Positions 1-64,000 of a stretch of DNA of 64,000 bases are shown piece after piece. Made by a program: the position numbers and the translations under genes. Positions within the stretch are counted from its first letter, which is position 1, and every line of letters begins with the position of its first letter. Below the pieces are notes generated by a model that was not told where the DNA came from, did not search any database, and saw only the letters and a list, made by a program, of their open reading frames with translations. The stretch is from Promethearchaeota archaeon (GTDB taxonomy: Archaea; Asgardarchaeota; Lokiarchaeia; Sigyniarchaeales; SOKP01): NCBI GenBank assembly GCA_048939995.1, contig JBHLOY010000003.1:1-64000 (forward strand), in the 5' to 3' direction.

Positions 1-228
1 TTTGACGAAGAAAAGAATTTAGAATATCTATTTAATTTATCAATTGATCCTTTAGAAAAAAATAATCTAATTAATAAAAGTCAAAAAGAACTAACAGAAT
101 TTAGAGAGTTACGAGATTATCATTTATTAAATGTTAAAGATTCAGAAGAGAAACTTAAAATCTTAAGATCAGTTAGTAATCTTAATTTGAGTAAAAATGA
201 AATGATACATAATAAAAAAAGGAAGTGA
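1..228 (+). CDS. 3' end of a sulfatase / alkaline-phosphatase-superfamily protein (truncated by window edge)
   Basis: Frame 1 is open from base 1 to TGA 226-228. It translates to ...EYLFNLSIDPLEKNNLI..., matching the C-terminal 'LF(N/D)LxxDPxExxNL' motif of sulfatases. Confidence 0.7.
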   Translation, partial: FDEEKNLEYLFNLSIDPLEKNNLINKSQKELTEFRELRDYHLLNVKDSEEKLKILRSVSNLNLSKNEMIHNKKRK

Positions 229-237
229 GGAATTTCC

Positions 238-1542
238 ATAAGAAACATAATTATCGGAATTGATGGAGGATCGTTTGACTATATTAGGTTTGGCATTAAA
301 AAGGGACTTCTACCAACTTTCAAAAAAATACTTAACGATGGATTCTATTCTAATTTACAAGTTACTATACCACCTGTAACAATTCCTTCCTTTCCTTGCC
401 TTTTTTCTGGTTTAGAAGTCACTGATTTAGGATATTGTACTTTTTATGATCCTACATTTGGGGTTTTTTCTTCTAATTTATGGAAGGAAAAAAGCATCTT
501 TAATTTTGATAATATTCGTATCTTTTGTTTAAATCTACCATCAACCTATCCTGCTTGGGAAATAAACGGAGAGATGATAACAGGTTTATTAACCCCTTTT
601 ATTAACGATAAGATGTATTATCCTAAAAATTTATCTGATATTATAAAGCAGAACTGGATAATTGATGGCTCCAATATTTATGAGATATTTAAAGCTTTTA
701 ATATCAAATCAAGTATCCTTTTAAGTAAGTTAGGAGAAAATTTTGATTTATTGATCTATATTATTAGAATTCCAGATTGTATAACCCATCATCCAAAATA
801 TAAACTAAAGATCACCGAAGAATTAATTAAATATGGATACTCAAAAATTGATAATTTTTTAGCAAAGATATTAAATTCAAAAGAATTTGATAATTTATTT
901 ATAATTAGTGATCATGGATTAGAAATTTACCACTATGAATTTAATATTAAACGTTTCTTAGAAAAGAAGAAAATCCTCTTTTATAATAATGATATCATTT
1001 CCAAATTTATGAGTATATTCATCAAAATTTTTGGAATTTTTAATAGAGGCATTTTTGATACAACTTACTTTCATAATGAGTTTAAAAGAGTAATAGATCC
1101 CATAAGGAAAATATTTATTAAGAGTTCAGAAGCGAATAACACATTGCAAAACACTCGCTTTGTACATTTTTATTCTAATTTTGGAGGAATCTATTTAAAT
1201 AAGAAAGATAAAGTCTCCATAGATAAGATCAAGGTGGTTCTGCAAAATTGTAAATATGTCAAAAAAATACTTCAATTTAACCGAAGTACGTTACCAGACT
1301 TAATAATCATTTTAAAAGAAAAATATCTTTTCAGTGTAAAAAGTTCATTCTTTGTGAGAAATCGGTTTAATTCTTTTAATCATTCTGAAAATGGAATTTT
1401 TATTGCCTATGGGAAAAATATTCAAAAAGGGAGAGATATAATTGTTTCATATAAAGATTTTGCCCCAACACTCTTAAAACTCCATAACATTAAGACACCA
1501 AATCATATGAAAGGCAAAGTTCTTAGCATCTTCAAAAGCTAA
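238..1542 (+). CDS. Type I phosphodiesterase / nucleotide pyrophosphatase (AlkP superfamily); true start is upstream of the ORF-track ATG 574, probably ATA 238
   Basis: The frame is open from 229 and encodes the family N-terminus IIIGIDGG...GLLPTF...VTIPPVTIPS. It also has ISDHG, the C-terminal H (FNHSENG) and DFAPTLL. GAGG lies 7 nt before ATA 238. Confidence 0.8.
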   Translation: MRNIIIGIDGGSFDYIRFGIKKGLLPTFKKILNDGFYSNLQVTIPPVTIPSFPCLFSGLEVTDLGYCTFYDPTFGVFSSNLWKEKSIFNFDNIRIFCLNLPSTYPAWEINGEMITGLLTPFINDKMYYPKNLSDIIKQNWIIDGSNIYEIFKAFNIKSSILLSKLGENFDLLIYIIRIPDCITHHPKYKLKITEELIKYGYSKIDNFLAKILNSKEFDNLFIISDHGLEIYHYEFNIKRFLEKKKILFYNNDIISKFMSIFIKIFGIFNRGIFDTTYFHNEFKRVIDPIRKIFIKSSEANNTLQNTRFVHFYSNFGGIYLNKKDKVSIDKIKVVLQNCKYVKKILQFNRSTLPDLIIILKEKYLFSVKSSFFVRNRFNSFNHSENGIFIAYGKNIQKGRDIIVSYKDFAPTLLKLHNIKTPNHMKGKVLSIFKS

Positions 1543-1548
1543 ATAAAC

Positions 1549-2724
1549 TTATATTTTAGTAATCTTTTCAATCCAGTCTCTAAAAAGGTTAATTTCAATT
1601 TCAGTAGAATAGTTATTAAAGATAAATTTCTGGGCAAGATTCTGTAAATGCTTAAATTTCGTATTATCACTTTTCCATAGTTTGTAGACTTCCAAGATTT
1701 TTCCGCTTATTTCTTCTGAATTTAATTTATTAATAAAAAATGCAAATTCCTTATTTTTAAGTAATTCAAGAGATCCAATAGTTTTACTACAAATAATCAC
1801 TAATTTTGCAGCTAAAGCTTCCATTAAGACTCTTGGAAATGGTTCTCTTCTTGAAGAAAAAAGAAAAACATCACTTTTTTTGTAGTAATAATGGATTTTA
1901 TCATAATTAATATAACCATTAAATTTTACATATTGAGGATATTTTGTCTCTAATGCTTTAACTTCAGAATCTAAGGGACCCATTCCGCAAAATTCAAAGA
2001 TAATATCATCAGGTTGATTCTTTTGAATAAATTTTTCAATTCCTCTCAATAAAACTTTAATTCCTTTATGAATGTCGTCCAAATATCCAATATATACAAA
2101 TTTTAATAGTTCAGAAGGATTCTTATTAAATTCGATCTCTGAATAATCTTTCAATTCTATTCCATGAGTTATATGAAAGACTTTTTGGGGATTATAGAAT
2201 TTATCTAAAAACATTTTTCCATGATCTGATAATGCATGGTGATAAATTCGTTTTTTAAAAAGAGAATAAAGCAAGATAGTTAGGCGATATCTGATATTGT
2301 ATATTGAAAATAATTTATTTGAATGCAAAGGTCTCCTATATCCTATAATAAATTTTGCTCTACGGTTAATTATACTTAAAATCATAAACATAGAACTAAT
2401 TTTAAAATTCGAAACTGAAGTATAAATAATATCACAATCTCTTGTTAATCTAATCAGTTTTATAAACTCCCAGGGGTAAATTATATCAAAATATTTATTC
2501 CCTATACTAGCAGTTGCAAAATTCAAGCGGTATATCTTTTTAATATCTTTCAATTTTTTCATAATAATTTTTCTGGATAACAATTTATTTCCAGAAAGCC
2601 GATTAGTATCAGAAAAGATTACATTATAGTATTTACTTAATCCAGTTGCCAATTCCATAGAAGATATTTCTCCGCCTCTTCCATTTTCTAATGCTAAAGG
2701 AGATAGAATGAAGATTTTTTTCAT
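1549..2724 (-). CDS. GT4-family (GT-B) glycosyltransferase
   Basis: N-terminal GGE, HKG, and the C-terminal EPFPRVLMEALA (E-x7-E) motif. Confidence 0.9.
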   Translation of the reverse strand: MKKIFILSPLALENGRGGEISSMELATGLSKYYNVIFSDTNRLSGNKLLSRKIIMKKLKDIKKIYRLNFATASIGNKYFDIIYPWEFIKLIRLTRDCDIIYTSVSNFKISSMFMILSIINRRAKFIIGYRRPLHSNKLFSIYNIRYRLTILLYSLFKKRIYHHALSDHGKMFLDKFYNPQKVFHITHGIELKDYSEIEFNKNPSELLKFVYIGYLDDIHKGIKVLLRGIEKFIQKNQPDDIIFEFCGMGPLDSEVKALETKYPQYVKFNGYINYDKIHYYYKKSDVFLFSSRREPFPRVLMEALAAKLVIICSKTIGSLELLKNKEFAFFINKLNSEEISGKILEVYKLWKSDNTKFKHLQNLAQKFIFNNYSTEIEINLFRDWIEKITKI

Positions 2725-2843
2725 ATACTTTCAAATCTTAATATACTTGTTGTGAATAAAAATCATTAAAAATAAATAAAATTGATTAGTCAATATAAAA
2801 ACTTACGTAAAACTTAGAGTAGAGAAAAAATAATGATAAAAAA

Positions 2844-3572
2844 TTATAAATTCAATACTCTTTTCTGAATTTTAATTAATTCTGAGATTCCCATTTCCCC
2901 TATATCCAAGACTTCTTTGAGTTTTTTTCTATTAAAAGTGGCACCCTCTGCTGTTCCTTGAATTTCTATAATTTCTGAATCTTCATTTTGTACTAAATTA
3001 AAATCTACATCTGCTTTTGAATCTTCTTTATAGTCTAGGTCTAAAAAAATCTTATCATCCTTTATACCCAAGGATATTCCTGCTGTAACCTTGTAAGACG
3101 GAAAATCATAAATTAAATGTTCATTATAAAGATAATTAATGGCATCAAACACTGCAACAAAAGCTCCAGTTATAGAAGCGCATCTTGTTCCGCCATCAGC
3201 TTGAATAACATCACAATCAACTTGAATAGTTCGTTCACCAATCTTTTCACAATCAAATGCTGCTCTCATTGATCTTCCGATTAATCGCTGTATTTCGTGA
3301 GTTCTGCCTTTAATTCTTAATCTATCTCTTTCTCGGCTATTTCTTACTTGTGTTGCTCTTGGTAACATATTATATTCAGCTGTGATCCACCCGGTTCCTG
3401 AATCTGCTAAAAATCGTGGAACAAAATCTAAAACAGAGGCAGTTATTATCACTTTTGTACTACCCTGAGTAATCAACACAGATCCTTCCGGATATTTAAG
3501 ATAATTGCGTTCAATAGTTGTCTTACGTATTTCATTAAAAGCACGACCATCATTTCTCGCGTTATTAAGCAT
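2844..3572 (-). CDS. rph: Ribonuclease PH (bacterial type)
   Basis: GWITAEYNMLPRAT, GRTHEIQRLIGRS, DCDVIQADGGTRCASITG, DLDYKEDSKADVD and EIQGTAEG, all characteristic of bacterial RNase PH. Confidence 0.93.
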   Translation of the reverse strand: MLNNARNDGRAFNEIRKTTIERNYLKYPEGSVLITQGSTKVIITASVLDFVPRFLADSGTGWITAEYNMLPRATQVRNSRERDRLRIKGRTHEIQRLIGRSMRAAFDCEKIGERTIQVDCDVIQADGGTRCASITGAFVAVFDAINYLYNEHLIYDFPSYKVTAGISLGIKDDKIFLDLDYKEDSKADVDFNLVQNEDSEIIEIQGTAEGATFNRKKLKEVLDIGEMGISELIKIQKRVLNL

Positions 3573-3708
3573 GCAAACCTAACCAGAATTTAGTGAATTA
3601 CATTTTCTGTACTTAAAAAATGAGTTTTAAATACATTTAATTTAAAATTATATAATTAATAACCTTTTAAAAACCTAAATAATACTTTGACAGATTTATG
3701 AAAATTTT

Positions 3709-4047
3709 TCAGTTTTTTGTGGTTTTCTTTCTCTTTAATTCTGAGTAATAATTTTTGCTATTCTTAGCAATTGAATCTTGTAACTCTCTACTAGCATTTA
3801 TTATTTCTTTCCATATAGCTTGAATATTCTTCTTCATATAGACTGTTGATTTAAGTCCAATTCTTTCGATTAATTCATTTTCTCTTTTAGGTTGTTTAAT
3901 TTTCAAATTGTGCTCTTTTTTAATCTTACCAATTTCAAATGCAATTTCACCCCTCTTGTTTAATAGTTCCGCAATTCTATCATCAATATTATCGATATCT
4001 TTCCTAAGCTTCTCTATTTTATTGTGATGATCGTTTATTTCAACCAA
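3709..4047 (-). CDS. Chorismate mutase, AroQ / type II, stand-alone
   Basis: LRKDIDNIDDRIAELLNKR...IGKIK...RE...SRELQ. TTG start preceded by GAGGTA, 15 nt after the pheT stop. Confidence 0.88.
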   Translation of the reverse strand: MVEINDHHNKIEKLRKDIDNIDDRIAELLNKRGEIAFEIGKIKKEHNLKIKQPKRENELIERIGLKSTVYMKKNIQAIWKEIINASRELQDSIAKNSKNYYSELKRKKTTKN

Positions 4048-4062
4048 ATGAATTACCTCTAA

Positions 4063-5742
4063 TTAATCAAAAAAATGTTTTAGTTCTAATTCTAAAGCGG
4101 CAACTGGAAATTCTAATTTAAAATTACTTAAAACTTCAGGATGGATTTCTCCAACTTCTCCAATCTTAACTCCATTTAAGTAAATGTCTCCATATCTACC
4201 TTTAATGTAACTGGTATTATCACCGGGTTTTACCTCATAATCTGAATCATGACCGAGTGTTGTCATTAAATAATCTAAAGTTGAGCGTATTTCTGTAAAA
4301 TCTGCATCTTCATGGTAAGTTGTTATAGCAAGATGAATTTCTCTCTTTGCACCTGTTTCAGCTTTAGGCTCTAATAAGATTACATCTCCCACTTCAAAAA
4401 TTCTAATCGGCTTTTCTTCAGATCTATTAAATAGTAATGTTTCCATTAACTTCGGGAGAATTCTTGTTCTTAGGGTATTATATTCTTTTGAAACCGGATT
4501 CTCAATCTGTGTTATCTCTCTTTCGGCAATCTCTTGATTCATAAATATAAATTGTTTTTCAGAACTTGCCAGAAGGAAATTTAAGACTTCCAAATAACCC
4601 GCTCCAATCATAATTCTTCGAATTTTATTTGCAAAGTCTTGTATAGGGTGATATTTTCCGATACCTCCTTCTCTTATAGTAAGTGGCAATTTGAAGTATC
4701 CATAACCCATTGCACATTCTTCAGTGAAATCTATTGGGTGAATAATATCTCCTCTATAGGCTGGTACAAAAACATCTAAATAACCCTTTTTTTTTGATTG
4801 TAAAGCATCCATTCTAACCTTTTGAAAACTTTTAATCATTTTTGTTGGAGATAATTTCAAACCTATAACACTATTGATATAATCTATATTTACTTCCCAT
4901 TTAGTCGGTTCCAAGTTAGGGGTGATAATTTCTTGTTCTCCTTCATAATTTACTTTAACACTTTCTACTGTGGCTCCCATATCTGCTAATGTAGTTGATA
5001 AAATATTTAATGCAAGATTTATTGCCTTAAAGTCAGTTCCAGTTAGATCTAAAAATAAATTTTTTGTTTCATCTGTAACTGTAGTTAATACTCCATTTAT
5101 AACTGGAGGAAATGAGAGCACTTCATTATTTTTATCAAATATAACTGGATAGACATCTTTTCCCTCTAAGATATGGGCATATTCTATCCCTTTTTCATGT
5201 AATAATAAAATTTCCTCTAGATTCATTGGATATCCATCTCCATGTAATGGTTCAAAACTTACTGAATCAGGCTTTACAGCGGTATACCTATAAGGAGGCA
5301 CAACCTTATCCAAATCATGGACACCTATCGCTACTTTTTTTCGGTCTCGTCCAACAGCCCAATGCAATTGTTCTTGAATATTCATTAATGTCGCAACCTC
5401 GTCTTCATCCAAATCAATGTTTCGAATAACACCACATACTATATATGGTCTAACCTTCTTTACACTCGGATCGACGTTCAAAATAATATTTCCTCGGGTA
5501 ATTTCAAACTTAGGTAAACCTAATTCAAGTTCATAATAACCCTTGAGAGTTCGGGCAATACCTTCAGGACTGGAAAAATCTGGTCTATTAGGGTTATATT
5601 CCACTTTAATTTTTCCTTCTTGCTCATCAAGACCCTCTACATCTAAACTTATCCATTGCAAGTCATATTCTAAATTTTTCAAATCTAATTGCTTTCCAAC
5701 TAATCTTTCTAATCTTTCAATTTTTAATTCAATAGTAGGAAT
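4063..5742 (-). CDS. pheT: Phenylalanine--tRNA ligase beta subunit (archaeal/eukaryotic type); start extended to ATT 5742
   Basis: NRPD, QEQLH...GRDRKKVAIGVHD, SFPPVING, PAYRGDIIHPID and GEIHPEVL. The frame extends to ATT-CCT-ACT-ATT-GAA ((M)PTIE, the usual archaeal PheT N-terminus) 6 nt after a GAGGTGA SD. Confidence 0.93.
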   Translation of the reverse strand: MPTIELKIERLERLVGKQLDLKNLEYDLQWISLDVEGLDEQEGKIKVEYNPNRPDFSSPEGIARTLKGYYELELGLPKFEITRGNIILNVDPSVKKVRPYIVCGVIRNIDLDEDEVATLMNIQEQLHWAVGRDRKKVAIGVHDLDKVVPPYRYTAVKPDSVSFEPLHGDGYPMNLEEILLLHEKGIEYAHILEGKDVYPVIFDKNNEVLSFPPVINGVLTTVTDETKNLFLDLTGTDFKAINLALNILSTTLADMGATVESVKVNYEGEQEIITPNLEPTKWEVNIDYINSVIGLKLSPTKMIKSFQKVRMDALQSKKKGYLDVFVPAYRGDIIHPIDFTEECAMGYGYFKLPLTIREGGIGKYHPIQDFANKIRRIMIGAGYLEVLNFLLASSEKQFIFMNQEIAEREITQIENPVSKEYNTLRTRILPKLMETLLFNRSEEKPIRIFEVGDVILLEPKAETGAKREIHLAITTYHEDADFTEIRSTLDYLMTTLGHDSDYEVKPGDNTSYIKGRYGDIYLNGVKIGEVGEIHPEVLSNFKLEFPVAALELELKHFFD

Positions 5743-5748
5743 TTTTAA

Positions 5749-5755
5749 TCACCTC
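5749..5755 (-). promoter_or_regulatory. Shine-Dalgarno GAGGTGA overlapping the pheS stop codon (pheS-pheT translational coupling)
   Basis: Minus strand reads AAG-TGA-GGTGA-TTAAAA-ATT-CCT. Confidence 0.75.
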
Positions 5756-7295
5756 ACTTATAATAAGGTTGTTGTCTTAACCATTTTATGGGATTAATAT
5801 AAAAATCTCTTATATCACTCCTTTCATAATAAGGCATCGCGATTCTTTCCAATCCCTGACCCCATGCTAAAACTCGTGTTGGCTCTCGAATTCCCCATGG
5901 ATAAGTCACTTCAGGCCTAAATATTCCAGATCCACCCATCTCTAACCACTCACCTAATTTATCATAAAATACTGAAACTTGCATGCTAGGTTCAGTATAT
6001 GGAAAAAATGCGGGTTTAGTAACAATTTTCTTAAATCCTAATTTTTTATAGAATTCTGAGAGTAATCCAATCAAATCGCATAGTGTTAGATTGTTGTCAA
6101 TTACAATTCCTTCTACTTGGGTAAATTCTGCTAAATGTGATTTATCTACTCTTTCATTTCGAAATACCCTATCAACACAGAATACTTTTACTGGAACTTC
6201 TTCCTGATCTCGATAAAATTGAGCTAATCTTCTCATAGTTGTAGCAGTTGTGTGCGGTCTTAATAAAGTTTTTTTAGCAATATTCTCATCCCATTCGTAG
6301 CCCCATCCTAATGAGCCACTATCTCCTCCGTTCTCATGAGTTGCTTTAATTGCTAATACTCTATCCTTTTCAGGGAGTTTTGCTACTTTTGGATTACTTA
6401 GATAAAATGTATCTTGCAATTCACGCGCGGGGTGGTCTTGAGGTTGAAATAAAGCATCAAAATTATAAAATGCACTTTCAATAATTGGTCCTCTTATCTC
6501 TGTAAATCCCATCGATAAAAATACATCCCTAATTTCGTTAACTAAGTTAATTAAAGGATGTATCTTTCCTGCCTTTAACATAGGTCCCGGTTTAGTGACA
6601 TCAAATGGCTTTATCTCATATTTATTCCAGGTTTTGTTAGCAATCATGTTATGAGTAATTTTGCTGACCTGTTTTAATTCTTTAATTTTAGAAATAGGCA
6701 ACTTTTTACCTTTTTCAGTTAAAAATAATATTCTCTGGGTTTTTCTTGTCTTGTCTATAATTTTTCTTTTGTTTAAAATATCAAGTTGTTGTAAATCTGT
6801 CTTAGATAATGAGTTATAATCCATAATCGGAGCTTTTTCAAATTTTTTCAAAAAAGTCTCTAATTTTGTTTTTGGATATTGATCTGTAATAAGATACACT
6901 TTATTTTCCCCAGTTGCTTTACTCTCTGCAATCCATTTATTTTTCTTCATATTTGAGAGTCCAATATAGAAAAGATTCTTATCGAATTTGGATTCCTTTA
7001 AAAACTCATTTATAGATATTTCTTTAATATCATTTTTGATCAATAATTGTAGAAGTTCTCTTTCAGGTAATCCTTCTTTTAAATATTTTTTCCCTTCTTC
7101 ATTTAATGATATTTTATTTATCTCTTTCTCCTTAAAGCCACCAAGATTATGTTCAATTAAATCATTTATCGCAGACATTAGTACGATATAGTCAAGATTT
7201 AATTCTTTTGCTAAATCTTCTACAATAAGATTTTCTTCTCTTTCTTTTAGAATCTTAAAAATAGATATTACTTGTTTCCTAAGTTTGATTGACAT
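5754..7295 (-). CDS. pheS: Phenylalanine--tRNA ligase alpha subunit (long archaeal/eukaryotic type)
   Basis: NFDALFQPQDHPARELQDTFY, LRPHTT, FRNE, EFTQVEG, FFPYTEPS, GSGIFRPE and WGQGLERIAM. Confidence 0.97.
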   Translation of the reverse strand: MSIKLRKQVISIFKILKEREENLIVEDLAKELNLDYIVLMSAINDLIEHNLGGFKEKEINKISLNEEGKKYLKEGLPERELLQLLIKNDIKEISINEFLKESKFDKNLFYIGLSNMKKNKWIAESKATGENKVYLITDQYPKTKLETFLKKFEKAPIMDYNSLSKTDLQQLDILNKRKIIDKTRKTQRILFLTEKGKKLPISKIKELKQVSKITHNMIANKTWNKYEIKPFDVTKPGPMLKAGKIHPLINLVNEIRDVFLSMGFTEIRGPIIESAFYNFDALFQPQDHPARELQDTFYLSNPKVAKLPEKDRVLAIKATHENGGDSGSLGWGYEWDENIAKKTLLRPHTTATTMRRLAQFYRDQEEVPVKVFCVDRVFRNERVDKSHLAEFTQVEGIVIDNNLTLCDLIGLLSEFYKKLGFKKIVTKPAFFPYTEPSMQVSVFYDKLGEWLEMGGSGIFRPEVTYPWGIREPTRVLAWGQGLERIAMPYYERSDIRDFYINPIKWLRQQPYYK

Positions 7296-7417
7296 CTCAT
7301 TACATCTAAATATTTTTACTTTTTAATATATACTTTCTAAATTTTTAATCTATTTAAATCTTACGCGTAAATATTAGCCTAAAATAACTCTACCTTGAAT
7401 TAGAACAGCGTTATATA

Positions 7418-7512
7418 CCCTAAGGGAGAAATAAATTAAACATAATTAACCATTATAAATTTATTCCGCAGCCAAGGGAAAAATTAAATGTGAGTGTTTT
7501 ATTCCCTTGGCA
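7418..7512 (-). promoter_or_regulatory. Alternative RNA stems in the pheS leader (candidate attenuator structures)
   Basis: Perfect 10-bp stem GCCAAGGGAA (7511-7502) / TTCCCTTGGC (7480-7471). Second stem GGAATAAATT (7467-7458) / AATTTATTTC (7437-7428). The first arm is also complementary to TCCCTTAGG (7427-7419). Confidence 0.55.
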
Positions 7513-7582
7513 AAATAAAGAATTGAAAGAAAAACAAACGTTGCGTGAGACTAGATTTGAAATAAGTATTTATGCTATTCAA
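7499..7582 (-). CDS. Putative Phe-rich leader peptide, 27 aa: MNSINTYFKSSLTQRLFFFQFFILPRE (PheL/PheM-like)
   Basis: TTG at 7582 with SD-like GAGATG 8 nt upstream, codons TTT TTC TTT CAA TTC TTT at 7534-7517, and TAA at 7501-7499. Same strand as pheS and 204 nt upstream of it. Confidence 0.55.
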   Translation of the reverse strand: MNSINTYFKSSLTQRLFFFQFFILPRE

Positions 7583-7639
7583 TTTAATAACATCTCAGGC
7601 AATAATATAATTCTAGATATACAGAAGACCTAAAAAATT

Positions 7640-8101
7640 TTACCTTAAATTCTGACGAATAGAGGTAGAACTGATCTTTTTCTTGTTCTTATCTTTTATT
7701 AATGGTATTATAATTAAGATTAAGCGTTCCATGCCCTTTTCTTCTCTTAGATCATTTAATTTAAGCGCGTTTGGATATGTTTCTTCACTTACAATTAAGC
7801 CATCATAATCTGGGCTTTGAGAATATTTGGCCATATCATCCCAGCTTTCAATTTCTACAATATTAACTCTATTTAAATCAGTAAAAGAATCAATAAAATT
7901 CTTTAGATTTTGTTCTCTGGTAGCATAATCCTCAAGTTTTGAATGAGCTTTTTTATTTTTCAACAAATCCTGAGAAGTTAACCCAATTTCTATTCGGTGT
8001 GCTATTTTTAGAGCTGTTTTTATTAAAAATTTGTGACCTTCATGTAAATGATCAAAAGTTCCGCCCAATCCTAGTTTGTTAAATATAGGGGAACACCACA
8101 C
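7640..8101 (-). CDS. coaD: Phosphopantetheine adenylyltransferase (archaeal/eukaryotic type)
   Basis: GGTFDHLHEGHK (HxGH), IVSEET, N..R...G, and KISSTSIR. Confidence 0.9.
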   Translation of the reverse strand: MWCSPIFNKLGLGGTFDHLHEGHKFLIKTALKIAHRIEIGLTSQDLLKNKKAHSKLEDYATREQNLKNFIDSFTDLNRVNIVEIESWDDMAKYSQSPDYDGLIVSEETYPNALKLNDLREEKGMERLILIIIPLIKDKNKKKISSTSIRQNLR

Positions 8102-8120
8102 TTAGTTAAAAATTAGAAAT

Positions 8121-8555
8121 TTATTTTTCAGGTTTATTAATACTTTTCTTCGTTTCTTCTTTTTTAGGAACCACAGCTTTCTTTAATTTTACGCTATAGA
8201 TTTGATTTACTTCCATCGCTTCATTGCAGTCATTACAAGTATCCACTTTTTTGAAAACAAAATCTCCACGTTGATAATTTCTTACTTTCGTAACTCCGCA
8301 CAATTTACACTTTAAAATCGAAAGAGTTTGTCTTATTGGTTCAGAAGGACGTTTTTGAATTTGAATGAGAGTAGAACCCAAACAAATAAATGAAAAACCT
8401 ATAAAGAAGTTAGTAATTTGATTTGCTCCGCTCCCCAAATAGATAAATAAAGCACCAACAATAATCAAAACTACCAATAGTAGATTTTTTAAAACGCTTT
8501 TTAATGATATACCTTTCTTTAAGACTTCTTCCTCTTCATCCTCATCGTCGATCAT
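8121..8555 (-). CDS. Two-TM membrane protein with a C-terminal zinc ribbon
   Basis: Two hydrophobic segments followed by CKLC...RNYQRGDFVFK...CNDC. Confidence 0.7.
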   Translation of the reverse strand: MIDDEDEEEEVLKKGISLKSVLKNLLLVVLIIVGALFIYLGSGANQITNFFIGFSFICLGSTLIQIQKRPSEPIRQTLSILKCKLCGVTKVRNYQRGDFVFKKVDTCNDCNEAMEVNQIYSVKLKKAVVPKKEETKKSINKPEK

Positions 8556-8700
8556 GTATTTGTCTTAAACCGTCTCGTTTCTTTTGAAAGCTATTCTTTA
8601 TAATAGAAAAGAATATAAAACTAAATAAATTTTGTTATTATGAAAACTAAATAGATTAAAATTCTAACAATTGAAAAAATAAAAAGTTCAAAGAATAATT

Positions 8701-9855
8701 ATGATATTGAATTTAATGCAATTTGCTCAAACTCAAATGGATCCACTTAGTTTATTACTTCAGGTGTTGTGGTTTGTGTTGATCTTTATTTCCATTTTTT
8801 ATGGAACTCGAATTCAGGCTTGGAGATCACAAAAAGAAATAGAATCTGGTTTATCTAAGCTTAAAGAATGGGATGATGAATGTAAACAAATTCTACTTTC
8901 TAATTTCAAGAAATTTGCTGATAAAAAAGAAACTGATAAAGATTTAATGCTGAAATTAGAAGATTTCTTGACTTTTATCGCAATTACTCCAGTTTCTCTT
9001 GACCCATTTGGAATTATTCCAAAAATAGATCATGTGATTAATATTAGAGATAATAGATTTGAAGAAGAAGTTAGTGCAATGGCTCCAAATATAATTAAAG
9101 GTTCAGCAGATGCTCAAAATCTTGAAAATCTGTTAGAAGCCGTGATGGCTGTAGACTATATTTATAGACTAGTCAAACACTTTTTAATCTTAGGGAAAAA
9201 ATCAAAATCTTATATCTTATTAGTGCAAATTTCAATGCAGATGAGTTTGATTAAGGCAATGGCAAAATCTTATTATCATGCTGCTAAAGCTTTCTCAGAG
9301 GGTAGCCCAATAGGTGATGCTCTAGGACCACTTGTAGCTGGTAATTTTGTAAGAGATATTGCAGAAAAAGATGATATTCAGGCAGAAGAAATTGCGAAAG
9401 ATACAATTGTGCAGGAAGTTAAGTTTGAAGATAGAATTATTTATGTCGTTCGAGCAAAAGGACCAGGCGGAACTGTAGGAAAACCTGGTACCGCCATCAA
9501 AAAACTCATTGAAGAACATGGAGATGATATCTCTAGAATTATAATGATTGATGCAGGATTAAAACTTTCTGGGGATAAAACTGGTTCAATTGTTATTGGA
9601 GTGGGAGCCGCTATTGGAGGAATAGGTGTAGAAAAATATTACATTGAAGAATCATCAACTAAAAAGGCAATTCCTATTGATGCATTAGTATGTAGAGAAT
9701 CATTAGAAGATGCTATTACGACAATGCGGAGAAGTATCACTCAAAGTGTCCCAAACCTAGTAGAAAAGATTAAAATGGCAATAAGAAAACGTACTGAGAA
9801 AGGAGCAAAAGTTATTGTAGCGGGCATCGGGAATACAATCGGAATAGGAGTTTAA
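8701..9855 (+). CDS. DUF1512 family membrane-anchored protein
   Basis: N-terminal TM helix, PVSLDPFGI, PIGDALGPLVA, KGPGGTVG, IDAGLKL, GAAIGG and GIGNTIGI. Confidence 0.8.
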   Translation: MILNLMQFAQTQMDPLSLLLQVLWFVLIFISIFYGTRIQAWRSQKEIESGLSKLKEWDDECKQILLSNFKKFADKKETDKDLMLKLEDFLTFIAITPVSLDPFGIIPKIDHVINIRDNRFEEEVSAMAPNIIKGSADAQNLENLLEAVMAVDYIYRLVKHFLILGKKSKSYILLVQISMQMSLIKAMAKSYYHAAKAFSEGSPIGDALGPLVAGNFVRDIAEKDDIQAEEIAKDTIVQEVKFEDRIIYVVRAKGPGGTVGKPGTAIKKLIEEHGDDISRIIMIDAGLKLSGDKTGSIVIGVGAAIGGIGVEKYYIEESSTKKAIPIDALVCRESLEDAITTMRRSITQSVPNLVEKIKMAIRKRTEKGAKVIVAGIGNTIGIGV

Positions 9856-9999
9856 TAAATTATCTAAATTTATAAAACATTTAACTAATTTTACAGAATT
9901 GTAAGATTATCTAAACCTAATTTTGACAAGATTAATTTAGAATAAAATATAGAACTTAATATCAATCATCTTAAAATTTTCAATAAAGAGTAGATAATA

Positions 10000-10455
10000 A
10001 TGAAAGTATTTTCAGAAGAATGGGCTGAAGCTTATGTAAAAGCTCTTAATAGTAACGCTAATTATAAAGCCGCAGCTTCTTGGTGGGAAGGAGACTTTAT
10101 CTTTATTATTGAACCAAGTGGAAATTTGGATCACGAAATTAAAATGTTTATAGGATTGTACAAAGGAGATTGCACAGGAGCAAAAACTCTCGATATAGGT
10201 GAAGAATACGATATTTTGCCCCCAAATTCTCCACCCCGACCATTAAAAGAAGGTGAAAAGGTTGGTGCTGAATTTGTGTTTTCAGGTCCTTATGATAATT
10301 GGGTAAAAGTTCTAAAGAAGGAACTAGATCCTATACAAGGGTTAATGGCAGGGAAGTTCAAGTTGGTTGGGAACATGGCGAAAGTGATGCGAGCAACTAA
10401 GGCCGCACAAGAGCTTGTAAATGCTACTACTATGATCGAAACCGAATTTTATTAA
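10000..10455 (+). CDS. SCP2 sterol/lipid-binding domain protein
   Basis: FSEEW...LN..., and W...LDPIQGLMAGKFKLVGNM. Confidence 0.85.
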   Translation: MKVFSEEWAEAYVKALNSNANYKAAASWWEGDFIFIIEPSGNLDHEIKMFIGLYKGDCTGAKTLDIGEEYDILPPNSPPRPLKEGEKVGAEFVFSGPYDNWVKVLKKELDPIQGLMAGKFKLVGNMAKVMRATKAAQELVNATTMIETEFY

Positions 10456-10744
10456 TACCAATTTTTCTCTTTTTTATTTTATTGGATACTTCACACTTTT
10501 AACACTATATCCATTTAGGATTATCTCTACAACGCAGGTTTAAACTGATACATATAGATTATTTTAGGCGATTTTGATATGGATCATTTTATTCAGTATA
10601 CAAATGTTTTGGACAAATAGGAAGAAATCAAATTAATCTTATGTTATATAACCAAGTGATAATAATTGGACTATAATAACATTTAATACCCTAATCAGTT
10701 TTTATATTTAATAACCAATTTAACAAAAAATAATGTGATTAAAA

Positions 10745-11749
10745 ATGGGCTTATCCACAAAAGAATATTATGTAAAAGATTTGATCATAGATGATGAATA
10801 CGGAACTATAAGCAGTAAAGCGACAATTAATGAAGCTGCAAAAAAGATGAAAGAATTGGGGATACCAGACCTAGTTGTAGTGGAAGAAGGGAGTGAAAAT
10901 GTGTTGGGAGTAATAGGTGATTTTGATATCGTTCAAGATGTTATAGCAGAAGGATTAGATCCAAAAACAGCTAATGTAATTACAGCAATGTATAAAATCA
11001 CTCCTGTATCCTTGAACACTCCTGTCGTAGAAGCATTTACTAGGATGCGAGATTTACAAGCGAATGTTGTCCCTGTTGTTGAAAAAGGTAAGCTTTTAGG
11101 GGTTTGTTCCATCCAAGATTGTTGGAGCTTTATTCCCGATGAGAATGTTGATGAAATTGGATTTTTCCAAGTTAACAATACACGGATGGCAGAATTTTTG
11201 CTTACAGCGGTATGTTCTATATTGGCTGTTCTACTTGGGATTGTTCTACCTTTTGGTGGAGCATATGGATTTTTTATGGGAAACCAGACTGATTTATCTA
11301 GTTTATTTGGAATTGTATTTCTTACCGATGGAAAAGTAACATTTCAATTGTTTGAAGCAAGAGGAATTAATTATTTTGTCACCTATCTTGATATCTTTTC
11401 ATTAAATGGAGCGATTTGGATTGCAATAATGGTATTCAGTGTTCTAATACTGATCTTTGGATTAATAAGTTTATTCTCCTTAATTTATACTAGCTATACT
11501 GGGAAGAAGTATACTCTTACAGAATTCCTATTACGAAATGTCTTTCCAATATTCCTTATCGTCTTCATGATAATTGAATGGATATTGTTTGGAAGTGCTT
11601 TCTTACTCTCTGGATTATCTACTGTTGTCGTAATTGATCCATTAGGGTTAACGATGTCCATAATTTCAATGGTCTTAATAATCGCAGCAATAAATCATGA
11701 CCGATTTTTCAGACAGAAAGGAGTAGCTAAAAACAGAGAGGTGAAATAA
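10745..11749 (+). CDS. CBS-pair protein with a C-terminal multi-TM domain
   Basis: CBS repeats (TINEAAKKM...LVVV...VLGVI; VPVVEKGKLLGV) followed by about 4 TM segments. Confidence 0.8.
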   Translation: MGLSTKEYYVKDLIIDDEYGTISSKATINEAAKKMKELGIPDLVVVEEGSENVLGVIGDFDIVQDVIAEGLDPKTANVITAMYKITPVSLNTPVVEAFTRMRDLQANVVPVVEKGKLLGVCSIQDCWSFIPDENVDEIGFFQVNNTRMAEFLLTAVCSILAVLLGIVLPFGGAYGFFMGNQTDLSSLFGIVFLTDGKVTFQLFEARGINYFVTYLDIFSLNGAIWIAIMVFSVLILIFGLISLFSLIYTSYTGKKYTLTEFLLRNVFPIFLIVFMIIEWILFGSAFLLSGLSTVVVIDPLGLTMSIISMVLIIAAINHDRFFRQKGVAKNREVK

Positions 11750-11754
11750 TAAAG

Positions 11755-13227
11755 ATGCCTCGTGGTGGAGGATTTAGAGGCGGCGGTGGTTTCAGAGGAG
11801 GTGGTTTTAGAGGAGGTGGATTTGGTGGTGGTTTCAGAGGAGGCGGTTTTAGAGGTGGTCCTGCAAGTTTCCGTGGAGGTCATAGATCAAGTGGGGTACC
11901 TTTTGGAAGAACTGGAGCTTCACGAGTAGTTTCACGCCCTCCACGTGGTCCATACAGACATGGATATTATTATCCTCATCGACATTATTATTGGTGGGGA
12001 TATAGACCTTGGTACTGGCGGTGGTGGTACTCTCCATGGTGGTCAGGGTATTGGTATCGACCATGGTATTATAGTCCAGCATATATCGGGGGTGGGATTT
12101 TCTTTGTCATCATTCTTGGCTTAGTTCTACTCCCTCTATTCGGCGTTGGATTATGGTTTCCTTTTACTGATGCTAACTCGTCTGGATCTGTCAATTATCG
12201 TTCTACTGAAACACTTTATTATAATGAATATTGGTATGAATACGAATATATTGATATTGGGAATCCTATTACCTATTCAGTTGATTCATTAAATAGCTTA
12301 ATTACATTTGCGATATGGGATCAACCCTTTGAAAATCTGCCCAAAACAACTATAGTAGGTAGTAATCCTCTTGACTCATTTAATCTGATCTATAACGAAT
12401 ATCAATATTTTTGGCTTTTCTTAAATCCGGGATCATCTATTAGTTATGACTTCACTGCAAACAGTTCTGTTGATTTCTTTATAGCAGATGCTTATCAACT
12501 ATACCAATGGAATCAAGGAGGAAGTCCCAGTTTTTATGAAGAGGAATTGAATACTGTTGGTGCCTCCGGATCTTTGCCAATTACTCAAGCAAATGATTAT
12601 TACTTAGTATGGTATAACGACCTATCAGGAACTGTTAATGTTAATTATACAGTTAGTTATAATGCTGCAAATGTAATTGATTTTTCTAGTGCTTATGCAG
12701 TACAAGAAGCCGTTTATGGTGCAAGTGGAACATTTAACGTTCTTAATTCTGGTGATTGGTACTTTTTCATATATTTTGATCCATTTAATTCACCAGAAGA
12801 ATCAACAACTATTACTTTTGATGTAACTTATGATACAGGCGTGACTTATGCTGATAGATGGACAAATATTTCATGGATACTAATTGTAGTACTAGTTATA
12901 ATTGTCATTATCATCATTGTTGCTTTTGCTGCAAGGAGGGGTCAAAAAACTCAGAGTTTAAAAGCAAAAAAAGAAGAAAAGCCAGAGATTACTAAGGAAA
13001 CTAAGCCAACTACTAAAGCTGAAATGGAAAAATGTCCTCGTTGCGGGTTTAATGTCCGGAAAGATGCTAATTTTTGTCCAAAATGTGGAAATAAAGTAGA
13101 AGGTAGAAGTATTGGGACTTCAGAAATAACTACTCCTGCTAAAGCTAAAATTTGTTCTTTCTGTGGTAGTAAACTCTCAGAAAAAGACAAATTCTGTATC
13201 TGGTGCGGAACACCCATTGAAAAATAA
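11755..13227 (+). CDS. Membrane protein: RGG/FRGG low-complexity N-terminus, TM, beta-rich ectodomain, TM, double zinc ribbon
   Basis: (F)RGGG repeats, a YYWW/RPW-rich segment, two TM helices, and CPRC/CPKC plus CSFC/CIWC. GAGGTGA SD upstream. Confidence 0.8.
   Translation: MPRGGGFRGGGGFRGGGFRGGGFGGGFRGGGFRGGPASFRGGHRSSGVPFGRTGASRVVSRPPRGPYRHGYYYPHRHYYWWGYRPWYWRWWYSPWWSGYWYRPWYYSPAYIGGGIFFVIILGLVLLPLFGVGLWFPFTDANSSGSVNYRSTETLYYNEYWYEYEYIDIGNPITYSVDSLNSLITFAIWDQPFENLPKTTIVGSNPLDSFNLIYNEYQYFWLFLNPGSSISYDFTANSSVDFFIADAYQLYQWNQGGSPSFYEEELNTVGASGSLPITQANDYYLVWYNDLSGTVNVNYTVSYNAANVIDFSSAYAVQEAVYGASGTFNVLNSGDWYFFIYFDPFNSPEESTTITFDVTYDTGVTYADRWTNISWILIVVLVIIVIIIIVAFAARRGQKTQSLKAKKEEKPEITKETKPTTKAEMEKCPRCGFNVRKDANFCPKCGNKVEGRSIGTSEITTPAKAKICSFCGSKLSEKDKFCIWCGTPIEK
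11761..11880 (+). repeat. Coding low-complexity repeat (F-R-G-G-G)n
   Basis: cgtggtggaggatttagaggcggcggtggtttcagaggaggt...; synonymous codons vary, so the repeat is maintained at protein level. Confidence 0.85.
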
Positions 13228-13316
13228 GTAACTTAAGTAAAAATATAATAATTTTCAAACTTTTTTTTCTAATATTTGGAATCTTAAGAAAATAAGATAA
13301 TCCTAAGATAATTAAA

Positions 13317-14015
13317 ATGCTGTTAGAATTTCTAAGCTTATATATACGTGCCAAATTTGAGAAAATAGTAACAAATAGCATTTTATTAATAATTTTATTT
13401 TTCTGGTTTATCCCATTTGAAATTTTAGTAAACTTGGAGTGGTATTTGTATCTGACTTTTTCCATCTTAGTCGTATTATTCTTATATTTACTAATTATCA
13501 GGCGAATTAGAAGAACTTGTATTGTACTTGACTCAAAACTAAATCGGGAAATCTTTTTAAAACAATCTGAATTAGAACCTTTAAATAAAGGAATACTAGT
13601 AAAAAATTATAAAAGGTGGCTCATAAAAGATGCAAAAGCGCGTAATCTAAATATTAATTTTAAGCCAAAAGCCAAATATTATAGTACAACATGCTGCTAT
13701 TATTGTTGTTATTGTACAATTCCAATGGCATTAATCTTTGGAACATTTTCTCTTGTTTATTCCCCCCAATTTGCCCGCTGGGTTATTACACCATCTATTA
13801 TTATCTTAGCTATTATAGTTTTTTTTCTCATGGACAGATCTTCTAATAAAGAAATATATAAAAAATTGAATTCTGAAATGAAACAAATATTATTTGAAGA
13901 AGAAACTTCTTATAAACCTCTAAAGAAAGGTAGAATGACGTTTAAATATAAAGCCTGGTTAATTGAAAATCAGGTAAAGGAAGATAATTTTTACTTTGAA
14001 ATGTATGAAAAATGA
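13317..14015 (+). CDS. Hypothetical 4-TM protein with an internal duplication and a CCYYCCYC motif (start uncertain)
   Basis: Two TM pairs, each followed by LNxE...PLxKG...YKxWLI. Confidence 0.6.
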   Translation: MLLEFLSLYIRAKFEKIVTNSILLIILFFWFIPFEILVNLEWYLYLTFSILVVLFLYLLIIRRIRRTCIVLDSKLNREIFLKQSELEPLNKGILVKNYKRWLIKDAKARNLNINFKPKAKYYSTTCCYYCCYCTIPMALIFGTFSLVYSPQFARWVITPSIIILAIIVFFLMDRSSNKEIYKKLNSEMKQILFEEETSYKPLKKGRMTFKYKAWLIENQVKEDNFYFEMYEK

Positions 14016-14112
14016 TTTCTCAAAAATTTTTTGCATTTTCATATCTAATTTTGAATAGGTTTATTAGATCAACTTAATTGAATAATTTATAAAAGCCCTA
14101 TTATTAGTACTT

Positions 14113-14931
14113 ATGTTCGATTATAGTCAAGATTTTTCTGACGTAGTAAAAGATGCCAAAGTTTTTTTCTTTGATTTGGATGGTACTGTTTACTTAGGCG
14201 ATAACCTTTTTGACGGTGTTATTGACTTAATCAGATTATTAGAGAAAAAAAATAAGTTCTTCTTTTTTCTTTCAAATAATTCAAGCAAATCAACTATGGA
14301 TTATCTAAAGAAATTAAATAACATGAACCTAAATATTACACGGGAGAACATCATTTTATCGCAACATCCCACTTTAGATTATCTTAAAAAAAATGATTTT
14401 GAAAAGATCTTTTTATTGGGTACTGAATCTCTTAAGAAAGAATTTCTAAGTGAGGGTTTTATTCTAACAGAGCAGGATCCTGAGATCTTAGTGCTTGCCT
14501 TTGATCAAGATTTAACTTATGAGCGTTTAGCTCGTGCTTCTTATCTTCTCCAAAATGGTATTCCATATATAGCAACACATCTAGATGATAAATGTCCAAC
14601 AGAAGAAGGATATATTCCTGACGCAGGAGGTATTGCTGCATTATTATTTAAAGCCACTGGGAGGATGCCTAGAGTCTTTGGAAAACCAAATAAGGAAATG
14701 CTTTTATTTAAACTCCAAGAATTAGAAATCCATCCTCAAGATGCTATTATGTTTGGAGATAGATTATATACAGATATTAAAATGGGATTAGAGGCGGGAG
14801 TAGTCACTTGTTGTGTATTATCTGGAGAAATCTCTATGGAAATGATTGAGGAAAATAATGATTATAAACCAGATTTTGTTATTGATGGAATCTGGGAACT
14901 TTTTAAAATTTTAAACTACAATGAAGAATAA
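14113..14931 (+). CDS. HAD-IIA (NagD-like) phosphatase
   Basis: DLDGT, LSNNS, GKP and GDRLYTDI. Confidence 0.92.
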   Translation: MFDYSQDFSDVVKDAKVFFFDLDGTVYLGDNLFDGVIDLIRLLEKKNKFFFFLSNNSSKSTMDYLKKLNNMNLNITRENIILSQHPTLDYLKKNDFEKIFLLGTESLKKEFLSEGFILTEQDPEILVLAFDQDLTYERLARASYLLQNGIPYIATHLDDKCPTEEGYIPDAGGIAALLFKATGRMPRVFGKPNKEMLLFKLQELEIHPQDAIMFGDRLYTDIKMGLEAGVVTCCVLSGEISMEMIEENNDYKPDFVIDGIWELFKILNYNEE

Positions 14932-15087
14932 GATTAAGATTAAAATCTTATAAAGCAAAATTTTATTTCAGAAAATATATTTATAAACTTTAGAATTTTA
15001 AAATCTAAATCACTTGACCAAATATGATTTAGTTTTTATTTTTTTGATTATATGAATTGAGCATTATTATGACGTAGGAAAAATGAA

Positions 15088-17784
15088 ATGACAACAACTG
15101 AAACTAATAAATATGTGTATAACTTTACTGAAGGAAAGAAAGAACTAAAAAACTTACTAGGTGGTAAAGGCGCAAATCTAGGGGAAATGACTAATTTAGG
15201 ATTAAATATCCCACCAGGATTCACAATTACAACTGAAGCTTGTTTACTATATTTTCAAAATCCTAAAAAAATAATGACAGATATTGAACCTCTTGTAATT
15301 GAGAAATTAAAGGAACTAGAGAAAATTACCGGTAAGAAATTCGGAGACAAACATAATCCTTTATTAGTAAGCGTTCGGAGTGGAGCTCCAATGAGTATGC
15401 CAGGCATGATGGACACAGTTTTAAATCTTGGACTAAATGATGAGTCTGTTAAGGGAATGGCTGAGCAAACTGAAAATCCTAGATTTGCTTATGATTCTTG
15501 GAGACGTTTTATACAGATGTTCGGAGATGTTTGTATGGGAATAGGCGATGAGAAATTCGAGAGAATTCTGGATAAATCCAAACGTGATATTTCAAGAAGT
15601 GCCCAAGATACAGATCTATCTGTTGCAGACCTTCAGAAAGTAATAGCAGATTATAAAGCGCTATATGAGAAAGAAATTGGTACCCCATTTCCACAAGATC
15701 CATATAAACAGTTATTCATTGCAATTGAAGCTGTATTTAAGTCATGGAATAATAAAAGAGCAGTTATATATAGAAAGCTTAATGATATTCCTGATTTTGG
15801 GACAGCGGTAAACATTCAAACAATGGTTTTTGGAAATAAAGGTTGGGATTCTGCAACTGGCGTAGCATTTACGCGAGATCCATCAACTGGAGAAAATAGG
15901 AAATTTGGTGAGTACTTATCAAATGCTCAAGGTGAGGATGTAGTTGCCGGTATTCGTACTCCAAAAATGCTAGAAGAGATGAAAAAAGAATTCCCAAAAA
16001 TTTATAAACAATTACTAAATACGATGGATAAGTTAGAAAAGCATTATAGGGACATGCAAGACATAGAATTTACAATTGAAGACGGAACCCTATTTATTCT
16101 TCAGACAAGGAATGGTAAGCGCACCCCTTCAGCAGCAGTTAAAATAGCTGTCGATATGGTAAAAGAAGGCTTAATCTCCAAAGAAGAAGCAATTATGAGT
16201 TTAGATCCAAATAAAATTTCAAAATTATTATTCAAAAGTATTGATGAGCATGCTGTAGTCCACGTTTATGCGACAGGTATTAATGCATCTCCAGGAGCAG
16301 TATCAGGTAAAGCAATCTTTGACCCTGATAAAGCAGAGGCAATGGCGAATGCGGGAGAAAAAGAAATTATTTTGGTCAGACCTCAAACTAAGCCCGATGA
16401 CGTGCATGGATTATTTGCCTCGAGCGGTGTTCTTACCCAGTTTGGGGGCAAAACATCTCACGCAGCAGTTGTGGCAAGAGGGATGGGCAAACCGGCAGTT
16501 GTTGGTGCCCAAGATATTGAAATTGATGAAGAAAAAAGAGAATTCAGAGTTGGAGAAACCATTGTTCAAGAGGGAGATTATATAACTATTGATGGTACAA
16601 CTGGACGTGTAATTGGGGGAAAAGTTCCATTAGTAGAGCCAGAAATAAAAGGTGAATTCTTAGAATTATTAGAAATGGCTGATAAAATAAGAACTATTGG
16701 AGTAAGAGCAAATGCAGATACCCCTACAGATGCTAGAAAAGCCATAGAATTTGGCGCAGAAGGTATTGGATTAACTAGAACCGAACATATGTTCTTAAAT
16801 CAAGATAGACTTCCAGTAGTTCAAACTATGATTATAGCTCGCACAAAAGAGGAGCGTCAAGATGCGTTAAATAAAATATTACCTATGCAGAAAGGAGATT
16901 TTTATGAAATTTTTAAAATCATGGAAGGAAAACCTGTGACAATAAGGCTATTAGATCCTCCACTACACGAATTTCTACCTGATTTAACTACTGTCATGCT
17001 TGAATATCAAGAATTAAAGATGACGAATGAATTATCAAAATCTCTTCTTAATAATAGTCCTTTAGACGATGAAATTAAGAAAAAGAACAAAGTTATTTCC
17101 TTAATTAGATCGCTTTCTGAAGAAAATCCAATGATGGGCCTTCGGGGCTGTCGTTTAGGAATTGTATGGCCAGAGATTAACGAGATGCAAGTGAGAGCAA
17201 TTTTTGAAGCAGCATGTGAACTTAAACAGAAGGGAGTTGAAGTTATCCCCGAAGTTATGATTCCCTTGATAGGAATGCTTTCTGAATTGCAGTTAGTAAA
17301 ATCTCAATTATTAGAGATTGCTGAAGAGACCATAAAAGAATACGGTGTAAATTTAGATTATAAATTCGGTACAATGATTGAAATTCCACGAGCAGCTTTA
17401 ACTGCTGACGAAATTGCCATGGAGGCCGAGTTTTTTTCATTTGGAACAAATGATTTAACCCAGATGACCTATGGGTTTAGTAGGGATGATGCTGAAGGTA
17501 AATTCTTACCTATTTACCTAAATAAGGAAATCTTAGAATCAAATCCATTTGAAACCTTAGATCAAGATGGTGTAGGAAAACTAATGAAGATGGCTATAGA
17601 ACAAGGAAGAAAGACTAGAAAAGATTTAAAATGTGGTATCTGTGGAGAGCATGGAGGTGAACCAAAATCTATTAAATTTGCAAATTCTATTGGTATAGAT
17701 TATGTTTCCTGTTCTCCATTTAGAATTCCTGTGGCTCGATTAGCAGCTGCCCAAGCTGCCATTGAACAAAAAAAGGGTAAATAA
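15088..17784 (+). CDS. ppdK: Pyruvate, phosphate dikinase
   Basis: LLGGKGANL, SVRSGA, SMPGMMDT, TSHAAVVARG (phospho-His), GTNDLTQ and GICGEHGG. Confidence 0.98.
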   Translation: MTTTETNKYVYNFTEGKKELKNLLGGKGANLGEMTNLGLNIPPGFTITTEACLLYFQNPKKIMTDIEPLVIEKLKELEKITGKKFGDKHNPLLVSVRSGAPMSMPGMMDTVLNLGLNDESVKGMAEQTENPRFAYDSWRRFIQMFGDVCMGIGDEKFERILDKSKRDISRSAQDTDLSVADLQKVIADYKALYEKEIGTPFPQDPYKQLFIAIEAVFKSWNNKRAVIYRKLNDIPDFGTAVNIQTMVFGNKGWDSATGVAFTRDPSTGENRKFGEYLSNAQGEDVVAGIRTPKMLEEMKKEFPKIYKQLLNTMDKLEKHYRDMQDIEFTIEDGTLFILQTRNGKRTPSAAVKIAVDMVKEGLISKEEAIMSLDPNKISKLLFKSIDEHAVVHVYATGINASPGAVSGKAIFDPDKAEAMANAGEKEIILVRPQTKPDDVHGLFASSGVLTQFGGKTSHAAVVARGMGKPAVVGAQDIEIDEEKREFRVGETIVQEGDYITIDGTTGRVIGGKVPLVEPEIKGEFLELLEMADKIRTIGVRANADTPTDARKAIEFGAEGIGLTRTEHMFLNQDRLPVVQTMIIARTKEERQDALNKILPMQKGDFYEIFKIMEGKPVTIRLLDPPLHEFLPDLTTVMLEYQELKMTNELSKSLLNNSPLDDEIKKKNKVISLIRSLSEENPMMGLRGCRLGIVWPEINEMQVRAIFEAACELKQKGVEVIPEVMIPLIGMLSELQLVKSQLLEIAEETIKEYGVNLDYKFGTMIEIPRAALTADEIAMEAEFFSFGTNDLTQMTYGFSRDDAEGKFLPIYLNKEILESNPFETLDQDGVGKLMKMAIEQGRKTRKDLKCGICGEHGGEPKSIKFANSIGIDYVSCSPFRIPVARLAAAQAAIEQKKGK

Positions 17785-17896
17785 AATAAAAAAATTTTTT
17801 ATAAAATTCTTATTCTTCTTATAAAACTAATAGATTCATAAAGATTATATCATAAAATTTATTTATTATTTTAAAAATAACTTATTGGTTGGAATT

Positions 17897-19000
17897 ATGA
17901 CATTAACTTTAGACGAAAAAATTGCATTATTGCAAGAAGTCGGTGAAGAGATAATAGATTTAAACGAATTAAGAGACATGATTGAATGGAAAATGGATCA
18001 TAATCAAGAAATATATGCGTATGATGGTTTTGAGCCTAGTGGAAATATTCATATTGCTCAAGGTTTGTTAAGAGCAATAAATGTAAATAAAATAACCAAA
18101 GCAGGAGTTAGATTCAAGTTTCTTGTTGCTGATTGGCATGCTGCTGCAAATCTCAAATTTGGGGGAGATCTGGAGGTTATTAGAAAAGTAGGAGACTTTT
18201 TCATTGAGGTATGGAAAGCTTGTGGAATGGATTTGAGTAAAGTAGAATTTATTTATGCTTCAGATCTTGTAAAAGAACCCGCGTATTGGGAATTAGTGTT
18301 AAAGATCTCAATAAATTCAACTCTTAAAAGGGTGAAAAGATGTACACAAATTATGGGAAGAGAAGAATCTGAAAAACTAACAGCATCTCAAATTCTCTAT
18401 CCCTTAATGCAAACAGCTGACATTTTTTATCTTCCAGCAGACATATGTCAATTAGGGTTAGACCAAAGAAAGGTTAATATGCTCGCTAGAGAAATTGCCT
18501 CTAAATTGAATAAACCTAAACCAATTGCCATTCACCATCATATGCTAATGGGTTTAAATAAACCACCAGATACAGAATTAACCGGAATTGAAAGAGTAAT
18601 AAAGTTAAAAATGTCAAAATCTGATCCAGATACAGCAGTTTTTATGTTAGATTCTCATGAAGATATAGAAAGAAAAATAAATAAAGCATACTGTCCTCCA
18701 AAAGAAATCAATGAAAATCCAATACTAGAATATTGTAAATTTATCATCTTTGAATTAATTGATACTTTCAAAATTAAACGTCTTGATAAGTATGGAGGGG
18801 ATATAGTTTATAATTCATATAAAGAATTGGAAAGTGACTATAAGGCGGATAAATTGAATCCTGCTGATTTAAAACCAGCTGTAACTAAATGTCTAGATCA
18901 ATTATTAGAACCAATAAGAGAACATTTTAAAAGCAATAAAAGAGCAAAAGAGTTATATATGTTTGTCCAAGAAGCTGATGAGCAAGATAAAAAGAAATAG
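17897..19000 (+). CDS. tyrS: Tyrosine--tRNA ligase (archaeal/eukaryotic type)
   Basis: YDGFEPSG, HIAQ, YPLMQTAD, GLDQRKVNMLARE and KMSKS. ATG 17897 preferred over TTG 17885. Confidence 0.95.
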   Translation: MTLTLDEKIALLQEVGEEIIDLNELRDMIEWKMDHNQEIYAYDGFEPSGNIHIAQGLLRAINVNKITKAGVRFKFLVADWHAAANLKFGGDLEVIRKVGDFFIEVWKACGMDLSKVEFIYASDLVKEPAYWELVLKISINSTLKRVKRCTQIMGREESEKLTASQILYPLMQTADIFYLPADICQLGLDQRKVNMLAREIASKLNKPKPIAIHHHMLMGLNKPPDTELTGIERVIKLKMSKSDPDTAVFMLDSHEDIERKINKAYCPPKEINENPILEYCKFIIFELIDTFKIKRLDKYGGDIVYNSYKELESDYKADKLNPADLKPAVTKCLDQLLEPIREHFKSNKRAKELYMFVQEADEQDKKK

Positions 19001-19017
19001 ACATAAAATTAGAATTT

Positions 19018-19656
19018 ATGATAAAACTGCTTTTAATAGGAGATAGTCACGTACCAAAAAGGGCTATGGGTATATCCGACCATATTCAAAATAAGTTAAA
19101 GGAATTAGCCAAATTAGACTTATTTGAATATACTTTTTTCACGGGAGATGAGATAAATTATCCTCAATTTATGAAATTATTAAATCTAATTACTAAGAAA
19201 GACGTATATAGAGTCATTGGAAATATGGATTATTATTATGGGAATAGAGCGTCTCCCCTATATCAAGAGCACGAATTTAGATTCTATACGGGAGAAATTT
19301 TGTTGATTGGATTAACTCATGGCGCTGAAATCGAACCTAGAGGAGATAAAACGCAACTGGAGCTTTTAGCTATAGAAAAGAAATGTAATATCTTAATTTC
19401 TGGACATACTCATAAAGAAGAGGTTTTTTTAACTAAAAATGGAATATTATTATTAAATCCTGGAAGCATCACTGGGGCTTGGTCTTTTGTTGCCAGTCAA
19501 ATCCCATCTTTCATTATCCTAAATATACACACAGATAATAAAGGTATTGACGTTTTTCTATTTCAATTAGATAAGGAATCAGAAGAAATCAATGAAAATG
19601 ACTACTTCTTTTTCTTTGAAAAAAATAAGATTTTCAGTAAGTTTAAATTAGGTTAA
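19018..19656 (+). CDS. Vps29/YfcE-like metallophosphoesterase
   Basis: IGDSHVP, TGD, GNMD, THG, SGHTH and NPGSITGA. Confidence 0.85.
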   Translation: MIKLLLIGDSHVPKRAMGISDHIQNKLKELAKLDLFEYTFFTGDEINYPQFMKLLNLITKKDVYRVIGNMDYYYGNRASPLYQEHEFRFYTGEILLIGLTHGAEIEPRGDKTQLELLAIEKKCNILISGHTHKEEVFLTKNGILLLNPGSITGAWSFVASQIPSFIILNIHTDNKGIDVFLFQLDKESEEINENDYFFFFEKNKIFSKFKLG

Positions 19657-19664
19657 AAAGTCCC

Positions 19665-20096
19665 TTATTTTTTATTTAAAGGTTTTATCTTATCCAGAAC
19701 AAGTATTTTTGGCAATTTTAATAAAATTCCAAGATAACTTTTACCTGTATTTCCCTTCTTATATCGTAATTTTCTAAAACCAAATTTATTTTTTTTAAAC
19801 ATCATATGAAGAGTTGAGTATCGACCACTAGAGAAGTACATTAAATCTTCTGGATCAGAAATTATTTCCAAATCATAGTTTTCTATTTTGTCTCGTCCTA
19901 GTTTGTAATTTCCGTCCTTTGCAATGAGATTCACCCAAAAAACATAATCATCTTGGATTTGAAGACCAAAATTTATCTTAGCTTCAAATTTATTGAGATT
20001 TTTTAAATTTTTAAGATTTTTTTGTTTATCTTCAATAATACTTTCAATTACGCCTTTAAAAGTTATAAATAAATTATCTTTTTCAGATTCTTTCAT
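19665..20096 (-). CDS. Hypothetical protein, possibly SCP2-like fold
   Basis: Long ORF with the pattern 'NL..KDG...L......YDLEI..D.EDL'; fold assignment is tentative. Confidence 0.5.
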   Translation of the reverse strand: MKESEKDNLFITFKGVIESIIEDKQKNLKNLKNLNKFEAKINFGLQIQDDYVFWVNLIAKDGNYKLGRDKIENYDLEIISDPEDLMYFSSGRYSTLHMMFKKNKFGFRKLRYKKGNTGKSYLGILLKLPKILVLDKIKPLNKK

Positions 20097-20218
20097 CTAA
20101 AAACACCCTTTATAGCTAAGTATGCATTTAATAATTTATTTAATTTAATAAAGATATTAGTATAATTAATATCTAAATTAGAGAAAATTATATAAAAATG
20201 TAAAAAAGTGAAAACTTT

Positions 20219-21415
20219 ATGTGGTTCTTTTTCTCCCCAAACATTATTTATGGACCAGATTCATTGGATTTTTTGGAGAATATTTCTGGGAGCAAATGTT
20301 TCATTATAACTGATAAAGTTCTTGCGGGTTTAGGTGATCTGAAGATATTAACAGATAAATTAGATAAACTTGGTAAAACTTACTCGGTTTTTGATGAAAT
20401 ACTTCCTGATCCTAGAGAAGAAGGGGTCCTAAAAGCCAGAAAGCTATGCTTGGAGTATGAGCCAGACTTAATTATCGCACTTGGTGGTGGTTCTGTTATG
20501 GATACAGCAAAAACAGTTTGGTGTCTATATGAAAATCCAGATTTTCAACTTGATGATATCTATGTATTCAGATCAGATCTCTATGATATGGGAAAAAAAG
20601 CTAAAATGATAGCAATTCCAACCACTTCGGGAACAGGAGCTGAAACTACATTTGTCACCGTTATTTCTCGATATGAAGATGAAATTTGGAAAAAGTATTT
20701 ATATATACATAGAGGGTTAATTCCTACCTACGCTATTGTTGATCCTATCTTCCCAATTGATATGCCACCTGAATTAACAGCTAATACTGCATTTGATGCA
20801 TTAGCACATTCAATTGAGGGTATAGGATCTCAATGGAAGAATGAGTTTAGTAATGCTTTAGCATTGAAAGCTGTTGAATTAATCTTTAAATATTTACCAA
20901 TTGCTTATAAAGATGGAACTAATCTGAAAGCTCGGGATTTTCTGCATCAAGCTGCTACAATCGCAGGATTAGCATTTGGAAATTCGCAAGTACATATTGG
21001 ACATACATTAGGACATAGTTTTGGTTCCTTATTTCATGTCCCACATGGGCGTTCTGTAGGGATAGCGCTTAAATATGTCACTCAATTTATCCTTAATGAC
21101 CCTGATACTGATGATGCTATAAAAATCTATGCTAATTTAGCAAAACAATTAGGATGGGTTGAATGGAAAGAAGATTATAAAAAAGCAGCTAATAAGGTAA
21201 TTGAAAAAATAGAAGAATTAGCAAAAGAGGTTGGATTTCCTTTATCTTACAAAGAAACTGGTGTCTCAAAAGAGGATTTTGATAAAAATATTGATACGTT
21301 AATAGATCTATGTTATCAAGACGCAAGTTCAACATTAACACCTAGATCAGTATCTGCCAATGATTTTAAGAAATTATTTCTTTATTCTTATAGTGGTAAG
21401 GATATTGATTTCTAG
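20219..21415 (+). CDS. Iron-containing alcohol dehydrogenase
   Basis: GGGSVMDTAK, IPTTSGTGAE, DALAHSIE, GHTLGH and HG. Confidence 0.93.
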   Translation: MWFFFSPNIIYGPDSLDFLENISGSKCFIITDKVLAGLGDLKILTDKLDKLGKTYSVFDEILPDPREEGVLKARKLCLEYEPDLIIALGGGSVMDTAKTVWCLYENPDFQLDDIYVFRSDLYDMGKKAKMIAIPTTSGTGAETTFVTVISRYEDEIWKKYLYIHRGLIPTYAIVDPIFPIDMPPELTANTAFDALAHSIEGIGSQWKNEFSNALALKAVELIFKYLPIAYKDGTNLKARDFLHQAATIAGLAFGNSQVHIGHTLGHSFGSLFHVPHGRSVGIALKYVTQFILNDPDTDDAIKIYANLAKQLGWVEWKEDYKKAANKVIEKIEELAKEVGFPLSYKETGVSKEDFDKNIDTLIDLCYQDASSTLTPRSVSANDFKKLFLYSYSGKDIDF

Positions 21416-21548
21416 TTATCTCTTTTTTCTGCATTTCAAAAAAAAATTTTACAAAATGTTAAACATAAATATATTCTTTTTATATTATTTTTTTGTATCT
21501 TAGAAAATTGAATTATTATACATTTAAATCAGCATTTAAGGCCTTTTC

Positions 21549-23279
21549 ATGGCTCTTGTAGATATAGAAAATAGATATTTGAAAAATTTAGAATTATCTT
21601 TAGGATTTCCAATCCCAGAAGTATCAGAATTACATAGCTATACTATTGGATACACCTTAGCAAATGGTCATATTTCGGGATTGAGCCTATTTTCATCTAA
21701 TCTAAAGGTTCTTCCTGGAAAAATTAACGTCCTAACTCATTTGAAGCAACTCCTTTTAAGAGGTAATCGATTAAAAGTCATACCTGAAGAATTATCTTTT
21801 GTTATATCTCTAGATACTTTAGATTTAAGTGAAAATAATTTGATCAAACTCCCTAAAGCGATTTTTTCTTTAAATTCATTAAAGGAATTATCATTAGAAT
21901 CGAATAAATTAATAATTATACCTGATTCTATCAGCTCATTAGAATCGCTTCAGTTATTAGATTTAAGTGGTAATTTAATTACTAATTTACCTAAATCCCT
22001 ATGTAATTTATCCGATTTAAAGATTTTAGATTTAAGCAGAAATATGTTTGGTGAGCTTCCTGCAGACATTGAAAATCTAAAATCATTAGAAATTCTATAC
22101 CTAAGTAATAACAATTTAATTGAACTTCCAGAATCAATTGGTTCGTTAAAATCTTTAAAGAGACTCAATTTAAGAAACAATAAATTGGAAAAACTCCCAA
22201 ATTCAATTGGAAACTTATCATCATTAACTTCTTTATTTTTAAAAGGAAATAATCTAACAGCTATTCCAGATTCAATCGATAAGTTGCAAAATCTTAAATA
22301 TTTAGGATTATCTGATAACAAATTAAATCATTTACCCAAAACTATAGGCTCTTTAATTTCATTGGAAAACTTAAGTTTATCATCAAATAATTTAACTCAA
22401 GTCCCAGAATCAATTAGTTCCCTTGAATCTCTGTTAAAGTTGGGACTTTCAAATAATAAAATAATTTCTTTACCTGATCTTATTAACTTGCACTCACTTA
22501 AAATATTTAACCTGGAACGAAATAATTTAAAGAAAATTCCGAACTCCATTAAAAATCTTACTGCACTAGAAATTTTAAAGTTGGATAGAAATGAAATTGA
22601 AACTTTACCATTAGAGATTAAATTTCTCATTTCATTGAAAGAGTTAGATCTATTTGATAATAAATTAGAGAATCTTCCTGACGCAATTGGTGAGCTAAAA
22701 TCATTAGAAATTTTAGATTTGAGTAAAAATCTATTAAAAAATTTACCAGAGAGTATGGGTTTATTGTCATCACTTAGAGAGTTGGATCTCTCCAATAATA
22801 GATTAGAGGCCTTGCCACATTCAATTGGATCTCTATCTTTACTAAAAAATCTAATTCTAGGTTTTAATCGTTTGAGTTCTATTCCGGAGGCAATTGGACA
22901 ACTACAAAATTTAGAAACGCTTGATTTAGGAAAAAATTATTTAAAATGTATACCCAATACAATTGGTGCATTAAAAGCACTTAAAAGGCTGTATTTATAT
23001 TATAATGAAATTAACAGCATCCCAGAATCGATTGGAAAACTTGAATCTTTAAAATATCTATATTTAGGAAATAATAATATATCCAAGCTACCCAGTTCTA
23101 TAGGTAAACTTAAATCTTTAAAATATTTATTTCTAAGAGCAAATAACCTTTCAGAATTACCAAGATCTATTGAATCTTTATCTTCTCTTAAGTATCTAAA
23201 TATAGAAAAAAATAATACAATTAGATTTCCCTATCTATTAGATAGGTTAGAAGATCAAGATGTTAAAATCATTAAATAA
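21549..23279 (+). CDS. Leucine-rich repeat protein (about 22 x 23-aa LRRs)
   Basis: Repeats of LxxLxLxxNxLxxLPxSIGxL. Confidence 0.95.
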   Translation: MALVDIENRYLKNLELSLGFPIPEVSELHSYTIGYTLANGHISGLSLFSSNLKVLPGKINVLTHLKQLLLRGNRLKVIPEELSFVISLDTLDLSENNLIKLPKAIFSLNSLKELSLESNKLIIIPDSISSLESLQLLDLSGNLITNLPKSLCNLSDLKILDLSRNMFGELPADIENLKSLEILYLSNNNLIELPESIGSLKSLKRLNLRNNKLEKLPNSIGNLSSLTSLFLKGNNLTAIPDSIDKLQNLKYLGLSDNKLNHLPKTIGSLISLENLSLSSNNLTQVPESISSLESLLKLGLSNNKIISLPDLINLHSLKIFNLERNNLKKIPNSIKNLTALEILKLDRNEIETLPLEIKFLISLKELDLFDNKLENLPDAIGELKSLEILDLSKNLLKNLPESMGLLSSLRELDLSNNRLEALPHSIGSLSLLKNLILGFNRLSSIPEAIGQLQNLETLDLGKNYLKCIPNTIGALKALKRLYLYYNEINSIPESIGKLESLKYLYLGNNNISKLPSSIGKLKSLKYLFLRANNLSELPRSIESLSSLKYLNIEKNNTIRFPYLLDRLEDQDVKIIK

Positions 23280-23396
23280 ATTACTTGTTTTATTCTACAA
23301 TTTTATCTAAAACCATTTTCACATTCGAAAACTAAAAATCTTAAAATTTAAGAGACTTATATAAGTACATAATTAAGATATTTAAAGGGAAAATAT

Positions 23397-25235
23397 ATGA
23401 AAGGATTTATTGGAAAATTATTAAAAGTTGATCTTACTAATAATAAAATCTCTGAAGAATCTCTTAATGAAGAAATTGCCAAGGAATTTTTAGGAGCGAC
23501 AGGTTATTGTGCTAGATATTTATATAACCTAATAGATAAAGAGACAGATCCATTGTCTCCTGATAATATTCTAATGATTATGACTGGACCTCTCTGTGGT
23601 TCGAATGCTCCAACAAGCGGAAGGTTTTCAATATGTTCAAAATCTCCTTACACCGGAATTTGGGGTGAATCTATATGCGGTGGTTTTTTTGGGCCAGAGT
23701 TGAAAAAGTCTGGTTATGATGGAATAATTATCACAGGATCTTCAAGAAATCCTGTTTTATTAGAAATCACTGATAACAATGCTGAAATCAAGGACGCAAC
23801 ATTTATCTGGGGAAAAGGAACGTTTGAAACTACACGAATTCTGAAACAAAAATCTGGTTCAGATTTAACAAGAGTTGCATGTATTGGACAAGCTGGGGAG
23901 AACTTAGTGAAGTATGCAACAATAGCATCTGAAGATAAAGCTGCAGGAAGAACAGGCATGGGAGCTGTAATGGGTTCAAAAAAGTTAAAAGCAATTACTA
24001 TAAAAGCTTCGAAAAAAGGTTATGAACCAGCATACCCTGAAAAATTTAAAGAAGCAGTAAAAAAGGCTACAGAAGAATTAATGTCCTCTTTTGCTACTCA
24101 AATGTTTGGTATTTTAGGCACCTCTGGAGGAGTGGATAAATATAATTCTGAGGGAGAATTACCGATAAAATATTGGACTTTGGGTACGTGGGATGGTGCA
24201 TTTAATATCTCAGGAGCAACAGCGTCGGAGAAAATATTTTCGAGAAATTATCCTTGCTTTTCATGCCCTATAGGGTGCGCTAAGAAAGTTATAATAAAAG
24301 AAGGTGAATATAAAACTGATCATGAAGTTGAAGCTGCTGAATATGAAACGGTTGTGAGCTTTGGGTCATTAATTCTTAATGATAATCTTGAATCTATCCA
24401 AAGAGCCAATTATTTATGTAATGATTATGGATTAGATACTATTAGTGGAGGGAGCGCTATAGCTTTAATTTATTACCTATTTAATAATGGGAAAATTAAT
24501 TCTACTAATATCGATGGTCTAGAGCCAAAATGGGGTGATATAAAACCAGCCTTAGAAATGATCAAAAAGATTGGACCTCGGAAAGGGATAGGCGATATTT
24601 TAGCAGAAGGCTCAGATGCAGTTGGTAAAAAATTTAATATTCCTCAAGATGAAATTGCTACTGCATATGGTATGGAGATTCCTTACCATGATTTACGACG
24701 TTGTTATGGTATGGCTATTGCATATGGTATTTCACCAAGCAGAGGCCCTTGTCACATGGGCTGCGATGCCTATTATGTCTTTTTAGGTGTTCCTCTTCAA
24801 GAGTTTGGCGTAAATTTGGATGTTGACTGGTATTCAGATGGAGAAGATATGGTTATTGCGTGTGCTAAAATTCAGGATTATAGATCAATATACAATTCAT
24901 TAGTGATGTGTGGCTTTGCTAATCCTCCTCCTTCTATGATTATTAAAATGTTAAATACAGCAACTGGTTTAGACTTTAACATTGAAAGGTTTAAGATATT
25001 GGGCGAAAGGATCTTTATGATAAAAAGATTATTTAATCTGAAGATGGGTGCAACTCCTACAGATGATAAATTACCTAAAATAATACTTAAACCCCTTAAT
25101 GAAGGTGGTTCTGCTGGAAAGGCACCGAATTTTGAGAAGTTAAAATCAGCTTACTATAAATACAGAACGTATGATCCTAAAACAGGATATCCAAGCAGTG
25201 AAAAATTAGAGAGTTTAGGTTTAGACAAACTATAA
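23397..25235 (+). CDS. aor: Tungsten-containing aldehyde:ferredoxin oxidoreductase family protein
   Basis: KSPYTG, GRTGMGAVMGSKKLKAI, CFSCPIGC, EYET and GLDTIS. Confidence 0.93.
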   Translation: MKGFIGKLLKVDLTNNKISEESLNEEIAKEFLGATGYCARYLYNLIDKETDPLSPDNILMIMTGPLCGSNAPTSGRFSICSKSPYTGIWGESICGGFFGPELKKSGYDGIIITGSSRNPVLLEITDNNAEIKDATFIWGKGTFETTRILKQKSGSDLTRVACIGQAGENLVKYATIASEDKAAGRTGMGAVMGSKKLKAITIKASKKGYEPAYPEKFKEAVKKATEELMSSFATQMFGILGTSGGVDKYNSEGELPIKYWTLGTWDGAFNISGATASEKIFSRNYPCFSCPIGCAKKVIIKEGEYKTDHEVEAAEYETVVSFGSLILNDNLESIQRANYLCNDYGLDTISGGSAIALIYYLFNNGKINSTNIDGLEPKWGDIKPALEMIKKIGPRKGIGDILAEGSDAVGKKFNIPQDEIATAYGMEIPYHDLRRCYGMAIAYGISPSRGPCHMGCDAYYVFLGVPLQEFGVNLDVDWYSDGEDMVIACAKIQDYRSIYNSLVMCGFANPPPSMIIKMLNTATGLDFNIERFKILGERIFMIKRLFNLKMGATPTDDKLPKIILKPLNEGGSAGKAPNFEKLKSAYYKYRTYDPKTGYPSSEKLESLGLDKL

Positions 25236-25324
25236 AATAACTTTTCTTACTTCTTATTTTAGCTTTCTTAATTAAAATTTTAGTAACTAAGAAATTTAAA
25301 TATTAGAGGGATTTAGATAACAAT

Positions 25325-27337
25325 ATGCCTAGCTTAAATGCTATTAAAGTAAAATTGCCTGATGAATTACCTCCTGAGCCTGTCTTTGAAGTAAATGTCA
25401 GAAGAGCTCCAAATCGTGGATATGATTTATCACGAAAGCAAACAGAATTAGCTTTAAGAAATGCATTGAGATATATCCCAGAAAAACTTCATCAGAAACT
25501 AGCTCCAGAGTTTTTGAATGAGTTAGTGACCAAAGGAAGAATCTACGGATATAGGTATAGACCAATCGGTGAAATAAAGGCTAAACCTATTAACGAATAT
25601 AAGGGAATTCTAGAAGCACGAGCAATACAATTAATGATTGATAATAATTTGGATTTTAAAGTGGCATTATACCCCTATGAGTTAGTTACATATGGTGAAA
25701 GTGGGCAAGTATGCCAAAATTGGATGCAATATCAGCTAATAAAGAAGTATCTCGAGCTAATGAATGAGGAACAAACACTTATGGTAATGTCAGGACATCC
25801 ATTGGGACTTTTCCCAAGTAAACGTGAAGTACCTAGAGTAATTATGACAAATGGTCTGATGGTAGGGATGTTTGATAATCCACAAGATTTTCGATTATCA
25901 GCCGCTTTAGGGGTTGCAAATTATGGCCAGATGACAGCGGGTGGCTGGATGTATATAGGACCACAGGGAATAGTTCATGGAACGTATATTACCTTACTTA
26001 ATGCTGGGAGGTTACATTTAGGTATTTCTCCAAAAGAGGGTCTTAGTGGAATTTTATACCTTAGCTCAGGATTAGGTGGCATGAGTGGTGCCCAAGCAAA
26101 AGCAATTGAAATAGCTGGAGGTATTGGAATAATAGCAGAAGTCGATTTCTCTCGAATTCAAACAAGATTTGAGCAAGGATGGGTTAGTAAAATATCAGAA
26201 AGTCTTGAAGAAATCTTCAACTGGGTTGATGAATACAGAAAAAAAGGTGAACCCATATCAATTGCATATCATGGTAATATAGTGAATGTTTGGAAATACG
26301 TGGTAGAAAAAAATATTAATGTTGAGCTAGCAAGTGATCAGACTTCATGTCATGCTGCTTGGGATGGTGGCTATACTCCTATGGGAATTAGCTTTGAGGA
26401 AGGTAGAGAATTATTAAAATCTAATAGAGAAAAATTCATTAAACAAGTAAATGAATCATTAAAAGAACATTATAGACTAATAAAAATAATGTCTCAAAGA
26501 GGTACAAAGTTTTGGGATTATGGGAATTCCTTTCTCAAAGCTGTATATGATGCGGGAGCAAAAGATGTAGCCATTGACAGTGATCCTAAAAATGGCTTTA
26601 TATTTCCTTCTTATGTACAAAATATTATGGGTCCTCTTTGTTTCGATTTCGGTTATGGTCCGTTTCGCTGGGTTTGCTTGAGTTTAAAACACTCAGATCT
26701 AATAAAAACAGACAAAGCTGCAGCATCTTGTATTGATCCAAATAAAAGGGCTCAAGATCGTGATAATTGGTATTGGATAAAAAACGCTGAAAATAATAAT
26801 CTAATTGTTGGATCTCAAGCTCGTATATTATATGCCGATAGAGAAACCCGAATTAGAATCGCATTAGCGTTTAATAGAATGATAAGGGATGGAGAAATTG
26901 GACCTATCATGCTAGGAAGGGATCATCATGATACAGGTGGAACAGATTCACCATTTAGGGAAACATCAAATATATTAGATGGAAGTAATTTAATGTCAGA
27001 CATGGCTCATCACTGCTGGGCAGGAAATATTGCGAGAGGTATGACGATGTGTGTACTGTCTAACGGAGGAGGAGTTGGTACAGGAAAAGCAATTAACGGT
27101 GGATTTGGATTGGTATTGGATGGTTCTGAAAGAGTAAATAACATTATAAAACTTGCAGTTGATTGGGATGTCTCTTGTGGTGTAGCTCGGAGAGCATGGG
27201 CGCGAAATGAAAATGCACTTGAAGCCGCTAAAGTTTGGAATATGGAGCATAAGGATGGTCATATTACAATCCCCTTTATAGCTAACAATGATTTAGTGAA
27301 TAATATAATAGATGAATTCTTTAAGAGCAATAAATAA
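25325..27337 (+). CDS. hutU: Urocanate hydratase (long, ~670-aa type)
   Basis: ALRNALRY, YPYELVTYG, YGQMTAG, GPQGIVHGT, GLGGMSGAQ, SDQTSCH, GRDHHD and DSPFRET. Confidence 0.96.
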   Translation: MPSLNAIKVKLPDELPPEPVFEVNVRRAPNRGYDLSRKQTELALRNALRYIPEKLHQKLAPEFLNELVTKGRIYGYRYRPIGEIKAKPINEYKGILEARAIQLMIDNNLDFKVALYPYELVTYGESGQVCQNWMQYQLIKKYLELMNEEQTLMVMSGHPLGLFPSKREVPRVIMTNGLMVGMFDNPQDFRLSAALGVANYGQMTAGGWMYIGPQGIVHGTYITLLNAGRLHLGISPKEGLSGILYLSSGLGGMSGAQAKAIEIAGGIGIIAEVDFSRIQTRFEQGWVSKISESLEEIFNWVDEYRKKGEPISIAYHGNIVNVWKYVVEKNINVELASDQTSCHAAWDGGYTPMGISFEEGRELLKSNREKFIKQVNESLKEHYRLIKIMSQRGTKFWDYGNSFLKAVYDAGAKDVAIDSDPKNGFIFPSYVQNIMGPLCFDFGYGPFRWVCLSLKHSDLIKTDKAAASCIDPNKRAQDRDNWYWIKNAENNNLIVGSQARILYADRETRIRIALAFNRMIRDGEIGPIMLGRDHHDTGGTDSPFRETSNILDGSNLMSDMAHHCWAGNIARGMTMCVLSNGGGVGTGKAINGGFGLVLDGSERVNNIIKLAVDWDVSCGVARRAWARNENALEAAKVWNMEHKDGHITIPFIANNDLVNNIIDEFFKSNK

Positions 27338-27356
27338 TATATAGATTTTGGTATTT

Positions 27357-28871
27357 ATGAGAGAAAATTTTAGATTTGGTCTAGATCACCTTACTATTGA
27401 TATAATTTTAAAATTAGCCAGAGGAAGAATTAAGGGTATATTAACTGAACAAATTGAAACAAAGATTAATAAAAGCTTTGAAGCTGTGCAAGCAATTGCT
27501 GAAAGTGATAAATTGGTATATAGCATTAATACTGGGTTTGGATCTCTATGCACAACTAAAATTTCCAAGGAAGAAACTAGAAAACTTCAAGAGAATCTAC
27601 TTAAAAGTCATAGTGTAGGAGTGGGAAATCCTGTAGATCAAGAGATCGCTAAGCTAATGTTGATTATTAAAGTTCACACGTTATCAAAAGGATATTCTGG
27701 TTGCTCATTAGAATTAATCAAACGTATACTTTGGCATATTGAAAATAATTATATCCCCCTTGTACCCGAGCAAGGTTCAGTTGGAGCTTCAGGAGATCTT
27801 GCTCCATTAGCTCATTTATTTTTGCCCCTAATAGGGTTAGGCTTTTTATCCAAAGATGGAGTAAATTATCATCCCTCTAAAAAAATTCTTAATGAAAATG
27901 GGTTAAAACCGCTAAAACTTTGTGCTAAAGAAGGTGTAGCTTTAATTAATGGCACGCAATTCATATCAGCTTATGCTGTAAAAGTAATCGAAAGTTTTCT
28001 TAATTGTCTTGAGCATGCAGATCTAGTTGGAGCTCTTAGTCTTGAAGCCTATTTAGGTTCACCCCAACCTTTTGATGAGCGATTGATCAATCTTCGACCA
28101 CATCAAGGAGCCCAGATTGTAGCGAGAAACATGAGGAAGCTGTTAAAGGATTCCCAACTTGTTCAATCACACAAGGATTGTGGTCGAGTGCAAGATCCAT
28201 ATTCTATTCGCTGTATACCGCAAGTACACGGGGCCTCTAGAGATGCTTTAGGTCATCTAATTGAAAAATTAGAGTGTGAATTAAATTCAGTGACAGACAA
28301 TCCTTTAATTTTTAGTGAAAATGATACTGTTAGTGGAGGAAATTTCCATGGTCAGCCACTTGCCTTGCCTTTAGATTATGTTGGTTTAGCTGCTTCTGAA
28401 ATAGGAAATATTTCTGATCGTAGAATTTATCTTCTTTTAGAAGGTAAGTGGGGACTTCCTCCTTACCTTATCAAAGAATCTGGTTTAAATTCTGGTTTTA
28501 TGATTGCGCAATATTGCTCTGCAGCTCTTGTAAGTGAAAACAAATCTATGTGTTTTCCTGCAAGTGCAGATAGCATTCCTACCTCGATGGGTCAAGAGGA
28601 TCATGTAAGTATGGGTTCAATTAGTGCTAGAAAAACATTAAACATAATAAGGAATCTTGAAAAAATTTTAGCAATTGAACTTTTATGTGCATCGCAAGCT
28701 TTTGATTTCAGAAAACCTTTGATGTCAAGCGAAATTTTAGAAACTTGTCACAGCTACATACGACAAAGCATACCCCATATTCATAAGGATGTAATTCTTG
28801 CTGAATACATAGAAGCAAGTCTGGATATTATAAGAAGTAAAAGGTTAATAGAAATTAAAGATCAAGGATAA
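27357..28871 (+). CDS. hutH: Histidine ammonia-lyase
   Basis: INTGFG, GSVGASGDLAPL (MIO), QDPYSIRC, DNP, GGNFHG and QEDHVSMG. ATG 27357 preferred over TTG 27348. Confidence 0.96.
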   Translation: MRENFRFGLDHLTIDIILKLARGRIKGILTEQIETKINKSFEAVQAIAESDKLVYSINTGFGSLCTTKISKEETRKLQENLLKSHSVGVGNPVDQEIAKLMLIIKVHTLSKGYSGCSLELIKRILWHIENNYIPLVPEQGSVGASGDLAPLAHLFLPLIGLGFLSKDGVNYHPSKKILNENGLKPLKLCAKEGVALINGTQFISAYAVKVIESFLNCLEHADLVGALSLEAYLGSPQPFDERLINLRPHQGAQIVARNMRKLLKDSQLVQSHKDCGRVQDPYSIRCIPQVHGASRDALGHLIEKLECELNSVTDNPLIFSENDTVSGGNFHGQPLALPLDYVGLAASEIGNISDRRIYLLLEGKWGLPPYLIKESGLNSGFMIAQYCSAALVSENKSMCFPASADSIPTSMGQEDHVSMGSISARKTLNIIRNLEKILAIELLCASQAFDFRKPLMSSEILETCHSYIRQSIPHIHKDVILAEYIEASLDIIRSKRLIEIKDQG

Positions 28872-28887
28872 TAATTACAGATATAAT

Positions 28888-30222
28888 ATGTATGTGACCT
28901 CTACAGTTCCTCTAAAAAAGGTGAAGAAAAGACAAGAAACGTTAAGCTCAGCAATCAATAAAGATATTTCTCCAAACTTAGTAATAATTCACGCAAATCA
29001 GTTAGTCACCCTCGATTCAAAATATGGTGCCCCACGAATTGGGGATCAAATGAAAGATCTTACAATTATAGAGGATGGAGCAATTGCTGTTACGAATAAT
29101 GTTATTGAATTTGTTGGCACCACCGAAGAATTATATTCATTTTATAATATAAATAGAGATACAATTATAATTGATGCAAAAAACAAACTTGTAACTCCTG
29201 GATTCGTAGATCCTCATACACATATCATATTTGATGGTTCCAGAGAAAACGAGTTAGAAATGAAATTAGATGGAATGAGTTATCTTGAGATTTTGAATGC
29301 AGGAGGAGGGATTTTAAAAACTGTGAGAGCAACGAGAGCAGCCTCTTTAGAGAAATTAGTAGAGAATGGGAAAAAGATACTTGATCATATGATAAAATTT
29401 GGAACTACTTCAATTGAGACTAAATCAGGGTACGGTTTAGATGCAGAAAGTGAATTTAAATCACTAAGAGCAGCAAAGATTTTAAACAATGAGCACTCAA
29501 TTGATATTACTTCGACTTTTCTAGCTCATATGATTCCACCAGAATATAAAGATAAAAAAGCAGACTATATGGACTTAATAATATCAGAAATGATCCCAAA
29601 AATTGCTAATGAAGAATTGGCTGAATTTTGTGATGTGTTTTGTGAAGAGGGAATTTTTACTATCGATGATGCCAGAAATATATTAAATGTTGCTAAACAT
29701 TTTGGTTTAAAGCCTCAAATACATGTTGATGAGATTGTAGATACAAATGGAGCATTGTTGGCAGCTGAGTTGAATGCTGTTCAAGCAGGACATCTCTTAA
29801 AATCAAATAAAGATGGATTAAAAGCAATGGCAAAAGCAGGAGTAATTGCTACTCTTTTACCTGGAACACCCTTTTCATTAATGTCAAAGGAGTATGCTGC
29901 AGCCAGGAAAATGATTGAATACAGGATACCAATTGCTTTAGCAACGGATCTTAATCCTAATTGTTGGACTGAATCAATGCAAATGATAATAGCCCTAGCT
30001 TGCTATAATATGAAAATGTATCCTTCTGAAGCCTTAACTGCGGCTACTCTTAATGCTGCTTGTGCAATCCAACGACAAGATGAAATAGGAAGCATTGAGA
30101 TTAGTAAAAAAGCTGATATTTTAATTTTTAATATTCCTAACTTTAAATTCTTACCTTATAAATTTGGTATGAATTTGATTGACCAAGTTATTAAAAATGG
30201 AAAAATAGTATTTAAAAATTAA
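28888..30222 (+). CDS. hutI: Imidazolonepropionase
   Basis: PGFVDPHTH, GGGILKTV, KSGYGL, DVFCE and ATDLNP. Confidence 0.95.
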   Translation: MYVTSTVPLKKVKKRQETLSSAINKDISPNLVIIHANQLVTLDSKYGAPRIGDQMKDLTIIEDGAIAVTNNVIEFVGTTEELYSFYNINRDTIIIDAKNKLVTPGFVDPHTHIIFDGSRENELEMKLDGMSYLEILNAGGGILKTVRATRAASLEKLVENGKKILDHMIKFGTTSIETKSGYGLDAESEFKSLRAAKILNNEHSIDITSTFLAHMIPPEYKDKKADYMDLIISEMIPKIANEELAEFCDVFCEEGIFTIDDARNILNVAKHFGLKPQIHVDEIVDTNGALLAAELNAVQAGHLLKSNKDGLKAMAKAGVIATLLPGTPFSLMSKEYAAARKMIEYRIPIALATDLNPNCWTESMQMIIALACYNMKMYPSEALTAATLNAACAIQRQDEIGSIEISKKADILIFNIPNFKFLPYKFGMNLIDQVIKNGKIVFKN

Positions 30223-30233
30223 GGCCAGCTTTG

Positions 30234-31151
30234 CTAAAAATCAAAATAATGTTCGAGTAAATGCTTCTCTTCAAGTTTAGAGGGATTCTGTAATTGCAGG
30301 TAATATTCTAAAGTGTTAAGTACAGCTCCTAAAGGGAGGACTCCCACTAGTTCTGTTCCAATAATCTTAACTCCATATCTTGCTGCCTCAATTTTTACAA
30401 GTTCTAACTGTCTGTAAAGTGGGGTTTTCCTATAGTTAACATTACTTATCCCAACTTGCACATAATCTTTCCCTTCTAAAATTGTACCCATTGCTTTAAT
30501 ATTAACTAAACCGCCAGAACGTAAATGAATTGCTTTGGCTACTTTCTTGGCAATCTCCACATTTTTAGTCCCAAGATTGATATTGAAACTGATTAAAGGT
30601 AATCTAGCACCTGTTATTATTGCACCTGCAGTAGGATGTAATTCTGAAGGGCCAAAATCAGGTTTTCGCTCAGTATCTGACTTAATAGTCTCCTTTAATC
30701 CTTCATATTCACCAATTCTTATGTTATCTATATTTTTCCTTTCCAATTTCCGAGCAGATTCCTCATATAGGTATACTGGAATACTTTCTTTTGCCATTGT
30801 TTCAGCAAATCTCACAGATAAGTCGATCGCTTCTTCCATACTAACATTTTGCGCGGGTACAAATGGTACGACATCTACTGCTCCAATTCTGGGATGTTGT
30901 CCTTTATGTTTACCCATATCGATTAATTCAATCGCTTTTTTAGCGGCACTGATATTTGCTCTTAAAGTTGCTTCTGGAGTTCCTACAAAAGTTACTACTG
31001 CGCGATTATAATCTTTATCATATTGTACATCAACAATTCTTGTATTTGGGGTTCCCTTTATTTCATTTACTATGCTATCAATTACATTAGCATCTTTTCC
31101 TTCGCTAAAATTGGGTACAGATTCTACTATTTTCTTCTTTGATGTTTCCAT
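30234..31151 (-). CDS. ftcD: Glutamate formiminotransferase (stand-alone FT domain)
   Basis: ESVPNFSEG, NRAVVT, HKGQHPRIGAVDVVPFVP, PDFGP and GAR. Confidence 0.92.
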   Translation of the reverse strand: METSKKKIVESVPNFSEGKDANVIDSIVNEIKGTPNTRIVDVQYDKDYNRAVVTFVGTPEATLRANISAAKKAIELIDMGKHKGQHPRIGAVDVVPFVPAQNVSMEEAIDLSVRFAETMAKESIPVYLYEESARKLERKNIDNIRIGEYEGLKETIKSDTERKPDFGPSELHPTAGAIITGARLPLISFNINLGTKNVEIAKKVAKAIHLRSGGLVNIKAMGTILEGKDYVQVGISNVNYRKTPLYRQLELVKIEAARYGVKIIGTELVGVLPLGAVLNTLEYYLQLQNPSKLEEKHLLEHYFDF

Positions 31152-31284
31152 CTTAATTTCCTCGTTTAATTAATTTAAGATAAATTTAGTTATAATTAAG
31201 AATAATCCCTTCTCTTATAGCTTTTATTAGCAAAATTTTTAATTTTATGTTCAAATTTATTTAGGATACTTAATTTTTTATCCA

Positions 31285-32304
31285 ATGGAAAAAAGAACTA
31301 AACGCATTATTATTGGATGCGTAACTATTGTCATCATCATATTAATGATAATTTATGTTGATTTTCAGAATCTCATAATTAATTTACAAAGTATATCATT
31401 TTTTGGGATTTTTCTCTTTTCAGCAACATACACAGTCGCTTTTATATTTCGAGCTTTAAAATTAAAAGTTACATTCAATGCTATTAATTTAAATCCAAGG
31501 TATTTGACAATCTATGGAGCTATTGGCACGGGTTGGGCTATAAACGAATTAACACCTGCAAAATTGGGAGATATAGCAAAAATGGAATACATTCATCAAA
31601 GAGAATCTAATTTTCGTCTTAGTAAATGCTTAGTTGCAGTTTTAATTGATCGTTTCATTGATTTGATCATATTATTTTCAATTACCTGTTTTACATTACT
31701 CTATATTTATTTGATAAATATATCTTACCCATCTGAACTCAATCTGTTTATAATTGTTGGGGCTTTAATCTTACTATTGGGAGCACTAGCTCTTCTTTTA
31801 CTATTCTTTAAAACGGAGGGTGTTTTAAATTTTATAGGTAAAATTTCACTTAGACTTAAGACTTTTTTAGAGAAATTTATCTATCGTTTTGTTGAGGGAT
31901 TAAATGATTTTAGAAAAGATAAAAAAAGGATGGTTCTGGTTCTAGTGTACAATATCCCAACTTGGTTTTTTGAATCCCTTACATTGGTCATAATTTTTTA
32001 CTTAGCAGGCTATGACGTTGACTTTTTTATAATCATTTTGGCTCAAATTATTACATTCTTTACTAAAACTATCCCAATTACGCCAGGGGGTTGGGGTTTT
32101 TCTGAGATAATTGGTACCGCAATTATAACTTTATTTTATCCTATTTATCTCCCTATTAATAATGAGATATTATCTCTCTTTGTATTAGATCACTTTTTAA
32201 GAATATTTTATGTTTTTATATATGGGGGAATCTCTACTGTCGCAATTAATTTTAAATTCAAAGAAGTAAGCGTTGATCAAATCGCTAGAAATTCAAATAG
32301 CTAA
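31285..32304 (+). CDS. Flippase-like / lysylphosphatidylglycerol synthase TM-domain protein (UPF0104/AglD2-like)
   Basis: About 8 TM helices, N..TPAKLGD, DR..D and PITPGGWG.E. Confidence 0.85.
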   Translation: MEKRTKRIIIGCVTIVIIILMIIYVDFQNLIINLQSISFFGIFLFSATYTVAFIFRALKLKVTFNAINLNPRYLTIYGAIGTGWAINELTPAKLGDIAKMEYIHQRESNFRLSKCLVAVLIDRFIDLIILFSITCFTLLYIYLINISYPSELNLFIIVGALILLLGALALLLLFFKTEGVLNFIGKISLRLKTFLEKFIYRFVEGLNDFRKDKKRMVLVLVYNIPTWFFESLTLVIIFYLAGYDVDFFIIILAQIITFFTKTIPITPGGWGFSEIIGTAIITLFYPIYLPINNEILSLFVLDHFLRIFYVFIYGGISTVAINFKFKEVSVDQIARNSNS

Positions 32305-33018
32305 TTATAAGTATTGTAATCTCAATTTGAATAAGTTCAAAAATATAAATAGTGGATCTAGAACTTTAATTTTTGAACCTTCTTCATGTTTCCATTCTAT
32401 TGGTAATTCATGAATTATATATTTATGTTTCCTCGCTTTATATAGAAGTTCTACATCAAATTCCCATCTAAATGATTTGAGACTCTTGAAAAGATCTATA
32501 GCAACCTCCTTTTTAAAGCCTTTAAAGCCGCAAAGTAAATCATTTATCTTTATTCTAAATAGTAGATTTGAATACACATTGAAAATTTTACTTAATAATC
32601 TCCTACTAAAAGGTTGAGGGATGGTAACTTTAGAAGATTTTTGAATTCGAGAACCCACAATTATATCAGAATTATATTTTTGGAATGATTTTAGTAAATT
32701 TTGTATTTCAGATGGTGGTGTAGAACCATCAGCATCCATAAAAAGAATAAACTTTCCTCGAGCTTTTAATACTCCCTGTTGAATAGCATACCCTTTCCCC
32801 ATATTTTTTCTATAACTTATAAGTTTTAAATCTGATTGAACTTTTTGAAGATTTTGGACGATCTTTTCAGTCTTATCATTGGATCCATCATTAATAATAA
32901 CTATTTCGAAATTCTTTAGATTTAACCTCGAGAAGCTAATTAAATTCTTTAAAAAATACGAGATTCTTTTCTCTTCATTATAAGCGGGGATTAATATACT
33001 AATTACTATTTCTTCCAT
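32305..33018 (-). CDS. Dolichyl-phosphate hexosyltransferase (ALG5/DPM1-like GT2)
   Basis: IPAYNEEKRI, NDGSND, NMGKG, DADG, GSR, CGFK, FDVE and WKH..GSK. Confidence 0.88.
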   Translation of the reverse strand: MEEIVISILIPAYNEEKRISYFLKNLISFSRLNLKNFEIVIINDGSNDKTEKIVQNLQKVQSDLKLISYRKNMGKGYAIQQGVLKARGKFILFMDADGSTPPSEIQNLLKSFQKYNSDIIVGSRIQKSSKVTIPQPFSRRLLSKIFNVYSNLLFRIKINDLLCGFKGFKKEVAIDLFKSLKSFRWEFDVELLYKARKHKYIIHELPIEWKHEEGSKIKVLDPLFIFLNLFKLRLQYL

Positions 33019-33162
33019 AAATTTCCTTTTTTAATTCAATTCATTATTTTATAATTACCTTTGAATATAGTATTCTATTCTTCAGAAAATTTTAATTTAA
33101 TTGATCTTTAAAGTTCTTATTATTTCACTTATTTTAAGGATAACAGATGGAAGTAGTAATAT

Positions 33163-34248
33163 ATGTTATTAAAAGATCAAGAAGGTTTATGGAAAGTTAG
33201 GAATTATCGCAGATTAGGGCTTATATTAGTTTCTATTGGTATTATCATAAGAATCATTATGCTCATATATTACTATGTGGTTCATTTAGATCCTACATTC
33301 CCCTGGGGAGATATATTGATAAATTACCATACAACGGACTCTATGTTTACTGGTGAGTGGATTTGGGCTCCAACAGAATTAGAATATCCCCCATTAACTT
33401 TAGTTTTGCTTTTATTTTTAAAAATAATCTCGTTTGATATATTTGAATTATTTGTATTTTATGCATTTCTTTTCGAGTTAGGGACATCTCTTTTATTTTA
33501 TTATGTTCTTAAGAAATTCAATATTTCGAATGCATTATTTGTATTAGGTGTTTTTTTAGTAAACCCATTTGTCTTTTTGAATAATGTATTCAGTCCTTTT
33601 AATTGTGGTTATCATATTACTGATAGCATATTCTATTTGTTTCTTATTTTAGCTTTATATTTATATCCAAAAGAAGATAAGAGACTATTTTATTTATTTT
33701 CGGGATTAACAATGTGCGCAAAATGGTTTACTTTACCGGCAGCACTATATTTCTTTTTCAAATTTCTTTTGAATAAAGATTGGAAACAAATTAAAAACCT
33801 ATTGATCTACTTAGGGGTACCTATTCTAGTTTTATTAGTTTCTCCGTTGTTATATTTGCCAAATTATATTGATCTTTATATCAGTTGGATCTCAAGCTCG
33901 AAAACAGCACTCCCGTACCAACCGCCTGAATATGTAAAATTAATCATATTTGGGGGAATTTTCTTGATTTATTTAATATTAAGACTACGAAAGGCCGATT
34001 TACTTGAGATCACATTCTTTTCAGTCATCGTCATGTTTTCTATAATGTTTTGGAGAAGGCCATATGTGAGATATTTAACTCCACTAGTTCTATATGGTCA
34101 TTTAAAGACAAATGAAAACATTATGACAATTGATCTTAATTTAAAGATAACACGTGTTCACTTTAGGATAGGAAATCATCTTTTTACTTATATTTTATCA
34201 GGTTTGGGATGCATTGTGGCAATTGCGATAATAATTTTCGTGTTTTAA
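33163..34248 (+). CDS. Multi-TM GT-C-like (GT87/DUF2029-like) glycosyltransferase
   Basis: D in the first loop followed by EYPP, NP, and K..P in a TM; about 10 TM helices. Confidence 0.6.
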   Translation: MLLKDQEGLWKVRNYRRLGLILVSIGIIIRIIMLIYYYVVHLDPTFPWGDILINYHTTDSMFTGEWIWAPTELEYPPLTLVLLLFLKIISFDIFELFVFYAFLFELGTSLLFYYVLKKFNISNALFVLGVFLVNPFVFLNNVFSPFNCGYHITDSIFYLFLILALYLYPKEDKRLFYLFSGLTMCAKWFTLPAALYFFFKFLLNKDWKQIKNLLIYLGVPILVLLVSPLLYLPNYIDLYISWISSSKTALPYQPPEYVKLIIFGGIFLIYLILRLRKADLLEITFFSVIVMFSIMFWRRPYVRYLTPLVLYGHLKTNENIMTIDLNLKITRVHFRIGNHLFTYILSGLGCIVAIAIIIFVF

Positions 34249-35492
34249 AATGATTTTTCAGCTATCTGAGTACTACAAGGAAAAACTGCTACTTTAGGGG
34301 AATTTCCATACTTTCTTTCTAATTCTTCTATCAAATTATTCCATTCATTGAATAGTTTAACAGATTCAGGGAAAAAATGATTTTTATCAAATTCATTTAC
34401 GTTTGGTGAAAATAAATACACTCTTCTTTTCTTTATAAATGATTTCCATACTACACTATCTCTTAAATTCTTATATAGTTTGGATCCTGTTTCAGCTAAA
34501 AGACTATGGTATCCTCTTCCCTCGTATGAAGATGTCATAATGATAATTGCACCATAGCGATCGAGGATTTTATTGGGAGCGGTCATCAAAAAATTGAAGG
34601 CTTTATATTGAGCTTGACTAAGCTCAGAATCTTCTGGAAATGAATTAAAGAAACAAATCTGATTATCTAAAGTAACCTTTGTTGAATAAAATTGTTTTCC
34701 AAATTCCATTGCTCTTCTGTGAGCATCTTTAAAATGACCTGAAAACAATTTAGCGATTTTTCCTTCTTCATTCAAGATTGCATTAATAGAAAAATCTAAA
34801 CCTATTTTTTCTACAGCTTCTTCTATATCTCTTCGTATATCTGTCATTCTTCCGATGCCAGCACCTATTCCTCTCATTCCAGCAGAGTGATTTGCTTCTA
34901 ATGTGCGAATGCCACATACTCCTGGCAATATCATCTTTGCTCCACCTCCAAAACCAGCTAACCCATGGGGTATCACACCTCCTATGGAAATCTTCAAATC
35001 TGCCTTAAGATATATCGAATTAACATCAATGGGGGTACCCTTACTAGATTCTCCTATATAGGTTAAATTCTCATAAGGATGATGATTTTCAATTCTCATG
35101 GTATCAATAATTCCCTTTCCAAGCTTTAAGGTAAAGTCTTGTCTATTCATTGGTCGATGAGCGCCAATAGCAGCGATAATAGTAATTTTCGCTTTCCTTA
35201 TCCCTCCTTCTTCAATTTCTTCAAGTACATATGGTAAAATTCTTGATATTTGCGTAGTTCTGGTCATATCATCAATTACTATTACAGCATTCTTCTTTTC
35301 CCTTGCCAAGTCTAACAATTTAGAAGTACCAATTGGATTTAAGATAGAGTATTTTATATCATCATCAGATAATTCTAAATCTTGAGCTCCATTCATTCTA
35401 CAAGTTACTACATCCCAAGAACCTGGAAACCTTAAATCGAGAGAATTTGGTTCGCACCAAGCAGCCCAGGGTATTTTTACTATTTTAGACAT
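34245..35492 (-). CDS. LarA-family (nickel-pincer) racemase/epimerase
   Basis: DDMTR, GAHR and PHGLAGFGGGAK...PG...NH. Confidence 0.85.
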   Translation of the reverse strand: MSKIVKIPWAAWCEPNSLDLRFPGSWDVVTCRMNGAQDLELSDDDIKYSILNPIGTSKLLDLAREKKNAVIVIDDMTRTTQISRILPYVLEEIEEGGIRKAKITIIAAIGAHRPMNRQDFTLKLGKGIIDTMRIENHHPYENLTYIGESSKGTPIDVNSIYLKADLKISIGGVIPHGLAGFGGGAKMILPGVCGIRTLEANHSAGMRGIGAGIGRMTDIRRDIEEAVEKIGLDFSINAILNEEGKIAKLFSGHFKDAHRRAMEFGKQFYSTKVTLDNQICFFNSFPEDSELSQAQYKAFNFLMTAPNKILDRYGAIIIMTSSYEGRGYHSLLAETGSKLYKNLRDSVVWKSFIKKRRVYLFSPNVNEFDKNHFFPESVKLFNEWNNLIEELERKYGNSPKVAVFPCSTQIAEKSF

Positions 35493-35601
35493 AATATCTT
35501 CCCTAATTATATGGCTTAAAGGAAATTTTTGTTTAATAATTAATAAAAAATTATAAAATTATTAAAGTAATTTCAAATTTCAGAACCACACAACGAACAA
35601 T

Positions 35602-36060
35602 ATGAATGAACCAAATAATAGAAGAATTTCAAAGGATTCATATTTCATGAAAATTGCTGAAGTTGTTTCTCTAAGATCAACCTGCATAAAAAGAAAAGTT
35701 GGAGCTGTGTTAGTAAAAGATTCACATATTCTTTCTACTGGATATAATGGGGCTCCTTCTGGTTTCAAACATTGTACACCCGAAATATGCGTAAGAAAAA
35801 ACTTAAAGAGCGGAGAAAAGCCAGAATTATGTCGGGGAGTGCATGCGGAAATTAATTGTATAATACAGGCAGCCATTCATGGGACCTCCATTAAAGGCAA
35901 TACCAGCTTATATACTACTACATTTCCCTGTATGGATTGCCTAAAGCTAATTATTAATGCTGGTATCAAAAAATTAATCTATAAAGAAGGTTATAATATG
36001 GAAAACAAAATTAAAGAGACTCTTCTAAAAGAGTCCTCATTGCATATCATGCAAGTTTGA
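35602..36060 (+). CDS. dCMP deaminase (ComEB-like)
   Basis: RSTC, VGAV, TGYNG, HAE.N and PCMDC. Confidence 0.92.
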   Translation: MNEPNNRRISKDSYFMKIAEVVSLRSTCIKRKVGAVLVKDSHILSTGYNGAPSGFKHCTPEICVRKNLKSGEKPELCRGVHAEINCIIQAAIHGTSIKGNTSLYTTTFPCMDCLKLIINAGIKKLIYKEGYNMENKIKETLLKESSLHIMQV

Positions 36061-36149
36061 CCTTTATATTTTTTTCTATAAAAATGTAGAAAAAATAGCG
36101 TAAAATCTTTTAATATACTTTAATGATTACCTAGTAATTATTATTTAAG

Positions 36150-37586
36150 ATGAAGAATCTAGTGGGTGACAAGGAAAACTTAGTTGTAATGAAATTTGGT
36201 GGTTCTTGTATAAGAACAAAAGAATCATTTGATCAAATTCTCAAAATTATAGAATCTCACAAAGAGAAATATAAGTTGATAATCACTACCTCTGCTGTAA
36301 ATGGAATTACAAATAAATTGATCCAGTTTTATGAAAAATCATGTTTAGAGGATAAGGAGTGTGCTAGAATACTTAAAGAAGTTTATAATTTACATTACAA
36401 TCTTTTAAATCAAGTAGTCATCAATAAGACCCCAGAATATACAGATACTTTAAGATTTATCCAAAAAAATATTGAAGAACTTACCCAGTTGGGCAAAGTT
36501 ATACGTTTAATTAGACCTAGTTTAGATATCCAAGATTTAATATATTCCTATGGGGAAAGATTAAGCACTTTTATTTTATGTGAATATTTAAAATCTAATA
36601 ATATCAATGCAATTTATGTTTCTTCCGATGATATAATTCTAACAGATGATAATTTCGGAAATGCTTTACCATTATTGGAAGAAACCGAAAAGCTTGTCGA
36701 AAAGAAGCTTATCCCTCTTATAGAGGAAAAAAAGTTTACTGTCATTTGTATAACTGGATATTATGGAGCCACATTTGATAAAAAGATTACAACTTTAGGT
36801 AGAGGGGGTACTGATCTCACTGCTGCGGTGCTAGCATACTCATTGAGAAATAATTACAATTGTAAGGTTATTTATTGGAAAGACGTTAAAGGTCTTTTAA
36901 ATGCTGATCCAAAAATAACTAAAAAAGCTGCTTTATTAAAAACTCTTTCTTATAATGAAGCGAAAGAATTAGCATTTTTTGGTTCTGAAATTTTACATCC
37001 AATATCTTTAGATGTGAATGAAAAAGGTAATGTCCTTTCTGAAATAAGATATTTTGAAGAACCTGATTCAGAAGAATTTACAACACTTACAAAGGAACTT
37101 ATTAAAGATGCTAAAATCGTAAAAGCAATAACTTCCATCCATAAACTATCCATGGTGACTCTCGAAAGTGATACTATGGTTCCCTTGCCAGGAACTGTCT
37201 CAAAATTGTTTTCTCTTTTAGGTGATAATAAAATCAATCTAGTATTTATTTCTCAAAGTTCATCTGAGAATAATATTACTTTTGGAATTAATTTTGCCGA
37301 TTCTCAAAAAGTTAATTCTTTGCTTAGATATTCTGAATTTTTTGGTAAAAAATGGTTTAAAATTAAAGTGGATAATGAGATTTCTTTAGTTGCTATTATA
37401 GGAATTGGTTTATTAGAAACTCCTGGTATTGCAGGTAAAGTTTTTACTCAATTAGGAGATAATGGAATCAATATAAAAGCTATTGCCCAAGGCTCATCAG
37501 AGTTGAGCTTTACGGCTATTATAGACAGAGAAAATTGCATTAAAGCAATAAATGTATTATATGATGCATTTATTAATCAAACATAG
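36150..37586 (+). CDS. lysC: Aspartate kinase with two ACT domains
   Basis: KFGGS, GERLS, TTLGRGGTD, ADP, LHP, and the ACT motifs SQSSSE and AQGSSE. Confidence 0.92.
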   Translation: MKNLVGDKENLVVMKFGGSCIRTKESFDQILKIIESHKEKYKLIITTSAVNGITNKLIQFYEKSCLEDKECARILKEVYNLHYNLLNQVVINKTPEYTDTLRFIQKNIEELTQLGKVIRLIRPSLDIQDLIYSYGERLSTFILCEYLKSNNINAIYVSSDDIILTDDNFGNALPLLEETEKLVEKKLIPLIEEKKFTVICITGYYGATFDKKITTLGRGGTDLTAAVLAYSLRNNYNCKVIYWKDVKGLLNADPKITKKAALLKTLSYNEAKELAFFGSEILHPISLDVNEKGNVLSEIRYFEEPDSEEFTTLTKELIKDAKIVKAITSIHKLSMVTLESDTMVPLPGTVSKLFSLLGDNKINLVFISQSSSENNITFGINFADSQKVNSLLRYSEFFGKKWFKIKVDNEISLVAIIGIGLLETPGIAGKVFTQLGDNGINIKAIAQGSSELSFTAIIDRENCIKAINVLYDAFINQT

Positions 37587-37591
37587 CTTTC

Positions 37592-38827
37592 TTAAAAGAA
37601 ATTATTAAATTTTGTTCTTGCCAAGGATCTTCTATTCCTTTTTCTCTCATTACTTGACAATTTATTCAATAATGCATCATTACATATCTTTTTACCAATG
37701 ACTACTTTAGGATTATTAGCCCAATTCACTTCCAATAAAAGGCATGTATAATATACACAAGTTTGAATAAATGCAATTAATTGACCAATATTATAAGCAT
37801 TAGGAATTTCTAATGAAATTTTAGCAGTTGGTACAACTTGTTCTATTAATGCTTGAAATGTGGCATCTGCTTGATAATTTATTACTGTTTGCGCTGTTTG
37901 GCCATCAATATAATCGAGAGAAGAGTCTAAATTTATATCAACTAAATCATTTTTTACAGTCCAAATTAATGGTAAGACGATACCTTTCATTCCACCAAGT
38001 AGGTATTCTAATACTGAATGCTGGCATAGAGGTGCTGATTGGTAAGCCCCCATTAATCCTTTATCATCTTTTCCTGTGCTTTCTGATACTTCTTGGACAA
38101 AAAGGCCAACTGAACCTTCAAGATTAACAGAATATGGCATAGAAAATATCACTCGATATCCTTTTTGATATAAATTATAAAAAAAAGCAGCCAATTTAAC
38201 AGCAAAATTTCCATCATTTTTCAGGATAATCTTATAGATTGTATCTAAACCTCTTATGAATTGATCTATATTAATATCTGCTAAATATGCAGGCACAATT
38301 GCAACATTAGATATGGAAGCCGCAAATCTTCCAGGTAGATCAGGGACATCAAGAATCAAACAATCCAATTCTCTCAAAATTTTATTCATAGTTCCCATTG
38401 AAGAAAGTCCTAAGAATTTATATCCTCTTTTTGTAAATGTACCAATAGTAGAATTTACATCAATAGTTTCTCCAGCTCTAGAAATGGGGATCACAATTGA
38501 GTTTTCAGGTTTAGTGGCTTCCAAACAGGCTTTTAATTCTACTGCTCGAGAGCTTGTAATTGGATAAATTTTTTTTTTTGCGAGATGTTTTAATGCCATT
38601 AAGGTTTGAATAGAGCCACCCGTACCCAAAACAATTATATTTTGAATTGATTCAGTTTTAAGGTGGTCTATCATTTCTTTCATCTTATTTATTTCAATGT
38701 AAGATTTGGTGTCAAAAAAGAAAGGCGGATCCCACTTTTCTTTTCTCATATTGATCAAATTAATCGAATCTTCTATTTGATCACTACTAACTTCTGGATA
38801 ATACTCTATTTCGAATTCTTTACTCAT
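37592..38827 (-). CDS. pgi: Glucose-6-phosphate isomerase-like (double SIS) protein
   Basis: GTGGS, SRAGET, GRF, QEVSESTGK, QHS and P.V..GK. Confidence 0.7.
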   Translation of the reverse strand: MSKEFEIEYYPEVSSDQIEDSINLINMRKEKWDPPFFFDTKSYIEINKMKEMIDHLKTESIQNIIVLGTGGSIQTLMALKHLAKKKIYPITSSRAVELKACLEATKPENSIVIPISRAGETIDVNSTIGTFTKRGYKFLGLSSMGTMNKILRELDCLILDVPDLPGRFAASISNVAIVPAYLADINIDQFIRGLDTIYKIILKNDGNFAVKLAAFFYNLYQKGYRVIFSMPYSVNLEGSVGLFVQEVSESTGKDDKGLMGAYQSAPLCQHSVLEYLLGGMKGIVLPLIWTVKNDLVDINLDSSLDYIDGQTAQTVINYQADATFQALIEQVVPTAKISLEIPNAYNIGQLIAFIQTCVYYTCLLLEVNWANNPKVVIGKKICNDALLNKLSSNERKRNRRSLARTKFNNFF

Positions 38828-38962
38828 TTTAAATCACATAAATTAATTTAAAAATTGATAAATTTGAACTCTATTTTATTTAAAATATTTTTCCTCGTAT
38901 TTATACCATAAATAATTTCAATATTTAAATTACACTAAATTTTTTATCTTATGTGAATATTT

Positions 38963-40210
38963 ATGGCAAAAGCTACTGAAATGAAAAGAATAAATAATAA
39001 CGAGAATGGAGAAGCTTATTATTGTACCGAATGTAAACGAAACCACACTAAAGGAAAGATTTATAAAGAGCATCTTGAGTTTGCTCGAAATACTGAAAAG
39101 GAAGAAGATATTAATAAATTTGATAATTTAGAACTGAATGAAGATGCTTATATTGATGAAGAGGATATAGAAGAAGATTTAGAGCTTGAAGAAGAAGTTG
39201 ATGATATAGAAAATGAGGGAGAGGATGATGCAGATTTCGAACAAGATATTCTTAATAAAGATGCACAGACTTGCGTTGAAGCTGTCAAAAAACTCCCTGG
39301 AGTGGGAGACGCTACATTAAAAAAACTTATTAAAGCGGGTTTTAATAGCCTTGAATCAATAGCATATACACCTCCCAGCATTATCCAAGAAGAATCTGGA
39401 TTGGGAGAAAAAACTACTACTAAATTGATTAAATCATCTATGGAGCAGCTTGGAATAGGATTTAAATCTGCTGAAGTCATCTGGGAACGTAGAAAGAATA
39501 TTGCAAAGATTTCAACAGGAAGTCAAGAACTTGATGATTTATTCGGAGGTGGAATAGAAACTGCGTGTGTTATAGAATTTTTTGGGGAATTCAGAACTGG
39601 TAAGACTCAAATTATGCATCAGTTATGTGTCAATGTTCAGCTACCGCGAGAGAAAGGAGGACTTGAAGGAAGAGCTTTATACGTTGATACAGAAGGCACA
39701 TTTAGACCAGAAAGAATAATTCAAATGGCTGAAGCTCTTGATCTTGACCATAACAATGTGTTAAAAAATATCATTTTTGGAAGAGCATATAATTCAGATC
39801 ATCAAATCCTTTTAATTAAAGAGGCAGCAAATCTGATTAAAGAGAAAAATATAAAATTAATAATTGTTGACTCATTAATCGGTCACTTTAGAAGTGAGTA
39901 TATTGGGAGAGGCACTTTAGCTAATCGTCAACAATTGATTAATTCTCATTTGCATGATTTATTAAGGTTAGCAGATATTCATCCGGAGCTTGGAATTGTT
40001 GTTACAAATCAAGTACAAGCAAAACCAGATGTATTTTATGGAAATCCTATCCAAGCCGCAGGAGGTAATGTAGTGGCTCATGGATCCACAATTAGAGTCT
40101 ATTTGAGGAAAGGAAAAGGAGAACAGAGAATAGCTAAAGTAGTTGATGCCCCTCATCTGCCAGAAGGAGAAGCTGTCTTTAGTATTACAGAAAATGGGAT
40201 AACAGATTAA
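38963..40210 (+). CDS. radA: DNA repair and recombination protein RadA with a zinc-finger/acidic N-terminal extension
   Basis: HhH (LPGVG), GFKSA, Walker [31 protein letters not shown] and TNQV. Confidence 0.95.
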
Positions 40211-40265
40211 AATCTAATTACAAAATTTTTTAAAAAAATTAAGGAAATTAATTATAATAAAATTT

Positions 40266-43200
40266 TTATTTTAATTTTTCATATTCATTTGCTTTATTGG
40301 TTAATCTTTTAACTTCTTTTGTCATATTAGTGTCTCCTAACTTGAAAATTTCAGAAGCAAGTTTAGATGCGTATTTGTATTTTTGAGCGACTTCTTGATA
40401 GTTTTTCTTTTTGATAAATAATTTAGCTTCATTTTCTAATTCTTTCTTTTTTGCTGTTAATTCTACGATTCTGGTTTTTCGAACGATCTCTTCTAGTTTA
40501 ATAAACTCTTTAGATAACTCCCAGTTTGATGCGATCATTGCAGCTTCTTGATATAACTCTATAGCTTTTTGATAATTCTTTTTGCTCTTTGCTTTATTAG
40601 CTCGATTGAACAATTCTTTTGTTCCATTTCTTGCCTGTTTTTTGCTGGCAATTTCAATAGTCCCAACTTTCGACATAATAGGAGCAGAGACTATTTTTTG
40701 CTTTTCAGTTATGCTAGAAAGATAAGCTTCTCTTTCGGCAGGACCCATCTGTGCTAAATTATTTACTAAACTTTGTCTCTCTTCAGAGGAAAGAGTAGTT
40801 AATTGTGAGATTCTTTGATTAATTAAATTAATTTCTTGTTGTGAAATTGGTTGTACTTCTAGACTAGAAATTTCAATAGGTACTAGCATCTTTTTATCCC
40901 TTAGTTCTTTAACACCCATAAAAATTTCCGCTGTGTCTTTATTTGTTTTTTCAGAAGCCTCTTTCAATAATGTCGCTACAAAAAAGAATTGTCTTTCTGT
41001 TTCTTCGCAACAAGAGTGAGCTATTTTTAATACCTCTCTTGAATGAGGATTTTTTAGATCTTTAACACCTGAATAATCATATGTGATTTGATGAGGCAAA
41101 ATTATAGAAGTACTTAGGATATCATCTACAATTTGGCCAGCGTTCCTAAAATGCATTAGTTGACCTCTCCAGCTTGGTAAAACATCTGCATATGTCTTTT
41201 CAAAGGCATCTATAAATTGTTTTAAGTTTCTTCGCAAAATTAATGATGCCTTTTTAGACAACACAAGCGCAACTCGTATATATTGACCATCCGCTAATAG
41301 TAACATTTTGTCTCCATAAGAAATTTCATTCAAAGCTTCCTGGGCGACCATTTCTTTTCCAAATGAGGATACTGCAGTTAAGAATCCTCCTATCAGCTCG
41401 GGATCAATTTGCTCTGATCCATAGGATTTAAAGAAAATACATGTACCAGTTTCTTTATATAAAACTACAATGTGTTCAAGATTTATCGCATCATCAAAAA
41501 CAGTTTTAACTTCTGATAGAATCCGTGCTTTTTCTCTCTTTCTTGGAGTAACAATCCCCTTATATACAGCAACAGATCCAGCTATACCCACTAAAATAAC
41601 AGCTCCGATTATGATATAGGGTAGAAAATCTGTAATACCCGGAGGAGGTATTATGACGATATCTGAAATTTCAACAGAATATTCTTGATGATAATATCCA
41701 CTAGTCAATAGTATTGTTAAATTCAGTGTGCGAGTATCTATATTAGTAAGTATTATAAACGACCTTTCTCCTGTACTATTCGTTGTATATGGCCCCAGTG
41801 GGGTACCTGCAATATTATTATAATAGGGGGTTACCGTAAGAGATGAATTAACGATTGGCAACCATACAGTGCCATTAAAATATTCGGCTTTTATTACAAT
41901 CTCAAACTGGCGGCCTGCATCTACGCTTGTGGGTCTAAATAATGTTAAATTTGCCTGAAACTTGCCTTTAACTGTTAAATAATATGTGAAAGTTACATTC
42001 TCATAGTTAAGTTTACTCATAGTGATATTTATAGCATAATTCCCTATTGTTAAAGCAGGATTTGAAGTAGTAAGAGATCCTTGATGATTTTGAGTTACAA
42101 TTTGAAATGAACTAGCAATTAATCCTCTTGTTCCAGTGTTTAAATTTCTATAACGAACTATGTATGAATCTCCTAATGTAGAAACTAAATGATCATTATT
42201 TTCAGTATCTGTTACATTAAATTCTATAATTGTATTACTTCCTTCAAATATTGTAAAATTATATCCCGGACCTGTAGGATCTAAAATTCCACCTGGATCT
42301 GAATATGATTTGAAATTTATCAGTGAAAAGTTTCCTCTAATATAAAAAGTAAGATAAGATATGTCATAATCGTAATTTGGGAATTTTGAGGCATTAACTT
42401 GTAAAGTATACCAACCAGCGTTTCTATTTGCTAAACTAATGTTCAGAATATACCATCCATCATTTAGTGGATTAATTAGATTCCACCCAGGAGTCCAAAT
42501 GCTCCCAGTAGCGTTATTCCTTACAATTATATCACTTGAAATAAGATTTTGAATACCTTGATCATTTGTGGTATCATTGAAGTAAAATTGAAATGTTTGA
42601 TTTAATCCTGAGTTCCGTGGTATATTAGGGATCCACGAAGTACTCTCAATACGAGTAGTGATTATTTGAACATTCACTCTTAATTGGATTATTTGGGTCT
42701 CATTCCCAATTGAATAAATCTCAAATGTAAAGAAGTATGGGGAACCAGCTACATTGACATTATCAGTATCTAAGTGCATAGTATAACCTCCTCCACCCTC
42801 ATTTTTAAGAAACGAATCAAAACCATATGAACTCCCCACTACAGACCAAGACGCTTCTGTTATTGGATTAGTTAAAGTATCGGCATAATTAAATGTATAA
42901 GAAACGTTTTGGCCGCGTATAACATCCCCTAAGTCAGCAGAATTACCCGGTGTAATAATTGTAGTAATTTGGCGATGAAACATGAAGGAAGTTGTTAAAT
43001 TAACGTAGAATTGCTTACTTGCTCTAATAGGAATCGTGATATATCCAAACTTAGTGAAATCTGGGTCATCAACATAAATAGTTATATTATATATACCACT
43101 TCCTAAATATGCAACATTTTTGGATTTGTACGTACCATTTAAACTATACTCTATGGTTGCGTCAGAAAGACCCTCAGGTTTAATAATATCTCTATATTGA

Positions 43201-44960
43201 ATAGATATCTCAAAAGATTCCCCTGATTTATAAATCCGACCACCTGGGGGATCAAGAACAGTAAATTCAGTATCAGCAACAATTGTAAAAAAGTAATCTA
43301 AGAATCCTGCAGCAGTATTATTATTCCAAATCATTTGAGCTTTAAATACACCATAATCCCTTGCATCTACAGAAATATCCCACGTAGAAACTGAAAATAC
43401 TGTATTTGGTGCTCCAGTTGAGATATCAAGGACATTTGTATGATTCATCTCACGTAGTATAGGGCTATAAACACTTATATTTAGTACTCCATTTGAGATA
43501 ACTTCACTAAATGTGCCTCGGAATTCTACATTGTTTGAAAAATTAACTATTTGTCTTTGAATACCGCTTACATATGTATTTATTGAAGAGAGCAAATTTG
43601 TAGAATTTGCCAACAAATACCAATTACTCCCATTTCCTGCATTCAGGACTTGAACATAGCGATAACCGTTTTTGGTGAAATCCTTATTAATATCCGCACT
43701 TAACCATTCAGACGTATCATTAAATACTTTTATTGAATTTGAAAGCCATGTTTTAGGAATAGTAAAATTAATAGTATTGAAATCTGTAACTCGTGAGTCA
43801 AAATAATTTAATCCTCCTACTACAGAAACATTCCATTGAACATTATCACTACTACTTAGAATCTTAAATATAGAATTAGCTTTTAAATCTATCTTGGTAA
43901 AATTAATTTCTACTCGTATTATGTCGCATGAAACCTCCCACCAATCAGCTGTAACTTCAAAATCTATATTTCCATCAGCGCTACTAAATTTTTGAGTTGA
44001 AGAGTAAAATCCTTGATTACCTATACCGAGATTGTTAACCAATGTTCCGTTAACTTTTAGATTAATCTCAGTAGGTCTTGGTGTGTTATCATTAAGACCA
44101 ACAATTACCTGACTGGAAATGTCTCTGGCTAATGCTTGCCAACCTGCCCCAGAATCACGATAAACTAAATAATTATCAGTAGTTGTTCCAGTCTGATAAT
44201 GATAATATCCTCTTGCAAAATTAAAATTTGTATTTTGATAAAAGTAAATGAAAAATGTATTGTTATACGTATTTGCAGCATCTAAGACTTTATTTAAAGT
44301 AAAATTATACCATTGTCCAGTATGTTCATCAGGGACAGATTGAGTTATATCAATTAATCCAGTATTAGTATGGGGCTCAATTCTTGAATCAATTGAATCG
44401 TATGTTGCATTAAATATAAGAATCTTAATATCAACACTTCCTCCAGAACCCCCTGATTCAGAGAGATATATTGAAAAATTCTGAATTATACAAGTATTTC
44501 TTATTGTGAATGAGTATGCGAATAAATCTGTTGAGATTTGATCACTAGAAGATGTAGCTAATTCTAAATTAAGTGTTTTATTGGGAGCATTAATATTATT
44601 AATGGAAATATTCACAAAGGATGTTTCATATCCAGCAAATAAAGGAAATGGTTCTGTGAAACTGTTTGAAACGTCTAAATTACTGAATTGTTTTGTTGCT
44701 GTATCAATTAGAGATTGATGCAACGTTATATTTATTTGTTCCCCAATTCCATTGAAATCTTGTGGTTCAGCTGATCTCGGTAGTGGTTCGTCAAATTTTT
44801 CATCATCTCCTAAAACTTCACTTTTTACATTATTGTTGTATCCATTCCTATTTAAACCTGTTATTAGAAAATGATTTCCAATAGTTGAAGTAATCGCTCC
44901 AAAAGTCAAAAGAAGAAGGGCTAAAATTCTTTTTGTTTTATAAAAATTAGACTTTCTCAT
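40266..44960 (-). CDS. Giant single-pass surface protein with a cytoplasmic longin/roadblock-like domain and a helical tail
   Basis: N-terminal signal/TM segment, about 1100 aa of N/T/S-rich beta ectodomain with many NxS/T sequons, one TM helix, then YKETGTCIF...DPELIGGFLTAVSSFG. ATG 44960 (TTG 44969 is the alternative). Confidence 0.85.
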   Translation of the reverse strand: MRKSNFYKTKRILALLLLTFGAITSTIGNHFLITGLNRNGYNNNVKSEVLGDDEKFDEPLPRSAEPQDFNGIGEQINITLHQSLIDTATKQFSNLDVSNSFTEPFPLFAGYETSFVNISINNINAPNKTLNLELATSSSDQISTDLFAYSFTIRNTCIIQNFSIYLSESGGSGGSVDIKILIFNATYDSIDSRIEPHTNTGLIDITQSVPDEHTGQWYNFTLNKVLDAANTYNNTFFIYFYQNTNFNFARGYYHYQTGTTTDNYLVYRDSGAGWQALARDISSQVIVGLNDNTPRPTEINLKVNGTLVNNLGIGNQGFYSSTQKFSSADGNIDFEVTADWWEVSCDIIRVEINFTKIDLKANSIFKILSSSDNVQWNVSVVGGLNYFDSRVTDFNTINFTIPKTWLSNSIKVFNDTSEWLSADINKDFTKNGYRYVQVLNAGNGSNWYLLANSTNLLSSINTYVSGIQRQIVNFSNNVEFRGTFSEVISNGVLNISVYSPILREMNHTNVLDISTGAPNTVFSVSTWDISVDARDYGVFKAQMIWNNNTAAGFLDYFFTIVADTEFTVLDPPGGRIYKSGESFEISIQYRDIIKPEGLSDATIEYSLNGTYKSKNVAYLGSGIYNITIYVDDPDFTKFGYITIPIRASKQFYVNLTTSFMFHRQITTIITPGNSADLGDVIRGQNVSYTFNYADTLTNPITEASWSVVGSSYGFDSFLKNEGGGGYTMHLDTDNVNVAGSPYFFTFEIYSIGNETQIIQLRVNVQIITTRIESTSWIPNIPRNSGLNQTFQFYFNDTTNDQGIQNLISSDIIVRNNATGSIWTPGWNLINPLNDGWYILNISLANRNAGWYTLQVNASKFPNYDYDISYLTFYIRGNFSLINFKSYSDPGGILDPTGPGYNFTIFEGSNTIIEFNVTDTENNDHLVSTLGDSYIVRYRNLNTGTRGLIASSFQIVTQNHQGSLTTSNPALTIGNYAINITMSKLNYENVTFTYYLTVKGKFQANLTLFRPTSVDAGRQFEIVIKAEYFNGTVWLPIVNSSLTVTPYYNNIAGTPLGPYTTNSTGERSFIILTNIDTRTLNLTILLTSGYYHQEYSVEISDIVIIPPPGITDFLPYIIIGAVILVGIAGSVAVYKGIVTPRKREKARILSEVKTVFDDAINLEHIVVLYKETGTCIFFKSYGSEQIDPELIGGFLTAVSSFGKEMVAQEALNEISYGDKMLLLADGQYIRVALVLSKKASLILRRNLKQFIDAFEKTYADVLPSWRGQLMHFRNAGQIVDDILSTSIILPHQITYDYSGVKDLKNPHSREVLKIAHSCCEETERQFFFVATLLKEASEKTNKDTAEIFMGVKELRDKKMLVPIEISSLEVQPISQQEINLINQRISQLTTLSSEERQSLVNNLAQMGPAEREAYLSSITEKQKIVSAPIMSKVGTIEIASKKQARNGTKELFNRANKAKSKKNYQKAIELYQEAAMIASNWELSKEFIKLEEIVRKTRIVELTAKKKELENEAKLFIKKKNYQEVAQKYKYASKLASEIFKLGDTNMTKEVKRLTNKANEYEKLK

Positions 44961-45135
44961 GTTTATCAAATGTTAATTTCTAATTTTATAATTTTGCATT
45001 AAGTACTTAAAAATAATAATCTTGAAATATCAATTTATATTTTCTTATTTTCCCCTTTTTGCTTTTGTAATATTACAAAATTATTTGATCTAGATTATGT
45101 TCATTAAAAATAAGAATTATTTAAAAAAATAGAAA

Positions 45136-45834
45136 CTATTCTTTATTTTCTGGTTTTTTTAGGATGATTCTAGCATCTACGCAAACTAAACCTTTATTGT
45201 AGATAAAAACAGGATTTAAGTCCATTTCATTTATGTCTTCATATTTTGTGACAAGTTCCGATATCTTCAGTAGAGTTTCGACAATGGCATTCAAATCTGC
45301 TTTTGGTTTACCGCGATATCCATCTAAAAGTGGAAATCCCTTGATTTCATGTATCATTTCTTTTGCATCATATTCAGTTATAGGAGCAATACGAAAACTC
45401 ACATCCTCTAAAAGCTCAACTAATATCCCCCCTACTCCAAACATGACATATGGACCAAATTGAGCATCTGTTCCCATTCCTATTATTAATTCAGTAATGG
45501 GTTCATTTGCCATCTTCTGAACAGAGATTAGTTTTTGTTTTTGGGAAGGAATATTCATTAATTCATCAAAAGATTTCTTAAGTTCTGCCTCATTTTTAAT
45601 ATTGAGTTTTACAGCTCCTGTGTCAGATTTATGAATAATGTCTTCTGCCATCAACTTCAAAACAACAGGAAAGCCTATCTCTTCAGCAGCAGAAATAGTT
45701 TCCTTTTCTGAAGATGTTAAACGTTGCTCAGGTATTGCAATTCCCAGTTCTTTTAACAACTCTTTAGATTCAAATTCCGTAAGAGCAGTTTGATTAACTT
45801 GGAGTTTGTTATTTAAAAACTCTTGAATGTTCAT
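45136..45834 (-). CDS. acdB: Acetate--CoA ligase (ADP-forming) beta subunit, ATP-grasp
   Basis: LTEFESK, GFPVVLK, HKSDTGAV, FGP..MFG.GG, GYRG, DLNP and VDAR. Confidence 0.88.
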   Translation of the reverse strand: MNIQEFLNNKLQVNQTALTEFESKELLKELGIAIPEQRLTSSEKETISAAEEIGFPVVLKLMAEDIIHKSDTGAVKLNIKNEAELKKSFDELMNIPSQKQKLISVQKMANEPITELIIGMGTDAQFGPYVMFGVGGILVELLEDVSFRIAPITEYDAKEMIHEIKGFPLLDGYRGKPKADLNAIVETLLKISELVTKYEDINEMDLNPVFIYNKGLVCVDARIILKKPENKE

Positions 45835-45968
45835 TAAAATTATCTCTTCAATAATTAGGAATATAGAAGTTTAATGTGAATTAAAATTTTAAAAACAATA
45901 TAAAATTAATGAAAAGAATTAAAAAAAAGTAATTTATTATATTTTTAATTAAAAGTAAATCCAGAACT

Positions 45969-47057
45969 ATGTCCAAAGAAGAAAATATAAGAATTCTACT
46001 AAAGAATTTTGTTGAAACTCAAATTGACTTACAAGTTGCATTTTTATATTCAAATCAAGGTCTTTTAATATCTAAATATAGTAATATAGAAAAAGAGGTA
46101 AATAATGAAAAAGATTTTGATGAAATTTATGGAGCGTTAACTGTTCTGGTCGAGAGACTTTTAAGCAAAATATCCTCCGAGTATAAAGTAGCACATTATG
46201 GAAGTGGATCATTTGAAACCCCAGATCATAGAATTGTATATCTAGAAGCCGGTCCTAATGCTATACTATTATTAGTCTGTAATTTTATGATAGATTTAAA
46301 AAAATTATTTCCAATTGCTTATCTTGTGGCTGAAAAAATCGCTCAATTACTAGAAGATAGTTTTGATTCCAGATATAATACCTTAACAATTCCTGATTTA
46401 AAACTCAATGAAAATCTTTCAGTAGGTTTAGATATTTTTGCCAAAGAAGAATCCAATGAGGTAATAAACGGAGTTAAAACGATTCATAGAATAAAAAAGG
46501 AGGGTAAAATAGAACAAAATTTTAAACTTATAGTATTAGGTTCTTATGCTGTTGGAAAAACAACATTAGTTAACACATTTTTAAAAAAAGGACAAATAAT
46601 TGATTATCGCCCTACAATTGGACTTAATATTACTTCGCAGAAATATTATGTACAAGGATTCAAAGATGATGTGATTTCATTTTTAATATTTGATCTTGCT
46701 GGTCAAGATTACTTTAAAAGAGTTAGGCACGAATATTATAGGGCTGCTAATTGTGTTTTTGTAGTTTATGATGTTACTTGTAGGAGTTCATTTGAAGAAG
46801 CTATCAATTTTTGGTATGAAGATGCTCGAGTAGAATTAGGAGATACTCCATTTGTACTTATTGGAAATAAAATAGATTTAGCCGACAAACGAGAAGTCTC
46901 AGAAGAAGAAGGTTTAGATAAAGCTCAGGAACTTAAATGTTCTTTTATTGAGACATCAGCATTATATAATATTAATGTTCAAGATACCTTTAAATTAGTA
47001 GGAATTGGACTTCTTTTTAAACGGTTAGAAAAGGATGAATTATCTCATCAAAATTAG
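45969..47057 (+). CDS. Roadblock/longin-like domain fused to a Rab-like small GTPase
   Basis: N-terminal 'AFLYSNQGLLIS' roadblock-type fold. G1 GSYAVGKT, G2 PTIG, G3 DLAGQ, G4 NKID and G5 ETSA. Confidence 0.88.
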   Translation: MSKEENIRILLKNFVETQIDLQVAFLYSNQGLLISKYSNIEKEVNNEKDFDEIYGALTVLVERLLSKISSEYKVAHYGSGSFETPDHRIVYLEAGPNAILLLVCNFMIDLKKLFPIAYLVAEKIAQLLEDSFDSRYNTLTIPDLKLNENLSVGLDIFAKEESNEVINGVKTIHRIKKEGKIEQNFKLIVLGSYAVGKTTLVNTFLKKGQIIDYRPTIGLNITSQKYYVQGFKDDVISFLIFDLAGQDYFKRVRHEYYRAANCVFVVYDVTCRSSFEEAINFWYEDARVELGDTPFVLIGNKIDLADKREVSEEEGLDKAQELKCSFIETSALYNINVQDTFKLVGIGLLFKRLEKDELSHQN

Positions 47058-47086
47058 AAAAATAAAGAAAAGTTAATAAAACTGTG

Positions 47087-49945
47087 TTATTTTTTCCAAG
47101 CTTTTATTCCTTTTTTCTTTCTTAGTCTCCATTTACGAAGTTCATCTACGACAAATACACTAAATGCTCCAAGAAATAAAGCAATCCAATAGAAAGGATG
47201 AAAAAGCGGAACGACATGAAATGCTAATCCAATGGGGGTATAGAGAATTAATAATTGTAATCCAAGAGATAGTCCAGTAGCCCAAAATAGATGCTTGTTT
47301 GGAAAGAGGTAGAATGGCTTTATATTTGAGGTACATGAATAGACAAAAATTAATTCACAAATAACAAGATTTGTAAATAAGATTGTTTGAGCTAAGGCAA
47401 CTGCATATTCTTCGGCGCTTAGAACTTGTCCAAAGATTGTAATTCCATCGGTTAATGCAAGATCTACTCCACCATAAGTCCACGCAGGGATCAACCATCC
47501 CCATAATACTAAGTATAATGTGATATCTGTTATTGAAGTATAAATACCAAGAAGGAGTACTGGCCCTTTAATTTCTGGAAGCAAAGTAAAACCCTTACGT
47601 GGCTTTTCTTTCATGACATCTGGATCTGTCGGAGTAAGTCCAAGTACCATAGCGGGAATCCCATCTGTGGCTATATTGAGCCACAGAATCTGTATTGGAA
47701 CGACAGGTATTGCCAAAAATACGAGTGGGAAAACCTTCATTACAATATAAGCTGCTAGAATTAAGAATATTTCATCAAAATTAGTGCTTAACATATAACG
47801 GAAAAATCCTTTTGTAGTTTCAAAAATACCCCGCCCCTCTTCAATGGCATTTACTATAGTAGCATAATTATCATCTATTAGTATCATATCAGAAGCTTCC
47901 TGTGTAACCTCTGTTCCTTTAAGCCCCATAGCTACACCTACATGAGCACCTTTAACCGCCGGTGCATCGTTTACACCATCTCCAGTCATAGAAACTATTA
48001 GACCCAAATCTTTTAATCTTCTTAATATCCTTAATTTATGGGCAGAAGTGACCCTTGCGAAAATATCTACAGTTTTAACTTTCTCTAGTAGTTCTTCATC
48101 GCCCATTTCCTCTAAATCAGTTCCAGTTATGGCTTCCTCTGTATCAGTTAATCCTATTTGTTGAGCAATTGCAATTGCAGTAATTTTATGATCACCAGTA
48201 ATCATAATAGTTCGTATTCCTGCCATTCTAGCTTCTTGTATTGAATCCTTTACTTCATCCCGTGCAGGATCTATAATTCCCACTAAACCAAGATAAATAT
48301 AATCTTGTTCTAAATCCTCTTCCTTATACTCTTCGCTTATTGGTTTATAGGCTACACCCAATACTCTCAAAGCATTCTTAGCAAATTCTTCATTTTTTTC
48401 TAAAATCATCTCTTTGACCTCTGCAATTGGTTTTATTCCTCCGTTATAGACCCCATGGCTAGCATTTTTTAATAAAACGTCTGGAGCACCTTTAATCAAC
48501 GAATAAAGCTTATTATTCATCCGTACTGCCACTGACATCATTTTTCTATCTGAATTAAAGGGTATCTCATCGATTTTCTCAGCATTAGATTCTAGGTTCA
48601 TTTTCATAGCTAAAATTTTCATAGAAATCTCAGTAGGATCTCCAACTACATCTGTATTTTTCGTCCCATCTTTTCTGAGAGAAACATTAGAGTTATTACA
48701 AAACATACAAACTTCTAAGAATCTGCGTAAACTTTCACTCAATTCTACTTTTTTATTTTCATTATCAACTATTTCTCCCTCTAGAGTATAACCAACGCCC
48801 TCTACAGAATAAATTTGACCTCCAACAAAGATTTTTACTACCGTCATTTCATTTTTGGTTAAAGTTCCTGTCTTATCTGAACAGATTACATTTACTCTGC
48901 CTAAAGTTTCTACAGCAGTGAGTTTTCTAACTAATGCATTTCGATCTGCCATCTTTCTCATCCCAATACTCATGACTACGGTAATAACAACTATAAGACC
49001 TTCAGGTACAGCAGATACTGCTAGACTAATTGCGATCTCAAATGCTTCAATAATTTCATTAATTTCAGCTTCTCCAAATGCAAATCCTTCTGTAGCAAGG
49101 ATAATTATTAATTCAGTCACAAACACAGCTAAACAGATGACGATAATTATTATTCCTAAGAGCTTTCCAAATCTGTTGACCTCTTGTTGGAAAGGACTAA
49201 GTTCAATCTCTTCTTCTTGTAAACTTTCAGCAATTTTTCCTATTTCAGTTTGCATTCCAGTTCCAATAACAATACCTTCTCCATTTCCCCTTGTAATTAT
49301 AGTATTCATGTACCCAAGGTTGGTTCTATCAGCAAGAATCATTTTCTTTTCGACAGGATCTATTTGTTTTTTAACTGGTTTTGATTCACCTGTTAATATT
49401 GCCTCATCTACATATAGAGAAAATTCCTTATATATGCGAATATCAGCAGGAAATTTATCTCCTTCTTCTACTAATACAATATCTCCAGGAACTAAATTTT
49501 CAACGTCAATCTCCATAACTCTACCATTTCTTCTTACTTTAGCGATATGTGGCGCTAATTTCTTCAAACTTTCAAGAGCTCTTTCGGCTTGAAATTCTTG
49601 ATAGAACCCAAGTATTGCATTCACAATTAGTATCGCAGCAATTACGATTGCATCAGTATATTCTGATGACCAAGGTTCACCACTTGTAGACGCTTCATAT
49701 ATACCTATAATGACTGAAACGATAATTGCAAAAAATAATAGATAGATTAAGAAATCCTTAAACTGACTGATAAAAATTTGCCAAGCAGTCTTTCCTTTCT
49801 CTTTAATCAGTTCATTTCTACCATAGACTTCAAGTCTTTTCTGAGCTTCAATTTCATTTAAACCCTTTTCGATGGACGTTCGTACTACTTGCTCAGTCTC
49901 TTCAGTACTAATGGCGTGTGGGTTAAAATCCTTTAGTTCAAGCAT
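47087..49945 (-). CDS. P-type ATPase, type IIA (Ca2+-transporting, SERCA/PMR1-like)
   Basis: TGES, VPEGL, DKTGT, KGAPD, MITGD, TGDGVNDAP and QILWLNIATDG. Confidence 0.95.
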   Translation of the reverse strand: MLELKDFNPHAISTEETEQVVRTSIEKGLNEIEAQKRLEVYGRNELIKEKGKTAWQIFISQFKDFLIYLLFFAIIVSVIIGIYEASTSGEPWSSEYTDAIVIAAILIVNAILGFYQEFQAERALESLKKLAPHIAKVRRNGRVMEIDVENLVPGDIVLVEEGDKFPADIRIYKEFSLYVDEAILTGESKPVKKQIDPVEKKMILADRTNLGYMNTIITRGNGEGIVIGTGMQTEIGKIAESLQEEEIELSPFQQEVNRFGKLLGIIIIVICLAVFVTELIIILATEGFAFGEAEINEIIEAFEIAISLAVSAVPEGLIVVITVVMSIGMRKMADRNALVRKLTAVETLGRVNVICSDKTGTLTKNEMTVVKIFVGGQIYSVEGVGYTLEGEIVDNENKKVELSESLRRFLEVCMFCNNSNVSLRKDGTKNTDVVGDPTEISMKILAMKMNLESNAEKIDEIPFNSDRKMMSVAVRMNNKLYSLIKGAPDVLLKNASHGVYNGGIKPIAEVKEMILEKNEEFAKNALRVLGVAYKPISEEYKEEDLEQDYIYLGLVGIIDPARDEVKDSIQEARMAGIRTIMITGDHKITAIAIAQQIGLTDTEEAITGTDLEEMGDEELLEKVKTVDIFARVTSAHKLRILRRLKDLGLIVSMTGDGVNDAPAVKGAHVGVAMGLKGTEVTQEASDMILIDDNYATIVNAIEEGRGIFETTKGFFRYMLSTNFDEIFLILAAYIVMKVFPLVFLAIPVVPIQILWLNIATDGIPAMVLGLTPTDPDVMKEKPRKGFTLLPEIKGPVLLLGIYTSITDITLYLVLWGWLIPAWTYGGVDLALTDGITIFGQVLSAEEYAVALAQTILFTNLVICELIFVYSCTSNIKPFYLFPNKHLFWATGLSLGLQLLILYTPIGLAFHVVPLFHPFYWIALFLGAFSVFVVDELRKWRLRKKKGIKAWKK

Positions 49946-50114
49946 TTTAAAATCATTTTTTATATTTTTTAGAAAGTAATATTAGATTATAAAATAAATA
50001 TTCTCAAAAAACTTTAGTTTTTCATTTATAACTTATAAAATTGAATACCTAAAAAAGTATTCTGTGGGATTGATGATGGATAATTCTATAACGAATATAT
50101 TCAAATTTGAATGC

Positions 50115-50741
50115 TTAGTTTTTAATTTTTTGTACTAACTCAGATATTCTTTTTCCTAAATCTTTCGCAATTACACCAGCCAGCTCATCAGTTTCACCTT
50201 TAGCTAAGAATTCTTTTAAATTATATTTTTGTAAGCTTGAGATAGGGATATTTCCCTCAATTACGGGAGAACCTAAAGTGTTACCCACTACAATCATACC
50301 CTGGATAAGAGCAAAGTTAATTAAATCTGAAATTACCCCTTCTCCTCCATTCCTTAGACCAGTAGACGCTAACGGTGCAAATATTACATCCTTTAAAAGA
50401 TAATTCTTCATTTTCCATGGTCGTGATCTATCAATTAACACTTTTATTTGAGAACTAACTGAACCAAAATAATTTGGTGCTGCGATTAACAGGGCTACTG
50501 ATCCTAAAATTTTTTCTTCTAGCTTTATCATATCATCTTTTTCTGAAAGTGGACAGTCATTAGGTGGTCTTAAACATTGATCGCATCCATTGCAAGGGGT
50601 TATTTCATAATCCGATATTTGAATTTTTTCAATTTGAAAATTATAAGGGGTTGAATTAATACCATCTATAGCTTGGTCAATTAAAAAATTACAACTTTTA
50701 TTTTTACGTGGTGATCCTACTATAAGGCAAAGTTTATCCAT
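50115..50741 (-). CDS. Iron-sulfur flavoprotein / multimeric flavodoxin WrbA family
   Basis: GSPRK, CNGCDQC...C, PNYFG and IDR. Confidence 0.88.
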   Translation of the reverse strand: MDKLCLIVGSPRKNKSCNFLIDQAIDGINSTPYNFQIEKIQISDYEITPCNGCDQCLRPPNDCPLSEKDDMIKLEEKILGSVALLIAAPNYFGSVSSQIKVLIDRSRPWKMKNYLLKDVIFAPLASTGLRNGGEGVISDLINFALIQGMIVVGNTLGSPVIEGNIPISSLQKYNLKEFLAKGETDELAGVIAKDLGKRISELVQKIKN

Positions 50742-50889
50742 TTTTGCTCTCCTCTTTTAGTATCTTTAGAATTATGTGAGTGTAAAATGAGAATTAAAAT
50801 ATATATTTAATGTGGAATATCACATTTAAATTTGTAATTGCCTTAATTAAATTTAATAAGAATATATAACATCTTTCTTGTAAAGATAC

Positions 50890-51624
50890 ATGAGCTTTAA
50901 AGATAAGCTTAAAGAATTTAAACATAAAAATGATTTAACAGAAGAACTACAAGAATATAAATCAATGATTTCAAAGAAGACTGAACATAGCGAGTTTAAA
51001 TATGCTTTAAATAAGGTTGAATCTGCTATAACTTTAATCAAAGAAAATCAACAAATTATCAATCTGGATGCAGAACTTTCGGAATTTTACAATCTGCGAG
51101 AAAATATTATAATTGAAATAGAAAAACATCAAAAATTTTATCAAAGGCGTTATCAAAATTTATTAAAAGAAACCCTGACAGAGTATAATCTGGAGAATTT
51201 TTTAAAATTATTAGCAATGTTAAAAGATGAAGTTGATGAAAATATAAATAACTACAATCTATATGAATTATCTGATAAAATTGACCGATGTTTCGTATTT
51301 TTAAAGAGGTTGTATACTATTATTAGTTCTTATAAGATTTTGAATTATAGAGGTGCTTCAAGTAAGATATTGGAATTTGTTAGATTGATTAAAAACGAAA
51401 ATTATCCCAATATTAAGGCATTAATTTTTCTTATTTATCAAAATTTACTTAATCAGCAAATCTATACTTTTGCAAAAAAATATCCAAAAATATCCATCAC
51501 AGAATTATCTGAAAGATTAGCAATTAACCAAGAAAGTCTAACTGACGTCTTAGATATAATAATGAAAAATCCTGATTGTCCAATTAAAAAGTATAATACT
51601 TATACTCAGGAAGTTATTTTCTGA
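50890..51624 (+). CDS. Helical protein with a C-terminal PCI-like winged helix
   Basis: C-terminus YPKISITELSERLAI...IKKYNTYTQEVIF resembles a PCI winged helix; the rest is helical. Confidence 0.55.
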   Translation: MSFKDKLKEFKHKNDLTEELQEYKSMISKKTEHSEFKYALNKVESAITLIKENQQIINLDAELSEFYNLRENIIIEIEKHQKFYQRRYQNLLKETLTEYNLENFLKLLAMLKDEVDENINNYNLYELSDKIDRCFVFLKRLYTIISSYKILNYRGASSKILEFVRLIKNENYPNIKALIFLIYQNLLNQQIYTFAKKYPKISITELSERLAINQESLTDVLDIIMKNPDCPIKKYNTYTQEVIF

Positions 51625-51625
51625 T

Positions 51626-52540
51626 TTATAAACCGCGATAAAATTCAGGTCTAAGTATTTTGGGATGAGTTAACCCATAATTTATTGTATTTAAGATATT
51701 TTCTTTCTCTCTCTCTAAGATGCCCTTTATTGGCAAGAAATTACTTGCGTGGTTACTCCTAAACACACAATTTGCATTTTTATTCTGAAATTTGATGTTT
51801 TTTATGAATAATTTTAATTCTTCGAGGATCTCAGTAGAATTCATTTCTTTAAATTGGCCTTTACTTTTCTTGTCGTATATAACAGTTCCGGGAGGAATCA
51901 TAAGGGTTAGGAATGCTATATACCATATCCTATCATCTGATGGGCAGATTCTGTTTACCAAATCAGCAGAATCAACTGCATGTCCCTTTGAAATCCTAGG
52001 ATTGCCTGAACCTCCAAGTCCATTAATAAATGTTGCGGATAATGTAATATTCGCATCCATTAGTTTTTGTGATGCTTTAATATAATCTTCTTTGGTTGCA
52101 TGCTTATTAATCTCCTCTAATAAGAGATCATATCCTGATTCAAAACCTACATAAGCAATTTTTAAACCCGCATCAGATAATAACTTTAGTTGAGCATTAG
52201 ACTTTTTTAGAATATCTTGCGCATGAGCATATACTCCTATTCTTTCTAAATTTGGAAAAGCTTCCATTGCATATCTAGTAAGCTCTAATAGTTTCTCTGT
52301 TGGCGTAACCATTGCATTTCCATCTAAATAAAAAATTTTACGAATGAAAGATCCATATTGTTTCTTTGCAATATCCAAGTCTTTCTTGACATCTTCCACT
52401 TTTCTAACTTTAAAATCTTTCCGCAAATTTGAGACACAGAAATCACAGCGATATGTGCATCCCTCTGTTAGTTGAATTAATAAGGAATTAGCTTCACTAG
52501 GTGGCCGAAAAACAGGTTGACAGTAATATATCTTTTCCAT
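51626..52540 (-). CDS. Radical SAM protein
   Basis: RPPSEA.S, CTYRCDFC, YVGFESG and FRSNHASN. Confidence 0.9.
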   Translation of the reverse strand: MEKIYYCQPVFRPPSEANSLLIQLTEGCTYRCDFCVSNLRKDFKVRKVEDVKKDLDIAKKQYGSFIRKIFYLDGNAMVTPTEKLLELTRYAMEAFPNLERIGVYAHAQDILKKSNAQLKLLSDAGLKIAYVGFESGYDLLLEEINKHATKEDYIKASQKLMDANITLSATFINGLGGSGNPRISKGHAVDSADLVNRICPSDDRIWYIAFLTLMIPPGTVIYDKKSKGQFKEMNSTEILEELKLFIKNIKFQNKNANCVFRSNHASNFLPIKGILEREKENILNTINYGLTHPKILRPEFYRGL

Positions 52541-52552
52541 ATTATCTCTAAT

Positions 52553-53245
52553 TTAGTCTTTATCTTCCTCATCACCCTCTTGTGGTCTCTTAGAGCATGA
52601 AGTAAGATGTCTTCCTAATCTTACAAACTCCTTACCACAATAAGGACATACTTTTTTATCCTTTCCCTCTTCGTCCTCAATTTTTGATTCTTTAGTTTTC
52701 ACTCTTTTTTTCTTTTTTTTACGAGGTAACACATCTTCGATACTAACGTCTTCGGGAGCAAATTCACAAGATGGAATATGTGCTCTTAAATCATCAAAAA
52801 TCTCTCCACAGAAGGGACATTCCAAATCCCCAAATTCTTGAGAAACACTTACTTCATCTTTTCCAACTTTTCTCTTTTCAAATTTTACGGGCTCCTCCTC
52901 TTCCTCTTCTTCAAATTCATCAATAGATAAATCAATTTCATCCTCTCCGGTTAATTCTTTGTATTCAAAATCTTCTAATTCTATTTTTTTCTCTAGAATC
53001 TTTTTTTCTGCACTCTTTCTACTTTCTTCATAAATTTCTTGTATCTTTCTATTAGACTTAGCGGGTTCATAAATTGTGCATACTTGACATATATATGCTC
53101 TTCTACCGAGGACTAAATCTCTTGTAGGACAAAAACATAAAGGTTGAAGGCTATTAGAGATATTACCTATTGATTCTAAGTGTTTACAAACAATTTTTCG
53201 AGAATATTTTATTTTTTGCTTTCGACGTGGTATAATAATCACCAA
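52553..53245 (-). CDS. Acidic/basic protein with a Cys-rich N-terminus and two C2HC zinc fingers
   Basis: CPFC-x9-H-x3-C and CPYC-x9-H-x3-C, plus poly-E and poly-K tracts. Confidence 0.7.
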   Translation of the reverse strand: MVIIIPRRKQKIKYSRKIVCKHLESIGNISNSLQPLCFCPTRDLVLGRRAYICQVCTIYEPAKSNRKIQEIYEESRKSAEKKILEKKIELEDFEYKELTGEDEIDLSIDEFEEEEEEEPVKFEKRKVGKDEVSVSQEFGDLECPFCGEIFDDLRAHIPSCEFAPEDVSIEDVLPRKKKKKRVKTKESKIEDEEGKDKKVCPYCGKEFVRLGRHLTSCSKRPQEGDEEDKD

Positions 53246-53322
53246 AAGAAGTAATTAAAATAATTAAGCTTAAAATTTATTTTTTTTCTTTTAAAAAAGG
53301 CGAAATTATCTTAAAGATATAA

Positions 53323-54849
53323 TTAAAAGTTATAATTTATGGATTTAAGGTCATTTATTACTTTCTCTCTTATCTTACTATGTTCTACATATGGTAAAAG
53401 CTCATCAACTAAATCTCTCAATTCAATTATCTTCTCAGTGAGTAATTCAGGTTTACTCCAGAGAGATTTTCTTAAAGGATGGCTTTGAATTAATGCTTTA
53501 TTAAAATTTTCTATAGCCTCTTTATAGAAAAGACAAGAACTATCATAATTTTTAAGTCTTGTTTGATATATTGTAGCAATCTTATTATAACTCATACCTG
53601 CTCCTGCATAATCTTTCTCCTTTTCAAAATAGATAGCAGAATTTTCAATTTTTTTTAGAGCATCTTTTAGAATCTCCCGATCACCAGTTTTTAAGGAGAG
53701 ATATCCTATTATGTAGCTTGCAACGCCTAAATAAAACCTATTATCATGCTTTTCCGAAAAATCATATAATTCCTCTGCAAAATCTCTCGCTAAAACTAAA
53801 TGGTTGTTTGAAATACATAATTTCGTGACATTTCTTAATAAATCTAAAACGCGATCAATATCACTCAATTTCTTATATTCCACAATACCTTGGCGATACT
53901 TTTCAACTCCAGTAAATGTATCTTTATGCTGGAAAGCCTTATTACCTTCATATATCAAAAGTTCAGCTTGCTCTTTAGATTCACTCGAATAAGAATTACC
54001 TTCTTGATGTGAGGTATCATAAAATAGGTTCTTAAAACCAAAGGATAAATCTTCTTCAATTGGGATCTCAACTAAGTCCTTAGGTTCTGTTTTAATGTCA
54101 ATTTCAGACATATAATTTTGGTCATCTAAATCTTGAGTATCTTTGTAGTCTGACCTTAATTTAAACTCCTCTCTATAAGCTGATTGTAAAGGTTTACCAG
54201 AAGAAACTAAAGCAGATAGCTCTGATAAAACATTTGCAAAGAAATACTTATTTAAGCCTTTGACCATATAGTCAACCTTTTGATAATTATTTTCAAATTC
54301 TGGAACATTTGGGTCCATATTCACATCTGTCAATCTATATATTTCAAATCCAGTATCGTATTTAGTAAGAATGTTATCACCAATAGTTTCTTCTTTTTTT
54401 TTTCCTAACAAAGTATGATCAAAGACTAGTCCAATTGCATCATTGTATTTTGCTTGAAATCCTAATTGGTTTATAAGATCTACGTAGGAAAAAAATAAGG
54501 ATAATCCTGGATGAGAATGGAACCAACCTACAATAAATTGTCCCTCTCCTTCCATATCTAGTTGCTGCTGTATCTCATCAATGAATATATAATGTCGTTC
54601 ATCTAGGCTTACATCAGTATCATGTCCAAAAGTGAGAGCATGAGCTTTTTCTACGTAAACAAAATCATTATCAGAATAACCTGTTAAAATCCCATAAATT
54701 TCTTTCCAATCTTTAGGTGGGATTGCTTGATTTGCATACCTGCTAGCGTATAATATTATTGTTTTATAGGCTTCTGCTTTAATAATTACAGGTTTACTAA
54801 TTATTTCTTCTAACCCTTCTTTATTTTCCCTTTCAAACTCTTCTGACAT
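53323..54849 (-). CDS. JAMM/MPN+ metalloprotease (Rpn11/CSN5-like) with a C-terminal TPR/SNAP-like helical domain
   Basis: EIYGIL...GWFHSHPGLSLFFSYVD, an intact E...HxH-x7-S-x2-D motif. Confidence 0.85.
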   Translation of the reverse strand: MSEEFERENKEGLEEIISKPVIIKAEAYKTIILYASRYANQAIPPKDWKEIYGILTGYSDNDFVYVEKAHALTFGHDTDVSLDERHYIFIDEIQQQLDMEGEGQFIVGWFHSHPGLSLFFSYVDLINQLGFQAKYNDAIGLVFDHTLLGKKKEETIGDNILTKYDTGFEIYRLTDVNMDPNVPEFENNYQKVDYMVKGLNKYFFANVLSELSALVSSGKPLQSAYREEFKLRSDYKDTQDLDDQNYMSEIDIKTEPKDLVEIPIEEDLSFGFKNLFYDTSHQEGNSYSSESKEQAELLIYEGNKAFQHKDTFTGVEKYRQGIVEYKKLSDIDRVLDLLRNVTKLCISNNHLVLARDFAEELYDFSEKHDNRFYLGVASYIIGYLSLKTGDREILKDALKKIENSAIYFEKEKDYAGAGMSYNKIATIYQTRLKNYDSSCLFYKEAIENFNKALIQSHPLRKSLWSKPELLTEKIIELRDLVDELLPYVEHSKIREKVINDLKSINYNF

Positions 54850-54942
54850 TTTAAAATTATAAATCCTTAATTAAAGCAGATAAAAATTTCTTTAAATATT
54901 AAATAAATTATATGCTAATAAATTCAATTCTTTTTTATTATA

Positions 54943-55461
54943 TTAGAATTCATTATGTTTGGCCTTTTCTGCCAGATCAAGTACTTTTTTTGCAAACTCT
55001 AAGTTAGGTATTATCTCTAATGCCTTTCTCAAGGCTTCTATCGCATTTTCATATAGCTTTTTATTATAATACGCTGAACCTAAATTAGTCCAAGTACACT
55101 CATCCTTAGGATTCAGTTTTACAGCAATTTTACATGCATTAATTGCTTCATCAAAATTTTCCATATCAATATAAATAGAGCTGAGTTCTGACCATGAGAC
55201 TGCTAAAAGGGGATTTAGCTCTATAGCTCGCTTTAAAGCAACTATAGCGTTTTCATAATCTTCAAGGTCATAATAGAGATATCCTAAATTATGCCAATTA
55301 ATTGCTTCATTCGGATCGAGTTCTAAACATTTATTATATGCTTCAATAGCTTTATTGATATTATTAACTTGAATATATAAAAAACCGAGTTGCATCCAAA
55401 GATTTGAATCCAAAGGATTAATTTCTATTTTTCTTTTTAAATCTTCGATTTTATCTAGCAT
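54943..55461 (-). CDS. TPR-repeat protein
   Basis: Four 34-aa repeats W..LG..Y.......A.......L...P. Confidence 0.92.
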   Translation of the reverse strand: MLDKIEDLKRKIEINPLDSNLWMQLGFLYIQVNNINKAIEAYNKCLELDPNEAINWHNLGYLYYDLEDYENAIVALKRAIELNPLLAVSWSELSSIYIDMENFDEAINACKIAVKLNPKDECTWTNLGSAYYNKKLYENAIEALRKALEIIPNLEFAKKVLDLAEKAKHNEF

Positions 55462-55471
55462 TCTTTCTTTC

Positions 55472-56029
55472 CTAGTTTTCCGAAATTGATTTTATGAAAC
55501 GATTTTTAATTTCTTTTGGAAGCAACGGAATATTATGCACTTTAGCATTTCCTGGTTCAGCTTTAATCAAAATAAAATGGCATCCTTCACCCAAACTGGT
55601 TAGAATTTCTTTAATATCCTCAATTTTTATAATTTTAGTTATGGATTTAAAACCAGCCCCTTCTGCAATGATCTCCAATCTAGTTTCCTTACCAGTATAG
55701 GTCATTTGATCACCTGTAGAACCATAAGATGCATTATCAATTACAATTAAAGTTAAATTGGTTGGATTTGCATTTGCAATTGTACTTAAACTGCCAAGAT
55801 TCATTAGCAATGAACCATCTCCTTCTATGCACCAGATCTTTTTCGCTGGTTGAGAAAGTGCTAATCCAAGAGCGATAGAAGATGCTAAACCCATTGAACC
55901 CATCATATAGAAATTTTTGTTTCGATCTTTAAGATGATATAACTCTTTAGAGGGAATACCTATATTACATATCACATATTCCTCTTTCAATAAATTAACA
56001 ATAACTTTTAATACATCGAACCTTCTCAT
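55472..56029 (-). CDS. comE: Sulfopyruvate decarboxylase beta subunit (ThDP-binding)
   Basis: NIGIPSKEL, FYMMGSMGLASSIALG and GDGS...N..YGSTGDQ. Confidence 0.85.
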   Translation of the reverse strand: MRRFDVLKVIVNLLKEEYVICNIGIPSKELYHLKDRNKNFYMMGSMGLASSIALGLALSQPAKKIWCIEGDGSLLMNLGSLSTIANANPTNLTLIVIDNASYGSTGDQMTYTGKETRLEIIAEGAGFKSITKIIKIEDIKEILTSLGEGCHFILIKAEPGNAKVHNIPLLPKEIKNRFIKSISEN

Positions 56030-56526
56030 CTAGAATCTCTCCATAAAGATTTTTGTAGAAGAACACCTACAGAATGGCTACTTTTTTTACAATATACAAT
56101 TGCTTTTTTAAATTTAGAAATCTCCTTATAAGATTTTATGGACCAAGTTTTTATCCCTATTAACTTCAGCAATTTTTCAGTAATATATCCCATTGGCATC
56201 TGTGCTATGATTTCTTCATCTTTTCCTCCTCTCTGACTGATTAAAAAAATTATAGGAATTTCATAAAGTCCTAACAAAGATTTAATAGCATTAACTGAAT
56301 TTCCTATTCCTGAATTCTGTATTAATATTATAGGGAATCCTCCACCTAAATAAGCACCAGCCGCTATCCCAATTCCTTCTTCTTCACGTGTTAAAGGAAT
56401 ATGTAAAATCTCATTCTTTTCATTAATTAAATTTAAGAGATCTTTCAATAAAATACAAGGTACTGAAAGGATTATATCAATTCCTGAATGCTTTATAATT
56501 TCATATAGTTTTTTATCTACTTTCAT
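56026..56526 (-). CDS. comD: Sulfopyruvate decarboxylase alpha subunit
   Basis: VPC, TREEEGIGIAAGAYL, QNSGIGN and AQMPMG; overlaps comE by 4 nt (ATGA). Confidence 0.85.
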   Translation of the reverse strand: MKVDKKLYEIIKHSGIDIILSVPCILLKDLLNLINEKNEILHIPLTREEEGIGIAAGAYLGGGFPIILIQNSGIGNSVNAIKSLLGLYEIPIIFLISQRGGKDEEIIAQMPMGYITEKLLKLIGIKTWSIKSYKEISKFKKAIVYCKKSSHSVGVLLQKSLWRDSR

Positions 56527-56551
56527 AAGATTAACTTTATTTAAAAATTTG

Positions 56552-57769
56552 TTAAATTATACCCTCTCTTTTGAAAGATTTAATATCATCAGCAGTATAG
56601 TCTAAACTTTTTAATATTTCCACGGTATCTTGCCCTATTTTTGGAGCTAAGCTTCTTATTACCAAAGGAGTACGCGAATATTTGATCGGGGAGGCAATAT
56701 TTTGAATTTTTCCAAATTTTGGATGATCAAGTTCGACTATCATTTTCCTTTCTTCTATTTGGGGATCAATACAGGCTTCACTAAAAGTTTTGACTGGCAT
56801 AACACAAGTATCTCTCTTAATAAAAATCTCCATCCACTCCGCTTGTGTTTTCTTTAAAAACTCCTTTTTAATTTCTTCAAAAGCTTCTTCTCTTTCGGCA
56901 TCCAGAGCATTCCCTTTATGAATTAAATCATCTCTACCAATAGCTTTACAAATTTCACGCCAAAATTTAATTTCAATAGCACCAATAGATAAATAACGAT
57001 CATCTTTAGTTTTAAAAACTGAATAGAACGGAAAATCCCCATGTAATGGGTTTTTCGGTTGAATATTACTATCATTTAAATATTTTGAAAATTCAAAAGC
57101 TGCTGCCATTGGCATAAAAGAAAAGACGCAATCAGTCATTGAAACATCAATATATTGTCCTTTTTTACCTAAATTTTTTTCCCTTTCGATCACAGCCCCT
57201 AAAATACTAATTACTGACACTAATCCACCTCCTATATCCGCAGCTTGTATTCCTGGCACTATAGGTCTCCTTTCCTGATCTTCTTTACCAAAGAGCTCAC
57301 GCTCCTTATTTAAATCTAAAATTCCACATAAACCAATATAATTTAGATCATGACCCGCGACTTGCTCATAGGGACCATATTGACCGTACCCAGTTAATGA
57401 ACAATAGATAATAGATGGGTTTATCTCAGATACAGTCTTATAATCAATCTTTAATTTTTTAGTTACTTTTGGACGGAAAGTTTCTAAAATGATATCTGCC
57501 TTGTGAACTAATTTATAAAAAATATTTATTGCACCTTCCTTTTTCAGATTAAGGGAAATTGACCTTTTATTCCTCATTAAAATTGAATTAAAAGCGCTTT
57601 CCCTATACCGACCTTTCTGAAAAAAGGGAGGAGGACTTCCATATGGAAATCTAGGGTCATTGATATGAATTACTTCAGCACCCAGATCTGCTAATATCAT
57701 GGAGCAGTAAGGTCCAGGAAGCAAGCGACTTAAATCTAATACTACAATGTTGTCTAAAGGCAAAACCAT
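56552..57769 (-). CDS. CoA-transferase family III (CaiB/BaiF, AMACR-like)
   Basis: DLSRLLPGPYC, LADLGAEVI, RNKRS, FRP, GHDLNY and AD..GG. Confidence 0.93.
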   Translation of the reverse strand: MVLPLDNIVVLDLSRLLPGPYCSMILADLGAEVIHINDPRFPYGSPPPFFQKGRYRESAFNSILMRNKRSISLNLKKEGAINIFYKLVHKADIILETFRPKVTKKLKIDYKTVSEINPSIIYCSLTGYGQYGPYEQVAGHDLNYIGLCGILDLNKERELFGKEDQERRPIVPGIQAADIGGGLVSVISILGAVIEREKNLGKKGQYIDVSMTDCVFSFMPMAAAFEFSKYLNDSNIQPKNPLHGDFPFYSVFKTKDDRYLSIGAIEIKFWREICKAIGRDDLIHKGNALDAEREEAFEEIKKEFLKKTQAEWMEIFIKRDTCVMPVKTFSEACIDPQIEERKMIVELDHPKFGKIQNIASPIKYSRTPLVIRSLAPKIGQDTVEILKSLDYTADDIKSFKREGII

Positions 57770-57824
57770 AATAAAGATAAATGGTAAATTATTAAAAAAG
57801 ACTTATCAAATTTTAAAAAAGAAA

Positions 57825-58337
57825 TTAAATAAAAATAATTTCTGCTTCAAGTTTGCTTGTATTAATTAAAGCAAATGAACCTTTTCCTGTTAAGTAACCG
57901 CAAACTTCTCCAGGGTTGACTACTAAAACATCATTATCATATCTCTTATTCACAATTGAATGTGTATGACCAGATAAAACGATATCAAAATTTCCTGATT
58001 TCGCTAAGGCTTCAATGGTCTCAGGCTTTGGCATATGTGAAGCAAACACTTTCTTTCCATCAAATTCCTTAATTAATTCATGTCCATTTTCTGCAAATTT
58101 ACAGATTTCACCAAGATTCTTTTTTAAAAAGACATGATCACCATCATTATTCCCAAAAACTCCAAAAAAATGTTCTTTTATATCTTGATTTAAGTTATTA
58201 AACCATTTACGCGTAAAAGGAGAACAATAATCTCCACAATGAATTAAAACATCTACTTTTCTTTCATTTATAATTGAGACTGCCTTCATAATATTAGTTT
58301 GATGATCATGGGTATCTGAAATTATTGCTAATTTCAA
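57825..58337 (-). CDS. YfcE/MJ0936-family metallophosphoesterase
   Basis: ISDTHD, HCGD, GNND, SGHTH and NPG. TTG start with GAGGTG SD. Confidence 0.9.
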   Translation of the reverse strand: MKLAIISDTHDHQTNIMKAVSIINERKVDVLIHCGDYCSPFTRKWFNNLNQDIKEHFFGVFGNNDGDHVFLKKNLGEICKFAENGHELIKEFDGKKVFASHMPKPETIEALAKSGNFDIVLSGHTHSIVNKRYDNDVLVVNPGEVCGYLTGKGSFALINTSKLEAEIIFI

Positions 58338-58475
58338 TGCGGTAACACCTCGATTTGATTTATTTGAATGAATTATTTATTATAATAAAAACAATAAAAA
58401 AATTGTTTGGGTAAAAAATTATATTGTAAGAGTAAATATATTTATAGCATAAGATATGAAAAAGTTGTGCTTTTA

Positions 58476-59552
58476 ATGATTGAAGAATTCCTTAATAAAG
58501 AAAAATTGGCTATCGATATTGAATTGGATAAATATTTCAACCATCTTGACGAAATTGAAAATGAAATCCTCTTGAAAGATTTCATTTCGCAGTTAAAGGA
58601 ATTTATTGTTAATAAAAAAGCTAAAAGGTTGCATCCGATATTACTAATCGCTAGTTTTACAGGAATTATAAATCCTATTTATTTGAATGAACAATTAGAT
58701 CAACTTAGGAAAGTTTCCTTGGCAATGGAATTATTGCATAGTGGACATTTAATCCATGATGATCTTATCGATGAAGAGGAAGAGCGAAGATCCAAACCAA
58801 CCTTCTATTTCCAACTAAAAAGAGAATTAGAAAGAATATATAAGAACCTTGATTTTGGGCATAAAGATGAGCTTATAAAAATGTATGGAAGAGATATGAG
58901 TATATTAGGTGGAACTCATGGATATCTACTTGGACTTGATGTCATTAAAAATTCAAAATTTCCTAATAATTTGAAGTTACTTGCAATTAATGAGTATACT
59001 GAAGCAATGGATTTTTTAATCAAGGGCCATATACTCGAAGAGTACATGCACTATCATAATTTAACAATGACTTTAGAACAATATCTTAATATCGCTGAAA
59101 TGCAAAGAGCAAGGTTATTCGAAAAATCGGCAAAAATAGGAGCAATATTAGCTAAAGGGAACTTACATTATCAAATACAACCCTTAAGCGAAGCTCTCTT
59201 GAGAATAGGGCAAGCCTATGCAATTCGAGATGATATTCTAGATGTGAATAAGGACATAAGAAGTAAAATAAAAAAAAATTTTGTATATATTTTAGCAATT
59301 CAGAATTCAGATGAGAACCAATCTAAACAATTGAATGAAATCTATCATAAGGGTAGTTTATCAAAGGAGGATGTAAAAATAGTAGAAAGATTGTTTGCTG
59401 AAACAAATTCTGTTATTACTGCTGAACATTTTTCGAAAAATTTAGTCTCACAAGCAAAAAATTTTTTGAAAGATATTTATCCCGACTTAAACAAACAACA
59501 AAAATTGTTCTTCAATGAATTCGCAGATTATATTTATATGAGGGAATTTTAA
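58476..59552 (+). CDS. Polyprenyl diphosphate synthase family protein (GGPP synthase-like, divergent)
   Basis: KRLHP, ELLH...LIHDDLID....RR (first Asp-rich motif) and IRDDILD (second). ATG 58476 preferred. Confidence 0.85.
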   Translation: MIEEFLNKEKLAIDIELDKYFNHLDEIENEILLKDFISQLKEFIVNKKAKRLHPILLIASFTGIINPIYLNEQLDQLRKVSLAMELLHSGHLIHDDLIDEEEERRSKPTFYFQLKRELERIYKNLDFGHKDELIKMYGRDMSILGGTHGYLLGLDVIKNSKFPNNLKLLAINEYTEAMDFLIKGHILEEYMHYHNLTMTLEQYLNIAEMQRARLFEKSAKIGAILAKGNLHYQIQPLSEALLRIGQAYAIRDDILDVNKDIRSKIKKNFVYILAIQNSDENQSKQLNEIYHKGSLSKEDVKIVERLFAETNSVITAEHFSKNLVSQAKNFLKDIYPDLNKQQKLFFNEFADYIYMREF

Positions 59553-59566
59553 AAATATTTTATACT

Positions 59567-60178
59567 TTAAAACACCACAAAACTAGAATTTTGCATTTTA
59601 AGCATTAAATTACTTAATTTTTTAAATACTTCTACAACATTATAGTTTTCTAAGGATGACGTTTTATAGAACCCATCTATTTTTTTTTCCGCAACAAAAT
59701 TATTTATCAAAGTGTCGTCAACTATCTCTTCTTGTGGAGTGTTTTCAACTAAATCAAATTTACTACCAACTAGAATTTTTGGAATTTGAGATCCATTAGC
59801 ATGTTCTTTCAATTGATTATACCAAAATTCCATTTGGGTGAATGAATTCTTATTTACCAAATTAAACACTAAAAGCGCTCCATTAGCGCCTCCTAAAAAT
59901 TTTGGAATTAAGGGTTTAAATCTGTCTTGACCTCCAAAATCAAAAATCGAATTAACTATATAATTTTCTCTTGAATTATCAATTCGGTCTTGATGATTAA
60001 TCTTCAAATTTATCGAATGAAAATTTATCCCAATAGTCATTGACGTGTCAAAATTGAATGAGTTAAAACAAAACCTATTGAATAAGCAAGTCTTTCCAAC
60101 AGAAGGTCCTCCAATTATCACCGTTTTGAAGTTAAAGATCACACTTTTTTCTTGTTCTTGAATTCTCATATAATTCAA
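59567..60178 (-). CDS. Rab-like small GTPase
   Basis: G1 GGPSVGKT, TIGINF, DFGGQDRF, GSKFD and KTSS. Confidence 0.9.
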   Translation of the reverse strand: MNYMRIQEQEKSVIFNFKTVIIGGPSVGKTCLFNRFCFNSFNFDTSMTIGINFHSINLKINHQDRIDNSRENYIVNSIFDFGGQDRFKPLIPKFLGGANGALLVFNLVNKNSFTQMEFWYNQLKEHANGSQIPKILVGSKFDLVENTPQEEIVDDTLINNFVAEKKIDGFYKTSSLENYNVVEVFKKLSNLMLKMQNSSFVVF

Positions 60179-60298
60179 ATCTTTATTTTTCCCTTAAAGA
60201 ATTAAATTTTACCTCTAAAAAAAAATTAATTAAATTTCTTTTTCATTATAACACTTAATTCCTAATATTAAGATTCCTTATTAATTAATGATTAAAAA

Positions 60299-61225
60299 AT
60301 GGAAGACATAGAGCTAAAAGCAGTTCCTCCAGAATATATCGTTATTAGACCTCCAGTGGAAGGAGCAGCCTCTTCAATATTAATCCCTGTAACTGGTGGA
60401 TGTTCATGGAACCGCTGCGCCTTCTGTGCAACTTATAAAGGAATGTATGGAATTACTCAAAAATATACTATACGTCCACTCGAAGATGTATTGCAAGATA
60501 TCGATTACTATGCAGAGCATCACTATCATGGATTTCCTGTATTTTTAGCGGGAGGAAATCCAACTTCTGCCCCTACCGATTATCTAGTTAAAATTATAAA
60601 ATATATTAGATTGAAAATTAAAAATGTTCGAAGAGTAAGTTGCTATGCTAAAGCATTAGATATATTAAGAAAGTCAGATGATGAGCTTAAAGAATTAGCA
60701 CAAGCAGGTTTAGACATTGTTTATATGGGATTAGAAAGTGGAAGTAGTATTATATTAAAAAAGATGAAAAAGGGAACTAACTCTGATTCAATGATTGAAG
60801 CAGGAAGGCGTGTCTTAAAAGCGGGAATAAAACTTAGTTTATATGTAATTCTCGGATTAGGTGGAAAAAAACTTTCAAAAGAACATGTTGAAGGAACAGC
60901 TAAAGTTTTGACAGAAATTAATCCAACAATATTTAGATTTCGAACTCTTAATATTGTTCCATATTCAGATCTTTTTAAAGAGTATAATAATGGTGAATTT
61001 GAGTTATTGACTCCTGTGGAAAATCTCATTGAAGAAAGAGATATAATTGCAAAATTGGGGGATAATGTAACTTCTGAAGTGTATAATGATCATTTCGTAA
61101 ATTATTGCGATTTTGAGTCTCAAAATATAAAGGAAGATCGAGAATTATTCATTGAAGCTCTTAATGCATTAATTGATAATCCTCGAATTCAAGCATTACC
61201 GAGAGTAAATTTTACGAGATTATAA
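60299..61225 (+). CDS. Radical SAM protein (paralog of 51626-52540)
   Basis: IRPP.E, CSWNRCAFC, YMGLESG, GLGG and NDH..N. Confidence 0.9.
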   Translation: MEDIELKAVPPEYIVIRPPVEGAASSILIPVTGGCSWNRCAFCATYKGMYGITQKYTIRPLEDVLQDIDYYAEHHYHGFPVFLAGGNPTSAPTDYLVKIIKYIRLKIKNVRRVSCYAKALDILRKSDDELKELAQAGLDIVYMGLESGSSIILKKMKKGTNSDSMIEAGRRVLKAGIKLSLYVILGLGGKKLSKEHVEGTAKVLTEINPTIFRFRTLNIVPYSDLFKEYNNGEFELLTPVENLIEERDIIAKLGDNVTSEVYNDHFVNYCDFESQNIKEDRELFIEALNALIDNPRIQALPRVNFTRL

Positions 61226-61385
61226 GTCTTCTTTATCAAGGTATTGAAAGTATCATTTACAAAAACTATATATTTTTCATATTATAAATTGATAAAATTT
61301 TATAATAGGTAGCTTCTTTATTAATAATATTTACATCTTAAATCAAATTAAATTGATTCTTTAAAATCTTTCAGAGAGATGAAAA

Positions 61386-62852
61386 ATGTCAGATTACTAC
61401 CGAAAAAAAGTCCATTATGAAGAAGTTATAGCAACTTTTGATGATATCCTTATTCAGCCAGGTTATACAAATTTTGAACCACATGAAACTAATATATCTT
61501 CTAAACTAGGTTCATATCAGTTTAATGTCCCGATTATGTCAGCAGCCATGGACACTGTTACAGAGGAGATTATGGCTATTAGAATGGCTTTATTAGGAGG
61601 ATTAGGCGTCCTTCATCGTAATTGTTCGTATGAAAAGCAATTACAAATGGTCCGTATTGTTAAAAGAGCTAGATCTTTTATAATTGATGATGTGGCAACC
61701 ATAGATCCTAATGATCCTATGACTAAAGCAAAATTTATAATGGATAATTATAATATCAGTGGACTTGTTGTAGCTAATGAGGAAAAAAAAGTATGTGGTA
61801 TTTTAACAAAAAGGGATCTACCATTTTTAGACTCAGATGTTAAAAAGGGCAAAGTTAAAGATTATATGTCCAAAAATGTAATATCTATACCACCTGGAGC
61901 TTCTAGGGAAGAGGCTTTGAATATGCTTTTTAAACATAGAATAGAAAAACTTCCTGTAATTGAAAATGGTTATCTTAAAGGATTAATTACTAAAAAAGAC
62001 TTAGCTCCAGAGTTTCCATTGGCTTCTATGGATAAGGAAGGTCATTTAATCTGCGCCTTAGCTTTATCTCCAAAATTTCCTGAATCAATACAAGCTCAGA
62101 AGATGTTAAAAGAGATTGATAAGTATGTTGACATTTTCTTCATTGATGTGGCAGATTATTATAAAGTTACAGATATTGATGGAACCAAAAGATTAATGGA
62201 TTTATTAGAATCTGATTTCGTTTTGGGTAATATTGGAACTTATGAAGCAGCTGAGCATATTATCACTAAATGTGATTTTGATGAAGAAAGACTTATTGGA
62301 TTAAAAGTAGGAATGGGGTCGGGATCAATTTGCACAACCTCGATTCAGACGGGTGTTGGTGCTCCCACTTTATATGCAACGGCTCAAGTAGCAGATGCAG
62401 TTAATGATTACAAACTTGGACTTTCAGTAATCGCAGATGGTGGCTTTAAAAATCCAGGGGATATCCCTAAAGCATTCTCAGTTGGTGCAGATCTAATAAT
62501 GTCTGGACATTTCTTTGCAGGTTGTACAGAAAGCCCTGGTTATGTAGATACTATTCAAGGGCAGAAAGTAAAAGTGTATAGAGGAATGGGAAGCAAGGAA
62601 GCTAGAACCTCTGGTTTTATTTCTGATCGTTACATAGAAGGTTCAAGAGTACTTGCTGAAGGGATATCGGCATACATACCCTATGTTGGAGATCTAGATG
62701 GTGTTATTTTATCATTAAAGGAAGGACTGACTAATGGAATGGTATATGCTGGAGCAAAAACGATCCATGATTTAAAAAAAGTTAAGATTGGTATAGTTAC
62801 TCCCTTTGGACAACAAGAAGTAAAGACACACGATCTAATTGGTAAATATTAA
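61386..62852 (+). CDS. guaB: IMP dehydrogenase (with CBS pair)
   Basis: TFDDILI.P, SAAMDTVTE, GMGSGSICTT, IADGG, YRGMGS and EG. Confidence 0.95.
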   Translation: MSDYYRKKVHYEEVIATFDDILIQPGYTNFEPHETNISSKLGSYQFNVPIMSAAMDTVTEEIMAIRMALLGGLGVLHRNCSYEKQLQMVRIVKRARSFIIDDVATIDPNDPMTKAKFIMDNYNISGLVVANEEKKVCGILTKRDLPFLDSDVKKGKVKDYMSKNVISIPPGASREEALNMLFKHRIEKLPVIENGYLKGLITKKDLAPEFPLASMDKEGHLICALALSPKFPESIQAQKMLKEIDKYVDIFFIDVADYYKVTDIDGTKRLMDLLESDFVLGNIGTYEAAEHIITKCDFDEERLIGLKVGMGSGSICTTSIQTGVGAPTLYATAQVADAVNDYKLGLSVIADGGFKNPGDIPKAFSVGADLIMSGHFFAGCTESPGYVDTIQGQKVKVYRGMGSKEARTSGFISDRYIEGSRVLAEGISAYIPYVGDLDGVILSLKEGLTNGMVYAGAKTIHDLKKVKIGIVTPFGQQEVKTHDLIGKY

Positions 62853-62969
62853 TTATCACTTCTCAAGTAAAATTTTAGAATTCTTTAATATTTTCTTTAT
62901 TGTCTATATAGATATAATTTAACTTATTCGCATAATTTACTCAAATAATATAAGCAAAAATGATCTATT

Positions 62970-64000
62970 ATGAAAAAGATTGAAAGGGCAATCATAAGCG
63001 TTTTTGATAAAAAAGAATTGGTTCCATTTGTAAAAGCCTTAGTCAATGAGTTTAAGGTTGAAATTTTGTCAACAGGAGGCACGGGGGAATTGTTGGAAAA
63101 AAATAGAATTAAATATAAGAAAATATCAGACTATACAAAAAGTCCAGAGATGTTCGATGGAAGAGTTAAAACACTTCACCCGAAAATCGAAGGTGGTATT
63201 CTATATCGTAGAGATTTCCAAAAGGATATTGAAGATGCTTTTAAATATGATATAAAGCCGATTGATATGGTTGTTTGTAATCTATATCAATTTAAAGAAG
63301 CAATAGAAAAACCTGGAATAAAACTTGAGGATGCCTTAGAATTGATAGATATTGGAGGACCAACAATGATTCGTGCCGCTGCAAAAAATTTTCCAGATGT
63401 AATAGTTGTTCCTAGTCCAGAATACTACTCAGACATCATTGAAGAACTTAGAAGAAATAAAGGTGCAATAACTGAACAAACAAGGTTAACATTAGCGCAA
63501 GATGTTTTTACCATTATGGCAGATTACAATGCTGCTATTGCTAATTACCTTCAAAAGTATTATAATCCTAATGCATTATTACCTGATACATTAATCAAAA
63601 TTTATGAGAAATTTCAAGATTGTAGATATGGGGAAAATTATGATCAAGCTGCTGGTTATTATAAAGATTTATCCACTAAATATGGATTATACGACCTCAA
63701 ACAACTTGGAGGAAAACAAATTTCTTTCAATAATTATTTGGATATTGATTCTTGTATTCAAATGCTTCTTGACTTTGATAAAAGCGATTATGTTACTACC
63801 ATTCTTAAACATACTTCTCCGAATGGAGTTGCAATTGATAGAAAGGATTTAATGAAATCAGTAAAAATGGCTTACAGTTGCGACCCTCTTTCTGCGTTTG
63901 GAGGAATCTGGGGCGTAAATAAGAAATTTACTAAAGATGTAGCAGATTTTATCATAAATAAAGAAAAGGTCTTCATAGAAGTTTTACTAGCTCCAAAATA
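62970..64000 (+). CDS. purH: Bifunctional AICAR transformylase / IMP cyclohydrolase (truncated by window edge; absent from the ORF track)
   Basis: ATG 62970 gives MKKIERAIISVFDK...STGGT...DGRVKTLHP...NLY...IDIGGPTMIRAAAKN...RYGEN...KH. Confidence 0.95.
   Translation, partial: MKKIERAIISVFDKKELVPFVKALVNEFKVEILSTGGTGELLEKNRIKYKKISDYTKSPEMFDGRVKTLHPKIEGGILYRRDFQKDIEDAFKYDIKPIDMVVCNLYQFKEAIEKPGIKLEDALELIDIGGPTMIRAAAKNFPDVIVVPSPEYYSDIIEELRRNKGAITEQTRLTLAQDVFTIMADYNAAIANYLQKYYNPNALLPDTLIKIYEKFQDCRYGENYDQAAGYYKDLSTKYGLYDLKQLGGKQISFNNYLDIDSCIQMLLDFDKSDYVTTILKHTSPNGVAIDRKDLMKSVKMAYSCDPLSAFGGIWGVNKKFTKDVADFIINKEKVFIEVLLAPK

Follow-up and report, generated by a model that had tools for sequence, protein, structure and literature searches.

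A conserved Phe-rich leader upstream of pheS-pheT-pheA as a candidate ribosome-dependent sensor in a family of Asgard archaea

A phenylalanine-rich leader upstream of pheS

The gap upstream of pheS in a 64,000-nt window of a Promethearchaeota genome (the whole stretch of DNA analyzed here) holds a short ORF that, as comparison with homologous regions indicates, is a translated leader with a selected Phe codon cluster overlapping two mutually exclusive hairpins. We regard it as highly probable that this leader is translated and senses Phe in one way or another. We lean slightly towards a more specific reading, in which a ribosome-dependent sensor of charged tRNA-Phe controls read-through into pheS-pheT-pheA on top of a basal level supplied by a downstream promoter, P2. 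A first-pass annotation of the window had proposed a Phe-sensing attenuator at this position. The sensor half of that proposal has held, with frame, start, Phe codons, and stem conserved and a cognate leader present before leuS, but the output half is unproven, given a conserved BRE-TATA element downstream of the leader and the lack of a terminator hairpin.

On re-reading the sequence, we recovered the minus-strand ORF before pheS exactly as the annotation had described it, running for 27 codons from a TTG start at 7582 to a TAA stop ending at 7499, in a 344-nt gap between the coaD stop (7640) and the pheS start (7295) (Table 1). Its other local claims were equally accurate: an SD-like GAGATG at 7596 to 7591 lies 8 nt 5′ of the TTG, five of the six Phe codons fall within 7534 to 7517 (TTT TTC TTT CAA TTC TTT), and a perfect 10-bp stem pairs 7511 to 7502 with 7480 to 7471. 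The distance from the SD-like element to the Pro codon is 94 nt in most relatives; the SD motifs in use genome-wide, as judged by enrichment, are GGAGG and GTGAT. At least five Phe in seven codons occurred in 8 of the 2,107 cases of a genome-wide scan, and 2 of 3,854 short upstream ORFs of the genome end in a comparable stem, that of the leader being the strongest. A Phe leader with a terminal stem is thus more than a chance occurrence.

Table 1. Features of the leader region and the adjoining operon (window coordinates)
Feature	Position	Strand	Evidence or remark
Candidate leader promoter P1, AAAA then TTTTTTAG, BRE/TATA-like	7630..7641	minus	Position conserved across genera
SD-like element of leader and 5′ arm of covering helix	7591..7601	minus	GAGATG; family consensus CTTGAG
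Phe-rich leader ORF	7499..7582	minus	C terminus FFFQFFILPRE-stop; frame conserved in 72 homologous regions
Partner arm, inside ORF, for SD-like element	7542..7549	minus	Family consensus TCAAG
Phe codon cluster (candidate sensor)	7517..7534	minus	2 to 5 Phe per 7 codons in all homologues
Weak hairpin 1:2, last Phe/Ile/Leu codons with last codon and stop	7498..7519	minus	In-register pairing
Stem 2:3, 10 bp, variable loop; candidate antiterminator/protector	7471..7511	minus	Pairing kept in relatives
TGCGGA directly after stem, then U-rich patch in most relatives	7465..7470	minus	TGCGGA in 38/72; close variants also occur
Semi-palindromic block CTAATTCAAGGTAG, candidate DNA operator upstream of P2 or small hairpin	7390..7403	minus	Conserved
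Downstream promoter P2 (candidate), BRE and TATA	7351..7367	minus	About 55 nt 5′ of pheS; conserved in all genera examined
pheS, PheRS alpha	5754..7295	minus	PF01409, NF003210
pheT, PheRS beta	4063..5742	minus	TIGR00471
Chorismate mutase type II, truncated pheA, no prephenate dehydratase domain	3709..4047	minus	PF01817
coaD, upstream neighbor	7640..8101	minus	NF001985

Conservation of the reading frame and the Phe codons

The comparison covered 72 distinct regions upstream of pheS, drawn from about 10 genera within one Promethearchaeota family. The first 30 loci were collected by pheS homology, and all 28 of those with enough upstream DNA carried both the stem and the open frame. Within the set of 72, 28 regions from other genera were chosen by the stem pattern, so that stem conservation among these is by construction, while openness of the leader frame played no part in their choice. 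The leader frame was free of stops over 24 codons in all of 44 distinct regions, compared with 12 and 0 of 44 for the other frames, and it was still open where the variable part of the leader had drifted to a median nucleotide identity of 46%. Over 20 codons it was open in 72 of 72 regions (other frames, 26 and 10). The product of the open-frame probabilities, ~2e-15 over 33 sequence clusters, is an overstatement because these kin are related. A start codon was present in 71 of the 72 regions, with ATG (49) and TTG (22) exchanging at one position. While the first two thirds of the leader drift, the C-terminal Phe cluster, the PR(E/D)-stop ending, and the 10-bp stem are retained, and the cluster window mixes TTT and TTC.

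The third bases of TTN codons separate selection for Phe from mere richness in U. In the Phe window these bases were T 113, C 57, A 9, and G 0 times, whereas in earlier codons they were A 57, C 22, T 19, and G 15 times; in the Phe window of other genera the counts were T 64, C 38, G 4, and A 3. The first of these sets of counts amounts to 170 pyrimidine against 9 purine third bases, Leu being rare in the Phe window, and this excess of pyrimidines argues that Phe, not U-richness, was selected. The annotation had held that U-richness retained without the frame or the Phe codons would count against it; the opposite was found, with both kept family-wide, and the survey of pheS upstream regions that it recommended yielded the expected conserved short ORF, Phe cluster, and TTT/TTC exchange. 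Judged by these patterns, the leader ORF is under coding selection.

Of the family's 131 genomes, 92 contain the stem pattern, while a control pattern was almost without matches. Further matches elsewhere or in other families (loci L162 to L173) were rejected as chance, many of them lying inside genes. Two loci of the family are degenerate, L010 without a leader start codon and L129 without the stem, and both keep P2. Three others (L011, L067, and L073) retain the leader where coaD does not adjoin pheS. An analogous leader, 21 codons long and with the C terminus PFIFNGPGN-stop, occurs in two genomes of another family; its stem keeps the register, and its spacing is the 200 to 205 nt seen in this family. 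Since this leader lies behind a divergently transcribed gene, the element is not a coaD terminator. These arrangements indicate that the leader travels with pheS rather than with coaD. In the same two genomes (L037 and L042) we also observed a covarying helix between the bases just 5′ of the leader ATG and the post-stem segment, followed by a second hairpin and a U-rich tail. A third family had no leader in its coaD-pheS gaps, which are 38 to 126 nt long, and none was found upstream of pheS in the family of cultured-type relatives (f2).

RNA helices around the leader

The first 7 pairs of stem 2:3 were kept in 71 to 72 of the 72 regions, with a mean of −15.8 kcal/mol. One of its pairs varies (G-C 39, G-U 20, and A-U 12 in the 72 regions). 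The 5′ arm is nearly invariant, however, so that covariation, which the annotation had named as possible support, is thin. Hairpin 1:2 is much weaker, at a mean of −3.5 compared with −15.8 kcal/mol, and 84% of cells paired in register versus 41 to 68% when the alignment was slid. The two hairpins share segment 2 and are mutually exclusive, again with limited covariation. A third predicted helix, of 5 to 6 bp, covers the leader SD by pairing with codons −11/−10, each position being paired in 31 to 40 of 40 sequences. One of its pairs reads G-C 13, A-U 13, and U-A 4 times, with ~3 coincident changes on the pheS tree, which lends modest support to a helix maintained over the leader SD by compensatory change.

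Downstream of the stem, a T4 run lies within 30 nt in 52 of 72 regions, compared with 29 of 72 further down and 18 of 72 for A4; this genome has no T4 run after the stem. We agree with the annotation that no classical hairpin plus U-tract terminator follows, as relatives share no conserved 3:4 helix: when one was sought, pairing of the 3′ arm with the spacer did not exceed that with shuffled sequence (mean z of 0.16). Occlusion of the pheS ribosome site was also sought, and no consistent change of pairing between the two ribosome states was found. Three further candidates were rejected, namely, a long-range pairing of the Phe codons with the P2 region (probability of ~0.3, without covariation), a pairing of TGCGG with the BRE region (inconsistent among relatives), and a fusion of leader and target by readthrough or frameshift (stop-to-start distances vary in every frame).

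Promoters and an operator-like block

Candidate promoter P1 lies about 33 to 36 nt 5′ of the SD-like element across genera and is kept at the three loci without an adjoining coaD. Terminators in this genome are marked by oligo-U, and P1 may double as the oligo-U terminator of coaD. In a genome-wide test, a weak one, the P1 motif occurred 6 times in sense and 2 times in antisense orientation in divergent gaps and 0 times in convergent gaps. The corresponding counts for the P2 motif were 43 sense versus 25 antisense in divergent gaps and 3 in convergent gaps. The TATA element of P2 has the variants TTTAAATA (42), TTTAAAAA (8), and TTTATATA (4), in line with the archaeal TATA consensus, and lies 111 to 116 nt from the stem in 55 of 72 regions. 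The annotation had named this TATA-like element (7358 to 7351) as one that would tell against attenuation if it were the sole source of pheS transcripts. It proved to be conserved together with its BRE in all relatives compared, which makes a separate promoter for pheS probable. Of the two promoters, P1 looks the weaker. Regions upstream of tRNA genes were uninformative for promoter inference in this AT-rich genome.

The operator-like block lies 66 to 71 nt after the stem. Considered as RNA it covaries poorly, with 26 to 36 of 41 sequences paired. Both P2 and the block recur in outline in the second family. In one genus (L155 to L157) the block occurs as a tandem duplicate with ~31-nt spacing, and it is deleted in L152.

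Operon genes and neighbors

The annotation had identified three Phe-related downstream genes. Those for PheRS alpha and PheRS beta stand as named, while the third, called chorismate mutase, is better described as a 112-aa remnant of pheA. The pheT start is probably ATT (5742 to 5740), 7 nt after a GAGGTG SD overlapping the pheS stop; relatives use ATT or ATA in five cases and ATG in one. We searched this 98%-complete genome for prephenate dehydratase (PDT) and found none, and its two nearest relatives likewise gave no PDT match. In contrast, PDT is present in 30 of 42 genomes of the genus, mostly in a 362- to 402-codon frame just behind pheT, and a full pheA is the third operon gene in the majority of the genomes of that genus. 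Gene content thus suggests that the ancestral leader target is pheST plus pheA, that is, Phe charging plus Phe synthesis. The genome has aroC and prephenate dehydrogenase, but searches for ilvC, leuA, trpC, and hisG found nothing; together with the missing PDT, these gaps suggest multiple amino-acid auxotrophy.

Directly behind the operon lies an RNase PH-family gene (2844 to 3572, minus strand). Elsewhere in the window, 11755 to 13227 (plus strand) encodes a 490-aa protein whose N terminus carries a Gly/Arg-rich (RGG) repeat and whose C terminus carries a double zinc ribbon; it also has an aromatic-rich stretch and transmembrane segments. A PheS-related gene of 532 aa lies by thrS (C37:147938-149534); it is SepRS- or SrmL-like and ~32% identical to the PheS catalytic domain.

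A Leu leader before leuS

The genome-wide scan also returned a Leu-rich, 29-codon leader with a C-terminal Leu run before the archaeal-type leuS (C38:43626-43942). It is conserved in 26 of 26 distinct loci of the genus (open frames 26, 0, and 7) and at 3 loci of another genus, with lengths of 27 to 32 codons; no leader was seen upstream of leuS in three more distant genomes. Two competing helices, 1:3 and 2:4, follow this leader; a U-run often lies behind 2:4, which is predicted once the first bases after the leader stop are masked. In these folding models the Leu leader shows classical attenuator polarity, and it lacks a canonical second promoter. Rfam gave no meaningful match for either the Phe or the Leu leader.

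The suggestion that analogous upstream ORFs precede other operons is accordingly upheld for Leu before leuS only: none rich in the cognate codon was found before the ~16 other synthetase genes located (ArgRS, GluRS, AlaRS, and one of TyrRS/TrpRS not among them), and the biosynthetic genes that might have served as leader targets (ilvC, leuA, trpC, hisG, and PDT) are those not found in the genome. The genome encodes two LeuRS enzymes, an archaeal type with the leader (C38:40735-43626) and a bacterial type without it (C23:45103-47889). The archaeal-type enzyme has an atypical KMSKS-like motif, and its gene was not found in many relatives; the Leu leader may thus control an accessory LeuRS. Directly 5′ of cysS (C17, about 332630 to 332740) is a tRNA-Cys-like gene that appears to contain a noncanonical intron close to its T arm and is not listed by ARAGORN.

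Proposed mechanism and alternatives

The annotation had suggested termination of uncoupled RNA by aCPSF1/FttA. Taken alone, this has the wrong polarity, as stalling would raise termination. The RNA 3′ of the leader stop carries no translating ribosome in either state, which leaves the hairpins as the place of the switch. We propose that transcription starts at P1 and that a ribosome translates the leader behind RNA polymerase. The footprint geometry is that of bacteria, by which segment 1 would be covered by a ribosome held up at the Phe codons and segment 2 by one that has come to the stop. With Phe-tRNA scarce, the ribosome would wait at the Phe codons, covering the U-rich tract and segment 1; stem 2:3 could then form and hide its pyrimidine-rich 3′ arm, loading of aCPSF1/FttA would be blocked, and the polymerase would read through. 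When Phe-tRNA is plentiful, the ribosome would reach the stop in segment 2, or would depart and let 1:2 form, leaving the 3′ arm single-stranded about 30 to 36 nt behind a polymerase crossing the U-rich patch, so that aCPSF1 could cleave and transcription would terminate. The helix over the leader SD would limit reinitiation. Because P2 would supply basal pheST, the leader would act as an inducible boost rather than as an on/off switch.

aCPSF1 is encoded in the genome, and both the U-rich Phe tract and the 3′ arm are present as candidate loading sites. The U-rich RNA bound by FttA lies at −30 to −36 relative to the RNA 3′ end (PMC11616081), a spacing that matches the 3′ arm when polymerase is at the U-rich patch. 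Competition between the ribosome and aCPSF1 has been proposed, still as a hypothesis (PMC8116511), and some similar-looking Streptomyces leaders are insensitive to codon swaps (PMC1262725).

The same Phe sensor could have an inverted output through transcription interference, as in SRG1/SER3-like promoter interference by read-through. Stalling at the Phe codons would then let stem 2:3 and the U-rich patch form a terminator, which would free P2, while plentiful Phe would allow read-through over the operator-like block and P2, repressing both. Such a scheme would account for the near-fixed distance of P2 and the block from the stem, seen also in outline in the second family, and for the terminator-like succession of stem and U-rich patch in 52 of 72 regions; that hairpin/U-tract terminators can function in archaea (PMC13675443) also counts for it. 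We nonetheless consider it unlikely, given that the read-through RNA would still carry pheS with a ribosome site that is not consistently occluded, that P1 appears the weaker promoter, and that the Leu leader combines classical polarity with the lack of a canonical second promoter.

Slightly less likely again is that the leader forms a separate small unit, a small protein or a stem-ended dual-function sRNA, with pheS transcribed from P2 only and a factor bound at the operator-like block. The complete promoter with its operator-like element downstream of the leader, the coding constraint on the ORF, and the persistence of P2 at the two degenerate loci (L129, which lost the stem, and L010, which lost the start codon) are all consistent with this. 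Against it stand the lack of sequence conservation in the N-terminal two thirds (median of 46% nucleotide identity) and the fact that the invariant residues fall on nucleotides of the stem (CCA always, TTT always). The leader also stays beside pheS when the upstream gene changes, and a separate unit leaves the cognate match at both pheS and leuS without explanation.

Two further possibilities retain ribosome involvement. A Phe sensor acting posttranscriptionally, on pheS translation or on the stability of the long mRNA (e.g., with the stem as a barrier to a 5′-3′ nuclease), would suit the lack of a terminator helix and resembles mycobacterial polycysteine leaders, which act on translation (10.1101/834739), but we deem it improbable, as the pheS ribosome site is 200 nt away and its predicted pairing is not consistently changed. 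Marginally more doubtful is a TnaC-like arrest, in which the FF(I/N)LPR(E/D) end of the nascent peptide would stall the ribosome on free Phe or another ligand. The F at −3, the P, and the R are indeed (nearly) invariant just 5′ of the stop, but the same codons are invariant at synonymous positions too, as RNA pairing explains, while the upstream residues that would span the tunnel vary freely and the Leu leader has no such motif. Lastly, that there is no regulatory ORF and that the U-rich tract and stem merely terminate coaD is very improbable: oligo-U tracts do mark terminators in this genome, but the open frame in 72 of 72 regions, the interchange of start codons, and the selection of Phe over Leu contradict it, the element is kept without coaD, and another family's coaD-pheS gaps of 38 to 126 nt hold no such element.

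Comparison with known attenuators

Leader-peptide attenuation is textbook bacterial regulation, and in Escherichia coli both the pheST and the pheA operons carry Phe leaders. As in pheM-pheST (the E. coli pheST attenuator is described in PMC1262725) and pheL-pheA, the archaeal leader is a short Phe-rich ORF before the same targets, in a system where the ribosome selects between 1:2 and 2:3. It shares with classical attenuators a constrained upstream ORF, a cognate codon cluster, and exclusive helices over sensor and stop; an intrinsic 3:4 hairpin plus U-tract terminator is lacking, although the Leu leader has such a helix. It further differs from E. coli pheM/pheL in having no sequence or structure match to them, in its archaeal host, in joining pheST and pheA in one operon, and in having a second promoter between leader and pheS, so that the transcript layout comprises candidate P1 upstream of the leader and conserved P2 downstream. 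The Rfam Phe_leader family (RF01859) had no match in the genome, while an E. coli control matched, and on this ground we take the likeness of the leader peptide to E. coli PheL to be convergent. T-boxes and metabolite riboswitches likewise had no Rfam match in the region.

Among other bacteria, predicted attenuators of Streptomyces leuS and trpS also place cognate-codon leaders before synthetase genes, and actinobacterial cys leaders are likewise without an obvious terminator, factor-dependent (Rho) termination having been proposed for them (PMC1262725). Those leaders are bacterial, whereas the factor here would be aCPSF1/FttA, and no homology is shown. In mycobacterial polycysteine leaders, too, the cognate codon run of a short ORF senses charged tRNA (10.1101/834739), but these pair with a downstream SD, and no such pairing was found before pheS. 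Upstream ORFs have been reported from Haloferax, without an attenuator-type role (PMC7261190). The present arrangement combines a leader ORF with hairpins. In Methanothermobacter, by contrast, a single cognate codon, TrpY W2, reportedly senses charged tRNA; this is a proposed mechanism, and the codon is part of a repressor gene and involves neither a leader ORF nor an RNA switch.

Implications

In the literature searched, a coverage that leaves out most subscription journals, we found no description of archaeal leader-peptide attenuation. If the proposed mechanism is correct, Archaea would have their first leader-peptide attenuator in this Phe leader, which would also be the first such element to gate termination by cleavage, or else would act by interfering with a promoter further downstream. 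On balance we find it probable that one Asgard lineage independently evolved ribosome-based sensors, for Phe at pheST-pheA and for Leu at leuS, with the Phe leader coupling decoding speed to aCPSF1/FttA or acting by interference with the downstream promoter. The leader would also provide a compact, portable substrate for the hypothesis of competition between the ribosome and aCPSF1/FttA (PMC11616081, PMC8116511), and it may be usable as an amino-acid biosensor in archaeal hosts. This family of Asgard archaea probably gauges amino-acid supply with the ribosome. aCPSF1/FttA is the homologue of eukaryotic CPSF73. A family-wide Asgard case would show regulatory use of transcription-translation coupling in the lineage closest to eukaryotes.

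What the first reader, a model, noticed from the sequence alone, without database searches (positions are those of the whole stretch)
7418..7512. Mutually exclusive RNA pairings downstream of the Phe codons
Seen on the mRNA strand: segment A (GCCAAGGGAAUAAA, starting at 7511, which includes the leader stop) pairs perfectly over 10 bp with B (UUCCCUUGGC, 7480-7471). C (GGAAUAAAUU, 7467-7458) pairs with D (AAUUUAUUUC, 7437-7428) with one G-U pair. A is alternatively complementary to D plus UCCCUUAGG (about 7435-7419). A starts only 6 nt after the last Phe codon, so a ribosome on the Phe codons or at the stop would cover it. Inference: this is switch-like geometry that could be the effector half of the attenuator.
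Basis: partly seen in the sequence, partly recalled or inferred. Interest (0 to 1): 0.7.

Follow-up and report, generated by a model that had tools for sequence, protein, structure and literature searches.

The report
tRNA-Phe-like hairpin ending a Phe uORF

Summary
The pairings are in the sequence as described. A:B is a perfect 10-bp hairpin of -17.7 kcal/mol, C:D folds, and A can also pair with D' at about -10 to -11 kcal/mol.

Only A:B is conserved. It lies about 215 nt upstream of pheS in 119 of 135 genomes of one Asgard family. It is absent from the three sister-family loci that keep the same gene order. Pairs 2-6 never change, and pairs 7, 8 and 10 show compensatory changes.

C:D is no more stable than shuffled sequence across orthologues. 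A:D' is seen only in the window and its closest relatives. B has no consistent alternative partner, and there is no conserved oligo-T terminator. The terminator/antiterminator reading is therefore not supported.

Two further results:
- **The leader ORF is real.** Its frame is open for at least 26 codons in 50 of 50 orthologues. The consensus tail is ..SFxFxFFxLPR[EDV]*, and the stop codon sits at the first loop bases.
- **The stem copies tRNA-Phe.** GCCAAGG-GA/UC-CCUUGGC equals the acceptor stem plus the first two T-stem pairs of this genome's tRNA-Phe. These are the only two such sites in 3.75 Mb.

Best reading: a ribosome-gated, sequence-specifically recognised tRNA-Phe-like hairpin that controls the pheS-pheT-chorismate mutase genes. 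The output step is unknown. A canonical promoter-like box lies between the hairpin and pheS, and no RNA data could be obtained.

The parts
7499..7582 (-). Leader ORF (uORF), 27 aa, UUG start, MNSINTYFKSSLTQRLFFFQFFILPRE*. Orthologues are mostly 29 aa with an ATG or TTG start.
   Evidence: One search lists the ORF. In 50 of 50 unique orthologues this frame is open for at least 26 codons; the other two frames have medians of 16 and 5. Starts are ATG in 25 and TTG in 23. The stop is TAA, TAG or TGA at the same column.
7517..7534 (-). Phe codon cluster: UUU UUC UUU CAA UUC UUU (F F F Q F F).
   Evidence: Read. Orthologues have 3-5 Phe in the last 9 codons before Pro. The TTT codon three codons before the Pro codon CCA is invariant, and the codon before it is TTC or TTT in 43 of 50.
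7502..7511 (-). Arm A, GCCAAGGGAA: the 5' arm of the conserved hairpin. It spans the last base of the Leu codon plus the Pro, Arg and Glu codons.
   Evidence: Positions 2-6 are invariant in 57 of 57 correctly aligned rows. The sequence is identical to positions 1-7 of tRNA-Phe plus G49 and A50.
7481..7501 (-). Hairpin loop of 21 nt. Its first three bases are the leader stop UAA (7501-7499).
   Evidence: Loop sequence and length vary among orthologues while the stop stays at the first loop bases.
7471..7480 (-). Arm B, UUCCCUUGGC: the 3' arm, non-coding. It equals tRNA-Phe positions 64-72.
   Evidence: CUUGG is invariant in all 59 sequences.
7466..7470 (-). Conserved 3' tail UGCGG. The U stands where the tRNA has discriminator A73, and GG begins the next, weak hairpin.
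   Evidence: CTGCGG is nearly invariant in the alignments.
7428..7467 (-). It folds in this window but is not conserved as a stable structure.
   Evidence: One search shows the fold. One search gives a median z of -0.36 over 49 orthologues.
7419..7437 (-).
   Evidence: -10.2 kcal/mol here, but a median z of 0.08 across orthologues. The alignment shows no conservation.
7388..7406 (-). Conserved motif GUUCUAAUUCAAGGUAGAG (family consensus YUCUAAUUCRAGA). It forms only a weak hairpin, and its role is unknown.
   Evidence: Alignments. The motif is missing in one lineage (L035).
7351..7367 (-). BRE/TATA-like box CGCGTAAGATTTAAATA, 56-72 nt upstream of the pheS ATG.
   Evidence: Nearly invariant across the family. 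Genome-wide, TATA-like words peak 50-80 nt upstream of ATG codons.
7323..7342 (-). Second conserved A/T-rich box, ATTTAGAAAGTATATATTAA.
   Evidence: TAGAAAA and AAATATA are among the words most enriched 40-85 nt upstream of genes in this genome.
5754..7295 (-). pheS, the archaeal-type PheRS alpha subunit.
   Evidence: Pfam tRNA-synt_2d, E = 6e-85.
4063..5742 (-). pheT, the PheRS beta subunit. The start codon is uncertain; the listed ORF begins at 5682.
   Evidence: Pfam tRNA_synthFbeta, B5 and B3_4.
3709..4047 (-). Chorismate mutase (AroQ type), downstream in the same direction.
   Evidence: Pfam CM_2, E = 4e-20.
7629..7640 (-). Conserved AAATTTTTTAGG directly after the upstream cytidylyltransferase-like gene. 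It may be that gene's oligo-T terminator, part of the leader's promoter region, or both.
   Evidence: Nearly invariant in the genus alignment. Its function was not tested.

Best explanation
The finding is the downstream half of a family-specific cis-regulatory leader for the pheS-pheT-chorismate mutase genes of an Asgard (Promethearchaeota) archaeon.

A short ORF rich in Phe codons is translated. Its last three sense codons form the 5' arm, and its stop codon the first loop bases, of one hairpin (A:B). The outer base pairs of that hairpin are fixed in sequence and reproduce the acceptor stem, plus the first two T-stem pairs, of tRNA-Phe.

Proposed working:
- A ribosome that reaches the last Phe codons or the stop melts the hairpin.
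- A ribosome held at the earlier Phe codons, or no ribosome at all, lets it form.
- The formed hairpin is not one partner in a terminator/antiterminator exchange. It is read sequence-specifically as a tRNA-Phe-like helix, most plausibly by PheRS itself or by another tRNA-Phe-binding or tRNA-processing factor.
- That recognition sets how much pheS message is made or kept.

Shown here: the ORF, the hairpin, its invariance and covariation, the identity with tRNA-Phe, and the lack of conserved alternative pairings.

Inferred: that the ORF senses Phe-tRNA supply, that a protein reads the hairpin, and that the output acts on pheS.
For: 1. Hairpin A:B is present in 119 of 135 family genomes and in 34 of 36 high-quality ones. 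It is also found in 18 of 19 Asgard loci retrieved independently through the pheS protein, at -212 to -220 from the ATG. It is absent from the three sister-family loci that keep the same gene order.
2. RNA-level selection: 93.9% of cells pair. G.U pairs and GC to AU or AU to UA changes occur at pairs 7, 8 and 10. Loop length varies from about 13 to 33 nt.
3. Sequence-specific selection: pairs 2-6 (CCAAG/CUUGG) never change, even at the synonymous third base of the Pro codon. They also stay unchanged in genus g12, where the ORF stops 1 nt before the hairpin and the arm is not translated.
4. tRNA-Phe match: this genome's tRNA-Phe(GAA) has acceptor stem GCCAAGG/CCUUGGC and T stem GAGGG/CCCUC. A search for GCCAAGG followed within 200 nt by CCTTGGC hits only that tRNA and this hairpin in 3.75 Mb. 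None of 20 other predicted tRNAs has a second acceptor-like hairpin.
5. The ORF is conserved as a frame, with its stop in the loop and 3-5 Phe codons.
6. Gene context is Phe-related: PheRS alpha, PheRS beta and chorismate mutase.
7. Precedent for synthetases binding tRNA-like elements in their own mRNA: yeast HisRS (PMC6542539) and the E. coli thrS operator (own knowledge).
Against: - No RNA data.
- A strongly conserved BRE/TATA-like box at the genome-typical distance lies between the hairpin and pheS. pheS may therefore be transcribed independently.
- The hairpin does not track tRNA-Phe. In G132, G135, G023, G104, G107 and G120 the tRNA has G2:C71 while the hairpin keeps C2:G71. In G117 the tRNA also has G2:C71, but its hairpin was not recovered. 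Position 66 agrees in some genomes and disagrees in others. The g12 hairpin has C1:G72.
- The base after the stem is U, whereas the tRNA discriminator is A73. No anticodon mimic was found.
- Acceptor-stem pairs are not known major identity elements for PheRS (own knowledge).
- Phe-rich short frames are common by chance in this 30% G+C genome: 127 upstream frames have at least 5 Phe in 8 codons.
- The tRNA match was noticed after the fact.
Confidence: 0.5

Rival explanations
1. Classical leader-peptide transcription attenuator. Ribosome stalling on the Phe codons would choose between A:B and A:D' (with C:D), and one of these would act as a terminator for transcription reading into pheS.
For: The geometry exists in this window: A:B at -17.7 kcal/mol, A:D' at -10.2 to -11.4, and C:D in the minimum-energy fold. 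The uORF with Phe codons is conserved. Transcription and translation are coupled in archaea (own knowledge).
Against: A:D' and C:D are not conserved. B has no consistent alternative partner. There is no conserved oligo-T tract, and several orthologues have no T5 at all between the stop and pheS. RNAalifold keeps only A:B. A promoter-like box lies downstream. A purely structural switch would not explain sequence-invariant stem pairs.
Confidence: 0.07
2. Separate unit. The uORF plus hairpin is an independent small gene or small RNA, made from its own promoter and ending before the pheS promoter. It would encode a short hydrophobic peptide or a tRNA-Phe-like decoy RNA acting in trans. pheS would be transcribed from the BRE/TATA box at 7367-7351.
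For: A canonical promoter-like box is conserved between the two. A conserved AAATTTTTTAG and A/T-rich boxes lie upstream of the uORF. Some orthologues have SD-like GAGG or GAGAAG before the start.
Against: The position immediately upstream of pheS, at a nearly fixed distance of 212-221 nt, is conserved in the great majority of loci, which a trans-acting gene would not need. The N-terminal two thirds of the peptide are not conserved. There is no conserved terminator after the hairpin.
Confidence: 0.2
3. tRNA-like processing mark. The hairpin is cut by RNase P at its 5' side or by tRNase Z after the base following the stem. This would separate the uORF RNA from the pheS message, with ribosome occupancy deciding whether the cut occurs.
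For: The helix has the acceptor and T-stem sequence and is followed by one base and then a trailer. tRNA-like punctuation is known in mitochondria and for MALAT1 (own knowledge).
Against: These nucleases recognise shape, not sequence, so they do not explain five invariant pairs. The helix has only 8-10 bp, against the 12 bp of an acceptor/T minihelix, and there is no T-loop-like loop.
Confidence: 0.1
4. DNA-level operator. The inverted repeat GCCAAGG...CCTTGGC is a binding site for a dimeric transcription factor.
For: Both arms are sequence-invariant.
Against: The spacing between the arms varies from about 13 to 33 bp. G.U positions (8 at pair 7, 5 at pair 8) keep RNA pairing but break DNA symmetry. 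Compensatory changes occur at pairs 7, 8 and 10.
Confidence: 0.04
5. The identity with the tRNA-Phe acceptor stem is a coincidence. The hairpin would be a plain structural element, such as a pause site, a stabiliser or a ribosome roadblock, whose arms are fixed by some other constraint.
For: There is no co-variation with the tRNA at 2:71 or 1:72. The match was found after the fact.
Against: A 7-bp identity has a chance of about 6e-5 per comparison under uniform base frequencies. It is the only extra copy of any tested tRNA acceptor stem in the genome, and it sits next to the cognate synthetase gene. Plain structural hairpins usually covary freely.
Confidence: 0.3

Closest known systems
E. coli pheM leader and pheST attenuator (and the pheA leader)
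   Same: A short leader ORF with clustered Phe codons sits directly upstream of the PheRS genes. A hairpin arm begins a few bases after the last Phe codon, so ribosome position controls RNA folding.
   Different: The bacterial element has conserved, mutually exclusive antiterminator and terminator hairpins with a U tract, and no promoter between the leader and pheS. Here only one hairpin is conserved and no terminator is conserved. A promoter-like box intervenes, the stem is fixed in sequence, and the host is an archaeon.
E. coli thrS operator (tRNA-Thr anticodon-arm mimic bound by ThrRS)
   Same: An RNA element next to a synthetase gene reproduces part of the cognate tRNA. It would allow feedback by the enzyme.
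   Different: The thrS operator mimics the anticodon arm, overlaps the ribosome-binding site of thrS itself, and has proven binding. Here the acceptor and T-stem helix is copied, it overlaps the stop of a uORF about 200 nt upstream of pheS, and binding is untested.
Yeast HisRS (HTS1) mRNA anticodon mimic (PMC6542539)
   Same: A eukaryote-type synthetase binds a tRNA-like element in its own mRNA and tunes its own synthesis according to tRNA levels.
   Different: The yeast mimic copies the anticodon, lies inside the coding region and involves no uORF.
tnaC leader of the E. coli tna operon
   Same: A ribosome at the end of a leader ORF determines the fate of the downstream transcript without a terminator/antiterminator hairpin pair.
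   Different: TnaC senses free Trp through the nascent peptide and blocks Rho. Nothing here shows peptide-mediated arrest or factor-dependent termination.
T-box riboswitch
   Same: It regulates synthetase genes by reference to the cognate tRNA.
   Different: The T-box binds the tRNA itself through a specifier codon and the T-box bulge. There is no Rfam match here. The element resembles the tRNA rather than being complementary to it.

Membership tests
Leader-peptide transcription attenuator (trp / pheA / pheM-pheST type) | Short translated leader ORF with clustered codons for the regulating amino acid | tested here: met
   The frame is open in 50 of 50 orthologues, with 3-5 Phe in the last 9 codons and start and stop at fixed positions. 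Translation itself was not shown.
Leader-peptide transcription attenuator (trp / pheA / pheM-pheST type) | Conserved, mutually exclusive RNA pairings (1:2, 2:3, 3:4) | tested here: not met
   Only A:B is conserved. A:D' has a median z of 0.08, C:D a median z of -0.36, and B has no consistent partner when A is masked.
Leader-peptide transcription attenuator (trp / pheA / pheM-pheST type) | Terminator (U tract) between the leader and the structural gene | tested here: not met
   T5 or longer runs are absent in 13 orthologues and not positionally conserved in the rest.
Leader-peptide transcription attenuator (trp / pheA / pheM-pheST type) | Leader and structural gene on one transcript from an upstream promoter | not testable with these tools
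A BRE/TATA-like box lies between the leader and pheS.
tRNA-mimic operator in a synthetase's own mRNA (thrS, HTS1 type) | RNA element that reproduces part of the cognate tRNA | tested here: met
   Seven acceptor pairs plus two T-stem pairs are identical to this genome's tRNA-Phe. It is the only other such site in the genome. In relatives where both the tRNA and the hairpin were read, 5 to 7 of the 7 acceptor pairs match.
tRNA-mimic operator in a synthetase's own mRNA (thrS, HTS1 type) | The mimic carries the identity elements read by the synthetase and follows changes in the tRNA | tested here: not met
   The base after the stem is U, not A73, and there is no anticodon mimic. The tRNA 2:71 flip in six genomes where the hairpin was read is not followed by the hairpin.
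tRNA-mimic operator in a synthetase's own mRNA (thrS, HTS1 type) | Binding by the cognate synthetase, with an effect on its own expression | not testable with these tools
   This needs a binding assay with recombinant PheRS and a reporter test.
T-box riboswitch and any other Rfam family | Match to the covariance model | tested here: not met
   cmscan of 6800-8200 at E<=10 gave only chance-level hits, and none to a T-box or a leader family.

The most novel reading that the evidence does not exclude
Asgard archaea of this family control PheRS with a composite leader. A Phe-codon uORF reports charged tRNA-Phe supply through ribosome position, and in doing so exposes or melts a tRNA-Phe acceptor-stem mimic that PheRS, or another tRNA-Phe-specific factor, binds. 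To my knowledge this would be the first ribosome-mediated amino-acid-sensing leader and the first tRNA-mimic feedback element described in Archaea.
Probability: 0.25. Interest if true: 0.9.

Novelty: new variant of a known kind. Interest (0 to 1): 0.72.

Why it matters
To my knowledge, leader-peptide sensing and tRNA mimicry in synthetase genes are known from bacteria and yeast but have not been established in Archaea. Three literature searches found no archaeal case.

This element is conserved in more than 100 genomes of the archaeal group closest to eukaryotes. It gives a defined, small test object: about 85 nt of ORF plus a 45-nt hairpin. With it one can ask whether archaeal ribosomes and RNA polymerases support bacterial-style leader control, and whether eukaryote-type PheRS feeds back on its own message.

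It also shows that the usual criterion for attenuators, alternative hairpins plus a terminator, would have missed the conserved core of this element.

Tried and rejected
- **Rfam:** no family matched the leader. Rfam and ARAGORN both missed the two-intron tRNA-Phe, and ARAGORN's 'tRNA-Phe(aaa)' call is not credible.
- **Consensus folding:** RNAalifold on 41 leaders kept only A:B. A column-pair scan found only 4-6-bp AU/GU-rich candidates without real covariation, for example UUCUUU with AAGGGA and UCAAG with CUUGG.
with A masked, B has no conserved partner.
- **Co-evolution of hairpin and tRNA-Phe:**
  - Position 66 is U in both in G004, G008 and G023, but discordant in G018, G146, G135, G082 and G057.
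  - The tRNA 2:71 flip is not followed by the hairpin.
  - G065 and G069 have an A7:U66 hairpin while the tRNA keeps G7.
  - I rejected this as proof.
- **tRNA-Phe in sister families:** not retrievable with three patterns.
- **Genome-wide scan for other amino-acid-run uORFs:** too noisy in this AT-rich genome, with 127 Phe-rich frames by chance.
- **Second acceptor-like hairpins for 20 other tRNAs:** none found.
- **Ideas considered and dropped:**
  - -1 frameshift stimulator: no slippery heptamer and no downstream frame.
  - BHB intron that removes the stop: no BHB shape, and the distance to pheS is not in frame.
  - T-box-like UGGU for the tRNA 3' end: not conserved.
  - C/D-box sRNA: no boxes.

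Full report
**Setting.** The window is contig C28 of a 3.75-Mb, roughly 30% G+C archaeal assembly. Close relatives retrieved through the pheS protein are MAGs labelled Promethearchaeota, Hermodarchaeota, Hodarchaeota or Thorarchaeota, that is, Asgard archaea.

On the minus strand lie four genes (Pfam):
- a cytidylyltransferase-like gene (7640-8101)
- pheS (5754-7295)
- pheT (4063-5742)
- a type II chorismate mutase (3709-4047)

The finding sits in the 344-nt spacer between the first two genes.

**The observation.** Reading 7200-7800 on the minus strand confirms each pairing.
- A (GCCAAGGGAA, 7511-7502) pairs perfectly with B (UUCCCUUGGC, 7480-7471). The duplex energy is -17.7 kcal/mol.
- The 21-nt loop begins with the stop UAA (7501-7499) of a small ORF, 7582-7499. 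Its product is MNSINTYFKSSLTQRLFFFQFFILPRE.
- C:D is part of the minimum-energy fold of 7410-7520 (-27.0 kcal/mol, z = -3.1).
- A can also pair with the D/UCCCUUAGG segment at -10.2 to -11.4 kcal/mol.
- The whole 344-nt spacer is only marginally more stable than shuffles (z = -1.7).

**Conservation.**
- pheS loci from 23 same-genus genomes keep a spacer of about 345-365 nt.
- In three other families of the order the same gene pair is separated by only about 40-130 nt and has no leader.
- A strict hairpin pattern hits once per genome in 51 of 154 genomes of the order, all within one family.
- A relaxed pattern hits 119 of 135 family genomes, 12 of 13 genera, and 34 of 36 high-quality genomes.
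- Of 19 Asgard loci fetched independently by protein similarity, 18 carry the hairpin at -212 to -220 from the pheS ATG.

**Hairpin A:B is a selected RNA structure with a fixed sequence.** This rests on 59 distinct sequences.
- 93.9% of cells pair.
- Pair 7 occurs as G:C (48), G.U (8) and A:U (3).
- Pair 8 occurs as G:C, G.U and A:U.
- Pair 10 occurs as A:U (28) and U:A (9).
- Pairs 2-6 (CCAAG/CUUGG) never change. The two apparent exceptions are a one-column misalignment of the g12 rows.
- Loop length and sequence vary freely. This variation, together with the G.U pairs, argues against a DNA operator.

The invariance is not a coding effect. The third base of the Pro codon (stem position 4) never varies. 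In genus g12 the ORF ends (..SLFFI*) one base before the hairpin, yet the arm is still CCAAGAG.

**The other pairings are not conserved.**
- The best duplex between A and the 95 nt downstream of B has a median z of 0.08 over 49 orthologues. Only the window and its nearest relatives stand out.
- The 52 nt after B, which hold the C:D position, have a median z of -0.36.
- RNAalifold on 41 leaders keeps only A:B.
- When A and the ribosome footprint at the stop are forced unpaired, B pairs with nothing consistent.
- T5 or longer runs between the stop and pheS are absent in 13 orthologues and not positionally conserved in the rest.

A terminator/antiterminator switch is therefore not supported.

**The leader ORF.** In 50 unique orthologues:
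- The frame that reads CCA AGG is open for at least 26 codons in all of them. The other two frames have medians of 16 and 5.
- The commonest length is 29 aa. Starts are ATG (25) or TTG (23) at an aligned position.
- The stop is TAA, TAG or TGA at the same column.
- The N-terminal part is not conserved. The tail is ..Q-x-S-F-x-F-x-F-F-x-L-P-R-[EDV]*, with 3-5 Phe.
- TTC/TTT synonymous variation occurs at the Phe positions.

A Phe run alone is weak evidence in this genome: 127 upstream frames have at least 5 Phe in 8 codons by chance. The evidence here is the conservation of the frame.

**The tRNA-Phe match.** I searched the genome for GCCAAGG followed within 200 nt by CCTTGGC. This returned two sites: the leader hairpin and a gene on contig C11.

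That gene is a tRNA-Phe(GAA) with introns in the D loop and the T loop. ARAGORN and Rfam both missed it. Its features are:
- acceptor stem GCCAAGG/CCUUGGC
- discriminator A73
- T stem GAGGG/CCCUC

The leader hairpin GCCAAGG-GA...UC-CCUUGGC thus reproduces the seven acceptor pairs and the first two T-stem pairs, which stack on them in a tRNA. None of 20 other predicted tRNAs has a second acceptor-like hairpin anywhere in the genome.

Across the family the match is not a strict co-evolution.
- tRNA-Phe is either GCCAAGG or GGCAAGG, with C66 or U66.
- The hairpin keeps C2:G71 throughout and varies at pair 7 on its own.
- In g12 the hairpin has C1:G72.
- The shared invariant core is pairs 3-6.

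I read this as a real relation, either mimicry or common origin with retained recognition, with odds of about 60-65%. It was noticed after the fact.

**Promoter question.** Two conserved boxes lie between the hairpins and pheS:
- CGCGTAAGATTTAAATA (7367-7351), a good BRE/TATA look-alike 56-72 nt upstream of the ATG
- ATTTAGAAAGTATATATT (about 7342-7325)

Genome-wide, TATA-like words peak 50-80 nt upstream of start codons and SD-like GAGG peaks at -20 to -11. TAGAAAA and AAATATA are among the most enriched upstream words.

pheS may therefore have its own promoter downstream of the leader. That weakens any read-through model. No RNA data could be obtained.

**Mechanism.** The geometry is shown.
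- A ribosome with its A site on the last Phe codon (7519-7517) or on the stop must cover or unwind arm A.
- A ribosome held at the first three Phe codons (7534-7526) leaves arm A free.

What follows is inferred. I propose that the hairpin is the effector and is read sequence-specifically as a tRNA-Phe-like helix, by PheRS as feedback or by another tRNA-Phe-binding or tRNA-processing factor. uORF translation would gate its formation.

The output could be transcript stability, processing, or interference with the downstream promoter. It cannot be decided from sequence.

**Comparison with known systems.**
- The nearest functional analogue is the E. coli pheM-pheST attenuator. Two of its defining features, alternative hairpins and a terminator, were tested and not met.
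- The thrS operator and the yeast HisRS mRNA mimic (PMC6542539) are the nearest analogues for the hairpin. The identity-element and co-variation criteria are not met, and binding is untested.
- There is no T-box or other Rfam match.
- Literature searches found no archaeal leader-peptide attenuator or synthetase tRNA mimic.

I class the element as a new variant of known kinds of control, in a domain where neither kind has been described.

Noticed in passing
G000 contig C11, about 472557-472694, minus strand (locus L062:158-295:-): The genome's tRNA-Phe(GAA) gene carries two introns, one in the D loop and one at about position 59/60 in the T loop. ARAGORN and Rfam both miss it. ARAGORN finds only 20 tRNAs in the 3.75-Mb genome, so tRNA annotation in these Asgard MAGs is badly incomplete.
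   Followed up: partly
window 7388-7406 (-): The conserved motif YUCUAAUUCRAGA, with a variable 3' half, forms at most a 3-5-bp hairpin. Its loop triplet is almost always UUC or UUU. The word UCAAGA also recurs inside the uORF in most orthologues (CAA GAU UCA). No role was found.
   Followed up: partly
window 7323-7367 (-): Two direct repeats of AGATTTA(A/G)A lie within the promoter-like region upstream of pheS. They are nearly invariant across 13 genera and could be a regulator binding site.
   Followed up: no
window 7629-7640 (-): AAATTTTTTAGG directly after the stop of the cytidylyltransferase-like gene is conserved in nearly all same-genus loci. It is either a terminator or part of the leader's promoter.
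   Followed up: no
family-wide tRNA-Phe genes: Within one family, tRNA-Phe has two acceptor-stem forms (C2:G71 or G2:C71) and either G7:C66 or G7.U66. The T-loop intron is present or absent even within a genus.
   Followed up: partly
The true start codon of pheT remains unclear.
   Followed up: no
L035 (G073) and L071/L072 (genus g12): There are variant leaders. In G073 the distance from the hairpin to pheS is 145 nt and the YUCUAAUUC motif and the BRE part are missing. In g12 the uORF stops before the hairpin and the tail CUGCGG is replaced.
   Followed up: partly
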